Of a stretch of DNA of 64,000 nt, positions 1 to 64,000 are shown piece after piece. The translations under genes were made by a program, and so were the position numbers. The stretch lies in NCBI GenBank assembly GCA_938010045.1, contig CALLFZ010000020.1, positions 38,754-102,753 of the forward strand, given 5' to 3'. The first letter of the stretch is position 1. Each line of letters opens with the position of its first letter. Source of the stretch: an uncultured bacterium. GTDB taxonomy: Bacteria; Verrucomicrobiota; Kiritimatiellia; PWTM01. Below the pieces are notes generated by a model. It saw only the letters and a list, made by a program, of their open reading frames with translations. It did not search any database and was not told the origin of the DNA.

Positions 1-1188
1 GCGATCAACAAGATCGATCTGCCCGGCGCCAACGTGGACCGCGTGAAAGCCCAATTGCAGCAGAACGGTCTGACGCCCGACGACTGGGGCGGCAAGGTCG
101 TTTGCGTGCCCGTCAGCGCCGTCACCGGCCAAGGCATCAGCGATCTGCTCGACATGATCCTGTTGCAGGCCGACCTGCTGGAATTGAAGGCGCCTCCGCA
201 CCGGCCGGCGACCGGCTACGTCCTCGAGGCGCGCCTGGCGCCGGGCAGTGGACCGGTCGCCACCGTGCTCGTCAAGAGCGGCACGCTGAAGGTCGGCGAT
301 GCCGTCGTGTGCCACGAAACCTGGGGACGCGTCCGGTCGCTCGAAAACGACCGAGGCATCCGCCAGCGCACCGCCGGCCCGGGCTTTGCGGTACAGATGC
401 TCGGCCTCAACGCCGTGCCGCCGGCAGGCGCCGAGTTCGAAGTGGTCCAATCGGACCGGCAGGCTCGCGAGATCGCCGAGGCGCGCGTGGAGGAAAGCCG
501 GCGGGCCAAACTGCAGGCGCCAACGCGCACCTTCTCGCTCGATGACCTGCTGGCAAAGACCGATCCGACTCAGAAGGTCGAGCTCGCGGTCGTCCTGAAG
601 TGCGACGTACAGGGCACGCTGGAGGCCGTCCGGCAGGCGCTCACCGAGATCAAGAGCACCCGCGTGGCGCTCAAAATCGTCCTGGCCGGCGTCGGGAACG
701 TGTCGGCCAACGACGTGCTCCTCGCAAAAGCGTCCAACGCGATCGTGATCGGGTTCCACGTCGGCAGTGAGGCCGGTGTGGACAAAGTCGCGAAGCGCGA
801 GGGCGTCGAAATCCGCTTCTACAGCGTAATCTACGAGCTGGTCGAAGAGGTCCGCAACGCGATGGCCGGCCTGCTCCAGCCGATCGTGCGAGAGGTGCCG
901 CTGGGCCAGGCGCTCGTGAAGCAGGTGTTCGAACTGAGCCGAAAGGGCAACGTGGCGGGATGCCTCGTGCGATCGGGTCGCGTGCTGCTCCGCGGACGCG
1001 CGCGGGTGCGTCGCCAAGGCGAGGTGGTCTACGAGGGCTCGATCGCCTCGCTGCGGCGCTTCCAGAACGACGCCACCGAGGTCCGCGAGGGACAGGAATG
1101 CGGCATCCGGCTCGACAACTTCAACGCATTTGAACCCGGCGATATCATCGAAGTCTACGAGGTCCAGAAGATCGCCCAGAGTCTCTGA
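1..1188 (+). CDS. infB: Translation initiation factor IF-2, C-terminal part (5' end lies outside the window)
   Basis: Frame 1 is open from base 1. The translation (KIDLPGANVDRV..., then the long 34..1188 ORF) has IF-2 domain architecture and sits in the conserved infB-rbfA-truB order. Confidence 0.88.
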   Translation, partial: AINKIDLPGANVDRVKAQLQQNGLTPDDWGGKVVCVPVSAVTGQGISDLLDMILLQADLLELKAPPHRPATGYVLEARLAPGSGPVATVLVKSGTLKVGDAVVCHETWGRVRSLENDRGIRQRTAGPGFAVQMLGLNAVPPAGAEFEVVQSDRQAREIAEARVEESRRAKLQAPTRTFSLDDLLAKTDPTQKVELAVVLKCDVQGTLEAVRQALTEIKSTRVALKIVLAGVGNVSANDVLLAKASNAIVIGFHVGSEAGVDKVAKREGVEIRFYSVIYELVEEVRNAMAGLLQPIVREVPLGQALVKQVFELSRKGNVAGCLVRSGRVLLRGRARVRRQGEVVYEGSIASLRRFQNDATEVREGQECGIRLDNFNAFEPGDIIEVYEVQKIAQSL

Positions 1189-1209
1189 TCTGGTCGAAAG
1201 GACACGGCG

Positions 1210-1608
1210 ATGCGCGCGTCCCGCATGGTCCGCGTGAATGAGCTGTTGAAACGCGAAATCGCGGCCACCCTGTATCAGGAAATGGCCGGCGAATCCATGG
1301 ATTTCGCCGCGGTCACGGTCACCAACGTCCAGGTCAGCCCTGACCTTCGCCACGCCCGCGTGTTCGTCTCGATCCGCGGCAGCGAAGCCGAGGCCGCGGC
1401 GATTTTCTCGCGACTCTACCGCCACCGAATCCGTCTGCAGGAGCACTGCCACCGTCGCGTGCGCCTCAAGTACACCCCCGTACTGGTGTTCGAACGCGAT
1501 TATGCGATCGAGCGCGGAGACCGCGTGTTGGCACTGTTGAACCAGCTGGAGCCGCGCATCCCCACCGACACGGAGACACCCCCGCCGTCGTCGGACGAGG
1601 TTCATTGA
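1210..1608 (+). CDS. rbfA: Ribosome-binding factor A
   Basis: The 132-aa product (RVNELLKREIAATLYQEM...VTVTNVQVSPDLRHARVFVSI) is typical RbfA and lies directly after infB. Confidence 0.85.
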   Translation: MRASRMVRVNELLKREIAATLYQEMAGESMDFAAVTVTNVQVSPDLRHARVFVSIRGSEAEAAAIFSRLYRHRIRLQEHCHRRVRLKYTPVLVFERDYAIERGDRVLALLNQLEPRIPTDTETPPPSSDEVH

Positions 1609-1609
1609 C

Positions 1610-2341
1610 ATGGGTTCCCGCCCGTTGTCCCCGCTGCCGGATCCCGACGGCGTCCTCTTGGTGGACAAGCCGTCCGGCTGGACATCCCACGACGTGGTCG
1701 CGGCCGTCCGCGGTCGGTTCCGGCTGCGCAAGGTCGGCCATGGCGGCACGCTCGACCCCATGGCCACCGGCCTGCTCGTGGTGCTGATCGGCCGGGCCAC
1801 CCGTCTGGCCGACCGGTTCATGAACTCCGATAAGGCGTATGTGGGGGTTATGCGGCTCGGCATTGAGACGGACACCGAGGATGCCGACGGACGCGTGGTC
1901 GCGGAGCGCGACATCTCCGGTGTGACCGAGACGGCGCTGCGCGAGGCGCTCGCCCGCCGGACCGGCGACGTTTGGCAGGTTCCGCCCATGATCTCCGCGA
2001 TCAAGCGCGGCGGTCAGCCGCTCTACAAACTGGCCCGGCGCGGCCAGGTCGTGGAACGCGAGCCTCGCCTGATCCACATCTATGAGTTTTCCCTGCTCGA
2101 GTTCGCGCCGCCCCGCGCGAAGTTCCAGCTGCGCTGCACGAAGGGCACCTACGTGCGGACGCTCTGCGCGGACGTTGGGCGGGACCTGGGCTGCGGCGCC
2201 TTTCTCGAGGAACTGACCCGCACCCATTCGGGTGATCTTGCGCTCGAGGACGCTGCGCCGCTGAAGGAGATTCTCGACGGCGACCGCGCCGCGCTCGAGG
2301 CGCGCCTGCGGAGGATGGAAACCTTCGCTCCCTTGCCGTGA
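1610..2341 (+). CDS. truB: tRNA pseudouridine(55) synthase
   Basis: LLVDKPSGWTSHDVV...VGHGGTLDPMATGLLVV is the TruB catalytic motif. The start is 1 nt after the rbfA stop. Confidence 0.9.
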   Translation: MGSRPLSPLPDPDGVLLVDKPSGWTSHDVVAAVRGRFRLRKVGHGGTLDPMATGLLVVLIGRATRLADRFMNSDKAYVGVMRLGIETDTEDADGRVVAERDISGVTETALREALARRTGDVWQVPPMISAIKRGGQPLYKLARRGQVVEREPRLIHIYEFSLLEFAPPRAKFQLRCTKGTYVRTLCADVGRDLGCGAFLEELTRTHSGDLALEDAAPLKEILDGDRAALEARLRRMETFAPLP

Positions 2342-3354
2342 TGCGCGTGGCATGGGAGATCCGAACCGTCTCACCCGGGCCGCGCCCCGTGGCGCTGGCC
2401 ATCGGCGTGTTCGACGGTGTGCACATCGGACACCGCGCCGTGCTCGGCGCCGCCCGCGATCGCGCCCGTGCGGCCGGCGGCGAGGCGTGGGTGCTCACCT
2501 TCGAGCCCCACCCGCTCGAGGTGCTTCGCCCGCCGGAGGCTCCGCCCGCCATCCTTTCTCTTGAAGGCAAATTGCGCCGCTTCGCCGATCTCGGGCTCGA
2601 CGGATGCGTGGTGCAGCCGTTCACGCCGGACTTCGCGGCACTCGACCCGGCCGCCTTCGTCCGGCGGATCTTGGATTCGTTCGGACGGCTCTGCGCGATC
2701 GCGGTGGGTGAATCGTGGCGGTTCGGCCAGGCCGCCGCCGGCGACGTCGCGACGTTGCGCCAACTCGTCCGGACGGCCGGCACGGACGTCATCGCGGTGC
2801 CGCCAGTGCGCGTCGAGGGCCGAGTCGTGTCCAGCACAATGATCCGACACGCCATCCAGAGCGGCGACCTCGCGACGGCGGCCCGCTGGCTCGGCGAATG
2901 GTTTTCGTTCGACGGCGTGGTCGTGGCGGGTCGCGCCGTCGGCCGCCGCATCGGCATCCCCACCGCGAACCTGGAACCCCCGAGGCGGCGCGTGCGCCCG
3001 CCCGACGGCGTGTACGCCGCCTGGGTCCACGCCCGCGGCGCGCTCCATCCGGCGGCCGGCTACATCGGCACTCGCCCAACCTTCGCAGATAGCAACGAGA
3101 CGGTCATCGAACTGCACCTGCTCGACAGCGACCTCTCGCTCTACGGCGAACGCATCGAAGTGGACTGGGTCGCCCGCATACGTGGCGACCAGACATTTCC
3201 GGACGCCCAAGCGCTGCGGCGTCAGATCGACGACGACATCCGACGGATTCGCACAGTGCTCGGCGAAACCACGCCGCCGGCGCCGCGCGGCCCGACGCCC
3301 GGCGGCGTTGACACCGGACCGACCGCTTCGTACACTGACCGGCCTGTTGCGTAG
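2338..3354 (+). CDS. ribF: Bifunctional riboflavin kinase / FMN adenylyltransferase
   Basis: ALAIGVFDGVHIGHRAVL is the FAD-synthetase nucleotidyltransferase motif, followed by a riboflavin kinase C-terminal domain. A GTG start overlaps the truB stop (GTGA). Confidence 0.87.
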   Translation: MMRVAWEIRTVSPGPRPVALAIGVFDGVHIGHRAVLGAARDRARAAGGEAWVLTFEPHPLEVLRPPEAPPAILSLEGKLRRFADLGLDGCVVQPFTPDFAALDPAAFVRRILDSFGRLCAIAVGESWRFGQAAAGDVATLRQLVRTAGTDVIAVPPVRVEGRVVSSTMIRHAIQSGDLATAARWLGEWFSFDGVVVAGRAVGRRIGIPTANLEPPRRRVRPPDGVYAAWVHARGALHPAAGYIGTRPTFADSNETVIELHLLDSDLSLYGERIEVDWVARIRGDQTFPDAQALRRQIDDDIRRIRTVLGETTPPAPRGPTPGGVDTGPTASYTDRPVA

Positions 3355-3388
3355 CTCTGCGCGCAGACACCCGAGGATCCGAATTCGG

Positions 3389-3709
3389 ATGAAACCGTAC
3401 GCAGTGATTGAAACAGGCGGAAAACAGTATCTCGTTCGGCCGGACGATCGTCTGACGATCGAGCGGATCGCCGCGGAGCCCGGCCAGACCGTGGCGCTGG
3501 CTCCGGTGCTGGCAATCTCCGACGGTTCGACGTTGAAGGTGGGCACCCCCGACCTGCCCGATGCGACCGTTTCGGCGCAGGTCCTCGGGCACAGCCGGGC
3601 CCGCAAGGTGATTTCGTATCGGAAAAAGCGCCGGAAGGGGTATCACCGCAAAGTCGGCCACCGGCAATCGGTCACGTCGGTCAGGATCGTCGGCATCCCG
3701 ACCCCCTGA
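3389..3709 (+). CDS. rplU: 50S ribosomal protein L21
   Basis: MKPYAVIETGGKQYLV... is the L21 signature. The longer track ORF (3182..3709) is an upstream in-frame extension; the ATG at 3389 gives a 106-aa product. Confidence 0.9.
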   Translation: MKPYAVIETGGKQYLVRPDDRLTIERIAAEPGQTVALAPVLAISDGSTLKVGTPDLPDATVSAQVLGHSRARKVISYRKKRRKGYHRKVGHRQSVTSVRIVGIPTP

Positions 3710-3727
3710 GCACCGGGAGGAACGGCC

Positions 3728-3991
3728 ATGGCGCATAAAAAAGGTCAGGGCACCAGTCGAAACGGACGCGATAGCCGCGGTCAGCGCCTCGGCGTCAAGT
3801 GCTTCGCCGGCCAGACGGTGCGCGCGGGGCACATCTTGGTGCGCCAGCGCGGCACCCGGCTGCACCCGGGGCGCAACGTCGGTATGGGGCGCGACTTCAC
3901 GCTGTTCGCGCTGGCCGACGGCGTGGTCGCCATGGACGCTCGTTCACGCCGCGTCCACGTCATTTCGGCCGCGCCGACGAGCTCCAACTGA
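3728..3991 (+). CDS. rpmA: 50S ribosomal protein L27
   Basis: [23 protein letters not shown] is the L27 N-terminus. The rplU-rpmA-obg order is conserved. Confidence 0.92.
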
Positions 3992-4033
3992 GCCGGGCTC
4001 GGTCGGGCCTTCGCGCGGCCCGGAGATCAGGCC

Positions 4034-5080
4034 GTGAAGGCGCCCACCTTTATTGACCGTGTCCAGGTCCACGTCCGCGCTGGACGCGGAGGCGACGGCG
4101 TTGCCACGTTTCGCCGCGAAAAACGCGTGCCCTGGGGCGGCCCAGACGGCGGCGACGGCGGCCGGGGCGGCGACGTGGTGCTGCGGGGCGACGCCTCGCT
4201 TGATTCTCTTCTCCACCTCTACTATCAGCCGCACCACCGTGCGGAAAATGGCATGCCCGGCCGCCGCAAGCAGCAAACCGGCCGCAGCGGGGCCGACTGG
4301 ATCATCCGTGTGCCCTGCGGCACCGAAGTCCGCAACGCGGCGGACGGCGCCTGGATCGGCGAGATCATGCACGACGGCGAACACCTCGTGGTGGCGCGAG
4401 GCGGCGCAGGTGGGCTCGGCAACCTCCATTTCGTCACGTCCACCCACCAGGCGCCGCGCGAATGCACGCCCGGCCAGCCCGGCGAGGAACGCAAGCTGCT
4501 GCTCGAGCTGAAGCTCATCTCCGATGTCGGCCTCGTCGGATTCCCAAATGCAGGCAAGTCCACCTTGCTCGGCGCGATCAGCCGAGCCCGGCCCCGCGTC
4601 GCGCCCTATCCGTTCACCACCCTCCATCCCACGGTCGGAGTCGTGCCGCTCGACGACGAGCGGACGCTGCGCGTCGCCGACATCCCCGGTCTCATTGCCG
4701 GCGCGCACCGAGGCGTCGGTCTCGGCCACGATTTTCTGCGGCATATCGAACGCACCCGCTTCCTCGTGCTGCTGATCGACATGGCCGGCACCGAGGGCCG
4801 GCATCCAGCGGACGACTTTTTTTGCCTCCGCCGAGAGCTCGAGATGTACGGGCGCGGACTGGACGAGCGGCCCTATCTGACCGTCGCCAACAAAATGGAC
4901 ATGCCCGATGCGGCGAAGCATCTCGAAGAGTTCGTGGCTCGCACCAGCGTCACTCCGTTAACGATTTCCGCGCAGGCGCGCACAGGCCTCGACACATTGA
5001 TCGCCACTCTCGCGGAGCGCATCGCCGAACTCGAGCGTGCCCCCCCATCGGCCGCCCCGCCTGCTCCGCCGCCGCCATGA
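4034..5080 (+). CDS. obg: GTPase Obg/CgtA
   Basis: An Obg fold N-terminal glycine-rich domain (GRGGDGVATFRREK...GGPDGGDGGRGGDV) is followed by a GTPase domain (GFPNAGKSTLL). Confidence 0.92.
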   Translation: MKAPTFIDRVQVHVRAGRGGDGVATFRREKRVPWGGPDGGDGGRGGDVVLRGDASLDSLLHLYYQPHHRAENGMPGRRKQQTGRSGADWIIRVPCGTEVRNAADGAWIGEIMHDGEHLVVARGGAGGLGNLHFVTSTHQAPRECTPGQPGEERKLLLELKLISDVGLVGFPNAGKSTLLGAISRARPRVAPYPFTTLHPTVGVVPLDDERTLRVADIPGLIAGAHRGVGLGHDFLRHIERTRFLVLLIDMAGTEGRHPADDFFCLRRELEMYGRGLDERPYLTVANKMDMPDAAKHLEEFVARTSVTPLTISAQARTGLDTLIATLAERIAELERAPPSAAPPAPPPP

Positions 5081-5256
5081 TGACCTGGTTGGTCTGGGTG
5101 GGCGTGGTGCTCGGCGCCGACGCGCTGATCGGGCTGCTGGGCCGCCGATGGTGGGCCCGTCATCTGCCCACCGTGCCCATCGCGCAGATCGCGACCGCCG
5201 AGGCCATCGTTGCGGTGATCGCGCTGGCACTGTATCTCCTGCTGAACCTCCGCTAG
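5080..5256 (+). CDS. Small hypothetical membrane protein (58 aa, two predicted TM helices)
   Basis: An ATG overlaps the obg stop (ATGATG). The product is hydrophobic (MMTWLVWVGVVLGADALIGLL...AIVAVIALALYLLL). No homology was recognised. Confidence 0.25.
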   Translation: MTWLVWVGVVLGADALIGLLGRRWWARHLPTVPIAQIATAEAIVAVIALALYLLLNLR

Positions 5257-5389
5257 CTTCGCCGGCCTCCTCGCCGCAGGTCCATCGCGGGCGCCCGCCT
5301 TCCCCACGGCGGCGCCCTGGGGCAAATTCCGCGGCGGCATCTCAGCGAACGCATCGCTGGTCGACCGCAACGAACGGTGAGGAGCGAGC

Positions 5390-6160
5390 TTATCCTGCGG
5401 GGCTCGCACGATGGTCCGCGCCGTTCTCGCGGAGATAACGGTCGAGCTCCTCCCAGCCCTCCGGCTTGCCGATCTCGTAAAACCGCGTCGGCGCGACCCA
5501 CGCGGCCAGTTCGCCGGCGGCAACGAGATCGCGAAGCATCACGGAAAGATCCAGCGGCGTCCGCGCGCCGACGTAGCGGCCGATCACCTCCCGCCGCAGC
5601 GCGAGGAGCCCCCAGTCAATCCACTCGGCCTCGCCGGGCGCGGCCGATTTCGAATAGAAGACGACACGACCCCGCTCAACCCGCGCGTTGCTTGAGTCCC
5701 ACCGGCCCTGATTGCGGAACACCGACATCATCGCCGGCGCTCCGCTCTCGAGAAATGCGCGCGCCATCGGCCGGTAGTCCGCGGGCAGATACGAGTCCCC
5801 GTACATCACAAAGCACCACTCGCGCAGGAGCTCCCGCGCATTCACCAGCGCCCCGCCGGTGCCGAGCAGCGCCTCCGGAGGCTCGCGCGAGTAAGCGACC
5901 CGCACGCCCCAACGCCTCCCGTCCCCAACGTACCGCTCGATCGCCTCCGCGCCGACGCCGACACACAACACCACGTCGCGCACATCGCTCTGCGCGAGCA
6001 GGTCCAACTGGTAATCGATGAACGGCCGCCCCGCCACCGGCAGGAGCGATTTCGGGCGGTCGCGCGCGATCGCCCGGATGCGCGTGCCAAGCCCGCCGCA
6101 CAGAATCGCCGCCTGCAGCCGCGTCGAGCCCGCCTCACTCCGCAGGGCCATCGAAGTCAT
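5390..6160 (-). CDS. Sugar-phosphate nucleotidyltransferase (HddC-like D-glycero-D-manno-heptose-1-P guanylyltransferase or mannose-1-P guanylyltransferase family)
   Basis: AAILCGGLGTRIR...KSLLPVAGRPFIDYQL is an NTP_transferase N-terminal motif. The product is 256 aa, and the gene sits next to a GHMP kinase and gmhA. Confidence 0.7.
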   Translation of the reverse strand: MTSMALRSEAGSTRLQAAILCGGLGTRIRAIARDRPKSLLPVAGRPFIDYQLDLLAQSDVRDVVLCVGVGAEAIERYVGDGRRWGVRVAYSREPPEALLGTGGALVNARELLREWCFVMYGDSYLPADYRPMARAFLESGAPAMMSVFRNQGRWDSSNARVERGRVVFYSKSAAPGEAEWIDWGLLALRREVIGRYVGARTPLDLSVMLRDLVAAGELAAWVAPTRFYEIGKPEGWEELDRYLRENGADHRASPAG

Positions 6161-7229
6161 CCGACTCCGCGAACTCCGCGACCACGCGCGCCCCGTGCCG
6201 GCACGGCAGCCAGCTCACGCGCGGCATCCCATGCGACGCCATGAACCCGTCGAGCTCCCGGCCGCGCTCGGGACAGTACAGCAACACGAACCCCCCCCCG
6301 CCGGCGCCGATGATCTTGCCGCCGAGCACGCCATAGTCGCGTTTCACCGTTTCGTAGAGCTCGTCCACAACCCCAAGGCTCACCGAAGACGACAGCCGCC
6401 GCTTGCATGCCCAGTGGTCGTCCATCAGTCGCGCGAACCGGTCGAGGTCCCGGTCCAGAACCGCACGGTGGATTTGGCGGCCGATTTCGCGGATCTCGAG
6501 CAGCGACTCGACCACCCGCGCGTGGTCGGGCCGGTCGGCGTGGCGCGCGGCCTCGTCCTGGTGCTGCAGCACCGCGGTCGCCGAGCGCTGAATCCCCGTG
6601 TAGTACATCCGGGCCTTGTGCGCGAGCTCCAGCGCGAGCGTGGAATCCACCGGCACCGAGCCCACCGTGACCGTTCCGTCCCGCGCAATCTCGAGCGTAC
6701 GGAAGCCGCCGAACGCCGCGATATACTGGTCCTGCTTGCCCACCGGCTCCTTCAGGATCTCCATCTCGATGCGGCAGGCCTCCTCCGCGACCTCGGCGGG
6801 CGGCGCCGGCGTCCGCCGCCACGCGCGCAGCGCGGTCAGCAGCCCCACGAGATAGGCGCCGGACGACCCCAAGCCCGTCCGCGCCGGCAGGTCGGCGAGG
6901 CTTGCGAGCTCGATGTACTCGCGTACGCCGTACTGCCGCAGCGCCTCCCGCGCGAGCGGGTGCCGGATCTCGTCCACCGAGTTCACGACCTCCACCTGGG
7001 AGTAGCGGATCAGCGTCTTGCGCTCCGTCACCGGCAGCCGGTGCAAAAAAACGTACATAAATTTGTCGATCGCCATCGTGAACACGAAACCGCCGTGCTC
7101 GCGATAGAACGATGGCAGGTCCGTGCCACCCCCGCCGAGCGTGATCCGAAACGGTGTCTGCGTGATGATCATCGGCGTTGCGCCCCCCGCGCCGACCGCG
7201 CCGCTGCGGTGCGTCGGCTCATATGTCAA
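6135..7229 (-). CDS. GHMP-family sugar kinase (HddA-like D-glycero-D-manno-heptose 7-phosphate kinase)
   Basis: ITLGGGGTDLPSFY and LPARTGLGSSGAYLVGLL are GHMP motifs. The true start may be the internal M20 (7172). Confidence 0.68.
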   Translation of the reverse strand: MTYEPTHRSGAVGAGGATPMIITQTPFRITLGGGGTDLPSFYREHGGFVFTMAIDKFMYVFLHRLPVTERKTLIRYSQVEVVNSVDEIRHPLAREALRQYGVREYIELASLADLPARTGLGSSGAYLVGLLTALRAWRRTPAPPAEVAEEACRIEMEILKEPVGKQDQYIAAFGGFRTLEIARDGTVTVGSVPVDSTLALELAHKARMYYTGIQRSATAVLQHQDEAARHADRPDHARVVESLLEIREIGRQIHRAVLDRDLDRFARLMDDHWACKRRLSSSVSLGVVDELYETVKRDYGVLGGKIIGAGGGGFVLLYCPERGRELDGFMASHGMPRVSWLPCRHGARVVAEFAESDDFDGPAE

Positions 7230-7950
7230 ACCCGCTGTTCACCGCGTCGCGCCGGAACATCCGCACGGTCTCGAGCGAAAACTCCTCGAGGTCCTTGCCG
7301 AACTGCTCCGCCTTCGCGAGCAGGTCCGGCGTGACGGTGATGATCGGACAGCCAATCCACTCGGCCTGCAAAATATTCAGCGCCTCGCGCGGGCTCGCCC
7401 ACAGCAGCTCCGCGCGCGGACGCGGGCGCAGAATCTCGAGCGCTTCGCGCATGATCGGCACCGGGTCGCGGCCCGAGTCCGCAATCCGTCCCGCGAACAC
7501 TGAGACGAACGTCGGACACGCCGGGTCCAGCGCCTCCGCGACCTCGCGCACTTGCCGCAGCGTCATGATCGCGGTGATGTTGAGCGGGATGCCCTCCCGC
7601 GAGAGCCGCGCGATCAGCGGGCACGAGGATTCCCTCCGCGTGTTCGTGATCGGGATTTTGACGTGGACGTTCGTCCCGAGCGCACGCAGCACTCGCGCCT
7701 GCCGTTCCATCTCATCGAATTCATCGGAGAACACCTCGAACGAGACCGGAAGATCGGGCACGATCCGGAGCACCTCGCGCGCAAAGTTCAGATAGTTCGT
7801 CACGCCCGCGCGCGCCATCAGCGTGGGGTTCGTCGTAAACCCCTTCACGAGGCCCCGGGCGCGCGCTGCCGCGATCGAGTCGAGATCGGCCCCGTCGGAA
7901 AAGATCTTGATCTTCAGCTCCTCGAGACGGGGAACCCGGTCCTGCGTCAT
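7219..7950 (-). CDS. Transaldolase / fructose-6-phosphate aldolase family protein
   Basis: IKIFSDGADLDSI...GFTTNPTLMAR is the TalC/FSA-type transaldolase signature. The start at 7950 overlaps the gmhA stop (ATGA). Confidence 0.75.
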   Translation of the reverse strand: MTQDRVPRLEELKIKIFSDGADLDSIAAARARGLVKGFTTNPTLMARAGVTNYLNFAREVLRIVPDLPVSFEVFSDEFDEMERQARVLRALGTNVHVKIPITNTRRESSCPLIARLSREGIPLNITAIMTLRQVREVAEALDPACPTFVSVFAGRIADSGRDPVPIMREALEILRPRPRAELLWASPREALNILQAEWIGCPIITVTPDLLAKAEQFGKDLEEFSLETVRMFRRDAVNSGFDI

Positions 7951-8591
7951 GGACGGACCTCCCGGGGCGCGGCCGCGCCCCCCCGATCCAGATGCTCCCA
8001 GTGCGTGGAGGCCATCTTCAGGCGTGGATGCGAGACCAGCAAATGCGCGACGACCGATTGGAACGCCTCGGTGTGCGGCGTAATCGCGGCGGAATTGACC
8101 ACCGGAATCACCACGCACGCATCGGCCGTGCGGGCCGTGAAGCCGCCATCGCGCCCGACGATACCCACCACCGTCGCCCCCACCCGTTTCGCCTCGCGGA
8201 TCGCCTCGACGATGTTCGGGCTGACATTACGTGCCTCGTCGCCGCCGCCGACCGAAAACACGAGCACGCCGTCTCGTGGGCCGATACGGCTGCCGCGCAG
8301 CCACGCCGCGAGCGCGCCCGCCCAGCCCTCGTCGTTGATGCGCGCGGTGAGCTCCGCAACGTTATCCGTCGGCGCATACGCCTCGAAGCCGCAGAGCTTC
8401 CGAAAGTCGTTCACCGCATGGCTGGCGTTGGCGGCGCTGCCGCCAACGCCGAGCACGAAGAGCCGCCCGCCGCGATCGCGAACCGCCGCCAGCCGCTCGG
8501 CGGCTGCCGCGATCGCCGCGCGGTCGAGCCGGCGTGCGACCTCGGCCGTCTCTTCGAGGTGCTGCTCAATAAACCGGTCGGCTTCGCTCAT
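7947..8591 (-). CDS. gmhA: SIS-domain sedoheptulose-7-phosphate isomerase
   Basis: RLFVLGVGGSAANASHAVNDFRK is the SIS phosphosugar-isomerase motif. A start at the internal ATG (8591) gives 214 aa, a typical GmhA length. Confidence 0.75.
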   Translation of the reverse strand: MSEADRFIEQHLEETAEVARRLDRAAIAAAAERLAAVRDRGGRLFVLGVGGSAANASHAVNDFRKLCGFEAYAPTDNVAELTARINDEGWAGALAAWLRGSRIGPRDGVLVFSVGGGDEARNVSPNIVEAIREAKRVGATVVGIVGRDGGFTARTADACVVIPVVNSAAITPHTEAFQSVVAHLLVSHPRLKMASTHWEHLDRGGAAAPREVRP

Positions 8592-9583
8592 CCGGCTCCT
8601 CCGCGATACACCGCCTCCACCACCGCCAGCGCCGCGCGCGCATCGGCCAGACCCGTCGCCGGCGCCCGCATCTGGCGGATGTCCTCCGCAAATTCGGCCC
8701 ACTCCACGGTCCACGACGTATCCGGGCCCGGGAACTCCCAGATCGTCGTCTCCGGCGGCCCCATCTCGGGCAACATGCGGTACCACGCCAGCCGTTCGAC
8801 CCCGTAGCTGCCGCCGAGCCCTTCGATGTGCAGCTTCCCGCTGCGCCCGTAGATCTCCAGCGAAAACAGATTCTTCCACTCCGAGCAGCTCGCGTGCAGA
8901 AACGCCACCTGGCCACCCGCGGTGCGAAGCATCAAAAACGCGTTGTCATCCACCGTCATCGCCCAGTACAGCGTCGTCGCGAGCCCGCGCACCTCCGTGA
9001 ACTCGCCGAGAAACCATCGCGCCAAATCAATGAGATGCACGCCCTGGTCGATCAGCTCGCCGCCGCCGGAGCGCACCGGATCGGCGCGCCATTCGCGCTC
9101 GTATCCAGGGCGCCCGCCGTGCCCGTAGCGCCCGCGCACCATCATCATCGGACCGAGTTCGCCGCGCGCGAAGATCTCCCGCGCGCGGCGCAACGCGGGA
9201 TGATAACGGTGGTTGAATCCGACGTGCACGAGGCGGGCGGCCGCAGCCGCTGCGCGCGCGATCGCCTCCACCTCCGCCACCGTCCGTCCAGCCGGCTTTT
9301 CGACCAGCACGTGTTTGCGCGCCTCGAGCGCCGCCATGGCCACCGACGCCAGCGCATCGTGCGTCGTCGCCACGATCACGACGTCCAGATCATCCCGGCG
9401 CACCAGATCGTCGACCGAATGGCAGACCGCGGCGCCGGCCGGAACAGCCAGCGCCTCCGCACGCCTCTGGTCGAGGTCCGCGCACGCCACGAGCCGATCC
9501 TGTCCGAGCGCGGCGGCGCGCTTGCGGCCGATCAAGCCGCAGCCGACGATACCGACCCGCAGTTGGGATGCCGCAGGGCTCAT
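8588..9583 (-). CDS. Gfo/Idh/MocA family NAD(P)-dependent oxidoreductase
   Basis: LRVGIVGCGLIGRKRAAAL is a Rossmann N-terminus and the C-terminal domain is GFO-like. The stop overlaps the gmhA start. Confidence 0.7.
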   Translation of the reverse strand: MSPAASQLRVGIVGCGLIGRKRAAALGQDRLVACADLDQRRAEALAVPAGAAVCHSVDDLVRRDDLDVVIVATTHDALASVAMAALEARKHVLVEKPAGRTVAEVEAIARAAAAAARLVHVGFNHRYHPALRRAREIFARGELGPMMMVRGRYGHGGRPGYEREWRADPVRSGGGELIDQGVHLIDLARWFLGEFTEVRGLATTLYWAMTVDDNAFLMLRTAGGQVAFLHASCSEWKNLFSLEIYGRSGKLHIEGLGGSYGVERLAWYRMLPEMGPPETTIWEFPGPDTSWTVEWAEFAEDIRQMRAPATGLADARAALAVVEAVYRGGAG

Positions 9584-10491
9584 CACGACCTCGTCGCCGT
9601 GCCCGAGTCTACCGGATCGCCCCAGTCGAGGCCACGGTCGCGCGGCACGATGCGCCTCAGCGTGTACAGATCGGACTGTCCGATCTCGCCCGCACGGTCG
9701 CCGAGCGTCGGCCAAGGATCCCAGACGGCACTAATCAGCCGACCGGTGATCCCGGCGGCTGCGTCCGAGGCCATCCATACCGCACAGCGCGCAGCGCGGT
9801 CGAGCGCGGTCGCGTCATTGGCCTCGAGCGCGCGCCGCGCCGAGGCCACCTCGCGCTCGCCCGCCGCCTCCGCGCCCGCCGCGGCGACCTCGCGCAGCAT
9901 CGCGGTGGGCAAGACGCCGGGAGCCAGCGCGAGCACTCGGATACGGCGACCACGCAGCTCCTCGGCGACGCATTCGGTGAGCCGCACGATCGCAGTCTTC
10001 GACGCCGCATAGGCGCTGAAATTCGGCCGCGGGCCCGTCGCCCCGCCGCCGGCCACATTGATGATCACTCCGCCGTCGGCCATTCGCGGCGCCAAGTCCG
10101 CGATGAGCCGTGCGGGCGCAAGCAGATTGACGCGGATGGTTTCGACCCACCCCGCCCACGTCGGACCGGCGCTGCTCAGCGGGCCGATCGGCCCCTGAAC
10201 GCCGGCATTGTTCACTAAAATATCCAACGGACGTCCGAACCCGTCCAGCACGGGCAGAAGGCGGTCCGCCGGCGAGATGTCGCTCTGCGAGAGATCCACA
10301 CCCGCGCCGGTGGCCGTCTGACCGCTCCGAGGCGGCAGCGACTCGGCAACGCGCCGCACATCTGCCTCACGGCGGGATACGAGCAGAAGCGAAGCGCCGG
10401 CCTCCCAGAATCGGCGCGCGACCGCCTCCCCCAGCCCGCGGCTCGCACCGGTGACCAACGCGAGGCGGCCCGCGAGCGATGGCCCACTCAT
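9583..10491 (-). CDS. Short-chain dehydrogenase/reductase (SDR) family oxidoreductase
   Basis: LALVTGASRGLGEAVARR is the TGxxxGxG motif. The stop and start overlap neighbours on both sides. Confidence 0.72.
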   Translation of the reverse strand: MSGPSLAGRLALVTGASRGLGEAVARRFWEAGASLLLVSRREADVRRVAESLPPRSGQTATGAGVDLSQSDISPADRLLPVLDGFGRPLDILVNNAGVQGPIGPLSSAGPTWAGWVETIRVNLLAPARLIADLAPRMADGGVIINVAGGGATGPRPNFSAYAASKTAIVRLTECVAEELRGRRIRVLALAPGVLPTAMLREVAAAGAEAAGEREVASARRALEANDATALDRAARCAVWMASDAAAGITGRLISAVWDPWPTLGDRAGEIGQSDLYTLRRIVPRDRGLDWGDPVDSGTATRS

Positions 10492-11444
10492 GCGCGGGCC
10501 TCCAGCAACCAAGGGTTCGCTCGCAGATAGCGCAACGTCCGGACCACCGCGTCGCGGATCGAGAGCTTCGGCGTCCAGCCGAGCGACCGAATCCGCCGTG
10601 TGTCGAGGAAAATGAACGGGCTATCGCCCACCCAGCCGCGAATGCCGCCCGTGTAGCGCAGTCGCGGCCTCACCCCCAGCTCCTCGCAGATCCAACGAAC
10701 AGAGTCGTTCACCTCGCAGTACTCGTCGGCACCGAGGTTGAAAATGTTCACGCGGTGGTCGGCCCGTTCGATCGCGAGCCGCATCGCGTCAATACAGTCC
10801 TGCACGTAGAGATAGGACTTGCGCTGATGTCCATCGCCGAGCACCTCGAGCTCCCCGGGGTTGATGAGCAGCTTGCGGTAAAAGTCGAAGACGTGGCCGT
10901 GCGAGTAGTGCTCTCCGAGGATCGAAACGAAGCGGAAGATCCACGCCTGAAATCCAAACCCCTCGCAGTAGGCCTCAATCAGTCCCTCGCCGGCCAGCTT
11001 CGATGCGCCATACAGCGAGGTTTGCACTGGGAACGGCGCATCTTCGGGCGTTGGAAAGACCTCCGGTTCCCCGTAGATCGAGCCGGTCGAGGCGAACGCG
11101 ATTCTCCGTACGCCCGTCGTCCGCATCGCCTCGAGCACGTGGAAGGTGCCGATTGTGTTCTGTTCGAGATCCCGGCGCGGATGCTCGGTGCCGAACCGTA
11201 CATCCGCATTTGCCGCCAGATGCACCACCAGGTCCACCCCGTCCGTCGCGGCCGTGATCGCGGCCGGATCCAATAGATCGCCGCGCAGCAGCTCGAAGTT
11301 CGGCGCCTGGCGCACCGCATCGAGAAACCGCTCCTGGCCGGTGGAGAAGTTGTCGAAGACCCGAACTCGGTGACCCTCGTGGATGAGTCGCTGCGCGAGA
11401 TTGCTGCCGATGAATCCGGCGCCGCCGGTGATCAGGACCTTCAT
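10488..11444 (-). CDS. NAD-dependent sugar-nucleotide epimerase/dehydratase
   Basis: MKVLITGGAGFIGSNLAQRL is an extended-SDR N-terminus, with YxxxK downstream. Confidence 0.82.
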   Translation of the reverse strand: MKVLITGGAGFIGSNLAQRLIHEGHRVRVFDNFSTGQERFLDAVRQAPNFELLRGDLLDPAAITAATDGVDLVVHLAANADVRFGTEHPRRDLEQNTIGTFHVLEAMRTTGVRRIAFASTGSIYGEPEVFPTPEDAPFPVQTSLYGASKLAGEGLIEAYCEGFGFQAWIFRFVSILGEHYSHGHVFDFYRKLLINPGELEVLGDGHQRKSYLYVQDCIDAMRLAIERADHRVNIFNLGADEYCEVNDSVRWICEELGVRPRLRYTGGIRGWVGDSPFIFLDTRRIRSLGWTPKLSIRDAVVRTLRYLRANPWLLEARA

Positions 11445-12568
11445 GATGACCGGGAATCCGTCGGTTGTGTCGGGGCGGCGGCCGCCGCCAGCAGCTCGTC
11501 CACCGCCGCCTCGACGAGCCTCTCATCGAGCTCCTCGAGGCATGCCATTGGGCGCTCGTGCGTGCAACGAATGCCGTGTTTCGAGAAAAAATAGCAGGGG
11601 CTGCAGGCGAGACCAAGCCGGACGATTCGGCACGGCACCCCGTAGGGTCCGGTGGCGCGCGGATCGGTGGGGCCGACGATCTCGACGGTGGGCACGCCCA
11701 TGGCGGCCGCCACATGAGTCAGCAGCGTATCCCCGCACACGAACACCGCCATGCGCCGGATCAGCGCCGCGGTATCGAGAACCTGCCCGTCCGGCGCGGC
11801 CGTAATCCGCGCCGGGCCAAGGCCGGACCGTCGAGCCACCTCGTCGCGCAACGGCCGTTCCTCGGCGCTGCCGAACAGCAGTATGCGCGCCTCCGGGTGA
11901 CGCGACACCACGCGCCGGGCCAGTTCTGCCCAACGTGCGACCGGCCACCGTTTGAGAATCAGGTTCTTCGTGGTGCCCGACCCGGGATGGAAGCCAATCC
12001 ATGGCTGCCCGAGCGCGCCCAGCGACCGAAGCGCCGCCTCCGCGCGCGCTTCGTGATCCGGCTGCGGGAACAGCCGCGGCATGTGCGGGGGCGATCCTTT
12101 GAGCGGCAGGCCCAGCCCCTCGGTGAGGAGGCGCAGGTTGTTGTCGACGACATGGAGGCGGCGATCCTCCCGGACCACATTCGTCAGCAGCAGGCGCGGC
12201 CGCGCGCCGCAATTGCACATGAACTCGAAGCCAACGCGTTGTCGCGCGCCGATCAAAAACGTGATCAGGTTATACTCCAACCGGTTCTGCGGCATCACTG
12301 TGAACGAGAGGTCATAGTGCCGACGGCGCAGGCGGAGGCACTCGAGCACCGAGCGCCTTCGCCCGGCGGCCATGAAATCGAAGCCGAGCACCTCGTCCAC
12401 CGCAGGGTTGTGGGCGAGCACCTCGCGGGGCGGCGTCCCCTGCATGGTCAGCACCTCGATGCGCGCTCTCGGAAAGTGCCGCCGGACCTCGGCGATCAGC
12501 GGGGTCGCCAGCAGCGTGTCGCCCGCGCCGGCCAACGAGAGAACGAGGATTCGCCGGGGAACCGTCAT
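11441..12568 (-). CDS. Glycosyltransferase family 9 (heptosyltransferase-like)
   Basis: RILVLSLAGAGDTLLATPLI... and the later GDTLLTHVAAAMGVPTVEIVGPTD resemble ADP-heptose:LPS heptosyltransferase (RfaF/RfaC family). Confidence 0.68.
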   Translation of the reverse strand: MTVPRRILVLSLAGAGDTLLATPLIAEVRRHFPRARIEVLTMQGTPPREVLAHNPAVDEVLGFDFMAAGRRRSVLECLRLRRRHYDLSFTVMPQNRLEYNLITFLIGARQRVGFEFMCNCGARPRLLLTNVVREDRRLHVVDNNLRLLTEGLGLPLKGSPPHMPRLFPQPDHEARAEAALRSLGALGQPWIGFHPGSGTTKNLILKRWPVARWAELARRVVSRHPEARILLFGSAEERPLRDEVARRSGLGPARITAAPDGQVLDTAALIRRMAVFVCGDTLLTHVAAAMGVPTVEIVGPTDPRATGPYGVPCRIVRLGLACSPCYFFSKHGIRCTHERPMACLEELDERLVEAAVDELLAAAAAPTQPTDSRSS

Positions 12569-13806
12569 GCTCCCGGCGCCTCCCGCCAGAGCCACGCCAC
12601 ACGCGCGCCGAGCGCAACGAGCGCGGCCATACCGGCCACGGCCATCGCGGAAATCATCGCGTGCGGGTCATCCGCGCACCGGCCGAGCAGCACGGCAATG
12701 TACGCCGCCGCGACCGGCGCGAGCGCGGCGGCCGGTGCGCGCACCTGCTGTCGCGCCCACAGGTACTGCATCACGACGGTCGTCAGGGCCATCGGAATGA
12801 CCGACCACGCGTAGGCCCGCAGCAGCCGGATCATCACCGTGGTCTCCACGCCGTACATCGCCCGCAGCGCGAAGCCGGGTGCCACCGTAACCGCCGCCGC
12901 CAACGCCCCTGAGAGCGCGAGCGCCATGCCGGCCGGCTGCAGGAGCATGCGACGGCGGTCCGAGACTACCGCTCTGGGAAACATGGCCAGCACCAGGGGC
13001 ATCGGTAGAAACAAAACCGATCGGGCCAGCATCGCGGCCTTGCCATAGGCGGAGAAGACCGGGCCGTGCAAGAGGCGGGGCGCCAGAATGAGGTCAGCGT
13101 TCATCAGCGCGTACACGACGAACTGCCCGCCGGCCACCGGCAAACAATAACGGGCGAAGGGCCCAAGGCTCAGCCGTTCGGCGGGAGCCCGTCTCACCAC
13201 TTCGCGCAGCGGCCACAGCCCCACAAGCACGCCCGCCGCGACACTGGCCGCGTACACCCCGAGCATCGCTGCCGCGTCGCCGCCTGCGCGCGCCACCGGC
13301 CACGCCAGCCCCAGCCGTACCAACCCGGGCGCAAGCCCCGCCGCCGCCATCCAGCCAAACCGCTGCGCCCCCTGCAACGCGCCAGACACCAGCGGCGCAT
13401 AGAGGCTAATCCAAGCGATCACCCCCACCCACCACAGCGCGCCCACGCGCGAGACGCGTAACCACGCGTGCATCGGCGCCGCCGCGGCCCCCCACACCAG
13501 CAAGAGCAGCGCCCCCGTCATCGTGACCACCCGCGCCACGGAACCCACCAGGCGCCCCCACATCGCCTCGTCGCGCGCATGACAGTATTCCGCCGCATAC
13601 CGCGCCACCGCCACCTGCAGCGCGGCCGACGGCACCAGTACGATCCAGAGCAACCCCAGAAGGGATGCAAACGCGGCGTATTCGGTCGGCGCCATCCATC
13701 GGCCCGCGACCATGTGGACCGCGAGAAACAACAGCCCCGCGAGGCCGTTGCTCACGATCATCACGGCGGAATCGCGCGCAAGGCCGAGGTCCCACCGCAG
13801 TTTCAT
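12565..13806 (-). CDS. Polysaccharide biosynthesis protein / oligosaccharide flippase (Wzx/MATE-like), multi-pass membrane
   Basis: The product is about 413 aa and strongly hydrophobic, with 10-12 predicted TM segments. It ends a glycan gene cluster. Confidence 0.55.
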   Translation of the reverse strand: MKLRWDLGLARDSAVMIVSNGLAGLLFLAVHMVAGRWMAPTEYAAFASLLGLLWIVLVPSAALQVAVARYAAEYCHARDEAMWGRLVGSVARVVTMTGALLLLVWGAAAAPMHAWLRVSRVGALWWVGVIAWISLYAPLVSGALQGAQRFGWMAAAGLAPGLVRLGLAWPVARAGGDAAAMLGVYAASVAAGVLVGLWPLREVVRRAPAERLSLGPFARYCLPVAGGQFVVYALMNADLILAPRLLHGPVFSAYGKAAMLARSVLFLPMPLVLAMFPRAVVSDRRRMLLQPAGMALALSGALAAAVTVAPGFALRAMYGVETTVMIRLLRAYAWSVIPMALTTVVMQYLWARQQVRAPAAALAPVAAAYIAVLLGRCADDPHAMISAMAVAGMAALVALGARVAWLWREAPGA

Positions 13807-13840
13807 CCCGCTGCCCGTCCCCCGCGCGCCGCCAGCGCCC

Positions 13841-14488
13841 TTACCTGGCGGCGGAGGGCATCTGCGGATCGTGCCGCCGCTCAAACGCCGCGATCTCCGG
13901 CTCGAACTCCAACGTCTGCCGGATCTCGTCCAGCCCCTCCATCAGCGTTCGCCGAGCCGCCTCATCCATCGAAAACCGAAACTCGAGGGGTTGTGGCGTG
14001 TGGAGCGTCACGGTCATGCGCTCGAGATCCACCGTGGCTTCGAGTCCCTCCCGGGCCGCGGTCTCGCGGGCGATCGCCTCGACCTCCGGCTCCGAGAGCT
14101 CGACGGTGACCAGTCCGTTGCGGGTCGCGTTGCTCCGGAAAATCTCGGCAAACGCCGCGACCCGCTCCCCGTCGCGCATCTGCCAGGGGGCGATCACAGC
14201 ACGAAACCCGTACTGCTGGATCGCCCACACCGCATGCTCCCGGCTCGAGCCGCAGCCGAAATTATTCCGGACCACCAGGATGCTGGCGCCCGCGAACCGC
14301 GGCTGATTCAGCTCGAACGCAGGATTGGGCGAGCCGTCGGGTAGATACCGCCAGTCGAAAAACAGCGCCGGCGCGAAGCCGGTACGCCGAACCGACTTCA
14401 AGAACTGCTTGGGGATGATCTGGTCCGTATCCACGTTCGCCCGATCCAGCATGGCAACGCGGCCGCGATGACGAAGAAACGGTTCCAT
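13841..14488 (-). CDS. leuD: 3-isopropylmalate dehydratase small subunit
   Basis: VDTDQIIPKQFLK...NFGCGSSREHA is the LeuD signature. Confidence 0.9.
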   Translation of the reverse strand: MEPFLRHRGRVAMLDRANVDTDQIIPKQFLKSVRRTGFAPALFFDWRYLPDGSPNPAFELNQPRFAGASILVVRNNFGCGSSREHAVWAIQQYGFRAVIAPWQMRDGERVAAFAEIFRSNATRNGLVTVELSEPEVEAIARETAAREGLEATVDLERMTVTLHTPQPLEFRFSMDEAARRTLMEGLDEIRQTLEFEPEIAAFERRHDPQMPSAAR

Positions 14489-14512
14489 CTCGTCGCTCCC
14501 CTCGAATGGTCC

Positions 14513-15916
14513 TCAAGCGGCCCAGTGTCTCAGGTCAACGAACCGACCGGCGATCGCGGCGGCGGCGGCCATCGCCGGGCTCACCAGGTGGGTACGTCCC
14601 CCCTTGCCCTGGCGGCCCTCGAAGTTGCGATTCGAGGTCGCGGCACAGCGTTCGCCCTCCGCGAGCCGGTCAGGGTTCATCGCTAGACACATGCTGCACC
14701 CCTGCCGGCGCCATTCGAACCCCGCCGCGCGGAAGATGCGGTCGAGCCCCTCGGCCTCCGCTTGACGCCGCACCTGCGCGGAGCCCGGCACCACCATCGC
14801 GCGCACTCCCGCCGCGACGCGACGGCCATGCGCGACCCGCGCCGCCTCGCGCAAATCCTCGATGCGGCCGTTCGTACAGCTTCCAATGAACACCACCTGC
14901 ACCGGAACCTCGGTCATGCGCTGGCCCGGCCGCAATCCCATGTAGCGGAGCGCCCGCTCGGCGTCCTGCCGGCTGTAGCCCGGCACCCGGTCCGGTTCGG
15001 GAATCGGCTGGTCCACGTCCACCACCATCCCAGGACTCGTACCCCACGTCACCTGCGGCGCCACCTGGTCGGCCGCGATCGTCACCTCGCGGTCGTACCG
15101 GGCGTCGGGATCGGAGGCCAGCATTCGCCAACGCTCGATCGCCCGCTCCAGCGCCGCCCCGCGCGGGGCATACGGCCGATCCCCCGTGGCGATGAACTGA
15201 AAGGTCGTCTCATCCGGGGCCACCAGCCCCGCCCGCGCCCCGGCCTCAATGCTCATGTTGCAGATCGTCATCCGGCCTTCCATCGACATCGCCCGCACCG
15301 CCTCACCCGCGTACTCCAGCACGAAGCCCGTCGCACCCGCCGTGCCGATGGTGCCAATCAACTTCAAAATGAGATCTTTGGGCGTCACCGGCGGACGCAG
15401 ACGGCCGGCGAACTCCACGCGGAATACCTTGGACTTGCGCTGGCGTAGTGTCTGCGTCGCCAGGACGTGCTCAACCTCGGAGGTGCCGATCCCAAACGCC
15501 AGCGCACCAAACGCGCCGTGTGTCGCGGTGTGGGAATCGCCGCACACGATCGTCGTCCCCGGCAGCGTCAGCCCAAGCTCAGGACCAATGATGTGCACGA
15601 TGCCGTTGCGCTCATCATCCAGGCCGAACAACCGAATGCGAAACTCCCGACAGTTCGCCTCGAGCGCCGCGATCTGCTCGCGCGCGACCGGATCGCTGAT
15701 CTCGCGCCACTCGTCCGTCGGCACGTTGTGATCCATCGTCGCAAACGTCAGATCCGGCCGTCGAACCCGCCGACCCGCCAACCGCAAACCGTCGAACGCC
15801 TGCGGACTGGTCACCTCGTGCACCAGATGCCGGTCAATGTAGAGAAGAGCCGTGCCATCACCGAAGTCTCTGACAACGTGGCACTCCCAAACTTTTTCGT
15901 ACGTGGTTCGACTCAT
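14513..15916 (-). CDS. leuC: 3-isopropylmalate dehydratase large subunit
   Basis: [15 protein letters not shown]...[15 protein letters not shown] is an aconitase-family LeuC N-terminus. The start was placed at the internal ATG (15916) because the longer ORF reads through the tRNA. Confidence 0.9.
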
Positions 15917-16320
15917 GAGCCTGACATCATACGGCCCGAAATACCGATGCGCAAGCGACCACCCACGATTCCCGTGCCCCCACGTCCGACGCCGCCGAAC
16001 CCTGCAGACGGACGGCCGAACGGACGGCAGGTTTCGAAACGGTGTTTCCAAGGATTGGACGATGATACCGAGCAGCCATCCAAACCTTGGACGCGACTCA
16101 ATCGCGGGCGGCCCCACCGTAGGGGGAACCGGCCGCCCACCTCGGCGCCGTGCCGCGGCCAACTCACAACACCTCGGCCATCCGTGGCGCCGACGTCGCT
16201 GGGCACTTCCGCTCCGACGCCCGCGATCTGCAAGGCGGTATTCTGCGGCGTACATGGCTGGCCGGATCGTTTCCGAGCTCCGGCGCCGGAGCGGTGCCTG
16301 CGAGCCGGCGGGGTTGTCCG

Positions 16321-16354
16321 GTGCCTGTCGCCGCTCTTCGGTGGGGACAGGCAC
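16321..16354. repeat. Short hairpin copy of the GGGGACAGGCAC / GTGCCTGTC repeat family (9-bp arms, 16-nt loop)
   Basis: The sequence is GTGCCTGTCgccgctcttcggtgGGGACAGGCACAAG. The same 15-mer GGGGACAGGCACAAG occurs at 51206. Confidence 0.45.
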
Positions 16355-16517
16355 AAGTACAAAATCGGCGCGGGTCCAGCTGGGCCATCGGCGCGCCGGG
16401 CACGGTACAGCGCCGAGTGCTGATCCGCCCCGCCCGATGCGCTGACACGAAACGGTACTCCGCGAAGCCCAGAGAGTCCCACCGAGCGGCCGAAGCGCAG
16501 ATGGTCGAGCGCCGGGA

Positions 16518-16594
16518 TGGTGCGCCTGCCGCGGATCGAACGCGGAACCTTCAGCTCCGGAGGCTGACGCTCTGTCCAATTGAGCTACAGGCGC
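16518..16594 (-). tRNA. tRNA-Arg (anticodon CCG)
   Basis: The reverse complement folds as a cloverleaf: acceptor GCGCCUG/CAGGCGC, D-arm GCUC/GAGC, anticodon stem UCAGC/GCUGA with loop CUCCGGA, T-arm CCGCG-UUCGAUC-CGCGG, and an encoded CCA. Confidence 0.85.
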
Positions 16595-16658
16595 ACGCGA
16601 GCGGCTAAGTTTCGCACGCGCGGCGGGGCTTGGCAAACTGGGTCGAACCCCGTCCCGA

Positions 16659-17741
16659 TCAACCGTTGGCGGCCTGAAACTCCCGCATGAACTCGATCAG
16701 CGCGTCCACACCGGCCGGCGGGAACGCGTTGTAGATCGAGGCACGAATGCCTCCGACGGACCGGTGCCCCTTCAGCCCCTTGAGCCCGCGTGCGGCAGCC
16801 TCTTTCACGAACTTCTCCTCCAGCGCCTCGTTCGGAAGCCGCCAGGTCACGTTCATGATCGAGCGATGCTCGGGCACCGCCGTCCCTCGATAAAAACCGC
16901 TGGACGCATCGATCGCCGCATACAGTTTCGCCGCCTTTTCGCGATTGCGGCGCTCGATCCCTTCAACGCCACCCTGCGCGATCAGCCACCGGGTCGTCAG
17001 CATGATCATGTAGATCGTGAACGTCGGTGGCGTGTTGTAGAGCGACTGCTCCGCGGCATGCGTGCGGTACCGAAAGAAGATGGGGACGTCCTCCGGACAC
17101 CGCTCGAGCAGGTCTTTGCGAATCACGACCACGGCGCAACCGGCAGGGCCAAGATTTTTCTGCGCGCCGGCATAGATCAGCCCGAACTGCCGCACGTCCA
17201 TTGCCCGGGAGAGAAAGTCCGACGACATGTCCGCGACCAGCGGCGTCGGCGTCGTCGGGAACACGGCCCACTGCGTGCCCGCGATCGTTTCGTTCGATGT
17301 GAGGTGGACGTAGGCGGCATCGGGCGAGAAGGTGAGGCTCTCGAGTGCCGGTAGGCGGGTGGGGATGTCCTTTGAGGTGTCGGCCACGACCCGCACCGAC
17401 CCGCGCACTTTGGCCTCCTTGATCGCCTTCGAAGCCCATGCGCCCGAGTTCACGTATTCCGCGATCTGGCCGGGGGTGAGGAGATTCAGCGGCACCATCG
17501 CGAACTGGGCACTCGCGCCACCCTGGAGGAACAACACGTCGTAGTCCTCCGGCAGATGGAGCAACCGCCGCAGGTTCGCGATCGCCTCCTCATGCACCGC
17601 CGCGTATTCCTTGCCGCGGTGGCTCATCTCCATGATCGACATTCCGCTGCCGTGGTAGTCGAACAGCTCTCGCTGCGCCTCGAGCAACGCTTCCTCCGGC
17701 AGCACCGCCGGTCCGGCCCCGAAGTTGTACACTCGCGCCAT
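16659..17741 (-). CDS. serC: Phosphoserine aminotransferase
   Basis: [19 protein letters not shown]...HRGKEY is the SerC N-terminus. The start is at the internal ATG (17741), giving 360 aa. Confidence 0.9.
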
Positions 17742-17966
17742 TTGTAATTCTCCCGATTCGCGGACCGGCGTTCGCCGGCCGAAACGAACGGGGAGCATAC
17801 CCCGGCCGTCGCTCACCGGCAATCGCCGACCCTCCGCAGGTCGCCGCCCCATGTCGAGCTGCGGTTCCATAGTTGGTCGGAGGGGACTCCGGATCGCGCC
17901 TGCCGGAAACCATGCGCAGGCACCGACTCGCTCGCCGCCACGCACCACCACACGGGCAGTGCTTGA

Positions 17967-18404
17967 TTACCGCGCGATGATCACGATGAGCGTCGTCCCC
18001 TCGCGGCTCGCCAATCCCGAAAACACCAAGGGTACACCGCGCCGCAAGCCCACCTGCGTCTGCACCACCACTCTCCCCCGTTGCTCAATCGTGAGCACAA
18101 GGCGATCCAAATCGCCGTGGCACCGCGCCACCACATCCGCCCCCACGTTGACGGCCGCGCCATCCGCCGGCAGCGAGATCGACGCCGACCCAGCGAGCCG
18201 AAACTGCGAATACTGCAAATGCCGCCGGAGCAGCGGTTCGACGTCTCGCAGCGCGCCGTCCACCTCGGCCGGCCCCGACGAGGCCGTCACCGCCCTCAGC
18301 AGCAGCGTCGCACCCGCCGCAGGCCGCGCCGCGGATCCGACCAGCCACAGCGCGGCGAGCCCCGCGATCAGCGGGAGCCGATGACCGCACCTCCAACGTC
18401 TCAT
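17967..18404 (-). CDS. Hypothetical secreted protein (third gene of an ECF sigma cluster)
   Basis: The N-terminus is a signal peptide (LIAGLAALWLVGSAARPAAG). The start overlaps the anti-sigma stop (ATGA). No known domain was recognised. Confidence 0.4.
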   Translation of the reverse strand: MRRWRCGHRLPLIAGLAALWLVGSAARPAAGATLLLRAVTASSGPAEVDGALRDVEPLLRRHLQYSQFRLAGSASISLPADGAAVNVGADVVARCHGDLDRLVLTIEQRGRVVVQTQVGLRRGVPLVFSGLASREGTTLIVIIAR

Positions 18405-18748
18405 CGTCCCGTCTCCGTCACCGCCAGCCCATCAATCGCGACGATCATCCCCGAGGTGACCTCATCATACACGACGACCACGCCGGAATGCGGCACGCCG
18501 ATTTGAATCGAATCGAGCCGGACCCCGGCGGCACGCGCGTTCGATCCGAACCACGGCAGCGCAACGACGGCGGCCGCCGCGAGCGCCACCGCGACGCCGG
18601 CCGCCAGTGGGCTCGGTCGCCACATGAACGCCGATTCGGCCCTCGGCCGGTCGGCCGCACGGGCTCGGAACTCCGCCCAGAACTCATCGGGCGGTCGCAT
18701 CCGGGATGGCCGCGACCGCAAGGCCTCCAAAGGCATGCGCCGTTTCAT
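18401..18748 (-). CDS. Putative anti-sigma factor (single-pass membrane)
   Basis: The 115-aa product has one TM helix (LAAGVAVALAAAAVVAL) and lies immediately downstream of an ECF sigma with an ATGA overlap. Confidence 0.45.
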   Translation of the reverse strand: MKRRMPLEALRSRPSRMRPPDEFWAEFRARAADRPRAESAFMWRPSPLAAGVAVALAAAAVVALPWFGSNARAAGVRLDSIQIGVPHSGVVVVYDEVTSGMIVAIDGLAVTETGR

Positions 18749-19323
18749 CCTGCGGCCTCCTTGTGCCCGCGCTTCTCCAGCTGGTCCCAGATGGCGCGCA
18801 ATTTCCGCTTTGCGTTGAAGAGTCGCGACATCACCGTGCCGATGGGCACCCCCGCCGCGGCCGCAATTTCGCCGTAGCTCAGACCATCTCCGTAACGCAT
18901 CAACAGCACCTGTCGGTGAGGCGCGTCGAGCCTTGCCAGGGCACTCCGCAGCATCAACACAGAATCCCGGGTCTCCGCCTCCTCCGAGGGCGATGAGGCC
19001 GTGGGATCGTCCACGTCGAACACGACGGGATCATCGGACGTCTCGCCGCTCAATGACGACGTCGGACGCGCCGTTCTCCGTCTCAGCAGGTCGAGACAGG
19101 CGTTGCGCGCGATGCGGAGGATCCACGTCTTCAGCGACGCACCGCCGCGGTAACCCGGCAAATGCGTCCACGCCCGCAGATAGGTTTCCATCACGACATC
19201 CTCCGCATCCGAGTCGCCCACCAGCCGACGCGCCACGGCGTGGACCAGGGGGCGCAGCGGTTCGAAGAGTCGAACGAACGCTTCGACGTCGCCGCCCCGG
19301 GCCCGCCGCAGCCGCGAGCTCAT
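18745..19323 (-). CDS. RNA polymerase ECF-type sigma-70 factor
   Basis: Region 2 (DAEDVVMETYLRAWTHL) and region 4 (LSYGEIAAAAGVPIGTVMSRLFNAKRKL) are both present. Confidence 0.8.
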   Translation of the reverse strand: MSSRLRRARGGDVEAFVRLFEPLRPLVHAVARRLVGDSDAEDVVMETYLRAWTHLPGYRGGASLKTWILRIARNACLDLLRRRTARPTSSLSGETSDDPVVFDVDDPTASSPSEEAETRDSVLMLRSALARLDAPHRQVLLMRYGDGLSYGEIAAAAGVPIGTVMSRLFNAKRKLRAIWDQLEKRGHKEAAG

Positions 19324-19507
19324 CGCCGCCTACTCCGAATGGACGCGCTCCGCGTGGCGATATTCATCGTGAGCCTCACGTCGCCTCACCGCGCATGAAT
19401 TTCGCCTCGCTCCGCCGGCGGATCAACCCCCCTCGCCCGGCGCAAACCCGAACGAAGACGACCGGACGGCTCGTTTGGCGCCCGGCCATGGGTCCCGGGT
19501 GAACGGT

Positions 19508-20203
19508 TCAGCCTGGTGCAACCAGCGGCCCTGGGCCGGTCCGCTTCCGAATCCCGCGTTGGATCACCCGCCCGCTCCAATGCACACGTCCGGATACGCG
19601 CAGCTCGCGTAGCAATCGCGACAGCGTTTCCGGCGCAATCCCGAGGGCCGAGGCAACGTCGCGCCGCGTCAGCCGGGTTTCGATGCGGAGGGCCGAACCA
19701 AATTGCTCATCCAGAAAGCGTTCAAATCGAGCCGCCAGATCGGCGACCGGCGCGGCCGCCGCGCGCTCGGCCAGATGGCGCAGCTTGCGAGACATCATCG
19801 CAAGGAAGTCATCTCGGAAAGCCTCGTCCCGCAGCAACGCGCGCACGTCGGGCGTCGGAATGACGAACATCACCCCCGGTTCCAGCACGGTCGCCGTCGC
19901 CGGGTAGGTGGGCATCTCGAACAACACGGCTTCCGCAAAGGTCTCGCCGGGCCGCACCATCTTCAGGACATGCTCGCGACCGTCCGGCCCGCGGCGGGCG
20001 AGCCGAACGCGTCCGCTGTGGCAAACCCAAAGGCCGACCGCCGGCTCACCTTCGCGAAACAGCACGTCCCCACGAGACACCGTGCGCAACCCGCACACGT
20101 GGGCCAGCGCCCGTCTCGACGACCCGGAGAGGCCGGCGAAGAAGGTGGTCTGCGCCAGCACCGCGGCCGGATCGGGCCGGGCGGCGCGCCCCCCGCGAGT
20201 CAC
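19508..20203 (-). CDS. Crp/Fnr family transcriptional regulator
   Basis: A cNMP-binding beta-roll (SRGDVLFREGEPAVGLWVCHSGRVRLAR) is followed by a C-terminal HTH (RRDVASALGIAPETLSRLLRELR). A GTG start at 20203 with an upstream GGAxxGAGG gives 231 aa; the longer ORF would overlap uppP. Confidence 0.72.
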   Translation of the reverse strand: MTRGGRAARPDPAAVLAQTTFFAGLSGSSRRALAHVCGLRTVSRGDVLFREGEPAVGLWVCHSGRVRLARRGPDGREHVLKMVRPGETFAEAVLFEMPTYPATATVLEPGVMFVIPTPDVRALLRDEAFRDDFLAMMSRKLRHLAERAAAAPVADLAARFERFLDEQFGSALRIETRLTRRDVASALGIAPETLSRLLRELRVSGRVHWSGRVIQRGIRKRTGPGPLVAPG

Positions 20204-20217
20204 CTCGGATCCTCGTC

Positions 20218-21027
20218 TCACCGGCTGAACCACAACACCAAAGCGGCCAGCACCAGGCGATAGACCGCAAAGGCGTCCATGCGGTGTCGCGACAGATAGG
20301 CCATGAGCCACCGGATCGCCAGCAGACCGACACCGAACGAGACGACGAGTCCGACCACGAAAAACGGCCACCACTCGGCCGACAATGTGCGGCCGCCGCG
20401 CCAGACAGCGAACAACGACGCGATCGTGAGCACCGGCACCGCCGCGAAAAACGAGTACTGGGTGGCCGCGCGGCGCTCGAGGCCCAGGGCCATCCCCCCG
20501 AGGATCGTGGCGGCCGACCGCGACACGCCCGGCCAGAGAGCGAGGCACTGGAAGAAACCGATCCCCAGGGCGAGACGCCAGCCGATCTGGTCGAGCCCGT
20601 TGACCACCGGCGCCCGAGAAGGCCATCGTTCCGCCAGCAGCATCCACACGGCGCCGGCGGCCAACCCTACCGCCACCAGCGGCGGTTGGAACATATGCCG
20701 TTCCAGAACGCCGTGGGTCAGGCCGCCGAGCAGCACGGCGGGCAGCGTCGTGAGCCCCAACAACCCCAAACCGCGAGGGCCGGCCAAAGCGCCGGCGGCG
20801 GACCGTCGCGGGTTCACCAACGCGGCAAATCGTGCCGGAAATGCGGCCACCACCGCCAGGATCGCGCCCAACTGGATCACCACATCAAACGAACTCTGCA
20901 CCTGCGCGGGGATCTGCAAGATGTGGCCGGCCAGAATGAGGTGTCCCGTGGACGATACGGGAATGTATTCGGTCAGCCCTTCGATGAGCCCCATCAGCGC
21001 GGCCGACCTGAGTCCGGTGGACTGCAT
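20218..21027 (-). CDS. uppP: Undecaprenyl-diphosphate phosphatase
   Basis: LIEGLTEYIPVSSTGHLIL is the BacA/UppP signature. The product is a multi-pass membrane protein. Confidence 0.9.
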   Translation of the reverse strand: MQSTGLRSAALMGLIEGLTEYIPVSSTGHLILAGHILQIPAQVQSSFDVVIQLGAILAVVAAFPARFAALVNPRRSAAGALAGPRGLGLLGLTTLPAVLLGGLTHGVLERHMFQPPLVAVGLAAGAVWMLLAERWPSRAPVVNGLDQIGWRLALGIGFFQCLALWPGVSRSAATILGGMALGLERRAATQYSFFAAVPVLTIASLFAVWRGGRTLSAEWWPFFVVGLVVSFGVGLLAIRWLMAYLSRHRMDAFAVYRLVLAALVLWFSR

Positions 21028-21042
21028 TCGAGGGTCCTTGCC

Positions 21043-23127
21043 TTAGGGCGTGCCCGCGGGCAGCCACTGGACCGCGTCAACGACGACGTGGCCGCATGTA
21101 CGCTCGTTCGTGATCCGCACTTCAGCCGGCCGATTGGTCGTGAACCGAAATTGGCCGAGCGACGTGACGAGGCCGTCCAGCGGCGGTGGTCGGGTCTGAT
21201 CCACTTCGACGACGTTCGTACCGTCGGCATGGACGATCGTAACCGGCACAGCGGGCGCGCGGTTTGGGGCCGTCGAATAGGCGAGACGCACTTCGTAGAG
21301 GCCAGGCTCGGGCAGATGCGCGCGGAACACGGCGCGGCACTCTCCCTTCGCGCGCCCCGCGTCGTGCAGGTAGCGATCGCCCACCCATCGCCCCGTGGCG
21401 CGACTCTCCTGCCAGTCGCCGGCGAGTTCGGCCGCCCGATCGTCCACCACGATGCCGGACAGCGTCGGGCTTCCGGCGGCCCTCCGGCCGGCCCATTCAA
21501 GGACCTGCCCATCGGCGAGCAGCCGCTCCCGCAGCCGCTCATAGGGCACGTCCTGAACGGCCGCGCCTTCATCAATCGCCAGCACGGCGATGGTTGCCGC
21601 ACTCTGGCCCAGAATCATGAACACTGGCTCCATTCGCACCGAGCCGTACGCCGCGTGGCTCGCGCTCACGCACACGGGCACCACCAGATTGCGGCACTCG
21701 GACCGTTTGGGCAGCAGACAGCCGCGCGGAATACCATACGGCTCGACCTTCACACCGATGTCGCCCTCGTTCTGCACGGTTCCCTCCGGCGTCACATAGC
21801 GCCAAACGTTGTGGGAGTCGATCGTGTACGACCCCATGCCGACCGGCTCCGAAATTGGCCGGCGGCCGAGGAGATGCTGATCGGTCAGCACGACCTCGCC
21901 GATCATGCGTCGTGCCTCCCGCACGTACAGTTGATGCGGCCAGTGGCCATTGTCGGTGAATTCGTCCTTCGCCAGACCCCACCGGCTCATCCGCTCCCGG
22001 ATCTCGGCCGGGACGCGGGGATCGTGGGTGAGGAAGTACATCAGCCCCTTCTGATAGCGTTCGTGCTCGCGCACGATCTCGCGTCGCCGTTCGTAATCGG
22101 CCTCGGGATAGTCATGGTTCATGCCGATGTTGTCGGTGCTGAACGGACCGTGGTTGTTCGTGTCGGTCTTGCGGTTCGGGATCGGATCGAACTTCGCAAA
22201 CACGTCACGCCAGCCGGTCTCGAACACGCGGATCAACAGCTCATACTGGAACGGGTCGTATCCCTCGGGCTTCTCGAACGGCACGCGGTTCTCCGGGTGA
22301 TCGGTTAGGCACATCCGGAAGCAATAGGCCTGCACGCCGCGGTCGCCGGTCCCGTTTTTGCCGGGTGGCGTCGGCGAGATGCGCGGCAGCAGCCCGCTCG
22401 ACGGATCGCCCTTGCGCACGTATGGGTCCACCGGCTTCGCGAAATAGTGCGCGTGGTGGAACACGCCGTTCTGCACTCCGTTCCACTGTTCGCCGTACAC
22501 GTCATTGCCTTCGCGCCCCACGTGATACGACACACCGGCCGCAGCCATCAGATCGCCCTCATAGGTCGCGTCGAGGAACATCCGCCCGCGATACACGTGG
22601 CCGCTGAGCATCCGGATCGAGCGGATCGTGCCTTGCTCGAGTTCGACGCCGGCTCCACCACGATCAAGCCACTCGTCGCGAACCACGGGGATGCGGTGTT
22701 CAGTGATCAGCTCTTCAAACACGCGCTCCGCCACGTGGGGTTCAAACACCCACATCGTGCGATACTCGCCATCTATGGCGGGCGTTCCCTGTCCCCGGTT
22801 GCCGTACTCTTCGCGTCGCTGCCACCGCCAGGCCTCGTCGCGTTGGTAATGTTTCCAAATGCGGTGGTAGAACTCGCGCGCGAGTCCCCCAATCACCGCC
22901 TTGTTGCCCGTGTCGGTCCACCCGAGCCCGCCGGACGACAACCCGCCCAGATGGCGGTCAGGCCCCACGAGAATCACAGACTTCCCCATGCGCACCACCT
23001 GTACGGCCGCCATCACGCCGGCCGACGTGCCGCCGTACACGATCACGTCCGCCTCGCGCACCTCGGCGCCAGGAACCGTCGCGACCGCCAGCAGCAGCAC
23101 TCCCGCTGTCCGATGTCGAGTCCGCAT
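21043..23127 (-). CDS. Secreted FAD-dependent oxidoreductase family protein with C-terminal beta-sandwich domain
   Basis: A signal peptide is followed by DVIVYGGTSAGVMAAV (FAD GxGxxG). This family is common in Planctomycetes and Verrucomicrobia. The start is at the internal ATG (23127). Confidence 0.65.
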   Translation of the reverse strand: MRTRHRTAGVLLLAVATVPGAEVREADVIVYGGTSAGVMAAVQVVRMGKSVILVGPDRHLGGLSSGGLGWTDTGNKAVIGGLAREFYHRIWKHYQRDEAWRWQRREEYGNRGQGTPAIDGEYRTMWVFEPHVAERVFEELITEHRIPVVRDEWLDRGGAGVELEQGTIRSIRMLSGHVYRGRMFLDATYEGDLMAAAGVSYHVGREGNDVYGEQWNGVQNGVFHHAHYFAKPVDPYVRKGDPSSGLLPRISPTPPGKNGTGDRGVQAYCFRMCLTDHPENRVPFEKPEGYDPFQYELLIRVFETGWRDVFAKFDPIPNRKTDTNNHGPFSTDNIGMNHDYPEADYERRREIVREHERYQKGLMYFLTHDPRVPAEIRERMSRWGLAKDEFTDNGHWPHQLYVREARRMIGEVVLTDQHLLGRRPISEPVGMGSYTIDSHNVWRYVTPEGTVQNEGDIGVKVEPYGIPRGCLLPKRSECRNLVVPVCVSASHAAYGSVRMEPVFMILGQSAATIAVLAIDEGAAVQDVPYERLRERLLADGQVLEWAGRRAAGSPTLSGIVVDDRAAELAGDWQESRATGRWVGDRYLHDAGRAKGECRAVFRAHLPEPGLYEVRLAYSTAPNRAPAVPVTIVHADGTNVVEVDQTRPPPLDGLVTSLGQFRFTTNRPAEVRITNERTCGHVVVDAVQWLPAGTP

Positions 23128-23152
23128 GATCGTCTCCGTCCTTCCGCGCCGT

Positions 23153-24379
23153 TCAGTCGATCGCGTGCACGAACAAGCCCGACCTGAGCTTCGGATCGAA
23201 CCACGTACTTTTGGGCGGCATGACCTGGCCGGCATCGGCCACGGCCATGATGTGCTCCATGGAGACCGCCGGCACGGCGAACACAGCGGCCGCACGCCCG
23301 TCGGCCAGCCGAGCCGCGAGTTCCGCGACGCTTCGCTCGCCGCCAACAAAGCTGAGGCGCGGATCGCGCCGTGGTTCGCGGATGCCGAGCACCGGCCCCA
23401 GCAGGCGGTCCTGTAGAATTTGGACGTCCAGAGAACGCACGGGGTCGGTCGGCCGGGCTCCAGCCGCGCGCAGCCGCCACCAGCCGCCGCGCAGCCCCAT
23501 CGTCACCTCGCCCTTGGCCGCCGGCGCAGGGCCCGGAAGCGGTTCTACCTCGAACCCTTCCCGAACGCGGCGAAGAAGGTCCGCCTCGGACAGTCCGCCC
23601 AAATCGCTGACGCACCGCTGATATGGCAGGATGCGCAGACTCGCTGCAGGGAAGAACACCGCCATCACCCACGCCCACTCCGCGTCGGTCTCGGCCGGCA
23701 CCGAGCCGCCCGCACGCTCACGGGCGACGCGCGCGGCGGCCGCGGCGCGGTGATGCCCATCCGCGATGTAGGCGACCGGCTCCGCGTCCATTAGATTCAA
23801 CCAGTCGTCCGCATCCATCAGACGCCAACCGCGATGGCACACGCCATCCGGCGCCGTGAACTCGAATAGCGGATCGAGTCGCGCCGCGGCCTCCCGCGCG
23901 GCGCGCGCCAGCGCGCCCGCACGATCCCGCACCGCGAGCAACACCGGCCCCGACTGAATGCCGGTCACCGCGATGTGGCGCGCACGATCCTGCTCGGGCT
24001 CCGGCCGGGTGTGTTCGTGTTTCCGCACAATCCCCCGCTCGTAGTCGGCCACGTGGTAGAGCGCGACCAGGCCGATCTGCGAGTGCTCCTTCACCGCCTG
24101 CTCATACAAAAACAGGGAAGGATCGTTGTCCTGGACCATCCATTCGCGCTCGCAGAACCGGCGCCAGTGTTCGGCGGCGCGCTCGTACACCGCCGGCGAT
24201 GTCGCGGGGATCTCCGGCGGCAACTCGAGATCGGCACGCGACACCCGCAAAAAGCACGCGGGATTGCCGTCCGCCATGCGCGCGGCTTCTTCGCGGCTCA
24301 CCACATCATACGGCGGACTCGCCACCCGTTCGGCCCAGCCCGCCGCGGGCCGAAACGCTCGAAAAGCTCGAATTCTCAT
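23153..24379 (-). CDS. DUF1015 family protein
   Basis: MRIRAFRAFRP...SPPYDVVSREEA is the characteristic DUF1015 N-terminus. Confidence 0.65.
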   Translation of the reverse strand: MRIRAFRAFRPAAGWAERVASPPYDVVSREEAARMADGNPACFLRVSRADLELPPEIPATSPAVYERAAEHWRRFCEREWMVQDNDPSLFLYEQAVKEHSQIGLVALYHVADYERGIVRKHEHTRPEPEQDRARHIAVTGIQSGPVLLAVRDRAGALARAAREAAARLDPLFEFTAPDGVCHRGWRLMDADDWLNLMDAEPVAYIADGHHRAAAAARVARERAGGSVPAETDAEWAWVMAVFFPAASLRILPYQRCVSDLGGLSEADLLRRVREGFEVEPLPGPAPAAKGEVTMGLRGGWWRLRAAGARPTDPVRSLDVQILQDRLLGPVLGIREPRRDPRLSFVGGERSVAELAARLADGRAAAVFAVPAVSMEHIMAVADAGQVMPPKSTWFDPKLRSGLFVHAID

Positions 24380-24467
24380 CTTTCGTACGCCCGGGGTCAA
24401 AGCGGCATCGTAGCGGCGCGCCGGGCCGGCCGCAAACCGGGGTGTCGAACAGGGGCTTCGCCGGCCT

Positions 24468-25427
24468 TCAGCCGGAGCCACGGCGTTGCCGCCCCCGGCC
24501 CCACGTGCCGTCCAACCACTCGAGCGTCGGCGCCAGCGCCACTGCATCCGCGATCGGCGCCAGCTCCGGCATTCGGTGCACGTCGTCCATCCGGATCGGC
24601 GCGCTGTCCGGCAGGACCGGATCGAGCCGATGATACCGTTCGCCGAGCAATTGCCGACACTGATAGTCCGGCACGCCCATCCCCCCTTCCATCAGGATGT
24701 CGAGGAGCGGCCGGCTCCATTGCGCCAGCCCCCAATCGTGCCGACCTCCCTCGATCCGCAGTAAAGGATGGCCCGTGCCGATCGAGAACAGCACGATCGA
24801 GGACATCGGCGGCCGTGGCCCCTCGTTGCGCGGGTCCTGTGTCTGCGCCAGCGCAGCCATCGAGGGATTGTTCGCGATCACGCCGCCATCAATGTACCCA
24901 TCGGCCGAAGGAAAGTACGTCGGCGCGGCCGAGCTGTAGAGCGCCACGTCGCGGATCAACCGCTCGCCGTCGCTGTCCGGCCCAGGAAAATTGTGAAAGA
25001 ACTTCGGCGCCCAGCTCCGGCGGGCGGGGTCGGGCGATTCGTTGTCCAGATCGAAGGCCACGATCAACACACGCACCGGCAAGTCGCGCAACCTCAGATC
25101 CCCGAACACGTCGCGCAGCACCCGCCGCAGGCCACGGTCGTCGTACTGCGCGCCGACGGTCCGACCGAGGTCGCGGAGGTTGTCCAGCCAAGTGTCCCGG
25201 AAAATGTCCGGCGCGTGCCGCTCGTAGAGGGCCATCAGCTCGCGCGGCGTGCGGCCCGTGGCCAGTCCGAGCCCGAGCAACGCACCCGTCGAGGTCCCCG
25301 CGATCAGATCGGCGCGCCTCCACCAGCCGGGCCGAGATTCCGCAAGACGGTCCATCAGCCGCGCGGCGAGCCACCCGCGCACGCCACCGCCATCGAGCGA
25401 CAGGATTCGATATCGACGGCGCGCCAT
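24468..25427 (-). CDS. Patatin-like phospholipase
   Basis: ILSLDGGGVRG and AGTSTGA match the patatin GGxR and GxSxG motifs. Confidence 0.82.
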   Translation of the reverse strand: MARRRYRILSLDGGGVRGWLAARLMDRLAESRPGWWRRADLIAGTSTGALLGLGLATGRTPRELMALYERHAPDIFRDTWLDNLRDLGRTVGAQYDDRGLRRVLRDVFGDLRLRDLPVRVLIVAFDLDNESPDPARRSWAPKFFHNFPGPDSDGERLIRDVALYSSAAPTYFPSADGYIDGGVIANNPSMAALAQTQDPRNEGPRPPMSSIVLFSIGTGHPLLRIEGGRHDWGLAQWSRPLLDILMEGGMGVPDYQCRQLLGERYHRLDPVLPDSAPIRMDDVHRMPELAPIADAVALAPTLEWLDGTWGRGRQRRGSG

Positions 25428-25431
25428 CCCC

Positions 25432-26133
25432 TCACCAGTGGATCGTGAATGCGCCGCTGCGGAGCTGCGGCTTCATCTCGGCCCACGGCACCCACCGCAC
25501 GGAGCCATCGAGCATCCCCTCGTTGGCGCCGAGCGGGTAGCGGCCGCGTAGGTGATTCACGCCGCGCCGAGTGTCTGGCCCGTACCAGCCATAGCCGCTC
25601 CATTCGCGCGTCACATCCACCCACAACACGCGCACCGAGGGCTGGTCCGTCGCCCGCGTCGGGAATATCGGCGACCGCGTGTGGGGCTGCAGCGGGCTCC
25701 AGCCGTTGAACACGTAGGGGTTGTCCTTCGCAAGGTACGTGTAGCCCCACACCGACATCTGTCCACCGTACGACCAGTTCCAGAAGTAATCAAAGTCCCA
25801 GTCGCGCCGGTTCGCGGGACAGTAACAGTGGCCGCGCGTGATGCCGTACGAGGCGACCAACACATTGCTGTGCAGGTAGGCGAAATAGTACGGAGAGGAG
25901 TTTTGCGCATGGATCACGGGATACCGGCCGCCAAAGTCCCCGACGGCGGCCTCGGTCGCCGTCAGCAACACATGGAGGTTCGAGGCGCACGACGCGCGCC
26001 GCGCCCGCTCCTGCGCCCCCGAAATCCCGGGTACCAGGATCAGAATCAGAATCCCAATGATTCCGATGACCGCTAGCAGCTCGACCAGCGTGAATCCGCC
26101 ATTCCGACGCGCCCCCGATCTCCGCCGACTCAT
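25432..26133 (-). CDS. Prepilin-type N-terminal cleavage/methylation domain protein (DUF1559, pseudopilin-like)
   Basis: GFTLVELLAVIGIIGILI is a class III signal peptide / N-methylation motif. The start is at the internal ATG 26133, which overlaps the upstream gene's stop. Confidence 0.75.
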   Translation of the reverse strand: MSRRRSGARRNGGFTLVELLAVIGIIGILILILVPGISGAQERARRASCASNLHVLLTATEAAVGDFGGRYPVIHAQNSSPYYFAYLHSNVLVASYGITRGHCYCPANRRDWDFDYFWNWSYGGQMSVWGYTYLAKDNPYVFNGWSPLQPHTRSPIFPTRATDQPSVRVLWVDVTREWSGYGWYGPDTRRGVNHLRGRYPLGANEGMLDGSVRWVPWAEMKPQLRSGAFTIHW

Positions 26134-27440
26134 ACCAGCGGATCGGCGCCGGTCGCGATCGGATGGAACAGGCCCGGCCCAGGTTTCCACGCGGACGGCT
26201 CCGGAACCAGCGCGTTCTTCGACGCGTTGAGTAGCCACTCCCATGAGAACGACTTGCCGGTGTAGGCCGCGATGCGCGCGCCGATCGCCGTCAGTGTGCT
26301 CTCCGCAATCCGGACGCCCTCGTTCAGCGGCTGGCCGGCCCGTATGCTCCGGATCAGGTCCACGTGCTCCTGCTCCTGCCCGTTCACCGACGGACCCGCG
26401 TAAGCCCAGACCGTCTTGCCGTCATGGCTCATGATCCGGCCCGCACAGTCGCTCCAGCCCTTCGCGCCGACGATCTTTTCGCCGTGCCGTTGGGTCCCCG
26501 GTCCGTGACCACAGAAGCTCAGGCACCGGGCGCCGTTCGGATACTCCAGCTCCGCCGCGATGTGGTCCCAGATGTCGCCGTTATACTTGACCCAGTCGGC
26601 CTCGTTGCCCAACGCCTTGGCGACCGCCCGGGCTTGATCCGAGTAATCGCGCCAGCCGCGCCCGCCGACCGCCGTGAACTTCTTTGGCGGTCCGTCGAAG
26701 CACCAGTTCATCACATCGATGTTGTGAATGTGCTGCTCGACGATCTGGTCGCCCGACAACCACGTAAAGTGGTACCAGTTGTGGCACTGCCACTCCATCT
26801 CGCTCATGCCGGCCTCGATGCCCCGGTACCAGATGCTGCCGCCGTACCAATAGCACTGGCCGCCGACCAACTCGCCAATCGCGCCTTCGTGGATGCGCTT
26901 CATCAGCTCGACCCGCGCCGGCTCATGCCGCCGCTGCGTACCCGCGACGATCGCGAGTTTCTTCTGCTCAGCCAGCCGCGAGGCCTCGATGAACAGCCGG
27001 CATCCCGCGACATCCGTCGCGACCGGCTTCTCGGTGAAGATGTGCTTACCCGCCTGCACCGCGGCCATCATCTGCCACGGCCGGAACGCCGGCGCGGTGG
27101 CCATGAGCAGAAGGTGTGTGTCGGTCTTCGCGAGCGCCTCGTGGCACTGGAAGCCGCCGAATATCGCATCGTCCGGCACCCGCACGCGATTTTTGAACTT
27201 CGGATCCTTCAGCAGCGAGTCCCGCAGGCGCCGCGCCTTCTCCGGAAAGAGATCCGCCAGCGCGACCACCACCACGCCGGGATCGGCCATCAGGCAGTGC
27301 TTCACCGCACCGCTGCCGCGCCCGCCACAGCCGAGCAACCCCACGCGAATCTCGTCCGACCCCGCCGCATACGCTGCACGCGCGGCCGCGAGCCCCGCCG
27401 CCACTCCGCCTGCCGTCATTCTTGACATCGTTGCACTCAT
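26130..27440 (-). CDS. Gfo/Idh/MocA family oxidoreductase with twin-arginine (Tat) signal
   Basis: The N-terminus has Tat-like features and GLLGCGGRGSGAV is a Rossmann motif. The fold is similar to GH109 and inositol dehydrogenase. Confidence 0.72.
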   Translation of the reverse strand: MSATMSRMTAGGVAAGLAAARAAYAAGSDEIRVGLLGCGGRGSGAVKHCLMADPGVVVVALADLFPEKARRLRDSLLKDPKFKNRVRVPDDAIFGGFQCHEALAKTDTHLLLMATAPAFRPWQMMAAVQAGKHIFTEKPVATDVAGCRLFIEASRLAEQKKLAIVAGTQRRHEPARVELMKRIHEGAIGELVGGQCYWYGGSIWYRGIEAGMSEMEWQCHNWYHFTWLSGDQIVEQHIHNIDVMNWCFDGPPKKFTAVGGRGWRDYSDQARAVAKALGNEADWVKYNGDIWDHIAAELEYPNGARCLSFCGHGPGTQRHGEKIVGAKGWSDCAGRIMSHDGKTVWAYAGPSVNGQEQEHVDLIRSIRAGQPLNEGVRIAESTLTAIGARIAAYTGKSFSWEWLLNASKNALVPEPSAWKPGPGLFHPIATGADPLV

Positions 27441-27484
27441 CCTCGCCTCTCCCTTCCAACCGGTCGCGTCCATCCACCCGCCGC

Positions 27485-28780
27485 TCATGTCCGTTTCCCC
27501 TTCTCCTCCACCACCAGCCCCGGCAATTGATACTTGCCCGGTACGGCCACCGGCGGCACTGGCATCGGGTCGCTCATCTTGAGGTCCGACCGCGGCCGCA
27601 GATCCAGCTCACAACGCTGCAGGAACCACTCCCGCTTCATCTGCTGACGAGTGTAGGCGGACTCGCGCGCCATGATCGCGCACATCGTGCTCTCTGTGAC
27701 CTGCCGCGCCTCGTTCAGGTACGCGCCGCCCCGGATACTCTCGATGAGATGCCGGTGCTCCTCCACGTACGGGTTCGGCGTCGGTCCCTCGTACCGCCAT
27801 TTCACCTCCCCCTCAATCACACCGGCGCAGTTGCTCCACCCCTTCGTGCCCACCACCCGCTCGCTCACGTTGCCCGCCGAACCCTCGATCTGCCGGCACA
27901 GGCTGATCGTGCGCACGTCGCCCGGATAGAAGAATTCCGTGCCGAAGTGATCGTAGATGTGGCCATACTCCGGCGCGGTCCGGAACTGCCGGCCGCCGAG
28001 CGAATGGACCTGATCCGGCAGAGCGCCCATCGCCCAGTTGATCACATCAATGTTGTGCACGTGCTGCTCGACGATATGATCGCCCGATAGCCACACGAAA
28101 TAGAGCCAGTTGCGAAGCTGCCACTCGATGTCGCTCTGGTTCGGCTCACGCTTCTTCACCCAAAGACCACCCTGATTCCAGTAGCACTGCGCCGAGACGA
28201 TTTGGCCGATCGCGCCATCGCGAATGCGCTTCATCGTCTCCATGTACTTCGGATCATGCCGCCGCTGCGTGCCGGCCGCGACGCAGAGCTTCTTCGCGAC
28301 TGACTTCTCCGCCGCCTCGAGCATCTGCCGCACGCCCGCCGCGCACACCGCGACCGGCTTCTCGGTGAAAATGTGCTTGCCCGCCTCCACCGCGGCCGAA
28401 AAATGCAGCGGCCGGAACCCCGGCGGCGTCGCAAGGATCACCAGGTCCACCTCGCTGAGCGCGAGCACTTCGCGGTAGGCCTCGAGCCCGACAAAGCAGC
28501 GGTTGTCGGGGACCTTGAACTTTGCTTTCGCGCGCTCCACGCGATCCGCGAACGCATCGGCCAGCGCCACGATCTTCACGCCCTGAGCGGCCTCTAGACA
28601 ATTGTCCGCCGCGCCCATACCGCGGCCGCCGCATCCAATCACGCCAACCCCGATGGTGTCGGTCGCCGCCGTGTAGGCGACCCTGGGAGCCGCGCCGGCC
28701 AGCGCAAATCCGCCCGCCGCCATCGCCGTCCGTCCCAGAAACCGCCGCCGATTCATCCGTGCGATGTCCGCCATAATCAT
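27485..28780 (-). CDS. Gfo/Idh/MocA family oxidoreductase with Tat signal (paralog of 26130..27440)
   Basis: NRRRFLGRTAMAAGGFALAGAA is a Tat motif and GVIGCGGRGMGAA a Rossmann motif. AAGGAG lies 3 nt upstream of the ATG at 28780. Confidence 0.75.
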   Translation of the reverse strand: MIMADIARMNRRRFLGRTAMAAGGFALAGAAPRVAYTAATDTIGVGVIGCGGRGMGAADNCLEAAQGVKIVALADAFADRVERAKAKFKVPDNRCFVGLEAYREVLALSEVDLVILATPPGFRPLHFSAAVEAGKHIFTEKPVAVCAAGVRQMLEAAEKSVAKKLCVAAGTQRRHDPKYMETMKRIRDGAIGQIVSAQCYWNQGGLWVKKREPNQSDIEWQLRNWLYFVWLSGDHIVEQHVHNIDVINWAMGALPDQVHSLGGRQFRTAPEYGHIYDHFGTEFFYPGDVRTISLCRQIEGSAGNVSERVVGTKGWSNCAGVIEGEVKWRYEGPTPNPYVEEHRHLIESIRGGAYLNEARQVTESTMCAIMARESAYTRQQMKREWFLQRCELDLRPRSDLKMSDPMPVPPVAVPGKYQLPGLVVEEKGKRT

Positions 28781-29960
28781 CTCCTTGTCGCGCGGGGCAC
28801 ACGCAGAACGCGCCGCCGTCGCATCAAATCCATACTCTATCCCCGGACAGCGCGTCCGCACAAGCCGCACCCCGCCCCTCGCGCCGTTTGCGCTGTGGGG
28901 CATCCGCTGGCTCAAGAGGCGTCGGCGAAGCGAATATCGTTCCCGCCAACACCCCGGCGCCACTCACCCGCGCTTCTCGCCCTTCCTCGAAAAACACGAA
29001 TGCTTCGACCATCCGCCCCCCTGGGGACCGGCACTTGGAACGCCCCTCGAGACCGGCACCTCGCCGGCCCTACGGCGGCGCGGGGGACAGGTACCTCTGA
29101 CGGGCACCTCTGACGGCTGAGCCCGAAACAAGCACCTCGCGGGCGGCCGCTGGGAAGAGGCACCTTGCGGGCGGATCGGGACAGACTCATGTACGGTCGG
29201 CCGGGCCGCTCGGCGTCAGTCGCCTCGCGTCAGCTACATGCAGTCGTCTTAGGGACCGTCATAGGCGCCATAGGGACAGGCACCGTTCTGGGAGCGGAAC
29301 CGGGATGGGCACTGAGAGCTCACGGGGCACAGGGTGGGGACAGGCACAGCACCGGCCGCACGAGTTCCAACGACACTTCTAACGCCGAGAGTGGGGCTGT
29401 CGTGTGCCTGTCCGCAGTCCGCTGCGGCCGTCCGCGATTGGGGACAGGCACATGCGCCGACGACGCAAAAATCTCGCTGTCCCTATGCTCTGACTTCGTA
29501 TCGGGTGCCTGTCCCCATCGGGAGTCGCGATCGATGTCGAGCGCCGCCGCGCGGAAGCCCGCGAGTGGCGAGGCCGCCGTCTGCGGCGAGCAGGGCGGGC
29601 CCGACGGTTTCCCGCCGCTGTTCGATAGAGGACCGGCAGACGAGGCATACATGCACTTCTATCCGCTTCTACCGGCATGCAGACCCCTCGTCGCATCTCT
29701 TGACACAATCCACAACGCGATCCCACCTACCCCTCCGACCCGCGAGCCCTCTGCGCAGGATCGCATCTTGGAACGGCGAAGCGGGGCGCTCCAGCACCGC
29801 GCCCGATGAGGACGCGCGGGTTTCTTCCGCGGGTCGCGGCGCGCCGCCTTCGGCGGTGCGCAAACGCGGACGGTGCCGGCTAGCCGCTTGCAGGAAGCGG
29901 CGGGGCGTCGTAGTGTCTGGCTGCCACGCCGATCAGCCACCGGCGGGCGGGAGATTCGTC
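28781..29960. repeat. Non-coding repeat island A: mosaic of GGGGACAGGCAC / GTGCCTGTCCCC modules plus degenerate GCACCTC tandem repeats
   Basis: This is 1.2 kb with no credible ORF. The core 12-mer or close variants occur at 29023, 29083, 29271, 29336, 29404 (inverted), 29440 and 29505 (inverted). Long stretches align to island B. Confidence 0.65.
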
Positions 29961-30785
29961 ATGCGCCGGTTTCGTCCTTGGTGTCTCGCGGCGGGTGCCC
30001 TCTTCGCCACGGGATGTATCGAAAGCAAAATGGTCATCCATCTGACACCCGATGGTTCGGGCACGATCATCTCAGAAGACTTCTTCTCGCCGCAGGCGAC
30101 GACGATGATGACGCAGTTCGGTGCGGCCCTGGCCGGCACGGGCACCACCGCCGCCGCCAGCGACCCTCTCGCGATATTCAAAGACCAGATTGAGCGGAAA
30201 ACGAAGGAACTCGGGGGCAGGGCCCGACTCGTGAAACAGGAGCCCGCCACGAACGCCACCGGTTGGGCCGGGTTCCGGCTCACCTACGCCTTCGACGACA
30301 TTCGGCAGGTGTCACTGCCCGTGGGTGGATCCGATGCGGAACCGGAGGATGACGACTCAAAGAAACCCGAGACGTTCCGCGTCGAATTCGAGCGCGGACG
30401 CCCAGCCGTTCTGCGCCTTCTGCCACCCTCGACCGCCGCGAAGCCGGCCGAAGCGCCGCCGACGGCGGCGCCATCGCCAGATGCGAACAACGCACAAATG
30501 GCCGCCATGATGGCGCCCATGATGGCCGGCATGCGAATGGCCATGGAGATCCGCGTGGACGGAACGATCGTGAGCGCCGAAGGCGCCGACGTCAGCGCCG
30601 ATCGCCGCAGCGTCACGTTGCTCGACGTCGCGGTGGACAAGCTGCTCGGCAACGCACAGGCGATGCAATTGATGATGAATAAGGGGTTGTCCGACTCCGA
30701 AAAAAGCCGCCAATTGAAGCAACTCAACATTGCCGGCGTGACCATCACGGATCCGAACCGGCCCATCGTCATCAAGTTTGAGTGA
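29961..30785 (+). CDS. Hypothetical lipoprotein
   Basis: The ATG is preceded by GGGAGA. The signal peptide has a lipobox (LFATGC). The mature part is Ala/Met-rich and low-complexity. No known domain was recognised. Confidence 0.5.
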   Translation: MRRFRPWCLAAGALFATGCIESKMVIHLTPDGSGTIISEDFFSPQATTMMTQFGAALAGTGTTAAASDPLAIFKDQIERKTKELGGRARLVKQEPATNATGWAGFRLTYAFDDIRQVSLPVGGSDAEPEDDDSKKPETFRVEFERGRPAVLRLLPPSTAAKPAEAPPTAAPSPDANNAQMAAMMAPMMAGMRMAMEIRVDGTIVSAEGADVSADRRSVTLLDVAVDKLLGNAQAMQLMMNKGLSDSEKSRQLKQLNIAGVTITDPNRPIVIKFE

Positions 30786-31136
30786 CGGTCCTCGCCGCAC
30801 TCGCCGACCGCGGTGAGCGCGCCCGCTCGAAAGCGGTGCGAACCGAAGGCCGGCATCCCGATCGCGTGCCCCGCAGCGATCAGCGCTCAGCCCCCATATT
30901 GCTCCTTGCGATTCCGAAGCGGCGTCCGCGCCCGCCGCGTGACCGGCTGGGAGCACCGCCGCAGTCGCTCCGGCACGTCGCTGACGAAGAGCTCAGGCGG
31001 ATACGTTGTGTTCGGATGGCTCATGGGGGAATTCGGAGCCATGGGGGTGCTCCCTCCGTCACAAGTCTGCCGGAACCACAGCCGGCTCTGCCGCAGCGCC
31101 CAAAGCTCGCGGCCGCGCCAACGGCCGCCGGCGGTC

Positions 31137-32402
31137 TTAGGCTCGTAGGGGACCGACGGTGAGGCCGTCGACGATGTTGAGCTCATGCACCGCGAACCGG
31201 CCGGCATACGCCGGGTGGCACAACGGATACGCGCGCTCCACGGCGCGGCGCAGTCGCGGCACGGCGGCGGCGAGCACCAGCGCGCCGGCCGCCCCCTTGT
31301 CGCCGCCGCCGAGCATCCGCTCGCCCAGCACGCCGGGCACGGTGCGCGCAAGGTCGCACATGGTCTCGAGCTCGCGGCCGGAAATCTCGTAGTCGTCGCG
31401 CAGACCGTGTCCGTCGGCCCGCATCACCGCACCGACCGTGGCGAGATCCCCCGCCCGCCAGGCGCGGACCATGCGAGTGAAGCGGCGCTGCGCCTCGTAG
31501 ATGTACTTCAGGCGGCGGCAATGGGCGGGATGGCTCTCGCCGAACCGCGCGAGGATCGCCCGGTACAACTCGGGGCTCCGGACGTCGGCGAGACAACGAA
31601 TCCCGAACTCCGGTGCCGCGAGGGAAACCAGCTCCTCGCACTCGGCGCGCCGGATCCGATAGGTGGACGTTTCGAGGCCCGGCCGCTCGGTCCCCGTATC
31701 GAGGCTCACGAGCCGAAAGGCCGGCGCGCCCGCTCCGATCGGAATGTGCCGCACCGACCGGCGTGCCGGCGAATAGTACGTGCCCATGCCGGCCTTGGCG
31801 AAGAGGATCATGATCTGGTCCAGATTGCCACACGGGGAACCGATGTAGTCGTTCTCCACCGCCTGCGCCATGTCCACGATGCGCATCGGATCCGGCGGCG
31901 GGACGCCGTTCACTTCGAGCACCGTCAGCAACAGATTCAATGTGAGCGACGCCGACCGCGACATGCCGCCGCCGGGGATGTTCCCGAGCAATACGCCGTC
32001 GAATCCGCGCGCGACGGGAATCCCCTCCCGGCGCAGCACCCACGCGACGCCGTACGGGAAGCGCGCCCAGGCATCCCGCACGGTCTTCGGCGGAGGCACT
32101 TCGGCGCCACGGATCTCGATGATTCCATCCCGCGGAAAGTTGCCGCTGAACAGGCGGATTCGAGCGGTGCCGTTCGGCCGATACGCGAGCCAGATGAACC
32201 GGTCGGTTCCCACGCCGAATAGATCCGTCCCGTTGTAATCGCCATGCTCGACGCCGAGGCAGAATCGCGACGACGATCGCCGCACGCGCCCGTTCTCGAT
32301 CCGCAGACCCACACGGCGTGCGAACACCTGGAGCGCCGCCGAGGCTTGCCGGTCCGTTCGAACGTCCCCCACACGCATGGTCGCCTCACCAAAACGCGAC
32401 AT
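31137..32402 (-). CDS. GHMP-family sugar kinase, galactokinase-like
   Basis: LGVEHGDYNGTD resembles the GalK N-terminal signature, and GNIPGGGMSRSASL is the GHMP ATP-binding motif. Confidence 0.6.
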   Translation of the reverse strand: MSRFGEATMRVGDVRTDRQASAALQVFARRVGLRIENGRVRRSSSRFCLGVEHGDYNGTDLFGVGTDRFIWLAYRPNGTARIRLFSGNFPRDGIIEIRGAEVPPPKTVRDAWARFPYGVAWVLRREGIPVARGFDGVLLGNIPGGGMSRSASLTLNLLLTVLEVNGVPPPDPMRIVDMAQAVENDYIGSPCGNLDQIMILFAKAGMGTYYSPARRSVRHIPIGAGAPAFRLVSLDTGTERPGLETSTYRIRRAECEELVSLAAPEFGIRCLADVRSPELYRAILARFGESHPAHCRRLKYIYEAQRRFTRMVRAWRAGDLATVGAVMRADGHGLRDDYEISGRELETMCDLARTVPGVLGERMLGGGDKGAAGALVLAAAVPRLRRAVERAYPLCHPAYAGRFAVHELNIVDGLTVGPLRA

Positions 32403-34203
32403 AGAGCGCCAGCGTCACGACCACGACGAGGCCGCCGAAGGCCATCGCGCCACGCGAGGAGGTCACGTCCACACGCCCACTGGCCTTGAACTCCACCGGC
32501 TGCGGCAACGGGCGGGCCCAGCCGATCGCCTGCATCACGGTCATCACCGCGAAGAAGCAGATGGCCATCCGGTCGAGGAACGCGATGCCCGGCCACCGCC
32601 AGGCGATGAGACCATAGAGCAGCGGATTGAGCAGCAGGCCGACCACGCCCGCAACGCCCGGCGCCCGCCGATTGAGCAGCCCGAAGACAAACACCGCGAG
32701 AATGCCAGGCGACACGTAGCCCTGAAACTCCTGGATGTACTTGAAAATGCCGCCGAACCGGGGGTCGTCGAGCAGCGGCGAGATGATGCCGCCGATCACA
32801 ACAAACACCCCGACGCAGATCCGGCCCACCAGCACGAGCAGTCGCTGCGACGCATCGCGCTTCAGGTACTTCGCGAAGACGTCCATCGTGAAGATCGTCG
32901 AAGCGGCGTTGAGCACCGCCGCCAGCGAGCTTACGATCGCGCCCAGCATCGCGGCCAGCACAAAGCCCATGATGCCGCGGTTGCGGGGCACCAGCCGGCC
33001 GATCAGCAACGCGAGCGCCGAGTCGTGCTTGTGCGGCTGCGGTCGCCGCACCGTCGGCGCGCGCCCCGCCGCCGCCGCCCGTGCGCGCGCGGCCGCGTTG
33101 TGCGTCGCGATGCGGTCGGCCAGCGCCGCCAGCTTTGGACGCGCGGCGGCGTCTTCGGGAAGCTCGAACACATCGGTCGAGGCGGCCGAAGCGCTCGCGC
33201 TTTCGAAGAGCCGCACGAAGTCATCCTCCGCCCGCGCGGCCATCTCGCCACTGAAGAGGTTGAAGGCGGCCATGCCCGGAAACACGATGATGAACGGGAT
33301 TAGCAACTTCAGCGCGGCCGCGAAGACAATGCCCTTCTGGCCCTCCCGCAACGACGCCGAACCGAGCACGCGCTGCGTGATGTACTGGTTCAGCCCCCAA
33401 TAGTAGAAGTTCGGAATCCAGAGCCCGACGACGAGCGCAGTCCATGGGATGTTGAGGTCGGTGCGCGGCAGCACCATGTGAAGCTTGGGGCGGTTGATCG
33501 CGAGGAGCCGCGCCCACCCGCCGTCGGGGAGCGACGCCACCGCCGCGCCAGTCCCGTCCACGAGCTCCGCGGGCGCCGCGGCGCCGAGCCGTCGCAGCAC
33601 GAAGAACAGGATCGCGGCGCCGCCCAGCACCAGCGCGCTGCCCTGGATCAGGTCCGCCCAGGCGCAGGCCTTCAACCCTCCGAACGCCACGTACGCGGCC
33701 GCCATGAGCCCCATGAGCCAGCACGCGGCGGTCAGCGAGATCGCATAGCCGTTGTCCCGCAGCAGATCCCGCATCGTCAGCGCCCCCGCATAGATCACGC
33801 CGGACAGGCTGACGCCGATCAGGATCACCATCATGAAGACCGCCATCACGAGCCGCGCCCAGTGGTTGTATCGGTGCTCGAGAAACTCGGGAATGGTGTA
33901 GATGCCGGCGCGCAGAAAATACGGTAGGAACGCGAACGCAACGACCACCAGCGTCACCGCCGCCATCCACTCGTAGCTCGCGATCGCGATGCCGAGGTAG
34001 TTCGCGGCGCTGCCCGACATGCCGACGAACTGCTCCGCAGAGATGTTGGCGGCAATCAGCGAGATCCCGATCAGCCACCACGTCAGTCCTCGTCCCGCCA
34101 AAAAGTATGACTCGCTGTCCTCCTCGTGCCGGGATTTCAGCATGCCGACGGAAAGCACCACCGCGATGAACCCGATGAACACAACAAAATCTAGCGCACC
34201 CAT
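32386..34203 (-). CDS. Sodium:solute symporter family (SSF/SLC5) transporter
   Basis: The 605-aa product has 13-14 predicted TM segments, and YFLAGRGLTWWLIGISLIAANISAEQFVG is SSF-typical. Confidence 0.85.
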   Translation of the reverse strand: MGALDFVVFIGFIAVVLSVGMLKSRHEEDSESYFLAGRGLTWWLIGISLIAANISAEQFVGMSGSAANYLGIAIASYEWMAAVTLVVVAFAFLPYFLRAGIYTIPEFLEHRYNHWARLVMAVFMMVILIGVSLSGVIYAGALTMRDLLRDNGYAISLTAACWLMGLMAAAYVAFGGLKACAWADLIQGSALVLGGAAILFFVLRRLGAAAPAELVDGTGAAVASLPDGGWARLLAINRPKLHMVLPRTDLNIPWTALVVGLWIPNFYYWGLNQYITQRVLGSASLREGQKGIVFAAALKLLIPFIIVFPGMAAFNLFSGEMAARAEDDFVRLFESASASAASTDVFELPEDAAARPKLAALADRIATHNAAARARAAAAGRAPTVRRPQPHKHDSALALLIGRLVPRNRGIMGFVLAAMLGAIVSSLAAVLNAASTIFTMDVFAKYLKRDASQRLLVLVGRICVGVFVVIGGIISPLLDDPRFGGIFKYIQEFQGYVSPGILAVFVFGLLNRRAPGVAGVVGLLLNPLLYGLIAWRWPGIAFLDRMAICFFAVMTVMQAIGWARPLPQPVEFKASGRVDVTSSRGAMAFGGLVVVVTLALYVAFW

Positions 34204-34337
34204 CGTGTCACCTCCCGCGACGCCGCGGCACGGTCATCGTTGCGCGCACTATATCGATCAGCGTGCCAAGGCGGCAAGCGGACATCCTCGAGCTCATGCC
34301 GCGCGTCCCTCGCCGACGGGCACCCGACCGACTCCGC

Positions 34338-35252
34338 TCATTCGGGCGCGCCGCCCTGCGCCCGGGCACGGTACTCGGAGGGGGATAGGCCTGTTTTCGC
34401 GCGAAAGACCCGCGAGAAATAGTGGACGCCGCTCATGCCGATACGCGCCGCCACCTCGGAAATGGGCAGCGAGGTGGCGCGCAGCAGCTCCTGAGCGCGG
34501 TTGATCCGAATCTGCAAATGGTACTGTGCGGGCGAGAATCCCGTGTCGGCCCGAAACTTGCGGCGAAACCACGAGTAGCTCACGTGAAGCTCGCGGGCGA
34601 GTTGCCGCATGTCGAGATCACGGTCCATGCACTCCACCATGCGCGCGCGCGCCTTCAGCACCGCTTCGCCGATTTCGTTGCCCGACAGCTCCCGTCGCCG
34701 CTCCTCCACATCGGCCCGGGCGAGCGCCTCGTGGATCCAGGCGGCGATCAACGTGCGGCTGCCGTATCTCTCCTCCCGCAGCTCGTCGAGAATCTTCTCG
34801 TAGACGTCCACGAGCGCGCGGCCCACGCCCGGTTCGCGAATCGGCCGCGCCGCCGAAAATCCATACCGCGCCACGATCGCAGCCGCCTGCACGCCAGAAA
34901 ACGCCAGCCAATATTCGTCCCACCCCGTCGCCCGCGCCGGCGTGTAGCGGTGCCACACGCCGGGGAACAACGCCCAGATGTGACCCGCATCGACGCGGCG
35001 GCGCCCTGTCTCGCGCGACTCGAACCACCCCCCTCCCCGAGTGAGATACACCAGTTGATACTCGTCCAGCACCCGTCCGCGCCGCCACGTGAAGTGGTGG
35101 TCGCTCGGATGCTGTGTCGGCGGATACGGATGGCCCGCCGGCACACTGGCAAAACCACACCCGATCACATACACCGGCCAGCGCCGCATGTCGGCGCTGA
35201 TGGGCAGGTACCGATGCCAAAACCGAGCCGCAGGCACCGTCATCGGAATCAC
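34338..35252 (-). CDS. AraC family transcriptional regulator
   Basis: The C-terminus carries two HTH_AraC repeats (LARELHVSYSWFRRKFRADTGFSPAQY...IGMSGVHYFSRVFRAKTG). Confidence 0.8.
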   Translation of the reverse strand: MIPMTVPAARFWHRYLPISADMRRWPVYVIGCGFASVPAGHPYPPTQHPSDHHFTWRRGRVLDEYQLVYLTRGGGWFESRETGRRRVDAGHIWALFPGVWHRYTPARATGWDEYWLAFSGVQAAAIVARYGFSAARPIREPGVGRALVDVYEKILDELREERYGSRTLIAAWIHEALARADVEERRRELSGNEIGEAVLKARARMVECMDRDLDMRQLARELHVSYSWFRRKFRADTGFSPAQYHLQIRINRAQELLRATSLPISEVAARIGMSGVHYFSRVFRAKTGLSPSEYRARAQGGAPE

Positions 35253-35279
35253 TATGCGCCAAACTGATCTTCATGTCCA

Positions 35280-36419
35280 TTGCGGCACAGCCCGCGCCGC
35301 GCCATACTGAACAACGAAGGATGGCTCGCCATGAACGAAGTGTCGATGCCCAGCGCAGGGCTGAATGCGATCGTTGAGCTGTCGCACGAGTTCGGCACAC
35401 CCGACTACGTCCGCGGCGGCGGCGGCAACACCTCGGTGAAAACCGCCGACACGATCTGGGTGAAGCCCTCCGGCACCACGCTCGCCGGTCTCACCGCCGA
35501 CCGCCTCGTCCCGATGGACCGCGCCCGGCTTCAACGACTGTACGAGCTGACGCCCCCCGCGGAGGCCGCCGCCCGCGAAGCGTTGGTGCGCGACGAAATG
35601 GCGTCCGCCGTCCGCCCCGGCACCACCGGCCGCCCCTCCGTCGAAGCGCCCCTGCACGACACCTTCACGCGACGCTTCGTCGTCCACACCCACCCGGCCC
35701 TGCTCAACGGCCTGACCTGCGCCCGAGACGGTGAAGCCGCGGCGCGCGAGCTGTTCCCGGAGGCGATGTGGGTGCCCTACGTGGATCCCGGCTACACGCT
35801 GTGCATGGAGATTCGCCGCCGGCTGAGCGCGGTCCGCGGCACGCCGCAGGAACCGAGCCTCGTGCTGCTGCAAAACCACGGCGTCTTCGTCGCCGCCGAC
35901 ACACCCGACGAGATCCGGGGGCTGTACCGGCATCTCATGGACACGCTGCGCATGGCCTACGAACATCGCGGTGTACGGCCGGTCTGGATCCCGCCGCCGC
36001 CGATCGCGCCCTCCGAAGCCGATGCGCTCCGCGCCGCCCTCCGCGACGCGTTGGGCCCCGACGGCGACGCCTCAGTGATCGCTGGCCGCTTCGAGGTCGC
36101 GGCCGGCCCGATCTCGCCCGACCATATCGTCTACGCGCGTTCCTTCCCGATGACCGGTCCCGTCACCGCCGCCAACGCCGCGGTCTACCGTGCGCAACAC
36201 GGGTTCCCGCCCCGAGTCGTCGTGACACCCACCGCCGTGGCGGGCATCGGTCCCAAGCCCCGAGTCGCAGAGCTCGCCATGGAACTGGCGCAGGATGGGG
36301 CATTTGTCGTGCGACTGACGGCCGCCTTTGGCGGCCCGCGCTACCTGGATGACGCCGCCCGCCGTTTCATCGAGCAGTGGGAGGTCGAGTCTTACCGCCA
36401 GAGTGTCGCCGCACAGTAA
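35280..36419 (+). CDS. Class II aldolase/adducin domain protein (rhamnulose-1-P aldolase N-domain-like)
   Basis: The GGGNTSVK motif and general similarity to YuxG/RhaEW N-terminal aldolase domains support the call. The real start is probably M17 (35328). Confidence 0.5.
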   Translation: MRHSPRRAILNNEGWLAMNEVSMPSAGLNAIVELSHEFGTPDYVRGGGGNTSVKTADTIWVKPSGTTLAGLTADRLVPMDRARLQRLYELTPPAEAAAREALVRDEMASAVRPGTTGRPSVEAPLHDTFTRRFVVHTHPALLNGLTCARDGEAAARELFPEAMWVPYVDPGYTLCMEIRRRLSAVRGTPQEPSLVLLQNHGVFVAADTPDEIRGLYRHLMDTLRMAYEHRGVRPVWIPPPPIAPSEADALRAALRDALGPDGDASVIAGRFEVAAGPISPDHIVYARSFPMTGPVTAANAAVYRAQHGFPPRVVVTPTAVAGIGPKPRVAELAMELAQDGAFVVRLTAAFGGPRYLDDAARRFIEQWEVESYRQSVAAQ

Positions 36420-37414
36420 CGCGGCGGGCCGGCGAGGCCGAGCGACTCTCCTCCCAGCGTTGGACGCTCAACCGCCGGCGCCGTCCATGGCTTGGACCGA
36501 ATCCCCGTGACCTCGTCCAATGCGGGGACCCCTCCCCCTGGGCGAGAGGTCGCGCGCCCGACCTGCGAGGCGCCCGCGGTCCAGCCCCACGCGCGGCGAC
36601 GAAGTTCGCGCGGCGGCATCGCGAACAGCCGCCGTACACACCGCGAAAAATGGAAGGGGTTCGCAAACCCACACCGCTCGGCGACCTCCGCCACCGAAAG
36701 GCCCGTCTCGGCGAGCATCGCGGCGCCGCGTTCGATCCGCAGCCGCCAGAGGTATCGGGCCGGCGTGAGGCCGGTCGCGCTCCGAAACTTGTAGATCAGC
36801 GCATTGGCCGAGCAGCACGCCGCCCGCCGCGCACCATCGAGGCAGTCGGTTTCGGCCAGGTGCGTTTCCATATGGTGGATCGCTCGAATGACACATGGAT
36901 CCACCTCCGGCGCCGCGGTCGCATCGCGCCCCAGCCGCGCATACTCCGCGAGCACCGCGCGGCCGAGCGCCTCCACTGCCCAGCGTGCCGCCTCGTGGCG
37001 GGGCGGCGGCATCGCGAACGCGGCCGCAAACATCCGCTCCAGCGTCGCCGACATCGCCACGGCCCGCCGCGTATCTTCTTCCAGCGCGCGACGCAGCCTT
37101 GTCGGCACCACTGAGGGCGCGACAGCACACCATGAGTGATGGGTCGGGGTCGTGACCGAGAACCGGAACCACTCTCGATGGCCAGGCGTGAAGAGATGCA
37201 CCGCGCCCGGCGCGAGCTGTCGCACCGCCCCGTCCACCCGCACCTCGCACGAGCCGCTATGCAGAACCACGAGCTGATAGTCGCGCTGGACCCTCGGGCC
37301 GCAGTAGCCCCCCGGCAGATACCGCACCTGGCCAAACGACACCGTCCGTGTCCGCACGCCGCGGCGATCCCATGCCACACCCAGGCCGTCGTCGTTGGGG
37401 CGCAGTCGTTCCAT
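36392..37414 (-). CDS. AraC family transcriptional regulator (cupin-type ligand domain + HTH)
   Basis: LSVAEVAERCGFANPFHFSRCVRRLFAMPPREL is an AraC-type HTH. Confidence 0.8.
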   Translation of the reverse strand: MERLRPNDDGLGVAWDRRGVRTRTVSFGQVRYLPGGYCGPRVQRDYQLVVLHSGSCEVRVDGAVRQLAPGAVHLFTPGHREWFRFSVTTPTHHSWCAVAPSVVPTRLRRALEEDTRRAVAMSATLERMFAAAFAMPPPRHEAARWAVEALGRAVLAEYARLGRDATAAPEVDPCVIRAIHHMETHLAETDCLDGARRAACCSANALIYKFRSATGLTPARYLWRLRIERGAAMLAETGLSVAEVAERCGFANPFHFSRCVRRLFAMPPRELRRRAWGWTAGASQVGRATSRPGGGVPALDEVTGIRSKPWTAPAVERPTLGGESLGLAGPPRYCAATLWR

Positions 37415-37552
37415 CTACGCCACGCATCCTGCGCGAACGGGGCGCCGGCCGCAAGCTCGGCGTGTGGCTCCGGATATGTTTTTTGTGCGCGCGGTCATGG
37501 ACCGGCCAACGGCTAGCCCGGAGAATCGCCAGCGCAGGAGATCGGGAACGTC

Positions 37553-38818
37553 ATGAACCATCGTGAACGCGTGCTCTGCGCGCTCGACCACCGCGAACCC
37601 GACCGCGTACCGGTGGACCTCGGGGCGACCGCCGTGACCGGCATCCACGTCTCGGCACTCGGCCGTCTGCGCCGCGCCGTGCTCGGCCCCTCCGCCGCCG
37701 CCTCTCCCCTTCGCGTACACGAGCCCTACCAAATGCTCGGTCTCGTGGATCGCGAAGTGCGCGACGCGCTCGGGTTGGACGTCGTCGGGGTCACCCCCCG
37801 CCGCACGATGTTCGGCTTCGAATGCCGCGATTGGAAGCCCCTCACGCTGTTCGATGGCACCGAATGCGAAGTGCCCGGCGGCTTCGAGATCTCGATCACC
37901 GACGAAGGCGATTGGCTCATCCACCCCGAGGGCGACCGGTCCGCCCCACCGAGCGCGCGCATGCCCGCCGGGGGCTATTTCTTCGACGCGATCATTCGAC
38001 AGCCGCCGCTCGACGAATCACACCTCGATCCCGCCGAGAACACCGAAGAATTCGCGGACCTTTCCGAGGACGACTTGGCGTGGTACGAAGCCGAGGCCCG
38101 TCGCCTCGCCGCAGAGGGACGGGCCGTCGTGCTCTCCATGCCCGGCACCGCTTTCGGCGACATCGCGCTCGTGCCAGCTCCCTGGATGAAGTACCCGCGC
38201 GGCATTCGCGACGTCGAAGAGTGGTATGTCTCACTCGCGGCGCGTCCGGCCTATGTGCGCGCTGTGTTTGACCGCCAGCTCGAGGTCGCCCGTCGCAACC
38301 TCGAGCGGATGATCGCGCGACTCGGAGATCTCGTCGACGTCGTGCTGCTGACCGGCACGGACTTCGGCGAGCAACGAGGCCTCTTCATTTCGCCGCACAT
38401 GTACCGCGAGCTGTTCCGCCCGTACCACCTCGAGATCAATCGCCTCGTCCACGAGCGCAGCCGTTGGAAGACGATGATCCACTCCTGCGGCTCCGTGTTC
38501 GACCTTCTCCCCGACTTCATCGAGGCGGGGTTCGACATCCTGACGCCCGTCCAGTGCTCCGCCGCAAACATGAACCCGCGCGATCTCAAGCGCGAGTTCG
38601 GGCGCCAGCTGGTGTTCTGGGGCGGCGGTGTGAACACGCAGCACACGCTGCCCTTTGGCACGCCCGAGGAGGTGTATCGGGAAGTCCGCGAACGGATCGA
38701 GGTGTTTCGCGAGGGTGGCGGCTTCGTCTTCAACACCATCCACAACATTCAGGGCAACACGCCTACCGAGAACATGCTCGCGATGTTCCGCGCAATTCGG
38801 GACAGCGCGCGCGGCTGA
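37553..38818 (+). CDS. Uroporphyrinogen decarboxylase (URO-D) family protein
   Basis: The 421-aa product has URO-D / MtaA-like fold features. The gene is divergent from an AraC regulator and lies in a carbohydrate locus. Confidence 0.6.
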   Translation: MNHRERVLCALDHREPDRVPVDLGATAVTGIHVSALGRLRRAVLGPSAAASPLRVHEPYQMLGLVDREVRDALGLDVVGVTPRRTMFGFECRDWKPLTLFDGTECEVPGGFEISITDEGDWLIHPEGDRSAPPSARMPAGGYFFDAIIRQPPLDESHLDPAENTEEFADLSEDDLAWYEAEARRLAAEGRAVVLSMPGTAFGDIALVPAPWMKYPRGIRDVEEWYVSLAARPAYVRAVFDRQLEVARRNLERMIARLGDLVDVVLLTGTDFGEQRGLFISPHMYRELFRPYHLEINRLVHERSRWKTMIHSCGSVFDLLPDFIEAGFDILTPVQCSAANMNPRDLKREFGRQLVFWGGGVNTQHTLPFGTPEEVYREVRERIEVFREGGGFVFNTIHNIQGNTPTENMLAMFRAIRDSARG

Positions 38819-38866
38819 CGCGCGCCGCGGGGTGTTCCGTGGACGGACCATGCAGGAGGACCAGAG

Positions 38867-40993
38867 ATGACGACACTCCGGATCGGCGGCCTCATCGTGC
38901 TCATCTCCGGCGCCGCCGCCCTCGCGGTCGAAATGACGATACACCGCCGTGTGATCCGCCTCGACGGGACCTGGGAGGTGGCCGAGGGATCCCTCGCCGA
39001 GCGGCCCGCCCGCTTCGATCACACCGTGCCGGTGCCCGGCCTCCTCGATATGGCTGACCCGCCATTTGCGCAGCCCGGCAGCACGGTGCCGGAACCAGAG
39101 CGTCGGACGCCGCGACGGCCGGCCGACCCCCACCGTGAGGCGTTCTGGTACCGCCGCACCTTCACGCTCGACGGCCCCCTCCCGCCGACCGCTCGTCTCC
39201 GCCTGCGCAAGGTCCGGTACGGCGCCGAGGTGTGGGTGAACCAAACGCGGGTCGGTGAGCACGACCGCAACTTCACGCCGGCCGAGTTCGACGTGCGCGC
39301 CCACCTGCGCGGCGACGCCGCGACGAACGAACTGGTGGTGCGCGTGGGCGCCTCGCTCGCGCAGGTGCCCCCCCACCGGTGCGACGGCTGGGACTTCGAA
39401 AAGTCCCGGTACATCCCGGGCATTTACGATTCCGTGGAACTGATCCTCACCGGCGAGCCCTACATCCGAAACATCCAGGTGGCGCCGCTCCCGCGCCACG
39501 GTACCGCGCGCGTGCGCGTGGAGCTCGACCGCGCCTGGGTCGGTACCGCGAGCGTGCAGATTGTCGAGTGGCAAAGCCGGGTAACCGTCGGCCAGGGCCG
39601 ATTGATCTGGCTCGGAGGCGACCTGGCAGACGATGAGTTCACCATCCTCAATCCGCGCCCCTGGTCCCCAGAGGATCCGTTTCTCTACGAGGTCGTCGTC
39701 ACCGCCGGTGGCGATGCCGCGCGCACGCGGTTCGGCCTGCGCTCGTTCCGGACGGACCCCGTCGCCGGCCGCGTACTGTTGAACGACCGCCCGTATTACC
39801 TCCGCGGGTCGAACGTCACGATCGATCGCTTCTTCGAAGATTCGGAACGCGGCGAGCTGCCGTGGAACCGCGACTGGGTGCGCCGGCTCCACCGGGCGTT
39901 CAAGGACATGCACTGGAACGCGCTGCGGTACTGCATCGGGTTTCCGCCGGACTTCTGGTATGACATCGCCGACGAGGAGGGCGTCCTGATCCAGGACGAG
40001 TTCCCGATCTGGTATCTCCACGCCACCAACTGGCCCGCCGCGATCACCGCCGACCACCTCGCACAAGAGTACCGCGAATGGATCGAACATCGCTGGAACC
40101 ATCCCTGCGTCGTGATTTGGGATGCTCAGAATGAGACGATCAACGACGGGGCCATCCTCAAGGCCGTGGCGATGGTCCGCGGTCTCGACCTCTCCGACCG
40201 CCCCTGGGAGAACGGCTGGGGAATCCCTCCCCGTCCCGGCGACCTCATCGAGCGCCACCCCTACCGTTCGAACCGTCCGGACTTTGCCTGGGCGGACTTC
40301 GGCCGCCACTCGGGCATTCCGGGGATCCCATGGACCGAGCCAGGCCGAGCGCTGCGGCCGCCCTATCTCATCAATGAATACGGCTGGCTCTGGATCAACC
40401 GCGATGGCTCGCTGCCCACCTTGACCAGCGGCATCTATGCGCGGTTGCTCGGACCGGATGCGACCGTCGAACAACGCCGCCGTTACTACGCGCGGGCGCT
40501 CGCCGCCAAAACCGAGTTCTGGCGCGCGCGTCGCCAGTGCGCCGGCGTCCTTCACTTCTGCGGTCTCGGCTACTCACGGCCCGACGGCCAGACCAGCGAC
40601 CACTGGCTCGATGTCCGCAACCTCGCCTGGGAGCCGATGTTTCGGACGTATGTGCGAGACGCCTTTGCGCCGGTCGGCGTGATGCTCGACTGGTGGACCG
40701 AGACCATCGTCACGAACACCGTCCTGCGGGTGCCGGTCGTGATCGTGAACGATCTCGACCGCCCGTGGACGGGCGAGGTGCGGCTGGAGCTGCGCGCCGG
40801 CGAGAGCGTGCGGGCATCCACCACACGACCCGCGCGGGCGGACGCGCTGGGCACCCACACCATCGTGATGGATCTTGCGGCTCCACGCACGCTCGGCCGT
40901 TATGAGTTGTGTGCGATCCTTTCGCCGGCCGCCGATGGAACCTCGGTGCGGAGTTGGCGTGATCTGAATGTGATCGAAGGAACAGGCCCATGA
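38867..40993 (+). CDS. Glycoside hydrolase family 2 protein
   Basis: After a signal peptide come a sugar-binding domain, an Ig-like domain and a TIM barrel (WYRRTF...LRKVRYGAEVWVNQTRVGEHD; ...IWDAQNE). Confidence 0.72.
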   Translation: MTTLRIGGLIVLISGAAALAVEMTIHRRVIRLDGTWEVAEGSLAERPARFDHTVPVPGLLDMADPPFAQPGSTVPEPERRTPRRPADPHREAFWYRRTFTLDGPLPPTARLRLRKVRYGAEVWVNQTRVGEHDRNFTPAEFDVRAHLRGDAATNELVVRVGASLAQVPPHRCDGWDFEKSRYIPGIYDSVELILTGEPYIRNIQVAPLPRHGTARVRVELDRAWVGTASVQIVEWQSRVTVGQGRLIWLGGDLADDEFTILNPRPWSPEDPFLYEVVVTAGGDAARTRFGLRSFRTDPVAGRVLLNDRPYYLRGSNVTIDRFFEDSERGELPWNRDWVRRLHRAFKDMHWNALRYCIGFPPDFWYDIADEEGVLIQDEFPIWYLHATNWPAAITADHLAQEYREWIEHRWNHPCVVIWDAQNETINDGAILKAVAMVRGLDLSDRPWENGWGIPPRPGDLIERHPYRSNRPDFAWADFGRHSGIPGIPWTEPGRALRPPYLINEYGWLWINRDGSLPTLTSGIYARLLGPDATVEQRRRYYARALAAKTEFWRARRQCAGVLHFCGLGYSRPDGQTSDHWLDVRNLAWEPMFRTYVRDAFAPVGVMLDWWTETIVTNTVLRVPVVIVNDLDRPWTGEVRLELRAGESVRASTTRPARADALGTHTIVMDLAAPRTLGRYELCAILSPAADGTSVRSWRDLNVIEGTGP

Positions 40994-41694
40994 CCGCCTC
41001 GGCGCAACGTCCATCGGACAACGGCCTCGGTGCTGTCGTCGGCCCCTGTCGAATCGCGGCGCTCGGAGCCCTGCGCTCCAGCTACGACATGGCCGCCATC
41101 CGCGGCGCAATCGGATTCGGCGTCCGCCACATTCTCGCTCAGTCCCGCGATGGAAGGGTGGACCGCCGCGAGCGCCCGGCTGGGTTGCGTGCTGGGTTCG
41201 ACCGCCGCCGGCCCGATCGGCCACCGCTGGGGTCGGCGCACCGCGCTGCGCGGGGCCGCCGTGCGGTTGGGGGTGTCTGCGATCGGCACAGCGTTGCCCT
41301 GCTCGCTCAACAAGTTCGTGTTCTATCGTGCGCTCGGCGGCATCGGCGTCGGCGCCACCGCGCTCATCAGTCCCGTCGACATTGCGGGCCTCGCTCCCGC
41401 TCCCCCCAGCGGGGCCGACTCGTCCCATGCACTCAGATGACCGTCGCCACCGTCGCGCTCTGGACGGCGAACGTCATCGTCTCCCCGACCTGCCCGATAC
41501 TGGACCGCCACCCCGCCCTGGTTTCGCGTGTCCACCATGGGTGTCCGTTCCGACTTGATGCGGCGATGTGCGCAGCCGCGTTCGGTCAGGTCGCATGGGC
41601 CGTCCCTGAAACCTGCCGCCGCGTGCTGGAGGACATTGAGCGCGGCTGGTTCACGGCGGCCGGTCATCTCGAACAAACGGAGCCCCACCCATGA
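40990..41694 (+). pseudogene. Remnant of an MFS sugar-porter gene (frameshifted/truncated)
   Basis: Frame 41030..41440 encodes a typical sugar-porter TM1-TM3 segment (RWGRRTALRGAAVRLGVSAIGTALPCS...FYRALGGIGVGATALISPVDIAGLAP). Only about 0.7 kb is available and the frame breaks. Confidence 0.4.
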
Positions 41695-43568
41695 CGCGGA
41701 TTCTCATCCCTTGCCTTGGCCGGCGGGTCCGCGACGCCGGACTCTCCGTCGTCCTGCTGCTGGCACCAGGTGTCCACGCCATCGAGTACCACGTCGCGAT
41801 GACCGGTCGCGACGAGAACCCCGGCACTGCCGCCGCGCCGTTTCGGACCATCCAGCGCGCGGCCGAGATCGCCGTCCCGGGCGATGTGGTCACCGTCCAT
41901 GCGGGGCTCTACCGCGAACGCGTGAACCCCCGCCGCGGCGGCGATTCGCCCGAACGCCGCATCGTCTACCGTGCCGCCCCCGGCGAGCATGTCGAACTGC
42001 GAGGCTCGGACATCGTCCGCGGATGGACCCGTTGTTCGAACGACCTCTGGCGCGTCGTCTTGCCGAACTCGTTCTTTGGCGACTTCAATCCGTTTGCCGA
42101 TCCGATCCGCGGCGACTGGTTTGTTCCAATGAATCGTCCGCACCACACCGGCGCCGTCTACCTCGACGGCGAGGAACTCATCGAAGCCGCATCGTTGGAA
42201 GAGCTCAACAACCCGCCGGCCACGCCGTACGCCGTCGGCTGGTGGTTCGCGACGGTGGACGCAAGCAACACCACGATTCTCGCCCGCTTCGGGGCCGCGG
42301 ATCCCAATCGGCGCATCGTCGAGATCAACACCCGCCGCACTGTCTTCTACCCGGACGCGCCGGGTCGCGACTTCATCACGGTTCGCGGGTTCACGATGCG
42401 CCACGCTGCGACGCCGTGGGCGCCGCCGACCGCCGAACAGATCGGACTGCTCGGCACCCACTGGAGCCGAGGTTGGATCATCGAACGCAACGTGATCTCC
42501 CACTCGCGCTGCGTCGGGATCACGCTCGGCAAGTACGGCGACGAATTCGACAATACCGCGAACAACACCGCCACCGGGTACGTCGCGACGATCCACCGCG
42601 CGCTCGAACGGGGCTGGACCCCAGAGCGCATCGGGGGCCACCTCGTGCGCGATAACGTCATTTCCCACTGCGAACAGGCCGGTCTGGTCGGCAGCCTCGG
42701 CGCGATGTTCAGCGTGATTTCGAACAACGTGATCCACACGATTCACACTCGTCGGCGCTTCGCCGGCGCTGAGCAGGCCGGCATCAAGATCCACGCCGCG
42801 ATCGACGCGCGCATCGAGCGCAACGTGATCGTGAACGCCTACCGCGGCATCTGGCTCGACTGGATGGCGCAAGGCACCCGCGTGAGCCGGAATGTCTGCA
42901 TCTCCAACGCCACCGAGGACCTTTTCGTCGAGGTCAACCACGGGCCCTTCGTGGTGGATCACAACTGGCTGTTGTCCCCCGTCAGCGTTTCGGACTGGTC
43001 GCAGGGCGGCGCGTTTGTGCACAACTTCTTCGGCGGTCGAATCGTGACGAAACCACAACTGAACCGGCAGACGCCCTTTCACCGGCCGCACTCAACCCAG
43101 CTGGCCGGCATGAGCGTGATCCACGGCGGCGACCACCGATTCGTGGCCAACCTCTTCGCCCCCTCGGCGGTGGTGCGCGATCCCGCGGCCTGCGGCCTCG
43201 CAACCTACGCGACCAGCGCCCTGCCCGTGGTGGCCCGCGCCAACGTGTACGCGAACGGGGCGCGCCCATATCCCAATGAGCCCGCCGCTGTGATCGTGTC
43301 TCAACCCATCCCATGGAACGTGCAGACCGACAGCGCGGGCCGGTGGCACCTCACATGGAACGGGCCAACGCCACCCGCGACTTTGGCACGGCCGCTGGCA
43401 TCCACCGAACTTGGCCATGCGCGAATTCCTAATCTGCCCTTTGTGAATCCCGACGATTCGCCCATCCTATTCGCCGAGGATGTCCTCGGCTCCGCGCGCG
43501 CCCCCGCCCCGACCGCCGGCCCTCTCCAAGTCTGGCCCCCCGACGGAGTGGTGCGGTTGTACCCTTGA
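41691..43568 (+). CDS. Right-handed parallel beta-helix repeat protein (pectin-lyase fold; putative polysaccharide lyase/hydrolase), secreted
   Basis: A signal peptide is followed by repeated NVIxxxxxGI motifs (ERNVISHSRCVGITL, RDNVISHCEQAGLVG, ERNVIVNAYRGIWLD). Confidence 0.62.
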   Translation: MTRILIPCLGRRVRDAGLSVVLLLAPGVHAIEYHVAMTGRDENPGTAAAPFRTIQRAAEIAVPGDVVTVHAGLYRERVNPRRGGDSPERRIVYRAAPGEHVELRGSDIVRGWTRCSNDLWRVVLPNSFFGDFNPFADPIRGDWFVPMNRPHHTGAVYLDGEELIEAASLEELNNPPATPYAVGWWFATVDASNTTILARFGAADPNRRIVEINTRRTVFYPDAPGRDFITVRGFTMRHAATPWAPPTAEQIGLLGTHWSRGWIIERNVISHSRCVGITLGKYGDEFDNTANNTATGYVATIHRALERGWTPERIGGHLVRDNVISHCEQAGLVGSLGAMFSVISNNVIHTIHTRRRFAGAEQAGIKIHAAIDARIERNVIVNAYRGIWLDWMAQGTRVSRNVCISNATEDLFVEVNHGPFVVDHNWLLSPVSVSDWSQGGAFVHNFFGGRIVTKPQLNRQTPFHRPHSTQLAGMSVIHGGDHRFVANLFAPSAVVRDPAACGLATYATSALPVVARANVYANGARPYPNEPAAVIVSQPIPWNVQTDSAGRWHLTWNGPTPPATLARPLASTELGHARIPNLPFVNPDDSPILFAEDVLGSARAPAPTAGPLQVWPPDGVVRLYP

Positions 43569-44170
43569 CGGCGGCCTTGCTTGGCGAATCTGTGCGGTTG
43601 GTCCAGACTGTTTCGGTCATGTACCGTCTGCGCCTACGAGTGCGGGGACGCCCCGCCGGCCGCATCACGGTCAGCGAGCCGCGCGTCATCATCGGCTCTG
43701 GCGAAACAGCGGAGTTGCGCTGGCTCAATGCGGGGCTGGCGCCGGCCCACGCCGAGCTGATCGAGCGCGACGGTGCCGTGGCGATTCGCGCTCTCAATCC
43801 GACGGATTCCCCGGTCCTCATCCATGGCCGGCCCATCAGCCAGGAAGCAGCGGTCGTGCCGCCGGATACGGTCGTTCGGCTCGGAGAGCTGGAACTTGAG
43901 GTGGCCGGCGCCAAGAGCGAGCCGCCCCCCACGGTCCGCCATCGCATCGGCGGAATGACCGCAGCCGCCGGCGTGGCCCTCGCGCTGATCCTGCTGGCGC
44001 AAACGATCATCTTGAACCGCGCGGCCACTTGGAGCCGACGGTGGCGCGATGAGTTGGCCACCGCGGAATGGGAAAAATTGCTGCTGAATCCACCCCGTCC
44101 GGCCACGCCGTCCGATGGGCCCCTCACCGGCGCCCCGCCAGACGAGGTCTCGGCCGCGCCGCAGCCATGA
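43565..44170 (+). CDS. FHA domain protein with C-terminal TM segment
   Basis: The FHA-like core is RVIIGSGETAELRWLNAGLAPAHAELIERDGAVAIRALNPTDSPVLIHGRPI, followed by a TM segment (AAGVALALILLAQTIIL). A TTG at 43565 overlaps the upstream stop; an alternative ATG lies at 43619. Confidence 0.55.
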   Translation: MTAALLGESVRLVQTVSVMYRLRLRVRGRPAGRITVSEPRVIIGSGETAELRWLNAGLAPAHAELIERDGAVAIRALNPTDSPVLIHGRPISQEAAVVPPDTVVRLGELELEVAGAKSEPPPTVRHRIGGMTAAAGVALALILLAQTIILNRAATWSRRWRDELATAEWEKLLLNPPRPATPSDGPLTGAPPDEVSAAPQP

Positions 44171-45153
44171 GCGCTCCGCCTCGCATCCTTCCGCCCGGTT
44201 GTGCGCCCACGCTGCCGGCGCGTTCCTGGCACGACCGGTATTACTCGATGTATTCAAGCGAATGGGACGCGATCACGACCGACCCCCGTTGGATGCTCGT
44301 GCCGGTGGATGACCACGTTGTGCACCGCGGCGACGGAGTCTTCGAAACGCTCAAGTGTGTCGGCGGCGCCATCTACGGTTTGCGCGAGCACATCGGCCGC
44401 CTTCGCCACTCGGCCGCGAGCATCGGTCTCGGCGTGCCATGGAGCAACGAGGATCTGGCCCAGCTAGTCGTGGCCACCGTGCGCGCCGGAGGTCGCCCCG
44501 AGTGTCTCATCCGCATGCTGCTCACCCGCGGGCCCGGCGGGTTCGGGATCGCACCCGCCGAGTGCCCCCACCCCGGGCTCTACATCATCACATACCGCCT
44601 CGCTCCCGGATTCATGACCCAGCACCCCGAGGGCGCCCGCGCGGCGCTCGTCAACGTGCCCCTAAAACCTGGATGGCTGGCCACCGTGAAGACCTGCAAT
44701 TATTTGCCGAACGTCCTCATGAAGATGGCCGCGGCGGCCACAGGCGCTGATTTTCCCATCGTACTGGACGAAACGGGCTGCGTCGCCGAAGGCGCGACCG
44801 AGAACATCGGGGTCGTCATTCGTCGGGAACTCATCCTGCCGTGCCCCGGTCGAATTCTTGAAGGCGTTACGATGCTGCGGATCTTAGATCTAGCCCGGGA
44901 AGCCGTCGCCGAAGGGACGCTCGCGGCTGTCCGCCGACACAACATCACACGCTCCGAACTCTTCAAGGCCGATGAAGTTCTAGTCCTCGGCACGACACCG
45001 GACGTCACCTCCGTCATTGCGATTGACGGACGTCCGATCGGCGATGGCCATCCTGGACCCGTTCGCGCTGACCTTCAGCGCCGCCTTGAGCGAGACCAAC
45101 TCGAAAACGCCGCGATGCGAACCCCGTGTTGGCCGGACGCGTCCCTCCGCTAG
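44167..45153 (+). CDS. Class IV aminotransferase (branched-chain amino acid aminotransferase / aminodeoxychorismate lyase family)
   Basis: HRGDGVFETLKC...YGLREHIGRL is the fold-type IV PLP motif. The ATG overlaps the FHA-gene stop (ATGA). Confidence 0.75.
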   Translation: MSAPPRILPPGCAPTLPARSWHDRYYSMYSSEWDAITTDPRWMLVPVDDHVVHRGDGVFETLKCVGGAIYGLREHIGRLRHSAASIGLGVPWSNEDLAQLVVATVRAGGRPECLIRMLLTRGPGGFGIAPAECPHPGLYIITYRLAPGFMTQHPEGARAALVNVPLKPGWLATVKTCNYLPNVLMKMAAAATGADFPIVLDETGCVAEGATENIGVVIRRELILPCPGRILEGVTMLRILDLAREAVAEGTLAAVRRHNITRSELFKADEVLVLGTTPDVTSVIAIDGRPIGDGHPGPVRADLQRRLERDQLENAAMRTPCWPDASLR

Positions 45154-45450
45154 CATTCCCGAGGTCGCATCGGACAGATTGGAGATTCCGGATCGCCCCC
45201 CAGCACGACGCGTCGGCCCAGTTCCCCGTCATTGCGGTCCGCGTCGTCGCGGTGCACGTCCTGGAGCTGAGCCATTCACGATACTCACCCGGAGCCAAGC
45301 CTCGCTCCTTCCTCTCACCCCCAAGCCCCTGCGCAAGGGTGACGAAACGCATGGCCTGGCCTCCCCGCAGCGCGCCGCCGTTCACGACGGTCGGGTCCTC
45401 CCCTCGTCGCCTCCACTTGTGAAGCGCCGGTCCGTCGGTATACTCCCGCT

Positions 45451-46212
45451 ATGGCCGAGTCGCTGGTCGTCACGCCGACGTACAACGAACGCGAAAATGT
45501 CGAGGCCATCGCGCATGCGGCGCTCGGCGCGCTCGAATCTGCCGACTATCTGTTCGTGGACGACAACTCGCCCGACGGCACGGGCGAACTCTTGGATCGA
45601 ATGGCCTCGGCGGACCCCCGCATCCACGTGCTCCATCGGCCGGGGAAACAAGGGCTCGGCCGCGCTTACGTGGCTGGGTTTCTGTGGGCGTTGGAGCGTG
45701 ACTACCGCTACATCTTCGAGATGGACGCCGATTTTTCGCACAACCCCGCCGATTTGCCGAGGCTGCGGAAACTCGCCGACGAGGCCGATCTGGTGCTCGG
45801 CTCGAGATTCGTTGGCGGCATTCGGATCACCAACTGGCCTCTCTCCCGTCTGATGCTCAGCGTGTGTGCGGCGGCCTACGTTCGCATCGTAACCGGCATG
45901 CCGTTCGCGGATCCGACCGGCGGCTTCAAGTGCTATCGGCGCGAAGTCATCGAGGAGATCGACGTCCCGACCTTGCGTTCCAACGGGTACTCATTTCAGA
46001 TCGAAACGCTCCACCGCGCCTGGATCCGCGGTTTTCGCGTCCTGGAAACGCCGATCATTTTCGAAGATCGCCGCAGCGGCGTTTCGAAGATGAACCGGTC
46101 CATCGTCAGCGAGGCGATGTTCCTCGTGGGCCGACTGTGGGTGCGTAGCGGTCTTCGCCGTCGTCCTCGCGGGGTCCACCCGCGCAGCATCGCGGCGCGC
46201 GCGGCGCAGTGA
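45451..46212 (+). CDS. GT2 polyprenol-phosphate mannosyl/glycosyl-transferase (Dpm1-like)
   Basis: VVTPTYNERENV, FVDDNSPDGT and EMDADFSH are GT2 DXD-type motifs. Confidence 0.8.
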   Translation: MAESLVVTPTYNERENVEAIAHAALGALESADYLFVDDNSPDGTGELLDRMASADPRIHVLHRPGKQGLGRAYVAGFLWALERDYRYIFEMDADFSHNPADLPRLRKLADEADLVLGSRFVGGIRITNWPLSRLMLSVCAAAYVRIVTGMPFADPTGGFKCYRREVIEEIDVPTLRSNGYSFQIETLHRAWIRGFRVLETPIIFEDRRSGVSKMNRSIVSEAMFLVGRLWVRSGLRRRPRGVHPRSIAARAAQ

Positions 46213-47363
46213 GAATCCTCGTCGTCGAGTTTCGTGACCCGCAGCACCCGCAGGCGGGCGGCGCCGAAACTCTGCTGCTTGAGGTGACCCGTCGATGGGT
46301 CGCAGCGGGTCATGCGGTGGACTACCTGTGCTGCCGTCCGGCCGGTGCCCCGCCCGAGTCTGAACTGCGCGGGGTGCACATAGTGCGGCGCGGTCCCCAG
46401 CCCGTCTTCAATTACCTCGCGCCCATCGCCGCGCTCCGGCTCCTTCGCGAGCGACGTCATGATGTGATCGTGGAAGGGCTCGACAAAGTGCCCTTTTTTC
46501 TGCCGGCGGTGCGGCCGGGCTGTCCGGTCGTCGCTCACGTGCCCCATCTGTTTGGCGAGACCATTTTCCGGGAGGCGCCGTGGCCGGTGGCCGCCTACGT
46601 GTGGGCGATGGAGCGCCCGATCCCGATGGTCTATCGGCGCTGCCGTTTCTCCGCGCTCTCGGAGACGACGCGCGATGACCTGGTCCGGCGCGGCGTGCGG
46701 GCCGACCGCATCCGCGTCATTCCCCCCGGCATTGACCATGACCGGTACGGCCCCGATCCCTCGGCGCCGCGGGCGCCGGTGCCGACGTTGCTCTACGTCG
46801 GCCGGCTCAAACGCTACAAGAACATCGAAACCGCGATCGAGGCCCTGGCGCGGCTCCGACGCGACGTGCCCGACGCGCGGCTGGAGATTGTCGGCGCGGG
46901 CGACCACGAGGGGCCGTTGCGGCAGCGTGCCGCGGAATTGGGGTTGACCGCCGCGATCGAATTCACCGGCCGCATCAGCGAGAAGGAGAAGATCGCTCGT
47001 CTGCGCCGCGCGACGGCGCTGGTGTATCCCTCGCCGAAGGAGGGCTGGGGACTCTCCGTGATCGAGGCCAACGCCTGTGGCACTCCCGCGATTGCGAGCA
47101 ATTCGCCCGGGCTGCGCGACGCCGTGGCCGACGGTCTCAGCGGCCTGCTCGTGCCCCACGGCGATCCCGGCGCGCTGGCCGAGGCGGCCCGCCGAATCAT
47201 CCGGGACCCTGAGTTCGCCGCTCGTCTTCGCGAGGGCGCGCTGAGCTGGGCGGCCAGGTTCTCGTGGGACCGCGCCGCCGGGGAGATGGCCGAGCTGCTG
47301 TGCGACGCGATCGCCGACCGCCGCGTTACGCGCGCGGGTGAAAGCGTTCGTGGACCTGCTTGA
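46209..47363 (+). CDS. Glycosyltransferase family 4
   Basis: The C-terminal GT4 motif (PSPKEGWGLSVIEANACGTPAIASNSPG) is present. A GTG start overlaps the GT2 stop. Confidence 0.8.
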   Translation: MRILVVEFRDPQHPQAGGAETLLLEVTRRWVAAGHAVDYLCCRPAGAPPESELRGVHIVRRGPQPVFNYLAPIAALRLLRERRHDVIVEGLDKVPFFLPAVRPGCPVVAHVPHLFGETIFREAPWPVAAYVWAMERPIPMVYRRCRFSALSETTRDDLVRRGVRADRIRVIPPGIDHDRYGPDPSAPRAPVPTLLYVGRLKRYKNIETAIEALARLRRDVPDARLEIVGAGDHEGPLRQRAAELGLTAAIEFTGRISEKEKIARLRRATALVYPSPKEGWGLSVIEANACGTPAIASNSPGLRDAVADGLSGLLVPHGDPGALAEAARRIIRDPEFAARLREGALSWAARFSWDRAAGEMAELLCDAIADRRVTRAGESVRGPA

Positions 47364-48213
47364 GCCGTCCCGCGTCCACGTGGGTGTAGATCTGGGTCGT
47401 CGCGATGTCGGCGTGGCCGAGCATCTCTTGAATCACGCGCAGCGGCGCTCCGTTCGCGAGCAGGTGGGTGGCGAAGGTGTGCCGCAAGGTGTGGGGGTGC
47501 ACGCGCTTCGCGAGACCCGCGCGCGCGGCATACCGACGCACCCGCGCCCAGATCGTCCGCCGGTTCAGGGGGCCACCCCGCGCCGAGAGGAACAGAGCCG
47601 GAGAACTCGACCGTCGCGCAAGCCGTGGCCGCTCCTCCTCGAGGTACCGCCGCAGCCATGCCGCCGCGGTCTCGCCAAACGGTACCACTCGTTCCCGCCC
47701 GCCCTTCCCAAGGCAACGCAGCATGCGGTCCTCCAACCGTACGCGATCGAGCGTGAGCCCTGCCGCTTCGGACACCCGCAATCCCGTCGCATACAAGAGT
47801 TCGAGAAGCGCGCGATCACGGACTCCATGCGGCCGGTCCATGTCGGGAGCCGCGAGCAGGCGGTCCACCTCCCGCTGGGTCAGCGCATCCGGCAGCACCC
47901 GCCACACCCGTGGCGCATCCATCGTCTCCGCCACATCCGCAGCCAACAGCCCCTCGGCGTGAAGATACCGGAACCAGGACCGGATCGCGGCCAGACGCCG
48001 GGCGATCGTCGTACTGAGCAGCCCCGCATCGCGCCCCTCCATCAGAAACGCAACAATCTCCGCGCGGCCGATCCCCGCGGGCGAGGTGATCCGTCGGCCG
48101 GCCAGAAACCGTTCGAACTCGATCAGGTCCGTCCGATAGGCCGCGCGCGTGTGCGGGCTCAGACCACGCTCGAGTTCGAGAAACTCAATGAACTGGTCAA
48201 TGAATGCCCGCAC
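47326..48213 (-). CDS. xerD: Tyrosine recombinase XerC/XerD
   Basis: The RHTFATHLL...LGHADIATTQIYTHV catalytic region and an N-terminal SAM-like domain are present. XerC versus XerD cannot be resolved from this sequence alone. Confidence 0.85.
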   Translation of the reverse strand: MRAFIDQFIEFLELERGLSPHTRAAYRTDLIEFERFLAGRRITSPAGIGRAEIVAFLMEGRDAGLLSTTIARRLAAIRSWFRYLHAEGLLAADVAETMDAPRVWRVLPDALTQREVDRLLAAPDMDRPHGVRDRALLELLYATGLRVSEAAGLTLDRVRLEDRMLRCLGKGGRERVVPFGETAAAWLRRYLEEERPRLARRSSSPALFLSARGGPLNRRTIWARVRRYAARAGLAKRVHPHTLRHTFATHLLANGAPLRVIQEMLGHADIATTQIYTHVDAGRLKQVHERFHPRA

Positions 48214-48226
48214 AGACCGACACCGC

Positions 48227-49135
48227 TCAGGTCGCCGCGATCGCTCGCGACAGCGCCTGACCCGTGATTCGCTGGAACGCCTCGATGTACTTCACGCGCG
48301 TGCGCTCCACGACTTCGGCCGGCAACTCCGGTGCGGGCGGGGTCTTGTTCCACGGCAGCGATTCGAGGTAGTCGCGCACGTACTGCTTGTCGAACGAGGG
48401 CGGGTGGCGGCCGGGCTCGTACAGATCGGCCGGCCAGAACCGCGAGCTGTCGGGCGTCAGCACCTCGTCGACCAGGTGCAGTTCGCCGTTGATCAGGCCA
48501 AACTCAAACTTAGTGTCCGCAATGATGATCCCCCGCTCCGCGGCCCACACGGCGGCGCGGCGATAAAGTTCGATGCTCACATCACGCACTCGCCTCGCCA
48601 GCTCCGCGCCGATCAAGTCCGCCACTTGCTCGTAGGTGATGTTCTGATCATGCCCCACCTCCGCTTTCGTGGAGGGCGTAAACAGCGGCTCATCGAGACG
48701 GTCCGCCAGACGATACCCCGGTCTCAACGGGATGCCGCCAATCGTGCCGGTCGCCTGGTAGTCCTTCCATCCCGAGCCGATCAGATAGCCGCGCACGATG
48801 CACTCGATTGGCAGAATCTTGGCCTTCTTCACGATCATCGTCCGGCCACGCAGCATTCCGCGGTATTCCTGCAGCGCGGCGGGCAAGTCGCCGAAGCGCA
48901 CCGAGACGCAGTGATTCGGAACCACATCGGCGAGGTGCTGGAACCAGAAGGCAGACATCAAATTCAGCACATGCCCCTTGTTCGGGATCCCGGTCGGCAG
49001 CACGCAGTCGAATGCGGAGATCCGGTCGGTCGCGACGAACAGGCAGTGGTCGCCAAGGTCGAACACTTCGCGAACCTTCCCACTCTTGACCCGTGGAAGC
49101 TCGGGGATGTCAATCGAGGTGTAAGCGCGATCCAT
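48227..49135 (-). CDS. purC: Phosphoribosylaminoimidazole-succinocarboxamide synthase
   Basis: GKVREVFDLGDHCLFVATDRISAFD is the SAICAR synthetase signature. The start is at the internal ATG (49135). Confidence 0.9.
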   Translation of the reverse strand: MDRAYTSIDIPELPRVKSGKVREVFDLGDHCLFVATDRISAFDCVLPTGIPNKGHVLNLMSAFWFQHLADVVPNHCVSVRFGDLPAALQEYRGMLRGRTMIVKKAKILPIECIVRGYLIGSGWKDYQATGTIGGIPLRPGYRLADRLDEPLFTPSTKAEVGHDQNITYEQVADLIGAELARRVRDVSIELYRRAAVWAAERGIIIADTKFEFGLINGELHLVDEVLTPDSSRFWPADLYEPGRHPPSFDKQYVRDYLESLPWNKTPPAPELPAEVVERTRVKYIEAFQRITGQALSRAIAAT

Positions 49136-49218
49136 CTCAGATGTCTCCTTTCCGGGGTATACCCCCGTCGTTCCAGCGGCGCGCGGCGGCACGTTCGCGC
49201 GCCGGACGGCCGCGCATC

Positions 49219-50718
49219 CTATCGATCGGTCGCGACGCCCGCAAGCCAGTCGGCCAGCAGCCGCGCCCCAAAGAGTGTGGCGCCCGCGCCACGGTGGGCG
49301 GCCGCCGCTGGATCCCGCGCGGTGCCGGCGATATCCAAGTGCGCCCACCGCACGCCGTCCGGCACGAAGCGCCTCAGGAATGCCGCGCCGAGAATCGTGC
49401 CCGCGCCGTGCTCACCGCTGTCCGAATTGGCGAGGTCCGCAAATTCGCTGGCGAGCGCCTCGTCGTATTCCGGCCACAACGGCAGAGGCCACAGCCGCTC
49501 GCCGCAGTCTTCCCCCGCCGATCGCAGAGCCCCCATAAGCTCTTCGTCATTGCCGAGCACGGCAGCCGCATGGTGGCCCAGCGCAACGACCGCCGCCCCA
49601 GTCAGCGTCGCGACATCGACGATGATCTCGGGATCGCGCTCCGAGGCCATCGACAGCGCGTCGGCGAGGATCAGCCGTCCCTCCGCATCCGTGGACACCA
49701 CCTCGACCGTGAGACCGGATCGCGTGCGCACCACGTCGCCCGGCCGCACCGCTCCACCGTCGGGCATGTTCTCTGCCACGGGGAGCCAGCCCGAGACCCG
49801 CACCGGCAACCGGCGCACGGCAGCCAACACCATCGCGCCCAGCACCGCCATGCCGCCGCTCTTGTCGTAACGCATCATGTTCATGTTCTTCCATGGCTTC
49901 AGCGACAGGCCGCCGGAGTCGAACGTGATCGTCTTGCCGATCAGTGCGATGGGACGGCCACAGGCGCCAGGTCCCCGATACTCGATTTCGATCAGGCGCG
50001 GAGGGTGAACGCTACCACGGCCGACCGCCAACAACGCGCTGCACCGCTCGCGCTCCAACGCACGCCGCTCGTAGACGCGGACGCGCAGACCATGACGACG
50101 ACACAATCGCGCCGTTTCGCGCGCGATCACCTCAGGCGAGGCGAGGTTCGCGGGCAGATTCGCGAGCCGGACGACGTCGAGCAACGCCTCCGCCTCGGTC
50201 GCCCCCACCGCCGCTGCGCGAGCAACCCCCTGCGAGCGAGCCCCGGCGCGGACGACAACCTGCAAGGATCGGCGCCGGGGCGGCTCTCGCTGAAGCTTCT
50301 CCGGCCATCCGCCGCACAAGACCGCGGCGAACGCCAGGCGACGCGCCCAATCCACCGCTCCCCCAGACGCTGGCAGAGGGGCCACCAGCCGCTGGAATTC
50401 GCGGGCGGCGCACGTCCGCACCGCAGCCCCCAGTGATTGCTCCAGTCTCCATGGCGGTGGCTCCGCCGTCTCCCCCGCGCCGCTGAACACCCACCATGCG
50501 GGCCCTCTCGCGCCATCGCCGCGCAGCAGCGACACCGTGCCGAGCTTCGCGGCATCCGTGCATCGCGTCAGCCAGTCCTCAAGGCGCCGGGCAACGTCAT
50601 CGCTCGTTTCGATCAACGCCACGGGCCGACCCGCGCGACGTACCACCGGTACCCACACCGCACCACGGGCTTCCCCAGCCCCTCCCGGCCGAGCCGCGGA
50701 AACCTGAACCTTCGTCAA
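49219..50718 (-). CDS. pepA: Leucyl aminopeptidase (M17)
   Basis: NTDAEGRL-like STDAEGRLILADAL and GKTITFDSGGLSLK are M17 catalytic motifs. Confidence 0.88.
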   Translation of the reverse strand: MTKVQVSAARPGGAGEARGAVWVPVVRRAGRPVALIETSDDVARRLEDWLTRCTDAAKLGTVSLLRGDGARGPAWWVFSGAGETAEPPPWRLEQSLGAAVRTCAAREFQRLVAPLPASGGAVDWARRLAFAAVLCGGWPEKLQREPPRRRSLQVVVRAGARSQGVARAAAVGATEAEALLDVVRLANLPANLASPEVIARETARLCRRHGLRVRVYERRALERERCSALLAVGRGSVHPPRLIEIEYRGPGACGRPIALIGKTITFDSGGLSLKPWKNMNMMRYDKSGGMAVLGAMVLAAVRRLPVRVSGWLPVAENMPDGGAVRPGDVVRTRSGLTVEVVSTDAEGRLILADALSMASERDPEIIVDVATLTGAAVVALGHHAAAVLGNDEELMGALRSAGEDCGERLWPLPLWPEYDEALASEFADLANSDSGEHGAGTILGAAFLRRFVPDGVRWAHLDIAGTARDPAAAAHRGAGATLFGARLLADWLAGVATDR

Positions 50719-51077
50719 CGCAGCTCCTCCGGCAATTGCGCGCGACGCGCTGGATCCCCTGGAAGATCGTTGGCATCGAACCCCAGAAGCACAATCGCGC
50801 GCTCAAAGTTGCGTCGCGCCGCGCGCTCGCTGTTATAGGTCACCCTAACCACACGATTCGAAGGATCGGTCTCCACGCGGATCAGGATGTTCGTGTCGAA
50901 CCCGCGCAGTGCTTGCTCCACCATCTGGACTGCCTGCGGCGTCCGCATTTGAGGCACGCGGATCTCAAAGGTTCGAATCACCTCGCGGAAGCACCCGGCC
51001 GCCAAGAGCGCCGCGACCACACCACACATCCAGCGCATCAAGGTTCTCCTACCGTTCGTTCGGGCACGGACACGCAC
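50715..51077 (-). CDS. Hypothetical small lipoprotein
   Basis: The signal peptide has a lipobox (LLAAGCF). The stop overlaps the pepA start. There are no conserved cysteines for an HMA fold. Low confidence. Confidence 0.35.
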   Translation of the reverse strand: MRVRARTNGRRTLMRWMCGVVAALLAAGCFREVIRTFEIRVPQMRTPQAVQMVEQALRGFDTNILIRVETDPSNRVVRVTYNSERAARRNFERAIVLLGFDANDLPGDPARRAQLPEELR

Positions 51078-51798
51078 GATAGGGCTGCGCGGCTGCTCCT
51101 GTCAAATGATCGAATCTCGAGAGGAACACGGTCACCTCTCTGGGCGCAGGGGGCGAATCGAACCGACGGGGGTAGCCGGGACGTTGGCTCTGGCTAGGCG
51201 CCCTTGGGGACAGGCACAAGCGCAGACGACGCAACCATCTCGATCTCAATCTGCCGTGACTTTTTGTCGGGTGCCTGTCCCCATTTGAGTCCCCATTTGA
51301 ATCCTCGATCATTGTCGAGCGCCGCCGCGCCGATGCCCGCTCACAACGAGGCCGTCGATCGCGGCGGTCGTGGCACAGGGCTGGCCTGATGGTTTCCTCT
51401 CCGCTGTAGCTCCGGCGCTCCGCCGCCGGAACAAGGCTTGTGGGGGCCGGTGGTAGCAGGCACCTCGGACGGCGGCTGGGACAGGCCCCTCTGGAGCGGC
51501 TGCTGGGGAGAAACACGTACCTGCTCGGCCGAGCACTCCAGCGATCATCGCCCCGCCCTAGCCGCCAGAGATCGTCATAGGGACAGGCAGCGCTCTGGGC
51601 GCAGGCTGGTGCAGAGAACCGATCGGGTTCGCTAGGTGCCTGTCCCCAGTCCGGTCCCCAGCCCGCTGCCCCGTCCGCCATTGGGGACGCCATTGGGGAC
51701 AGGCACACGTCCCGCGGAATCCTCCTACCCGCATCCTGACCCCACGTTTTCCCCCTTCGAAACAAAATCCGCCGCGCAATCGGCTTTCCGGGGCCCTC

Positions 51799-51827
51799 TT
51801 GACGCAGAACCTTGTCGCTTGTATGTT
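51799..51827 (+). promoter_or_regulatory. Candidate sigma70-type promoter (TTGACG-17-TATGTT)
   Basis: The -35 and -10 hexamers have 17-nt spacing and lie immediately upstream of a strong hairpin and U-tract. The -35 region is conserved in island A (CTCTTGACACA at 29697). Confidence 0.3.
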
Positions 51828-51833
51828 GATCAT

Positions 51834-51897
51834 GGGCAGTGTGCGTTTTCCCTGGGTTCCCCACCCAACCTCCTTGGCGCACGCTGCCCTTTTTTTG
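51834..51897 (+). terminator. Intrinsic-terminator-like hairpin (12-bp stem with one G-U, 32-nt loop) plus a 7-T tract; with the promoter, a candidate small RNA of about 60 nt
   Basis: GGGCAGTGTGCG...CGCACGCTGCCC is followed by TTTTTTT. The U-tract exists only in the + orientation, which is antisense to cysK. Confidence 0.4.
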
Positions 51898-51954
51898 TTT
51901 GCGTAGCCACGAAACCGGCCGGATGGCCTGGACCGAAGCGGTCGTCGTGCAGCC

Positions 51955-52911
51955 TCAGCCAATGCCCTCAAACAATGCGGTGGACAAGTACCGCTCGCCC
52001 GCGTCGGGCAGAACCACGACGATCGTCTTCCCCGCCATCTCCGGCTCACGCGCAACGCGCACCGCCACCGCGGCCGCGGCACCGCAGGAGATCCCGCACA
52101 GAATCCCCTCTTCGCGCGCGAGCCGTCGCGCCATTTCAATCGCTTCCTGGCTATCCACCTGCTCCACCCGGTCCACGAGCCCGAGGTCCAGCACATCGGG
52201 TAGGAAGCCCGCGCCGATGCCCTGAATCTTGTGCGGACCGGGTTTCAACTCCTGCCCGGCCAGCTTCTGGGAGATCACCGGACTTTCGCGCGGCTCCACC
52301 GCGATGGAGTACAGCGGACGTCCGCGCACGCGCTCGAAATAGCGCGACACGCCCGTGATCGTGCCCCCCGTCCCCACGCCGGCCACGAGCACATCCACCT
52401 GTCCCTCGGTATCGTTCCAAATCTCCGGCCCCGTGGTGGCCTCGTGAATGGCGGGATTCGCGGGATTCTTGAACTGTTGCGGCAGGAAATAACGCTCGGG
52501 ATCCGAGGCCGCAATCTCCTCTGCGCGCCGCACGGCGCCCCGCATACCCTCGCTGCCGGGGGTGAGGACGAGACGCGCGCCGAACATGGCCAGTACCCGA
52601 CGGCGCTCGAGGCTCATCGTCTCGGGCATCGTTAGCGTTAGCGGATATCCGCGAGCCGCCGCGACGAACGCGAGCGCGATACCGGTATTGCCGCTCGTCG
52701 GCTCGATGATCTCCATCCCTTGGCGCAAAACACCTCGCTGTTCCGCATCCCACACCATCGAGGCGCCGATGCGGCACTTCACCGAGTACGCCGGATTTCG
52801 CCCCTCAATCTTCGCGAGAACCGTCGCCTTCGCGTCACCCACCACGCGGTTCAGCCGCACCAGGGGAGTCCGCCCGATGGACTCCGAATTGTCGGCAAAG
52901 ATCATGCTCAT
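51955..52911 (-). CDS. cysK: Cysteine synthase A (O-acetylserine sulfhydrylase)
   Basis: [17 protein letters not shown]...[12 protein letters not shown] is the PLP-lysine region. Confidence 0.9.
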
Positions 52912-54152
52912 GTTCGTGTGCTCCCTTCGGACCCGTCGTCACGCCCGGATCTGCCGTTCTCAGGCCTCCCCGACAGCGGCCGCCCGGCCGCCGTCGCACC
53001 CGCCGGTGCGGCATCGGCAGCCAACGCCTGCTCCAGATCGCCCATCAAGTCGTCCGGATGCTCGATGCCGACCGAAAGTCTCACGAGATGGTCGGAAATA
53101 CCGCGCGCGCGCCGTTCGGACGGCGGAATTGAGGCATGGGTCATGCGCGGCGGGTAACACACGAGCGATTCCACTCCGCCCAGACTCTCCGCCAGCGCGA
53201 ACACGCGCAGACGACTAACGAACCGCTCGATGGCCGGGAATCCGCCGCGCAACTCGAAACTCACCATCCCGCCGCCGCCCGCCATCTGTCGGCGCACAAG
53301 CTCGGCCTGCGGATGGTCCACGAACCCCGGATAGTACACCCGCTCCACCGATGGATGACGGCGCAGCCATTCGGCCACCATCGCCGCGTTCCGACAGTGC
53401 GCTTGCATCCGCACCGCCAGCGTCTTGAGCCCCCGCAGCGCGAGCCAGCAGTCCCACGGCCCCGGCACAGCGCCGAACGCGTTCTGATACAGCCAGATGC
53501 GCCGGCCCACCTCCTCCTCCCGCCAAACCACGGCCCCTCCGATCAGGTCGCTGTGACCGCCAATGTACTTCGTCGTGCTGTGCACCACGAGATCCGCACC
53601 GAGCTCCAGCGGCCGCTGCAACCAGGGACTCGCAAACGTGTTATCCACCGCCAGCAGCGCGCCGTGCTCCCGCGCGATCTGCGCCACCGCCGCGATGTCC
53701 ACCAGCTTCAGCAGCGGATTCGTCGGCGTCTCGATCCAGATCAGCCGCGTTGAAGGTCGCATCGCGGCACAATACGCCTCTGGTTCGGTCGTCCTCACAT
53801 AGTCGAACACAAGGCCCCACGGCCGAAAATAGCGCTCGAACAGGCGGTAGGTGCCGCCATACAGATCGTCGCCGGCGATGACGTGGTCGCCCGGCCGCAG
53901 CAGGTGAAGCACGGCCGCCGTCGCCGCGACACCGGAAGCGAACGCCGCGGCCCCCGCGCCGCTTTCCACGGCCGCCAGCGCCGTCTCCAGCGCCGTCCGC
54001 GTGGGATTGCCGGTCCGCGAGTATTCGTAGCCCCGCGGACGTCCGATGCCGTCTTGCTGATACGTCGACGTTTGATACACCGGCACCGTGATCGCCCCCG
54101 TTCGGCGGTCCGGTTCCTGACCCGCGTGAATCGCCAGCGTTTCAAACTTCAC
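52908..54152 (-). CDS. Cystathionine gamma-lyase / gamma-synthase family PLP enzyme
   Basis: The Cys/Met-metabolism PLP family is indicated by YSRTGNPT...[15 protein letters not shown] (TKY lysine). Confidence 0.85.
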
Positions 54153-55540
54153 AGTCCGGCTCCCAGATCCGACTCCGGCTCATCCCGACGCATGATGAAG
54201 AAATCAATCACGTCCATCTTCGTCACCACGCCGACCGGCGTGCCGCCGCGCGTCACTAGGATCGCCGGCGCGCCGGCCAAAAACCCGCGATAGGCGGTGC
54301 CAACCTCAACGTTCTCATCGAGCTCGGGCAGCGGCCGGCCCATCACCGCGCCCACCTCCTGGTTGCTCGCATCGATGCCGTCCAGCAGCAGCTTCATGAT
54401 CGTGGCCTCTTGCAGGCTGCCCACGGCGCATCCGTTCTCGATCACGGGCAACTGTGAGATGTTGTAGACGTGCATCAACTCAACGGCTCGCCGCAGCCGA
54501 TCGCGCGGTGTGACCGCGATCAGGTCGGGCATCACGTGCTTCAGCCGCAGCACATCGGCCAGCGTGCGCCGACGCCGGTGGGACGGCTCCCAAAATCCGT
54601 GCTCACGCATCCAGTCGTCGTTGAAGCATTTCGTGAGGTAATTGCGCGCGGTGTCGGGCAAGAGCACGACCACCAGCCGCGGTTTGCGCATCGTCTCGGC
54701 ATATTTGATGGCCGCCGCCACAGCCGTGCCGGACGAACCGCCAGCGAGGATTCCCTCCTCGCGTGCGAGACGACGCGCCATGAGGAACGACTCGCGATCG
54801 TTGACGCGGACCATTTCGTCCACCACCGGTCGGTCGAAGGTACGGGGCACGAAGTCTTCTCCGATCCCCTCCACCAGGTACGTCCGCGGCTGACCGCCGG
54901 AGAGCACGGAGCCCTCGGGATCGGCCCCGACAATCTGAATGTCCGGATTGCGCTCCTTCAGATACCGCCCCACACCGGAGATGGTGCCGCCCGTACCCAT
55001 GCCGGCCACAAACACGCCGACCTGACCGCCGGTCTGCTCCCAGATCTCGGGACCGGTGGAACGGTAGTGCGCGGCAGGATTTTCCGCGTTCATGAACTGG
55101 TTGGGACGGAACGCGCCCGGGATTTCGCGGGCGAGTCGGTCGGCCACCCCGTTGTAGCTATCGGGCGAGTCGGGCGGCACATCGGTGGCCGTGACCACGA
55201 CCTCGGCGCCGAGCGCCCGCAGCAGTCGCATTTTGTCCTCGCTCATCTTATCGGGCATCACCACGATGAGCCGATAGCCCTTGACCGCCGCCACCAACGC
55301 CAGACCGACACCCGTGTTGCCCGCCGTCGCCTCGATGATCGTGCCGCCCGGTTGGAGGTGGCCCGCCCGTTCCGCGGCTTCGATCATCGCCAACGCCGGA
55401 CGGTCCTTCACGCTGCCGCCAGGGTTGAGAAACTCTGCCTTGACGCAGATCGGCGAGTCGACGTGCGCCGCGATGCGGCGCAAGCGGATAAGCGGCGTGC
55501 GGCCGATCGCCTCAAGGACCGATCCGCAAATGCCCATCAA
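54149..55540 (-). CDS. Cystathionine beta-synthase (PLP domain + tandem CBS domains)
   Basis: A CysK-like catalytic domain (NPGGSVKDR...ATAGNTGVGLA) is followed by two C-terminal CBS domains. Confidence 0.82.
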   Translation of the reverse strand: MMGICGSVLEAIGRTPLIRLRRIAAHVDSPICVKAEFLNPGGSVKDRPALAMIEAAERAGHLQPGGTIIEATAGNTGVGLALVAAVKGYRLIVVMPDKMSEDKMRLLRALGAEVVVTATDVPPDSPDSYNGVADRLAREIPGAFRPNQFMNAENPAAHYRSTGPEIWEQTGGQVGVFVAGMGTGGTISGVGRYLKERNPDIQIVGADPEGSVLSGGQPRTYLVEGIGEDFVPRTFDRPVVDEMVRVNDRESFLMARRLAREEGILAGGSSGTAVAAAIKYAETMRKPRLVVVLLPDTARNYLTKCFNDDWMREHGFWEPSHRRRRTLADVLRLKHVMPDLIAVTPRDRLRRAVELMHVYNISQLPVIENGCAVGSLQEATIMKLLLDGIDASNQEVGAVMGRPLPELDENVEVGTAYRGFLAGAPAILVTRGGTPVGVVTKMDVIDFFIMRRDEPESDLGAGL

Positions 55541-55543
55541 TCG

Positions 55544-56014
55544 TCACCCCCACGATCTGGCAGACTCACCTGGGTTTCGCTCTTCCAGTTCGATCCGCAC
55601 CGGCGTCGGGTTCGCCAGATTGTCCGACACCGGACAGCGTCCACGCACCGTCTCGAGCCAGCGGGAAAGGGTCGCCGGATCCGCATCCGCCACCACGCGC
55701 AGAACCGCTCGGATCTCGCGAAAACCGGCGCGCGCCGAAGTCGGCTCTCCGCGGAAGCGCGCTGGGTCGAGCACGCCACTCAGCGCCATCTCAAGGGAGC
55801 GGATCGCGAATCCCATCTCCCGCGCCACGACATGCGCTACCACGTTGAGGCAGCCCGCCAGCCCGGCCAGCACGTGTTCCACGGGATTTGCGCCCGCGTC
55901 GGACCCCCCCAAGTCCGCCGGCTCGTCCACCACCAGTCGAAACTGGCGGGCCGTCACCACTGTACGTGCGGCCGACTCCGATCGTCCCACCACCGCGAAT
56001 TCGACATCCGACAT
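55544..56014 (-). CDS. OsmC/Ohr family peroxiredoxin-like protein
   Basis: The 156-aa product contains GANPVEHVLAGLAGCL and a C-terminal CP motif region. Confidence 0.78.
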   Translation of the reverse strand: MSDVEFAVVGRSESAARTVVTARQFRLVVDEPADLGGSDAGANPVEHVLAGLAGCLNVVAHVVAREMGFAIRSLEMALSGVLDPARFRGEPTSARAGFREIRAVLRVVADADPATLSRWLETVRGRCPVSDNLANPTPVRIELEERNPGESARSWG

Positions 56015-56046
56015 GACGTCGCCCTCAGTGTTCGTAGCGCGATCGC

Positions 56047-57857
<1,811 letters not shown>

Positions 57858-57889
57858 CATTGCGCGCGGTCTTTCCCATTTCTGCACTC

Positions 57890-57918
57890 ATTCTACACCA
57901 TCCCAGAATGATGTCAAG
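57890..57918 (-). promoter_or_regulatory. Near-consensus sigma70 promoter for the Rrf2-headed operon (TTGACA-17-TAGAAT on minus strand)
   Basis: Minus-strand reading gives TTGACATCATTCTGGGATGGTGTAGAATGAG, about 35 nt upstream of the Rrf2 ATG, in a locally AT-rich island. Confidence 0.5.
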
Positions 57919-58115
57919 TTTTTCGATTCGGTTAGTTCTGTTTTTCAGATCTCTAAACTTTACCCATTGACGTTCAAACACTACGAATCAAGTTCTCTAA
58001 ACAAGTTGTCGCAAACACATTCGAGGATCAAACGAAAAACGCGACGAATCCGATATTGGGCCGGCGGAGCTTTTTCCGCGGACCGCGCGCCAGACACGCC
58101 CGCGAACTCAATCGG

Positions 58116-58937
58116 TCAGTCGGAACGAAGATCGAGCTCCGCCGCCACGAGGCACATGGCGGCCATGGCCGCCGTCTCGACCCTCAAAATCTGCCGGCTG
58201 AGCTGAATCTTCGCGAAACCCGCCGCGCACAGCCGCCGGACCTCAGCTTCGCTCCACCCTCCTTCCGGTCCCACCGCCACGCGAACGCGCCGGCCGGAAT
58301 CCGGCAACAGCAGCCGTTCCCGCATGACCGTCCAACCTTCCGCGCCTGAGCCAGTATCGCAAATAAGCGAGACATCCGCATCGCAGCTTGCGGCAACAGC
58401 CGCATCCATATCGCCGAACCAGAGAACCTGGGGCAGACGATTGCGCCCACATTGTTTCGCGGCCGCAATCGCGGTGGCGCGCCATCGCTCAGCCCAGCGC
58501 CCACAAGCCGCCGCTGACGGACGACCGATCGTTCGCTCGGCGGCGAACAATATGACGCGATGAAAGCCGAGCTCAACGGCAGCGCGTACGATCTCGTCCT
58601 TCTTCTCCCCCTTCGGCGCGCCCTGCAGAAGCGTGCCGTGCCATCGGGACGGCGCTTCGCAGATCGGAATCTCCAATTCGAGAGACACCGTCCGGCCGTG
58701 CACCGAGCTGACCCACCCTTGCGCACTCCGCCCTTCGCCGTCGAATGCCTCCACCGGCGCACCGGCTCCCAGCCGCAGCACCACCGCGATGTGGTGCGAT
58801 TCCTCCGGGCTTAGAGTCGCCTCCCCCCCATCGGGCGGAAGATTCTCTACGAAGCAGCGAGGGGGACGATGAGCGGACCGTTCGTCGGGCTGACCGCCCC
58901 GGATGGCGTCATGCCTCGAGCTTCGCCTTCCGGTCAT
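58116..58937 (-). CDS. rsmE: 16S rRNA (uracil1498-N3)-methyltransferase
   Basis: The product has an RsmE fold (PRCFVE..., then the SPOUT C-terminus [11 protein letters not shown]). The only in-frame start, the ATG at 58937, overlaps the dnaJ 3' end by 29 nt. Confidence 0.7.
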
Positions 58938-60090
58938 AGTATCGGTCCACGCGCCGCTGAAACTCCGTGATCTCAGGATAGTTGGAGGGCTCGAGCAGAC
59001 TCCGCAACTCCTCCAGCGCCTTGCGCTGACGCGCGGAGAGGCGCTGCGGCACTTCGATGCGCACTCGGACGAAATGATCTCCGTGTACGCCCTGGCGCGG
59101 ATTCCGCACGCCCTGGCCCGCCAATCGGAACATCCGCCCACTTTCGGTACCGGCCGGGATTTTCAACCTTGCCGGCCCGTGAATTGTGGGCACTTCGATC
59201 TCGCCGCCCGTGATCGCGACATCGAAGGGGATGGGCACCTCGCACAGAATGTCATCACCGCGACGCTCGAAGACATCGTGCGGCCGCACGTGCAGCACCA
59301 CGTACAGGTCGCCCGCCGCGCCGCCGCGGAATCCCGCCTCTCCATGCCCGGCCAGCCGCAGCCGCGAACCGGTCTCGACGCCCGCCGGAATCTTGAGCTC
59401 TACTGTCCGCCGCGCCTTGACCCGGCCCTCACCGCGGCAGGTCCGACACGGACGCGCCAGCACCTCCCCCGTGCCGTGGCAGTGCGGACATGTCCGCCGC
59501 ACCTGGAAAAAGCCCTGCGAATGCACGATCATGCCGCGACCGCCACAGTGCCGGCATCGTTCGCGTCCGCTTCCCCGTTCCGCCCCGCTGCCGCCGCAAT
59601 CGGGACAGGGCTGGAGCATCGGCAGCTGCAGTTCCCGGCGTGACCCCAACACGGCCTCCTCGAAGTCAATCTCCAGGTCGAATCTGAGATCGCCGCCGCG
59701 GTGCGACTCGCCCCGCCCTTCCTCTTCAACTCCAACCCCAAAGAAGTCGTCGAAAATGCTGCCCGCGCCGCCGAACGCGCCCATGAACGTCCGCAACGCC
59801 TCTTCCAAATCAATGCCGCCGAAGCCGCCCGTGAAACCACCGCCTGGCCCCGGCCCACCTCCGAAGGCCGCATGGCCGAACTGGTCGTACTGTCGGCGTT
59901 TCTCCGGATCGCTCAGCACTTCGTACGCCTCGGAGATCTGCTTGAACTTCTCCTCGGCCGCTTTGTTGCCGGGGTTGCGGTCGGGATGGTATTGCAAAGC
60001 CAGACGCCGATACGCTTTCTTGATGTCCTCGGCGCTCGCGTCCCGCGGAATTCCCAGAACCTCGTAGTAGTCCGGCCGCACGTCAGGCAT
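58909..60090 (-). CDS. dnaJ: Molecular chaperone DnaJ
   Basis: A J-domain ([33 protein letters not shown]) is followed by a G/F region and four CxxCxGxG zinc-finger repeats. Confidence 0.93.
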
Positions 60091-60655
60091 CGCCGCCTTC
60101 CTCCGGCACGGACGGCTCCGAGGTGCCCGCCGCGACCACCACCTGCGCAGCCCGCAGCAGCCGCTCGCCGATCCGATAGCCTTTCTTCAGAACGCGAACG
60201 ACCGTATCGGGTCGGGCATCGGGCGACGGCTCGTGCGCGACCGCCTCGTGTTGGTGGGGATCGAACGGCCGTCCCAGCGCCTCGATTTCCTCCACTCCCC
60301 AGCGCTTCAGCGCCTCGACAAACTGCCCGCGCACGGCCTCGAACCCGGCTCGCACGCCATTCGAAATACCTGCTCGCGCCGCCGCCTCCAGCCCCATCTC
60401 AAAATGGTCGATCACCGGCAGGAGGTCCGCGAGCAGTTCCTCGATGACCTGCCGGCGCAGTTCCAGCCGCTCGCGCTGTGATCGCTTCCGAAAATTGTCG
60501 AAATCGGCTTGCAGACGCAGCAACCGGTCGTTCAACGCCGCAATGTCAGCCTGCAGGGTCTCGGTCTCCGCGCTCGACGCAGCGGCGCTCGCGCCCGGCG
60601 CGGAATCAGCGGCCGCATGGGGAGCCGCTTCGCTCTGCTTCACATCATCGTTCAT
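60083..60655 (-). CDS. grpE: Nucleotide exchange factor GrpE
   Basis: The coiled-coil plus beta-domain region ([13 protein letters not shown]...[20 protein letters not shown]) is GrpE-typical. Confidence 0.88.
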
Positions 60656-60766
60656 AGGTGACCGCATGAATCCTGTTCGCGATTGAACTGTGAGGATATC
60701 ACATCCGACGATTTGCGACCGTACGGGAAACGAACCCGATGAGACGCCCGTCTCAACTCGACGGGG

Positions 60767-61531
60767 TCACCACCCCATGCCGGGTGGCCGCGGCCCCAAC
60801 CGTGGCCCCCCCTCCCCCATCCCGAAGTTGTAGGGCCAGGTGCTCACACCGGCGGAGGAGGAACGATTCCACCCGGCTCGCGCGTGACAGTCCGGACGAC
60901 GGTCGAGCCACGCCGGTCCCTCGCCGAAGTGATCGGCGAAGGTCCATGGGCGAACGAAATACACGGTGGTGCCGCCCGCGACCATGTACGGAGGCGCATA
61001 TTCGCGCCCCGCGGAGCGCCGCACACTCTCGGAGGCGTAGCGGCTCAGCTCTGCGGCCACCTCTCGCGCGTGGGCCTCGCGCCGGCGCTCCTCCGCTAAC
61101 GCGCGCTGTGCATCGAGCAGTGGGCCCGCAATCGACACCTCGGGGTACATGCGCGAGAACTCCGCGAGCCGCTCGATCTGCTCCGCCGGGCTCATCATGC
61201 GGTAGCCCGCGCTCTCGACCAGCTCCCGCAAGGCTTCGTCTCCGCGCGCGCGGCGCGAACGACGAGCGGCCTCGATCCGCTGCCGCGCCTCCCATTCGGC
61301 CCTCTGGCGAGCCCGCGTGTCCTCCTCCGAACGCCACTCCACGATGGTCACGCGTCCCTCGCGCAACTGCACGACACCCATAGGATAATAGAGAATCTCG
61401 ATCCCCCCGCCCCGAATGTGACCGCTGGGCGAGCCTAGCTCCGCCAGCACCCTGTCCCGCGAGTCCCCGACCTCCACGGCACCCGCCGCCGAGATCGCCA
61501 GCCAGGGCCACCACCGGATCCACCACCGCAT
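60767..61531 (-). CDS. Hypothetical secreted/membrane-anchored protein with central coiled-coil
   Basis: The N-terminus is hydrophobic (WWPWLAISAAGA) and the middle is Arg/Glu-rich and helical. No known domain was recognised. Confidence 0.35.
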   Translation of the reverse strand: MRWWIRWWPWLAISAAGAVEVGDSRDRVLAELGSPSGHIRGGGIEILYYPMGVVQLREGRVTIVEWRSEEDTRARQRAEWEARQRIEAARRSRRARGDEALRELVESAGYRMMSPAEQIERLAEFSRMYPEVSIAGPLLDAQRALAEERRREAHAREVAAELSRYASESVRRSAGREYAPPYMVAGGTTVYFVRPWTFADHFGEGPAWLDRRPDCHARAGWNRSSSAGVSTWPYNFGMGEGGPRLGPRPPGMGW

Positions 61532-61840
61532 CGCACTCACTCCCACGCCAATCTAAACCGTCCGCACCTTATTGCAAGCCCGCGTGCCCTCATCCGTTGC
61601 TGCAGAACCGTGGCCCCCAAACGACATCTGCTCAGGCCGCCCGCGGTGAGCTCGCGATCAACACGTCACCGGGACACCCGAGTGCTCGCCACCCCCGAGC
61701 CCCGCGACCCCCGGAGCCCGCCGCAGCTCGATGCGTTGGGCCGCGCGCTCGGCGCGCCCACCCACATCCGATGAGCGGCACCGCTGACTCTCCACCCGGC
61801 TCGCGATGGCGCACGCCGCCGCTCGCCAGCCCTAGGGCGT

Positions 61841-63169
61841 TCAACGAGTCACCCGTTCGCCGCACGCCGACAACTCCGCTGACGACGGCGCGCCCTCCCG
61901 CATCGCCTCGATGAACTTCAGAAACGCCCGTACGTCGTGATAGTTCGCCTTCCACGAATGTGCGCGCGCTGTTCGGGCGGACCGGCCGTCCTCCTCCACG
62001 GACTCCCACCACACGCCTGTTTCCGGGTCGGTCATCCAGCGGTCGACAAACTCCCACAATTGCCGCATCGCGGCCGCCCAGCGCGAATCCCGATTATGCC
62101 TCCAGGCTTCGGAGAGAGCCGCGAGCATCTCCGCCTGTACCCACCACACCTTCTTGCGGTCGCTCGCCGGCCGGTCGTCCTCCCCCCGGTGGTACAGGCC
62201 ACCCCGCTCGGCGTCCCAGCCCCATCGCAGCGCGTGATCGAGATGGGCGCGCAAATGTCCCACCGACCGGGGCCAGCCCAGCGCATGCTCAGCCTCGAGC
62301 ATCAGCCATCCGAACTCGACATTGTGCCCGTACGAAAGGCCTGCGTGGCGCGGATCGGTCACCGGCGACCAGTCCGGATGGCGGTGAAAACACGATCGTC
62401 CCGGCTCCGCGGGATAGAAGATCTCTCGATTGATCCGCAGCGACTCTTCGAGCGCGGCCCGAACGTCCGGATCGCGCGTCTCCGCGTATAATTCCGTGAA
62501 CGCTTCCATCAAATGCAGGTGCGCGTTCGCGCTCTTCAGCCCCGCCACCTCGGGGATGCCAGCCGGATCCCGGAGAGGCAACGGCGTCCAATCCCTCTCG
62601 AAATGCTCGATCCAGCCGCCGTGAACACGATCGTACGCCCGCTCGCGCAGCCGCCGAAACCAGCGCAGCGCCTGCCCCAAAGGCTCGCGGTCCCCCGTCG
62701 CCCGCGCGACTTCCACAAGCGCGTAGATGCCGAACGATTGGCCGTACATCATCTTCCGCGGGTTGACCGGCCGACCGTCCGCCCCCACCGCCCAGAACGC
62801 CCCGCCATGTTCGGAATCCCAGAACCTCGCCATCAGGTACTGATACCCCTCCGCGGCCGCCTTTCCGTAGTCGTGGTTCGCATCGCTGTAGCCGAGACGG
62901 TGAACCCGCGCGAACGTCCAGATCATTCGGGACTGCGTGACGAGAGCGCGGGTCGGCGGCAGGCCGGCCGGCGGATCGTCAAGCACCCAGCCCTCCCGCG
63001 CCACATCGCGACCGCGCGAATACCAGTACGGCAACATGCGCTCGCGCAAATCCCGATCGAGACGTGCCGCCCGCCCCCTGAGCCATGCGACGTCATCGCC
63101 GCCGGCCGCGCGGGCAACCGACAACGCTCCGAGGATCCACGCCACCCCGGCGATCGCGGGCGATCTCAT
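61841..63169 (-). CDS. N-acylglucosamine 2-epimerase (AGE) family protein, secreted
   Basis: An alpha/alpha-toroid AGE-like region is present (WYSRGRD...MIWTFARVH...MMYGQSFGIYAL). It follows a signal peptide. The start is at the internal ATG 63169. Confidence 0.75.
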   Translation of the reverse strand: MRSPAIAGVAWILGALSVARAAGGDDVAWLRGRAARLDRDLRERMLPYWYSRGRDVAREGWVLDDPPAGLPPTRALVTQSRMIWTFARVHRLGYSDANHDYGKAAAEGYQYLMARFWDSEHGGAFWAVGADGRPVNPRKMMYGQSFGIYALVEVARATGDREPLGQALRWFRRLRERAYDRVHGGWIEHFERDWTPLPLRDPAGIPEVAGLKSANAHLHLMEAFTELYAETRDPDVRAALEESLRINREIFYPAEPGRSCFHRHPDWSPVTDPRHAGLSYGHNVEFGWLMLEAEHALGWPRSVGHLRAHLDHALRWGWDAERGGLYHRGEDDRPASDRKKVWWVQAEMLAALSEAWRHNRDSRWAAAMRQLWEFVDRWMTDPETGVWWESVEEDGRSARTARAHSWKANYHDVRAFLKFIEAMREGAPSSAELSACGERVTR

Positions 63170-63252
63170 GATCCCACGCCCCTCAACAACGACGATCCGA
63201 CGGATCAGTGTGATCCGTCGGATCCGTCCGATCCATCCACCCTGCGTTCCGC

Positions 63253-64000
63253 TCAACGCAGCCGGCGCCGCAACAGCACCGCCGCGGCCATCATGCTCAG
63301 CAGTCCCAGCACTGAGGGTTCCGGAATCACCGTGAGCGTCACGTCGTCATTGTAGCCAGGTAGCGTCCCGTAGTTGATTTGGAACTGGTTCACGCCGGCC
63401 ATGAACGTCGCGCCGTCCGGCAATCCGGCGAACGTACTGCTATCGATCGCGCTCCACCCGCTAATCACTGGGAACACGAACCCGAGCGTTAATGGGTTCG
63501 GCGCAATGACCGACAGCGTTCCGCCGCCCGGCGTCAGCGTCGCACCCGTTTGCATCAGCACCTGATCCCACTGTCCGGCGAGCGTGCCGAGCACCTCCAC
63601 TTCGAACGTGCCGCCCGAGTCGAAATCGAGATCGCCCGTCACCGTCAGCACGCCCGGGCTGAGGCCCGGCGACAGCGTTGAACCGTTGTCCACAATTAGA
63701 CCGCCGGCCAGTGTGCCATTGCCCTTCAGCGTTTGACCGCTTCCCAGCGTCAGCGTGCCGCCCGGCAGTCCAGTGACGTCGAGCGTCGCGCCCGCGTGAA
63801 TCTGGAGCACGGGGCTCGCGGGTGCCGTGGCACCGGCCAGTTGCAATGTGCCATTCGCCACGACCGTGTTCCCCGTCCACAGCGCGTTCCCCTCCAGCCG
63901 CAGAATGCCAGCGCCGGCCTTGGTCAGCGCGGCGCCCACGAACCCCTCGATCACGTCATGTTTCACCGTCACCTGTACGCCTGAAGTCACCGTCAAGGTC
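63253..64000 (-). CDS. PEP-CTERM sorting-domain protein (N-terminus beyond window)
   Basis: The C-terminus is VIPEPSVLGLLSMMAAAVLLRRRLR (PEP-CTERM). The body consists of Gly/Thr-rich beta-repeats. Confidence 0.6.
   Translation of the reverse strand, partial: TLTVTSGVQVTVKHDVIEGFVGAALTKAGAGILRLEGNALWTGNTVVANGTLQLAGATAPASPVLQIHAGATLDVTGLPGGTLTLGSGQTLKGNGTLAGGLIVDNGSTLSPGLSPGVLTVTGDLDFDSGGTFEVEVLGTLAGQWDQVLMQTGATLTPGGGTLSVIAPNPLTLGFVFPVISGWSAIDSSTFAGLPDGATFMAGVNQFQINYGTLPGYNDDVTLTVIPEPSVLGLLSMMAAAVLLRRRLR

Follow-up and report, generated by a model that had tools for sequence, protein, structure and literature searches.

The paired 12-mer module that recurs in the stretch of DNA analysed here (64 kb, hereafter the window) is probably best understood as a non-autonomous miniature element, made of two TIRs of a TIRYT-type Y1/HUH transposase and constituting the TIRYT counterpart of a REPIN. 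Its 12-mer ends correspond to the sequence recognised by TIRYTs, an established class of ssDNA transposases related to the REP-associated RAYTs, and it would thus add a further case to a familiar type of selfish DNA. The two larger islands of such repeats in the window, A and B, are clusters of intact and decayed units and paralogous copies of one composite repeat. The units belong to a repeat family that is restricted to intergenic DNA, occurs in many phyla and is linked in a fixed orientation to TIRYT genes; that they are mobilised in the present genome, which is probably of the Kiritimatiellota, is inferred.

With up to one mismatch allowed, the window contains 13 copies of the 12-mer GGGGACAGGCAC, where 0.62 would be expected, a 20-fold over-representation equalled by none of 100 shuffles. 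All 13 units are intergenic, and they lie in both orientations in three islands (16321–16354, 29023–29516 and 51206–51706; Table 1), the inverted ones being separated by 10, 47, 53 or 56 nt. The first-pass annotation had described a module common to two islands, with perfect 12-bp arms around a spacer of exactly 53 nt. Both copies are real, their sequences were confirmed at both positions and their arms are identical; but the arms are 13 nt long in full (TGGGGACAGGCAC / GTGCCTGTCCCCA), and the 12-mer is found in a third island and at several other spacings.

Table 1. Repeat units, dimers and adjoining homologous segments in the window
Feature	Position	Strand	Description
TIR dimer A	29440–29516	.	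GGGGACAGGCAC-N53-GTGCCTGTCCCC; putative gene-less miniature 'TIRtron'
TIR dimer B	51206–51282	.	GGGGACAGGCAC-N53-GTGCCTGTCCCC; paralogue of A
Module A, downstream part	29517–29625	+	Homologous to 51283–51410; same repeated unit (alignment, repeat families D5 and D7, blastn)
Module B, downstream part	51283–51410	+	Counterpart of 29517–29625
Second dimer, island A	29336–29415	.	GGGGACAGGCAC-N56-GTGCCTGTCCGC, one mismatch
Array of degenerate same-orientation units, island A	29023–29312	+	Units given in the next two rows
Degenerate units, island A	29023; 29049; 29083		GGGGACCGGCAC; GAGACCGGCAC; GGGGACAGGTAC
Degenerate units, island A (continued)	29178; 29272; 29302		GGGACAGACTC; AGGGACAGGCAC; GGGATGGGCAC
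Degenerate units, island B	51477–51590	+	GGGACAGGCCC at 51478; AGGGACAGGCAG at 51579
Opposite-arrangement dimer, island B	51636–51706	.	GTGCCTGTCCCC-N47-GGGGACAGGCAC; fold z -3.2
Third island	16321–16354	.	GTGCCTGTCGCC-N10-GGGGACAGGCAC; fold z -4.9

Dimers A and B align without gaps at ~80–83% identity over 81–86 nt (alignment, blastn), with the previously remarked spacer stretches GACGACGCAA, ATCTCG and TCGGG all present, and the homology continues for ~120 nt past the dimers (29433–29625 versus 51199–51410). The two islands are circular permutations of one ~490-nt composite, and the island B unit AGGGACAGGCAG is the homologue of the island A unit at 29272. The equal spacers of A and B are thus due to common descent; the earlier interpretation, in which the shared 53 nt reflected selection on length, does not hold, the other spacings being variable. 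Reduplications accompany the repeats: the 12-nt GTCCCCATTTGA stands twice in tandem at 51277–51300, at the start of the downstream part of module B, the opposite-arrangement dimer carries inner partial copies of GTCCCC/GGGGAC, and partial reduplications of the GTCCCC tail and its flank, found in the window, are also seen in a Clostridia MAG. Short-read contigs from the same organism terminate at 51233 and 51401, as would be expected of a multi-copy repeat. The third island lies ~165 nt from a tRNA-Arg(CCG) gene (16518–16594), and a candidate small RNA is placed at 51834–51895.

When folded as ssDNA and compared with shuffled sequences, dimer A forms a 13-bp stem (dG -21.7, z -4.1) and dimer B a similar one (dG -19.9, z -3.5). 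This excess stability over the shuffles comes solely from the arms, whereas the interior lacks structure (MFE frequency ~1%). The units of the window are not individually palindromic, their flank stems being of 0–3 bp. In other genomes, the arm flanks are usually inverted complements, such that the palindrome extends outward, and flank stems of 4 bp or more accompany 31% of the units versus 5% of the controls; unit palindromy of the REP-like kind can therefore be seen as a lineage-specific extra rather than a defining trait. A local hairpin with the 12-mer in its loop (X-12mer-X') was also considered and rejected as the defining structure, since neither the window nor many of the lineages show flank stems. 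Readings of the 12-mer as a sigma-54 site, an RBS with start codon or a terminator were dropped by eye, an ATG following the arm in copy A only.

GTDB species genomes were scanned for pairs of these arms separated by 40–70 nt, and at least 111 loci matched. The hosts among the matches listed include Actinomycetota (Collinsella, Microthrix), Planctomycetota, Acidobacteriota, Verrucomicrobiota, Firmicutes, Alpha-, Beta-, Gamma- and Deltaproteobacteria, Bacteroidales, Nitrospiraceae and one Kaiserbacteria MAG, and the identical 12-mer is present in at least 9 phyla. Across the listed loci, the interiors are unrelated and the total length ranges from 46 to 144 nt, with ~22–120 nt between the arms; several genomes have multiple listed loci, and a single locus can hold up to 11 units. 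The suggestion that function preserves the arms, with the interior left to drift, is upheld. In these lineages, the pair often lies between A-runs and T-runs directly after a stop codon, and many sites are downstream of genes. The spacer and downstream part found no homologues among any of the fetched loci, and hence the interior is lineage-specific; a related Kiritimatiellae MAG has no copy of the 12-mer within the 21 kb examined. The same hairpin pattern had no match in viral contigs, indicating that it is not phage-borne. In a full-text search of the literature, the 12-mer, whether exact or in variant form, brought up only unrelated primer and miRNA papers.

The only gene that recurs between inverted 12-mers is that of a Y1/HUH transposase. 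An ORF of this type (PF01797 / NF047646) is directly bracketed by the 12-mer in a Clostridia locus (L058), a Bacteroidales locus (L083) and a Pirellula locus (L047), and the inverted 12-mer, exact or with one mismatch, also flanks the Y1 gene in L115, L151 and L208. The association was examined in the reverse direction in 80 metagenome loci holding homologues of the PF01797 protein. GGGGAC was found on the gene strand within 300 nt upstream in 31 of 72 loci, whereas its complement occupied that position in 5 of 72; downstream, GTCCCC occurred in 31 of 65 loci, as against 6 of 65 for its complement. An identical 10-mer (GGGAC+5) stands inverted on both flanks in 29 loci. The flanking subtypes include GGGGACGGTTCT, GGGGACGGGGTT, GGGGACAGGTAC and, in L115 and L151, GGGGACAGGCAC itself; five more independently fetched homologues all have flanking repeats of the form GGGGACAGG+3 nt, with GGGGACAGGCAC in L208. 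Taken together, about half of ~90 TIRYT homologues possess orientation-specific GGGGAC-headed flanking repeats. In a quick NJ tree of these homologues, proteins sharing a repeat subtype group together only locally, and those with the GCAC subtype are spread over the tree. No Y1 transposase gene was detected in the window or in ~2.6 kb beyond its high-coordinate end; the partner transposase of the 12-mer dimers is normally elsewhere in the genome.

By sequence similarity, the flanked proteins appear to be members of the TIRYT group rather than canonical RAYTs: in BLASTP searches against the TIRYT/RAYT references of Additional file 5 of PMC3733652, the TIRYTs gbm 2474, pca 3049, sml 1152 and aba 2776 come out as their best matches, with E-values of 1e-13 to 1e-39, whereas their best canonical RAYT matches have E-values of 1e-9 to 1e-15, and 2e-3 for L047. 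PF01797 alone was recovered from them with Pfam at E-values up to 0.01, with no HTH domain. L058 encodes a protein of 266 aa with the motifs NHIH, FE and YIHQNP, and that of L083 has NHFH, FQ and YILLNP. Quentin et al. 2018 (PMC6006769) describe subclass 2.1 of TnpAY1 by the motifs NHVH/NH[YF]H, W[EQ]/FQ and Y[IV]HLNP or YIELNP, a C-terminal HTH and a median length of 238 aa. Apparently shared with that subclass are the longer Y1 proteins (~240–270 aa) with a C-terminal extension, FQ/W[EQ], the inverted repeats and the patchy distribution across phyla (PMC6006769). The enzyme would be of the TIRYT group, i.e., Bertels Group 1 or subclass 2.1, although the YIHQNP of L058 also fits subclass 2.6.

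The closest known parallel is with TIRtrons. As defined, along with TIRYTs, in the portions of Di Nocera et al. 2013 (PMC3733652) on which we draw, these have inverted repeats with the consensus GGGGWSAS flanking a RAYT-like Y1 gene, and their moderately abundant TIR families are dispersed in intergenic DNA as singles, REP-like dimers or clusters, just as observed here. The hosts named in those portions are PVC bacteria, Acidobacteria and Proteobacteria; neither the present 12-mer subtype, nor its recurrence with unchanged sequence across many phyla, nor a host from the Kiritimatiellota figures in them, and they place activity assays of TIRYTs on TIRs in future work only. GGGGACAG-GCAC matches both GGGGWSAS and the GGGG[AT][CG]A[CG] given for subclass 2.1 repeats by Quentin et al. 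2018 (PMC6006769). That survey reported that genes of subclass 2.1 lacked REP-like sequences in their surroundings, and for RAYT Group 1 the flanking 16-mers were only modestly abundant according to Bertels et al. 2017; the proliferation of TIRYT repeats is therefore not general. In contrast to the 2018 survey, the flanking repeat is here also dispersed as hairpin-forming dimers.

REPINs and their RAYTs (PMC3116915, PMC2817692, Ton-Hoang 2012) provide the second parallel, with an inverted doublet that has a short spacer and can form a long hairpin, non-autonomous and clustered intergenic units, and a Y1/HUH transposase, normally present in single copy, whose gene has these repeats on both sides. 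They differ in that canonical REPs, which belong to RAYT groups 2 and 3 (TnpAY1 subclasses 2.2, 2.4 and 2.5), have a 5' GT[AG]G head, set at the base of the imperfect palindrome that each of them forms, while the window units have a (T)GGGGAC head, with neither a GTAG nor a GTGG head among them. The IS200/IS605 TnpA and PATEs share Y1/HUH chemistry on ssDNA and the recognition of hairpins at element ends. However, the ends of IS200/IS605 elements consist of asymmetric subterminal hairpins instead of TIRs, the elements are present in multiple copies, gene included, and their Y motif is Y---Q as opposed to the Y---NP found here.

These parallels suggest how such an element might operate. Two copies of GGGGACAGGCAC would be placed as they are around the transposase gene in a full TIRtron, with only ~53 nt between them. 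The inverted pair would form a hairpin in single-stranded DNA, for example on the lagging-strand template, in analogy to the substrates of IS200/IS605 TnpA and E. coli TnpA(REP). The enzyme, a TIRYT whose gene lies outside the window, would then read the conserved GGGGAC(AGG) head along with a short subtype-specific tail and, again by analogy, cut and rejoin the strand, so that units could be copied, moved or reduplicated, or be left to decay. Recognition by the enzyme would keep the arms identical, with the interior free to drift. Secondary effects on the host, e.g., the stabilisation or termination of transcript 3' ends, are possible. A wider proposition, against which we presently lean somewhat, is that the GGGGACAGGCAC dimers represent one lineage within a cross-phylum population of REPIN-like hairpins serviced by TIRYT / RAYT Group 1 / subclass 2.1 enzymes through a modular code, in which an invariant GGGGAC(AGG) head would be followed by a 3–6 nt tail setting the subtype (GCAC, GTAC, GTCT, GGTTCT, GGGGTT and others). 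If this were so, the identical 12-mer would imply either a very strong enzyme–DNA constraint or the frequent joint transfer of enzyme and repeat, and the reduplications of GTCCCC tail and flank would be footprints left where the strand is cleaved and rejoined.

The arms had previously been attributed to selection on an RNA or DNA secondary structure or to a protein binding two half-sites, and of these protein binding survives, probably by a Y1/HUH transposase acting on ssDNA, whereas the RNA helix and the operator do not. That the module is a structured ncRNA, be it a ~80-nt sRNA or a cis-acting 3'-end hairpin or terminator with arms maintained as an RNA helix, has in its favor the stability of the 13-bp helix (z -3.5 to -4.1), the intergenic position and, in other lineages, the bracketing by A-runs and T-runs after stop codons, which has the shape of a bidirectional terminator; a secondary role of REPs at mRNA 3' ends is likewise noted in PMC3733652. 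We nevertheless regard it as unlikely. Neither gathering nor permissive thresholds of Rfam 15 gave a match to the module, the searches of the whole window, of both islands at permissive E-values and of 16 related loci yielding only a tRNA, a tRNA-Sec and chance-level miRNA/lncRNA matches at E >= 0.24. Nor did scans of the modules pick up any site resembling a promoter or a terminator. Moreover, the unstructured interior is unconserved between lineages, the units lie in both orientations and in arrays of degenerate half-sites, and selection on a helix would produce covariation rather than 12 invariant nucleotides across phyla; the fixed-orientation association with transposase genes would also go unexplained.

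Perfect inverted half-sites in a promoter-proximal position, upstream of a GFO/IDH/MocA oxidoreductase gene and an M17 peptidase operon, might also be expected of the operator of a dimeric transcription factor that controls these neighbors. Yet the half-site spacings, both in the window and elsewhere, fit no single dimer geometry, up to 11 units share an island or locus, and many sites lie downstream of genes. All-versus-all clustering of neighboring ORFs for the 111 matches listed produced shared clusters from Collinsella synteny alone, the neighbors being otherwise unrelated over more than 100 listed loci, and the operator is accordingly highly improbable. The layout of TIR, short interior and TIR would also suit a MITE of a classical IS with a DDE transposase and TIRs beginning with GGGG. 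Such GGGG-initial TIRs are familiar in Tn3-family elements. This is nonetheless very unlikely, since no direct target-site duplications were seen, the arm flanks instead being inverted complements, and it is the Y1/HUH gene and no DDE gene that recurs near the units. As for a small conserved peptide (LGTGT...SGACPH), the two similar peptides that had been pointed out were reproduced, with 6 residues differing between them, in frame +2, which both copies keep open; a gene caller also placed a 271-aa ORF on the other strand of island B. The earlier judgment that a coding reading is unsupported stands: differences fall 6/2/7 by codon position without a clear third-position excess, the open frames around the two copies differ in extent (231 versus 63 aa), this DNA of 67% GC leaves four of six frames open, and the called 271-aa ORF has no Pfam match. 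With the similarity at the ends being a translation of the invariant arms and the interiors in other genomes unrelated, the peptide is hardly credible.

The identification of the module as a TIRYT repeat thus removes a false lead, there being no new riboswitch-like RNA, operator or micro-protein, and it explains the spurious ORFs called on the islands as well as the breaks in the short-read assembly. While unsurprising to a specialist on REPs and RAYTs, it extends the record of the TIRYT/TIRtron repeats, which have been little studied, by a genome probably of the Kiritimatiellota and by one specific 12-mer subtype that is very widely shared. Among RAYT-like enzymes, TIRYT / Group 1 / subclass 2.1 is the largest group, and the presence of GGGGAC-headed repeats at about half of its ~90 homologues studied here, along with gene-less dimers at more than 100 loci, suggests that REPIN-like proliferation is commoner in it than was concluded from the 2017–2018 surveys. 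If so, the TIRYTs would offer a tractable system for understanding how HUH enzymes read single-stranded DNA.

At two sites, modules A and B, the first-pass annotation had described a 12-mer, GGGGACAGGCAC, followed by 53 nt and the reverse complement GTGCCTGTCCCC, and this layout is read at both; the 12-bp arms are perfect as claimed, but their true extent is 13 nt (TGGGGACAGGCAC/GTGCCTGTCCCCA). With at most one mismatch allowed, the window has 13 copies of the 12-mer where 0.62 would be expected, a count reached in none of 100 shuffles, and all 13 fall, in both orientations, within three intergenic islands (see table), where the inverted pairs are spaced by 10, 47, 53 and 56 nt and island A additionally bears an array of degenerate units, all in one orientation. 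As single-stranded DNA each module folds to a 13-bp stem (z -2.9 to -4.1 by strand) around an interior without a dominant structure (MFE frequency ~1–3%).

Positions in the window of the modules, islands and neighbouring features
Feature	Position (strand)	Detail
Third 12-mer pair (island)	16321-16354	head-to-head, 10-nt gap; ~165 nt from tRNA-Arg(CCG)
tRNA-Arg(CCG)	16518-16594 (-)	sole tRNA gene of the window
GFO/IDH/MocA oxidoreductase genes	26130-28963 (-)	adjacent paralogues, 452 and 492 aa, directly upstream of island A
Island A	29023-29516	
Module A	29440-29516	
Island B	51206-51706	
Module B	51206-51282	
Homology downstream of modules	29517-29625; 51283-51410	~120 nt
Composite repeat, A vs B	29000-29640; 51199-51707	~490 nt
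Partial tandem reduplication	51271-51300	GTGCCTGTCCCCATTTGA GTCCCCATTTGA
Further sequence grouped with the reduplications	51681-51706	TTGGGGACGCCATTGGGGACAGGCAC
Breaks in independent assemblies	51233; 51401	flank module B right arm and downstream part
Public call of 271-aa protein	51049-51882 (-)	spans all of island B; equals 11048-11863 of locus L112
Sigma-70-like promoter	51799-51827 (+)	TTGACG-17-TATGTT
Hairpin, then U7 tract	51834-51889	14-bp stem, RNA dG -32.3, z -6.1
Candidate small RNA (~60 nt) or orphan terminator	51799-51900 (+)	no Rfam match

The two modules align without gaps at about 80–83% identity over 81–86 nt, and their homology continues downstream. When island B is rotated it aligns with island A, the two being circular permutations of one composite repeat that runs from a terminal inverted repeat (TIR) dimer through a downstream segment, degenerate units, a CATAGGGACAGGCA unit and a reverse unit to a TIR; the repeat family D4, with its 489-nt spacing, matches this composite. 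This suggests a tandem or circular intermediate, or a BIME-like array, sampled at different phases. Because the modules are paralogues, the identical 53-nt spacer simply means that no indel separates related copies, and the earlier view of it as a sign of selection on length falls away. Short-read assemblies made independently for the same organism break on either side of the right arm and downstream part of module B. Three contigs from two other runs (L197, L198 and L113) have their ends within island B, two sharing the very same base, as would be expected of a repeat whose copy number exceeds that in the window. The tail of the arm and the adjoining flank are also partly reduplicated in tandem, and a like reduplication (GTGCCTGTCCCCACTTTGA TCCCCACTTTGA CATCCCCACTTTGA) is seen at ~519-560 and 3478-3530 of L058, a locus from an AT-rich Clostridia MAG. 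These reduplications may mark where the strand was cut and rejoined at GTCCCC; together with the assembly breaks they are indirect observations that fit a multi-copy, actively processed repeat.

When one genome from each GTDB species was scanned for these arms at a gap of 40–70 nt, at least 111 loci were returned, those listed belonging to Collinsella and other Actinomycetota, Planctomycetota, Thermoanaerobaculia and other Acidobacteriota, Verrucomicrobiota, Alpha-, Beta-, Gamma- and Deltaproteobacteria, Lachnospiraceae and other Firmicutes, Bacteroidales, Nitrospiraceae and a Kaiserbacteria MAG; in 2.9 million viral contigs the pattern did not occur. Between these loci and the window the interiors are unrelated, and so they are among the loci themselves, close relatives excepted. 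Among the loci listed the elements are 46 to 144 nt long in total, the 12-mer usually sits within a longer lineage-specific palindrome, and the pair is often flanked by A-runs and T-runs and often placed just past a stop codon. Several genomes have many loci each, and as many as 11 units can occur in a single locus of 8 kb. A local inverted repeat of at least 4 bp brackets the 12-mer in 31% of 265 units from these loci against 5% of controls (e.g., GTGTCCAC/GTGGACAC in Massilia and GGTTAAGTT/AACTTAAC adjoining the transposase of metagenome locus L115), so that a hairpin loop is another form in which the 12-mer could be displayed; the units of the window lack this bracketing. In Collinsella (L006, L010, L012, L013, L028, L031 and ~30 other loci) an 89–90-nt dimer, AACCACCACAAA-12mer-CTTTGTGGTGGTT..., lies right after the stop codon at syntenic positions in many species, with conserved stems and a variable centre, and looks to have been passed down vertically for a long time, in the way reported for REPINs, the inverted REP doublets associated with REP-associated tyrosine transposases (RAYTs).

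Two other readings of the modules, as coding sequence and as an RNA helix, have to be set against these patterns. The similar peptides quoted earlier are reproduced in frame +2. There A and B differ at 15 nucleotides, split 6/2/7 over the three codon positions; the open frame measures 231 aa around one copy and 63 aa around the other, and the module is open in four of the six frames. The 271-aa pipeline gene call over island B has no Pfam match and is almost certainly spurious, an ORF produced by GC-rich repeat DNA. The coding reading is not supported, in line with the first-pass annotation, which had not favoured it over a structural one. The same annotation was right to see functional constraint in the arms. 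Where a 12-mer stays invariant while interiors are free, spacings differ, both orientations occur and units cluster, the signature is that of a protein recognition site in a repeat family and not of an RNA helix; the constraint is better read as that on a putative transposase recognition sequence. No Rfam family matches the islands of the window or 16 related loci.

A candidate for the protein is found at L058, where a 266-aa ORF lies between 12-mer units at 1764/1800 and 3443/3478. It carries an HUH motif (LMPNHIHLE) and a tyrosine motif (RYIHQNPVKAG), and matches Pfam PF01797 (Y1_Tnp; E 3e-12) and, below that model's curated cut-off, NCBIfam NF047646 (REP-associated tyrosine transposase; E 3e-16). 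L083 (Bacteroidales) has a homologous ORF beside the hairpin, and L047 (Pirellula) has one with a 12-mer cluster on each side. In the reverse direction, among 80 metagenome loci encoding homologues of the L058 protein, the 12-mer (at most one mismatch) lies no more than 200 nt from the gene in five, always + upstream and reverse complement downstream; it is exact only in L115 and L151, and L117, L138 and L172 have a GGTAC variant. The majority of the remaining loci have repeats with the same GGGGAC head and other tails, most commonly GGGGACGGTTCT, then GGGGACGGGGTT, GGGGACAGGTAC, GGGGACGTTTCC and others. On the gene strand, GGGGAC occurs within 300 nt upstream at 31 of 72 loci (complement, 5/72) and GTCCCC downstream at 31 of 65 (complement, 6/65), with an identical GGGAC+5 10-mer inverted on both flanks at 29 loci. 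All five homologues of the L151 protein retrieved by exact-protein look-up are flanked by GGGGACAGG plus 3 nt, and one of these loci, L208, carries GGGGACAGGCAC.

RAYT-like genes with terminal inverted repeats in place of GTAG REPs have been described as TIRtrons and their enzymes as TIRYTs, whose biochemistry was left to future work (Di Nocera, De Gregorio and Rocco 2013, PMC3733652). Against 13 published sequences rebuilt from Additional file 5 of that paper, proteins that have the 12-mer or its GGGGAC relatives on their flanks match TIRYTs at E 1e-13 to 1e-39, and canonical RAYTs at only 1e-9 to 1e-15 (L047, 2e-3). TIRYTs have been equated with TnpAY1 subclass 2.1, i.e., Bertels' RAYT Group 1, with a quoted flank consensus of GGGG[AT][CG]A[CG] (Quentin et al. 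2018, PMC6006769); any assignment of the present proteins to subclass 2.1 is tentative, as the Y-motif of L058 fits subclass 2.6 too and no C-terminal HTH domain is detected by Pfam. GGGGACAG conforms to both published forms of the TIR consensus. In the modules the TIRs are oriented to each other as around a transposase gene, with GGGG ends outward, but enclose ~53 nt and no gene. The module is quite probably a gene-less miniature TIRtron and, for TIRYTs, what a REPIN is for RAYTs. If it works as IS200/IS605 TnpA and E. coli TnpA(REP) do, the inverted pair would form a hairpin in single-stranded DNA, whose conserved head and tail a Y1/HUH enzyme would recognise before cleaving and rejoining the strand. 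No Y1 gene lies within the 64-kb window or a 2.6-kb adjoining extension; therefore, the genome's own TIRYT is unseen and the units in the window could be relics.

The islands lie in DNA of 67% GC near ordinary housekeeping genes, namely two GFO/IDH/MocA oxidoreductases (which contain repeat family D1, with 72% identity across 147 nt), an M17 leucyl aminopeptidase, cysteine synthase and a Cys/Met-metabolism PLP-dependent enzyme (PF01053). The host is probably a member of the Kiritimatiellota. Among named homologues, the one closest to the M17 peptidase, at 75% identity, comes from the nearest named relative, the Kiritimatiellae MAG L196 (GCA_026417735.1), which shares the order 107-aa gene, M17, SAICAR synthase and integrase, with an upstream FMN reductase replacing cysK. 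The 21-kb syntenic stretch there has no 12-mer and no island beside the peptidase operon, the intergenic gap being 110 nt; thus, the island coincides with a synteny break. This absence fits the patchy distribution reported for TIRYT-type enzymes. Convergent with the 3' end of cysK lies the very stable hairpin of the candidate small RNA or orphan terminator, whose loop includes CCUCCUU, resembling an anti-Shine-Dalgarno sequence.

What is new, at a modest level, is that one 12-mer subtype is common to many phyla with identical sequence, and that dimers resembling REPINs appear to be common for transposases of a group said by later surveys to have no REP-like partners.

Follow-up and report, generated by a model that had tools for sequence, protein, structure and literature searches.

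The locus analyzed here raises the question of what two non-coding stretches in the genome of an uncultured Kiritimatiellia bacterium are, and how they came to hold the same sequence modules in a different order. Both lie within the window, the whole 64-kb stretch of DNA that was analyzed. A first-pass annotation had described the interval 51078-51954 as a repeat island (island B) built from the same blocks as another island (island A), and had proposed that the two are diverged paralogs of a dispersed element family. Our analysis indicates that islands A and B are probably clusters of REP-like miniature repeats with a BIME-like layout, which belong to the TIRYT-linked family of GGGGWSAS-headed TIRs and were presumably mobilized by a Y1 enzyme.

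The building block of the islands is a 12-13-nt head, (T)GGGGACAGGCAC, which occurs singly, as inverted dimers with 47-56-nt spacers, or in runs. Searching the window for the 11-mer GGGACAGGCAC with at most one mismatch returned 15 copies, compared to 1.7±1.2 expected from dinucleotide shuffles. All 15 copies are intergenic, and they are confined to island A, island B and a third site at 16321-16354. The heads sit on both strands with irregular spacing and mixed orientation, and exact GGGGACAGG copies occur nine times in the islands and the third site (site C).

Island B spans 51108-51790, approximately 680 nt of non-coding DNA, with limits that were set by comparison with an empty orthologous site: the flanks align with a relative up to 51107 and again from about 51799/51821. 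Its modules are described on the plus strand. Module Z (51205-51283) is a REPIN-like inverted head dimer in which TGGGGACAGGCAC (51205-51217) and GTGCCTGTCCCCA (51271-51283), complementary at 13 of 13 positions, enclose a 53-nt spacer. It is followed by a head-free tail (51284-51440) that is common to island A (29518-29640) and is shared in part with site C (16209-16274). Module X (51441-51602) is a run of degenerate heads in the same orientation, among them one at 51442 and GGGACAGGCCC at 51478-51488, with a 27-nt period at 51457-51507 and with the 16-mer GTCATAGGGACAGGCA (51574-51589) as its last element. Module Y (51577-51688) consists of a second inverted head pair, AGGGACAGGCAG (51579-51590) and GTGCCTGTCCCCA (51636-51648), with a 47-nt spacer, and of a stuttered outer flank. 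Two partial copies are found as well. The first, y' (51128-51150), is a decayed copy of the start of Y that is 83% identical to 51583-51605 and lies 455 nt upstream of this good copy. The second, z' (51688-51707), is a solitary head, CGCCATTGGGGACAGGCACA, which is truncated so that it ends just inside the head; it is 95% identical over 20 nt to the start of Z (51199-51218) and lies 489 nt downstream of it.

Island A (about 28875-29885) is approximately 1 kb of non-coding DNA. On the same strand, its module X (29021-29295) contains degenerate same-orientation heads at 29022-29034, 29083-29094 and 29271-29284 and a 9-nt stutter at 29259-29276, its module Y (29335-29416) pairs TGGGGACAGGCAC with GTGCCTGTCCGCA across a 56-nt spacer, and its module Z (29439-29517), directly followed by the tail at 29518-29640, again has 13-nt arms with full 13/13 complementarity (TGGGGACAGGCAC at 29439-29451, GTGCCTGTCCCCA at 29505-29517) and a 53-nt spacer. 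Site C (16209-16354, plus strand) begins with a tail-like stretch (16209-16274) and continues with degenerate heads and a small head-to-head hairpin at 16321-16354, made of GTGCCTGTCGCC, 10 nt and GGGGACAGGCAC (-17.5 kcal/mol, z -2.75); the only tRNA gene of the window, tRNA-Arg(CCG) at 16518-16594, is nearby. When folded as DNA, module Z reaches -19.9 kcal/mol in island B (z -2.8) and -22.4 kcal/mol in island A (z -3.5), and the dimer hairpins fold moderately better than shuffled sequence. As in a REPIN, two inverted units with a short spacer can form one long hairpin here.

Alignment of the two islands by blastn produced three collinear blocks. Module Z with its tail aligns between 29433-29621 and 51199-51407 (72% over 209 columns, E 3e-30; mean column identity 82% with MAFFT), module X between 29129-29295 and 51457-51602 (64%), and module Y between 29337-29445 and 51580-51688 (67.5%). 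Because of the order of these blocks, island A reads X-Y-Z-tail and island B reads Z-tail-X-Y, and with the partial copies the order in B becomes (y')-Z-tail-X-Y-z', a circular permutation of that in A. Since the z' and y' copies are 489 nt and 455 nt apart from the good copies, the composite unit, which includes heads as well as shared spacer and tail sequence, has a length of about 455-490 nt; island B comprises approximately 1.3 of its periods and island A about one, in another phase. Smith-Waterman scores were 81 for the whole islands (14.3±1.5 in shuffles, with a shuffle maximum of 20), 37 for the X-Y part alone (12.2±1.7 shuffled), 42 for the head-free 110-nt tail (11±2 shuffled), and 23-30 for the tail of island B against site C (about 10.7±1.8). 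The hairpin spacers of A and B are identical at 39 of 53 positions. Together with the shuffle controls, this identity means that the similarity of the islands is not an effect of GC-rich low-complexity sequence, which had been named as the outcome that would overturn the assignment. Shared modules in a different order, a 53-nt-spacer hairpin in each island, and a relationship as diverged paralogs had all been proposed in the first-pass annotation, and all of this held. The duplicated insert that it had reported in island B was also recovered, as CGCCATTGGGGA(C) at 51676-51700. The shared 16-mer needed a correction: it is intact in island B, while its equivalent in island A is broken by the 9-nt stutter and reads GTCATAGGCGCCATAGGGACAGGCA (29259-29283). 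A head-recognizing enzyme by itself does not account for the 110-nt tail or for the remaining parts of the islands that lack heads.

Short tandem duplications are found at the outer ends of heads. In island B there are three cases of the form '7-nt flank + GGGGA' with a period of 12, namely GTCCCCATTTGA in 2.3 copies at the outer head end (51277-51304), a threefold repeat at 51643-51678, and CGCCATTGGGGA in 2.1 copies at 51676-51700 (all detected with TRF). One stutter of island A is absent from the related locus L203. Across phyla, stutters are present at the outer end of 25 of 290 heads, compared to the inner end of 7 of 290.

The genes around the islands allow the filled sites to be compared with those of relatives. 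Island A lies between a GFO/IDH/MocA gene (27485-28783, minus strand) and a gene for a 274-aa protein that has no Pfam match (29961-30785, plus strand), which have divergent promoters. Island B has as its neighbors a 107-aa lipoprotein-like gene, an M17 peptidase gene and a cysK/PLP-enzyme operon, and is located between the lipoprotein-gene promoter (minus strand, 51105-51076) and the promoter of a small-RNA gene. This conserved gene (51799-51896, plus strand) is not part of the repeat family. Its promoter has TTGACG as -35 element and TATGTT as -10 element, and the putative small RNA itself is placed at 51834-51896. The stem measures 12 bp, the 32-nt loop is invariant, a T-run is present, and 4 of the 19 pairs counted carry compensatory changes in four relatives. 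Besides the repeats, the interval 51078-51954 contains the lipoprotein-like gene promoter and this small-RNA gene, and its last 250 nt are unrelated to the repeat family.

An identical copy of the CysK protein of the window is encoded on metagenome contigs, and a 'Kiritimatiellae bacterium' MAG has a CysK with 96% identity. On a related Kiritimatiellia contig (L122/L207), which encodes CysK, the lipoprotein and the 274-aa protein at 93%, 83% and 62% identity, both sites are empty. At the site of island B, approximately 55 nt separate the two promoters, compared to approximately 680 nt in the window, and both the small-RNA promoter and the lipoprotein promoter (TTGACA-N17/18-TATCGTGCGTGT) are conserved in L122. 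At the site of island A, the intergenic region measures 238 nt, compared to 1177 nt in the window. The MAG GCA_026417735.1 (L206) is likewise empty at this site, with 214 nt. No heads were found in the 21 kb around the cysK gene of this close relative (L119; CysK 96%), and because of this the head family is considered to be patchy. By comparison, island A has been retained in L203, a closer relative whose 274-aa protein is 95% identical; its heads are arranged there in the same way, and its identity to the window is 92% (blastn) or 95% (MAFFT). It follows that both islands were added between divergent promoters in a lineage-specific manner and were then vertically inherited. The comparison with orthologous loci that had been proposed to tell whether the islands are insertions thus had a positive outcome. 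Synteny after cysK differs among the relatives, which places island B at a rearrangement junction. The position of island B at a synteny breakpoint of close relatives hints that such clusters may promote rearrangement.

To follow the head beyond this lineage, a cross-genome scan was done with the pattern GGGGACAGGCAC-N38-66-GTGCCTGTCCCC, using one genome per species. The exact inverted 12-mer pair with a 38-66-nt spacer was found at at least 115 loci from more than 10 phyla. Among the matches listed there are many Planctomycetota, Thermoanaerobaculia and other Acidobacteriota, Verrucomicrobiota, Actinomycetota (Collinsella, Atopobiaceae, Microthrix, Gaiellaceae), Bacillota (Lachnospiraceae and other Clostridia), Nitrospirota (Nitrospiraceae), Bacteroidota (Bacteroidales) and Pseudomonadota, with Alpha-, Beta-, Gamma- and Deltaproteobacteria; two cultured strains, Massilia sp. 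SM-13 and Acidaminobacter hydrogenoformans DSM 2784, are among the matches listed, and several genomes contribute many of these loci. The 12-mer is the only sequence common to all listed loci, and the flanks and spacers are lineage-specific, often extending the palindrome or forming a local stem around the head. With a third site in the window and inverted head dimers in genomes of many phyla, the element family is indeed dispersed. Clustering of the neighboring genes of the 115 listed loci revealed no shared protein, only synteny within Collinsella and ORFs that overlap the repeats. One gene situated between opposed heads (L082) had been considered as a transposase and was discarded, as it is holA.

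The head fits a class of repeats that has been described previously. Di Nocera, De Gregorio and Rocco (2013, PMC3733652) named the genes TIRYTs and the units TIRtrons, and reported that the flanking TIRs share GGGGWSAS and make up families of moderate abundance, 'organized as REPs in dimers or clusters'; the authors state that the activity of TIRYTs on such repeats had never been shown biochemically. TIRYTs are IS200-like HUH tyrosine transposases. Quentin et al. (2018, PMC6006769) place most of them in TnpA-Y1 subclass 2.1, with a C-terminal HTH, where the flanking repeats read GGGG[AT][CG]A[CG] and canonical REPs were not found. The corresponding group of Bertels et al. (2017, PMC5581495) is RAYT group 1, which has the widest distribution of all RAYT groups and flanking 16-mers that are modestly repeated. 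In the window, the outer end of the head, GGGGACAG, matches GGGGWSAS position by position, with A at W, C at the first S and G at the last. Intergenic units occur singly, as dimers (51205-51283, 51579-51648, 29335-29416 and 29439-29517) and in groups (the X runs) over three sites. From this head and the published descriptions of TIRs, it follows that the islands fit the TIRYT/TIRtron class, a kind of selfish DNA that is already known. The remaining hallmark of TIRtrons, a repeat that flanks a gene for a Y1 domain with C-terminal HTH in inverted orientation, was found in other organisms only.

The association of heads with such genes was investigated in approximately 1 Mb of fetched DNA with phmmer, using sequences of IS200 TnpA and an E. 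coli RAYT as seeds only. Two ORFs were matched. One of them, in an AT-rich Bacteroidales locus (L115), is a 271-aa Y1_Tnp gene (PF01797, E 5e-9) with an exact head dimer 200 nt upstream, and the relatives of its protein are annotated as RayT or REP-associated tyrosine transposase, many with HTH domains. The other (L037) was set aside because it is a plain IS200 bounded by a different palindrome that is unrelated to the head. For the L115 protein, 26 homologues were aligned and 80 metagenome loci encoding relatives (275 kb) were fetched. These loci contain 8 one-mismatch head matches, all in 5 loci, compared to a chance expectation of about 1.2 by our own arithmetic for uniform composition, and 7 of the 8 lie near the gene and are inverted as expected, plus upstream and minus downstream. 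The TIRYT genes with one-mismatch heads on both sides are those of L124, L131, L145, L158 and L182, and the heads that bracket metagenome TIRYT genes in this inverted fashion read GGGGACAGG[C/T]AC. The sequence GGGGACAG is located upstream of the gene in 5 loci, compared to 0 for its reverse complement CTGTCCCC, which is downstream in 5 of 64 evaluable loci compared to 1 for GGGGACAG. Of 74 loci, 29 have GGGGWSAS itself at a distance of 40-145 nt upstream of the gene, compared to 5 with its reverse complement there; the two upstream variants are GGGGTCAGG[TC]CT, which is the majority form, and GGGGACAGG[CT]AC. The heads at the metagenome TIRYT genes are one base off the head of the window, with only that of L115 being exact, about 60% of the TIRYT loci have no strict GGGGWSAS upstream, and the correspondence between transposase tree and head type is only loose.

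Several other classes of element and signal were considered for the islands and were set aside. The classical definition of REPs (GTAG superfamily) and BIMEs does not apply, as the heads start with (T)GGGG, there is no GTAG by the hairpins, and one head by itself forms no palindrome. The dimers are flanked by CGCCCT/T...A/TTTGAG and CGCGAT/T...A/TCGGGA, which are not the direct repeats expected of a MITE of a DDE transposon, and Tn3-type ends (GGGG...) are excluded by the lack of a 5-bp duplication and by the palindrome running past the head in other phyla. A CRISPR array requires regular spacing, unique spacers and adjacent cas genes, whereas the spacing here is irregular and the orientation mixed. 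An integron cassette array, with attC sites (GTTRRRY) and intI, was rejected because the only integrase-fold gene of the window (47326-48213) encodes a 295-aa XerC/D-type protein and is beside the SAICAR synthase gene in island-free relatives too. Reading the head as a sigma-54 promoter was rejected by inspection, since the spacing from GG to GC is 10 nt and not 12. When the literature was searched for the head, spelled as DNA and as RNA, the only matches were primers for eukaryotes. To our knowledge, the head does not fit rRNA, tmRNA, RNase P, SRP RNA or sequencing adapters.

Explanations in which no enzyme moves the repeats also have to be weighed. Purely local processes, such as slippage, unequal recombination and gene conversion among the hairpin repeats, might have produced the islands with no transposase, and the head that is seen across genomes would then be an old relic. 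Island B does resemble approximately 1.3 periods of a tandem unit (spacings 455 and 489), there are micro-tandems with periods of 12 and 27, and one stutter differs between the window and L203. The window also has no transposase gene to offer: no TIRYT gene was detected in the 64 kb with phmmer or with a profile search of six frames, and the six-frame profile search found no decayed TIRYT or transposase pseudogene in the islands or the tail (best E 27). However, local processes cannot explain how homologous composite units reached three sites that are separated by 13-22 kb or how two sites were filled for which a relative has no island, and they leave unaccounted for the same 12-mer that brackets Y1 transposase genes in unrelated organisms. 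We therefore regard this explanation as unlikely.

It is much less probable still that the heads are transcription-factor operators and the islands regulatory regions. Such an array of regulator sites would agree with the placement of both islands between divergent promoters and with the many copies of a 12-bp non-palindromic motif. It is unlikely because relatives keep the flanking genes and their promoters without the islands, and because the identical head occurs in unrelated contexts, as terminator-like palindromes downstream of genes in many phyla. The flanking genes are also functionally unrelated (an oxidoreductase and the 274-aa protein; the lipoprotein-like gene and the cysK operon), and many of the module X heads are decayed. 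Hardly any weight can be given to the islands encoding a protein or structured non-coding RNAs, even though the gene caller of the assembly annotated a 271-aa ORF across island B (the ORF of 277 aa spans 51049-51882, minus strand) and the hairpins fold better than shuffles. The codon-position GC of this ORF is 0.64/0.65/0.66, and similarly flat values hold for the long ORFs that cross the islands, unlike every real gene nearby (GC3 0.72-0.84, GC2 0.46-0.57); because of this flat GC, the islands are not coding. The ORF has no Pfam annotation, the whole window gave only the tRNA-Arg at the Rfam gathering threshold and nothing in the islands, island B at E values up to 10 gave just chance matches to miRNA models, and no tRNA was found in the islands. 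In addition, the heads are on both strands and the region is absent in relatives.

Transposition by the Y1 enzymes of IS200/IS605 is established as acting on single-stranded hairpins without target duplication. The absence of a target-site duplication at the dimers of the islands fits this type of transposition. Because the window has no TIRYT gene, we can only infer that the islands were mobilized by a Y1 HUH enzyme with single-stranded hairpins as its substrate, in the manner of IS200/IS605 and as proposed for REP/RAYT; the filled and empty orthologous sites are indirect evidence for such mobility. The anatomy of the islands, the enrichment of heads, the filled and empty sites, and the association of gene and head in other organisms are observed directly. 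A TIRYT that is encoded elsewhere in the genome, or that was once present, may recognize the head when the DNA is single-stranded at the replication fork, cut next to or inside it, and copy or move the units without target-site duplication. The permuted order could result from a tandem array if trimming differed between the two sites, or from a circular single-stranded intermediate if another head was used to re-open it. The stutters with a period of 12 at outer head ends may reflect slippage or abortive strand transfer.

A broader interpretation is offered tentatively, as a possibility that we rate well below the TIRYT-linked reading itself: a clade of subclass-2.1 Y1 enzymes might use GGGGACAGGCAC as its recognition ('guide') sequence and support a REPIN-like replicator in more than 10 phyla, with the permutation and the stutters as its footprints. 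The permutation of the approximately 470-nt multi-head unit would then represent a circular single-stranded intermediate re-opened at a different head, and the 'flank + GGGGA' duplications would mark the point of cleavage and strand transfer inside the head. If this is true, the GGGGACAGGCAC-guided system is much broader than that of GTAG-REP/RAYT; Quentin et al. had reported no REP-like partner for this subclass.

In terms of significance, previously unexplained 'repeat islands' become an identifiable class, which prevents mis-annotation such as the ORF that the gene caller placed on island B. Short-read contigs break inside island B. The little-studied TIRYT/TIR system is extended. The exact conservation of the head from Kiritimatiellia and Planctomycetota to Collinsella and Bacteroidales points to a putative, very conserved protein-DNA recognition that can be tested. 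Sites with and without an island, together with the permuted copies and the stutters at head ends, provide concrete substrates and predictions for how Y1 enzymes work.

The islands can be compared with three known systems. With IS200/IS605 (TnpA-IS200, subclass 1.1), the proposed mechanism shares the HUH/Y1 domain, the recognition of single-strand hairpins and the lack of target duplication, and circularly permuted copies would arise readily from a circular single-stranded intermediate like that of IS200/IS605. In contrast to IS200/IS605, the islands have no transposase or tnpB gene and no asymmetric LE/RE hairpin ends, and their copies are old and diverged (64-82%). The islands resemble the REPs, REPINs and BIMEs of Proteobacteria (Nunvar 2010, PMC2817692; Bertels and Rainey 2011, PMC3116915) in being short extragenic repeats with inverted doublets that form hairpins, in their mosaic clusters with varied linkers, in having an HUH Y1 enzyme as proposed mobilizer, and in their vertical inheritance within a lineage (here, island A at 92% in L203). 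They differ from REP/RAYT in that there is no 5' GT[AG]G, a single unit is not a 20-40-bp palindrome, the dimer spacers are long (47-56 nt), and the enzyme class is subclass 2.1 with an HTH tail rather than 2.2 or 2.5.

The closest agreement is with TIRtrons. As in TIRtrons, the head fits GGGGWSAS, the units are intergenic singles, inverted dimers and clusters with a wide and patchy distribution and no target-site duplication, and inverted heads are found on both sides of Y1_Tnp+HTH genes, with a distance of about 40-145 nt to the start codon. Differences exist as well. No cognate gene is present in the 64-kb window, 12 nt (GGGGACAGGCAC) rather than 8 nt are conserved identically across more than 10 phyla, the units are inside a composite of about 455-490 nt that has shared head-free sequence and is permuted at two sites, and the host belongs to Kiritimatiellia, which the available text of PMC3733652, PMC6006769 and PMC5581495 does not mention. 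In summary, what the islands add to the known class is a Kiritimatiellia host, exact 12-nt conservation across many phyla, and composite permuted units with multiple heads.

The right end of the island B interval is occupied by a conserved small-RNA gene (51799-51896, plus strand) that is located downstream of cysK. Its promoter is sigma-70-like (TTGACG-17-TATGTT), and the gene includes a T-run and a stem of 12 bp in which four pairs show compensatory changes when four Kiritimatiellia relatives are compared. The 32-nt loop, UUUUCCCUGGGUUCCCCACCCAACCUCCUUGG, is invariant and includes CCUCCU, an anti-Shine-Dalgarno-like sequence. A search of Rfam gave no match for this gene.

Island B itself, the cluster of REP-like repeats, has a single GGGGTCAGG at its right edge, on the minus strand (51735-51743). 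This sequence is the majority variant of the head of TIRYT, the Y1 tyrosine transposase genes with flanking inverted repeats, and its lone copy here may be a chance occurrence. Because of the repeats, contigs assembled from short reads of this organism are interrupted within island B or at its edge, with one contig (L117) ending at 11511 and another (L118) at the cysK stop, and a 271-aa ORF was placed on the island by the assembly's gene caller; both the breaks and the ORF are artefacts of assembly and annotation.

Another feature is a paired 13-bp palindrome, TCCAA-N3-TTGGA, which was found at 16047-16091 and 36452-36496 of the window (4 sites vs 0.74 expected), with a spacing of exactly 32 nt within the pairs. 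The motif is also carried by intergenic regions of relatives, at 11290-11345 of locus L119 and 12790-12880 of locus L120, and the pair is probably the operator of some regulator. In the related contig with empty island sites (L122, 5837-8795), the genes for the lipoprotein and for SAICAR synthase have no M17 aminopeptidase gene between them; it is replaced by about 3 kb in which all of the ORFs are without Pfam matches.

The heads, the repeat units of the islands, were observed in several other arrangements. In the Kiritimatiellia relative L120, three to four heads (TTTTCGTGCCTGTCCCC) lie between genes at 12990-13270, upstream of DAHP synthase/lptC; all have the same orientation and none has an inverted partner, and therefore heads also occur as direct runs. 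In Collinsella, elements of 89-90 nt (loci L009, L013, L015, L017, L039, L046, L048, L060, L062, L065, L070-L072, L087 and L091) hold the head in the loop of a local 12-14-bp stem, AACCACCACAAA-head-TTTGTGGTGGTT, and their neighbourhoods are syntenic in several species of the genus. A very uniform 63-nt palindromic element with the same heads as the islands was seen across many planctomycete genera (L004, L005, L008, L011, L016, L019 and about 30 further loci). Its conserved core, GCCGGAACGGCCC-N4-GGGTGCTTCGCAC, is asymmetric and occurs in both orientations. Since compensatory changes adjoin the heads and there are A/T runs on the outside, the planctomycete element looks like a bidirectional terminator.
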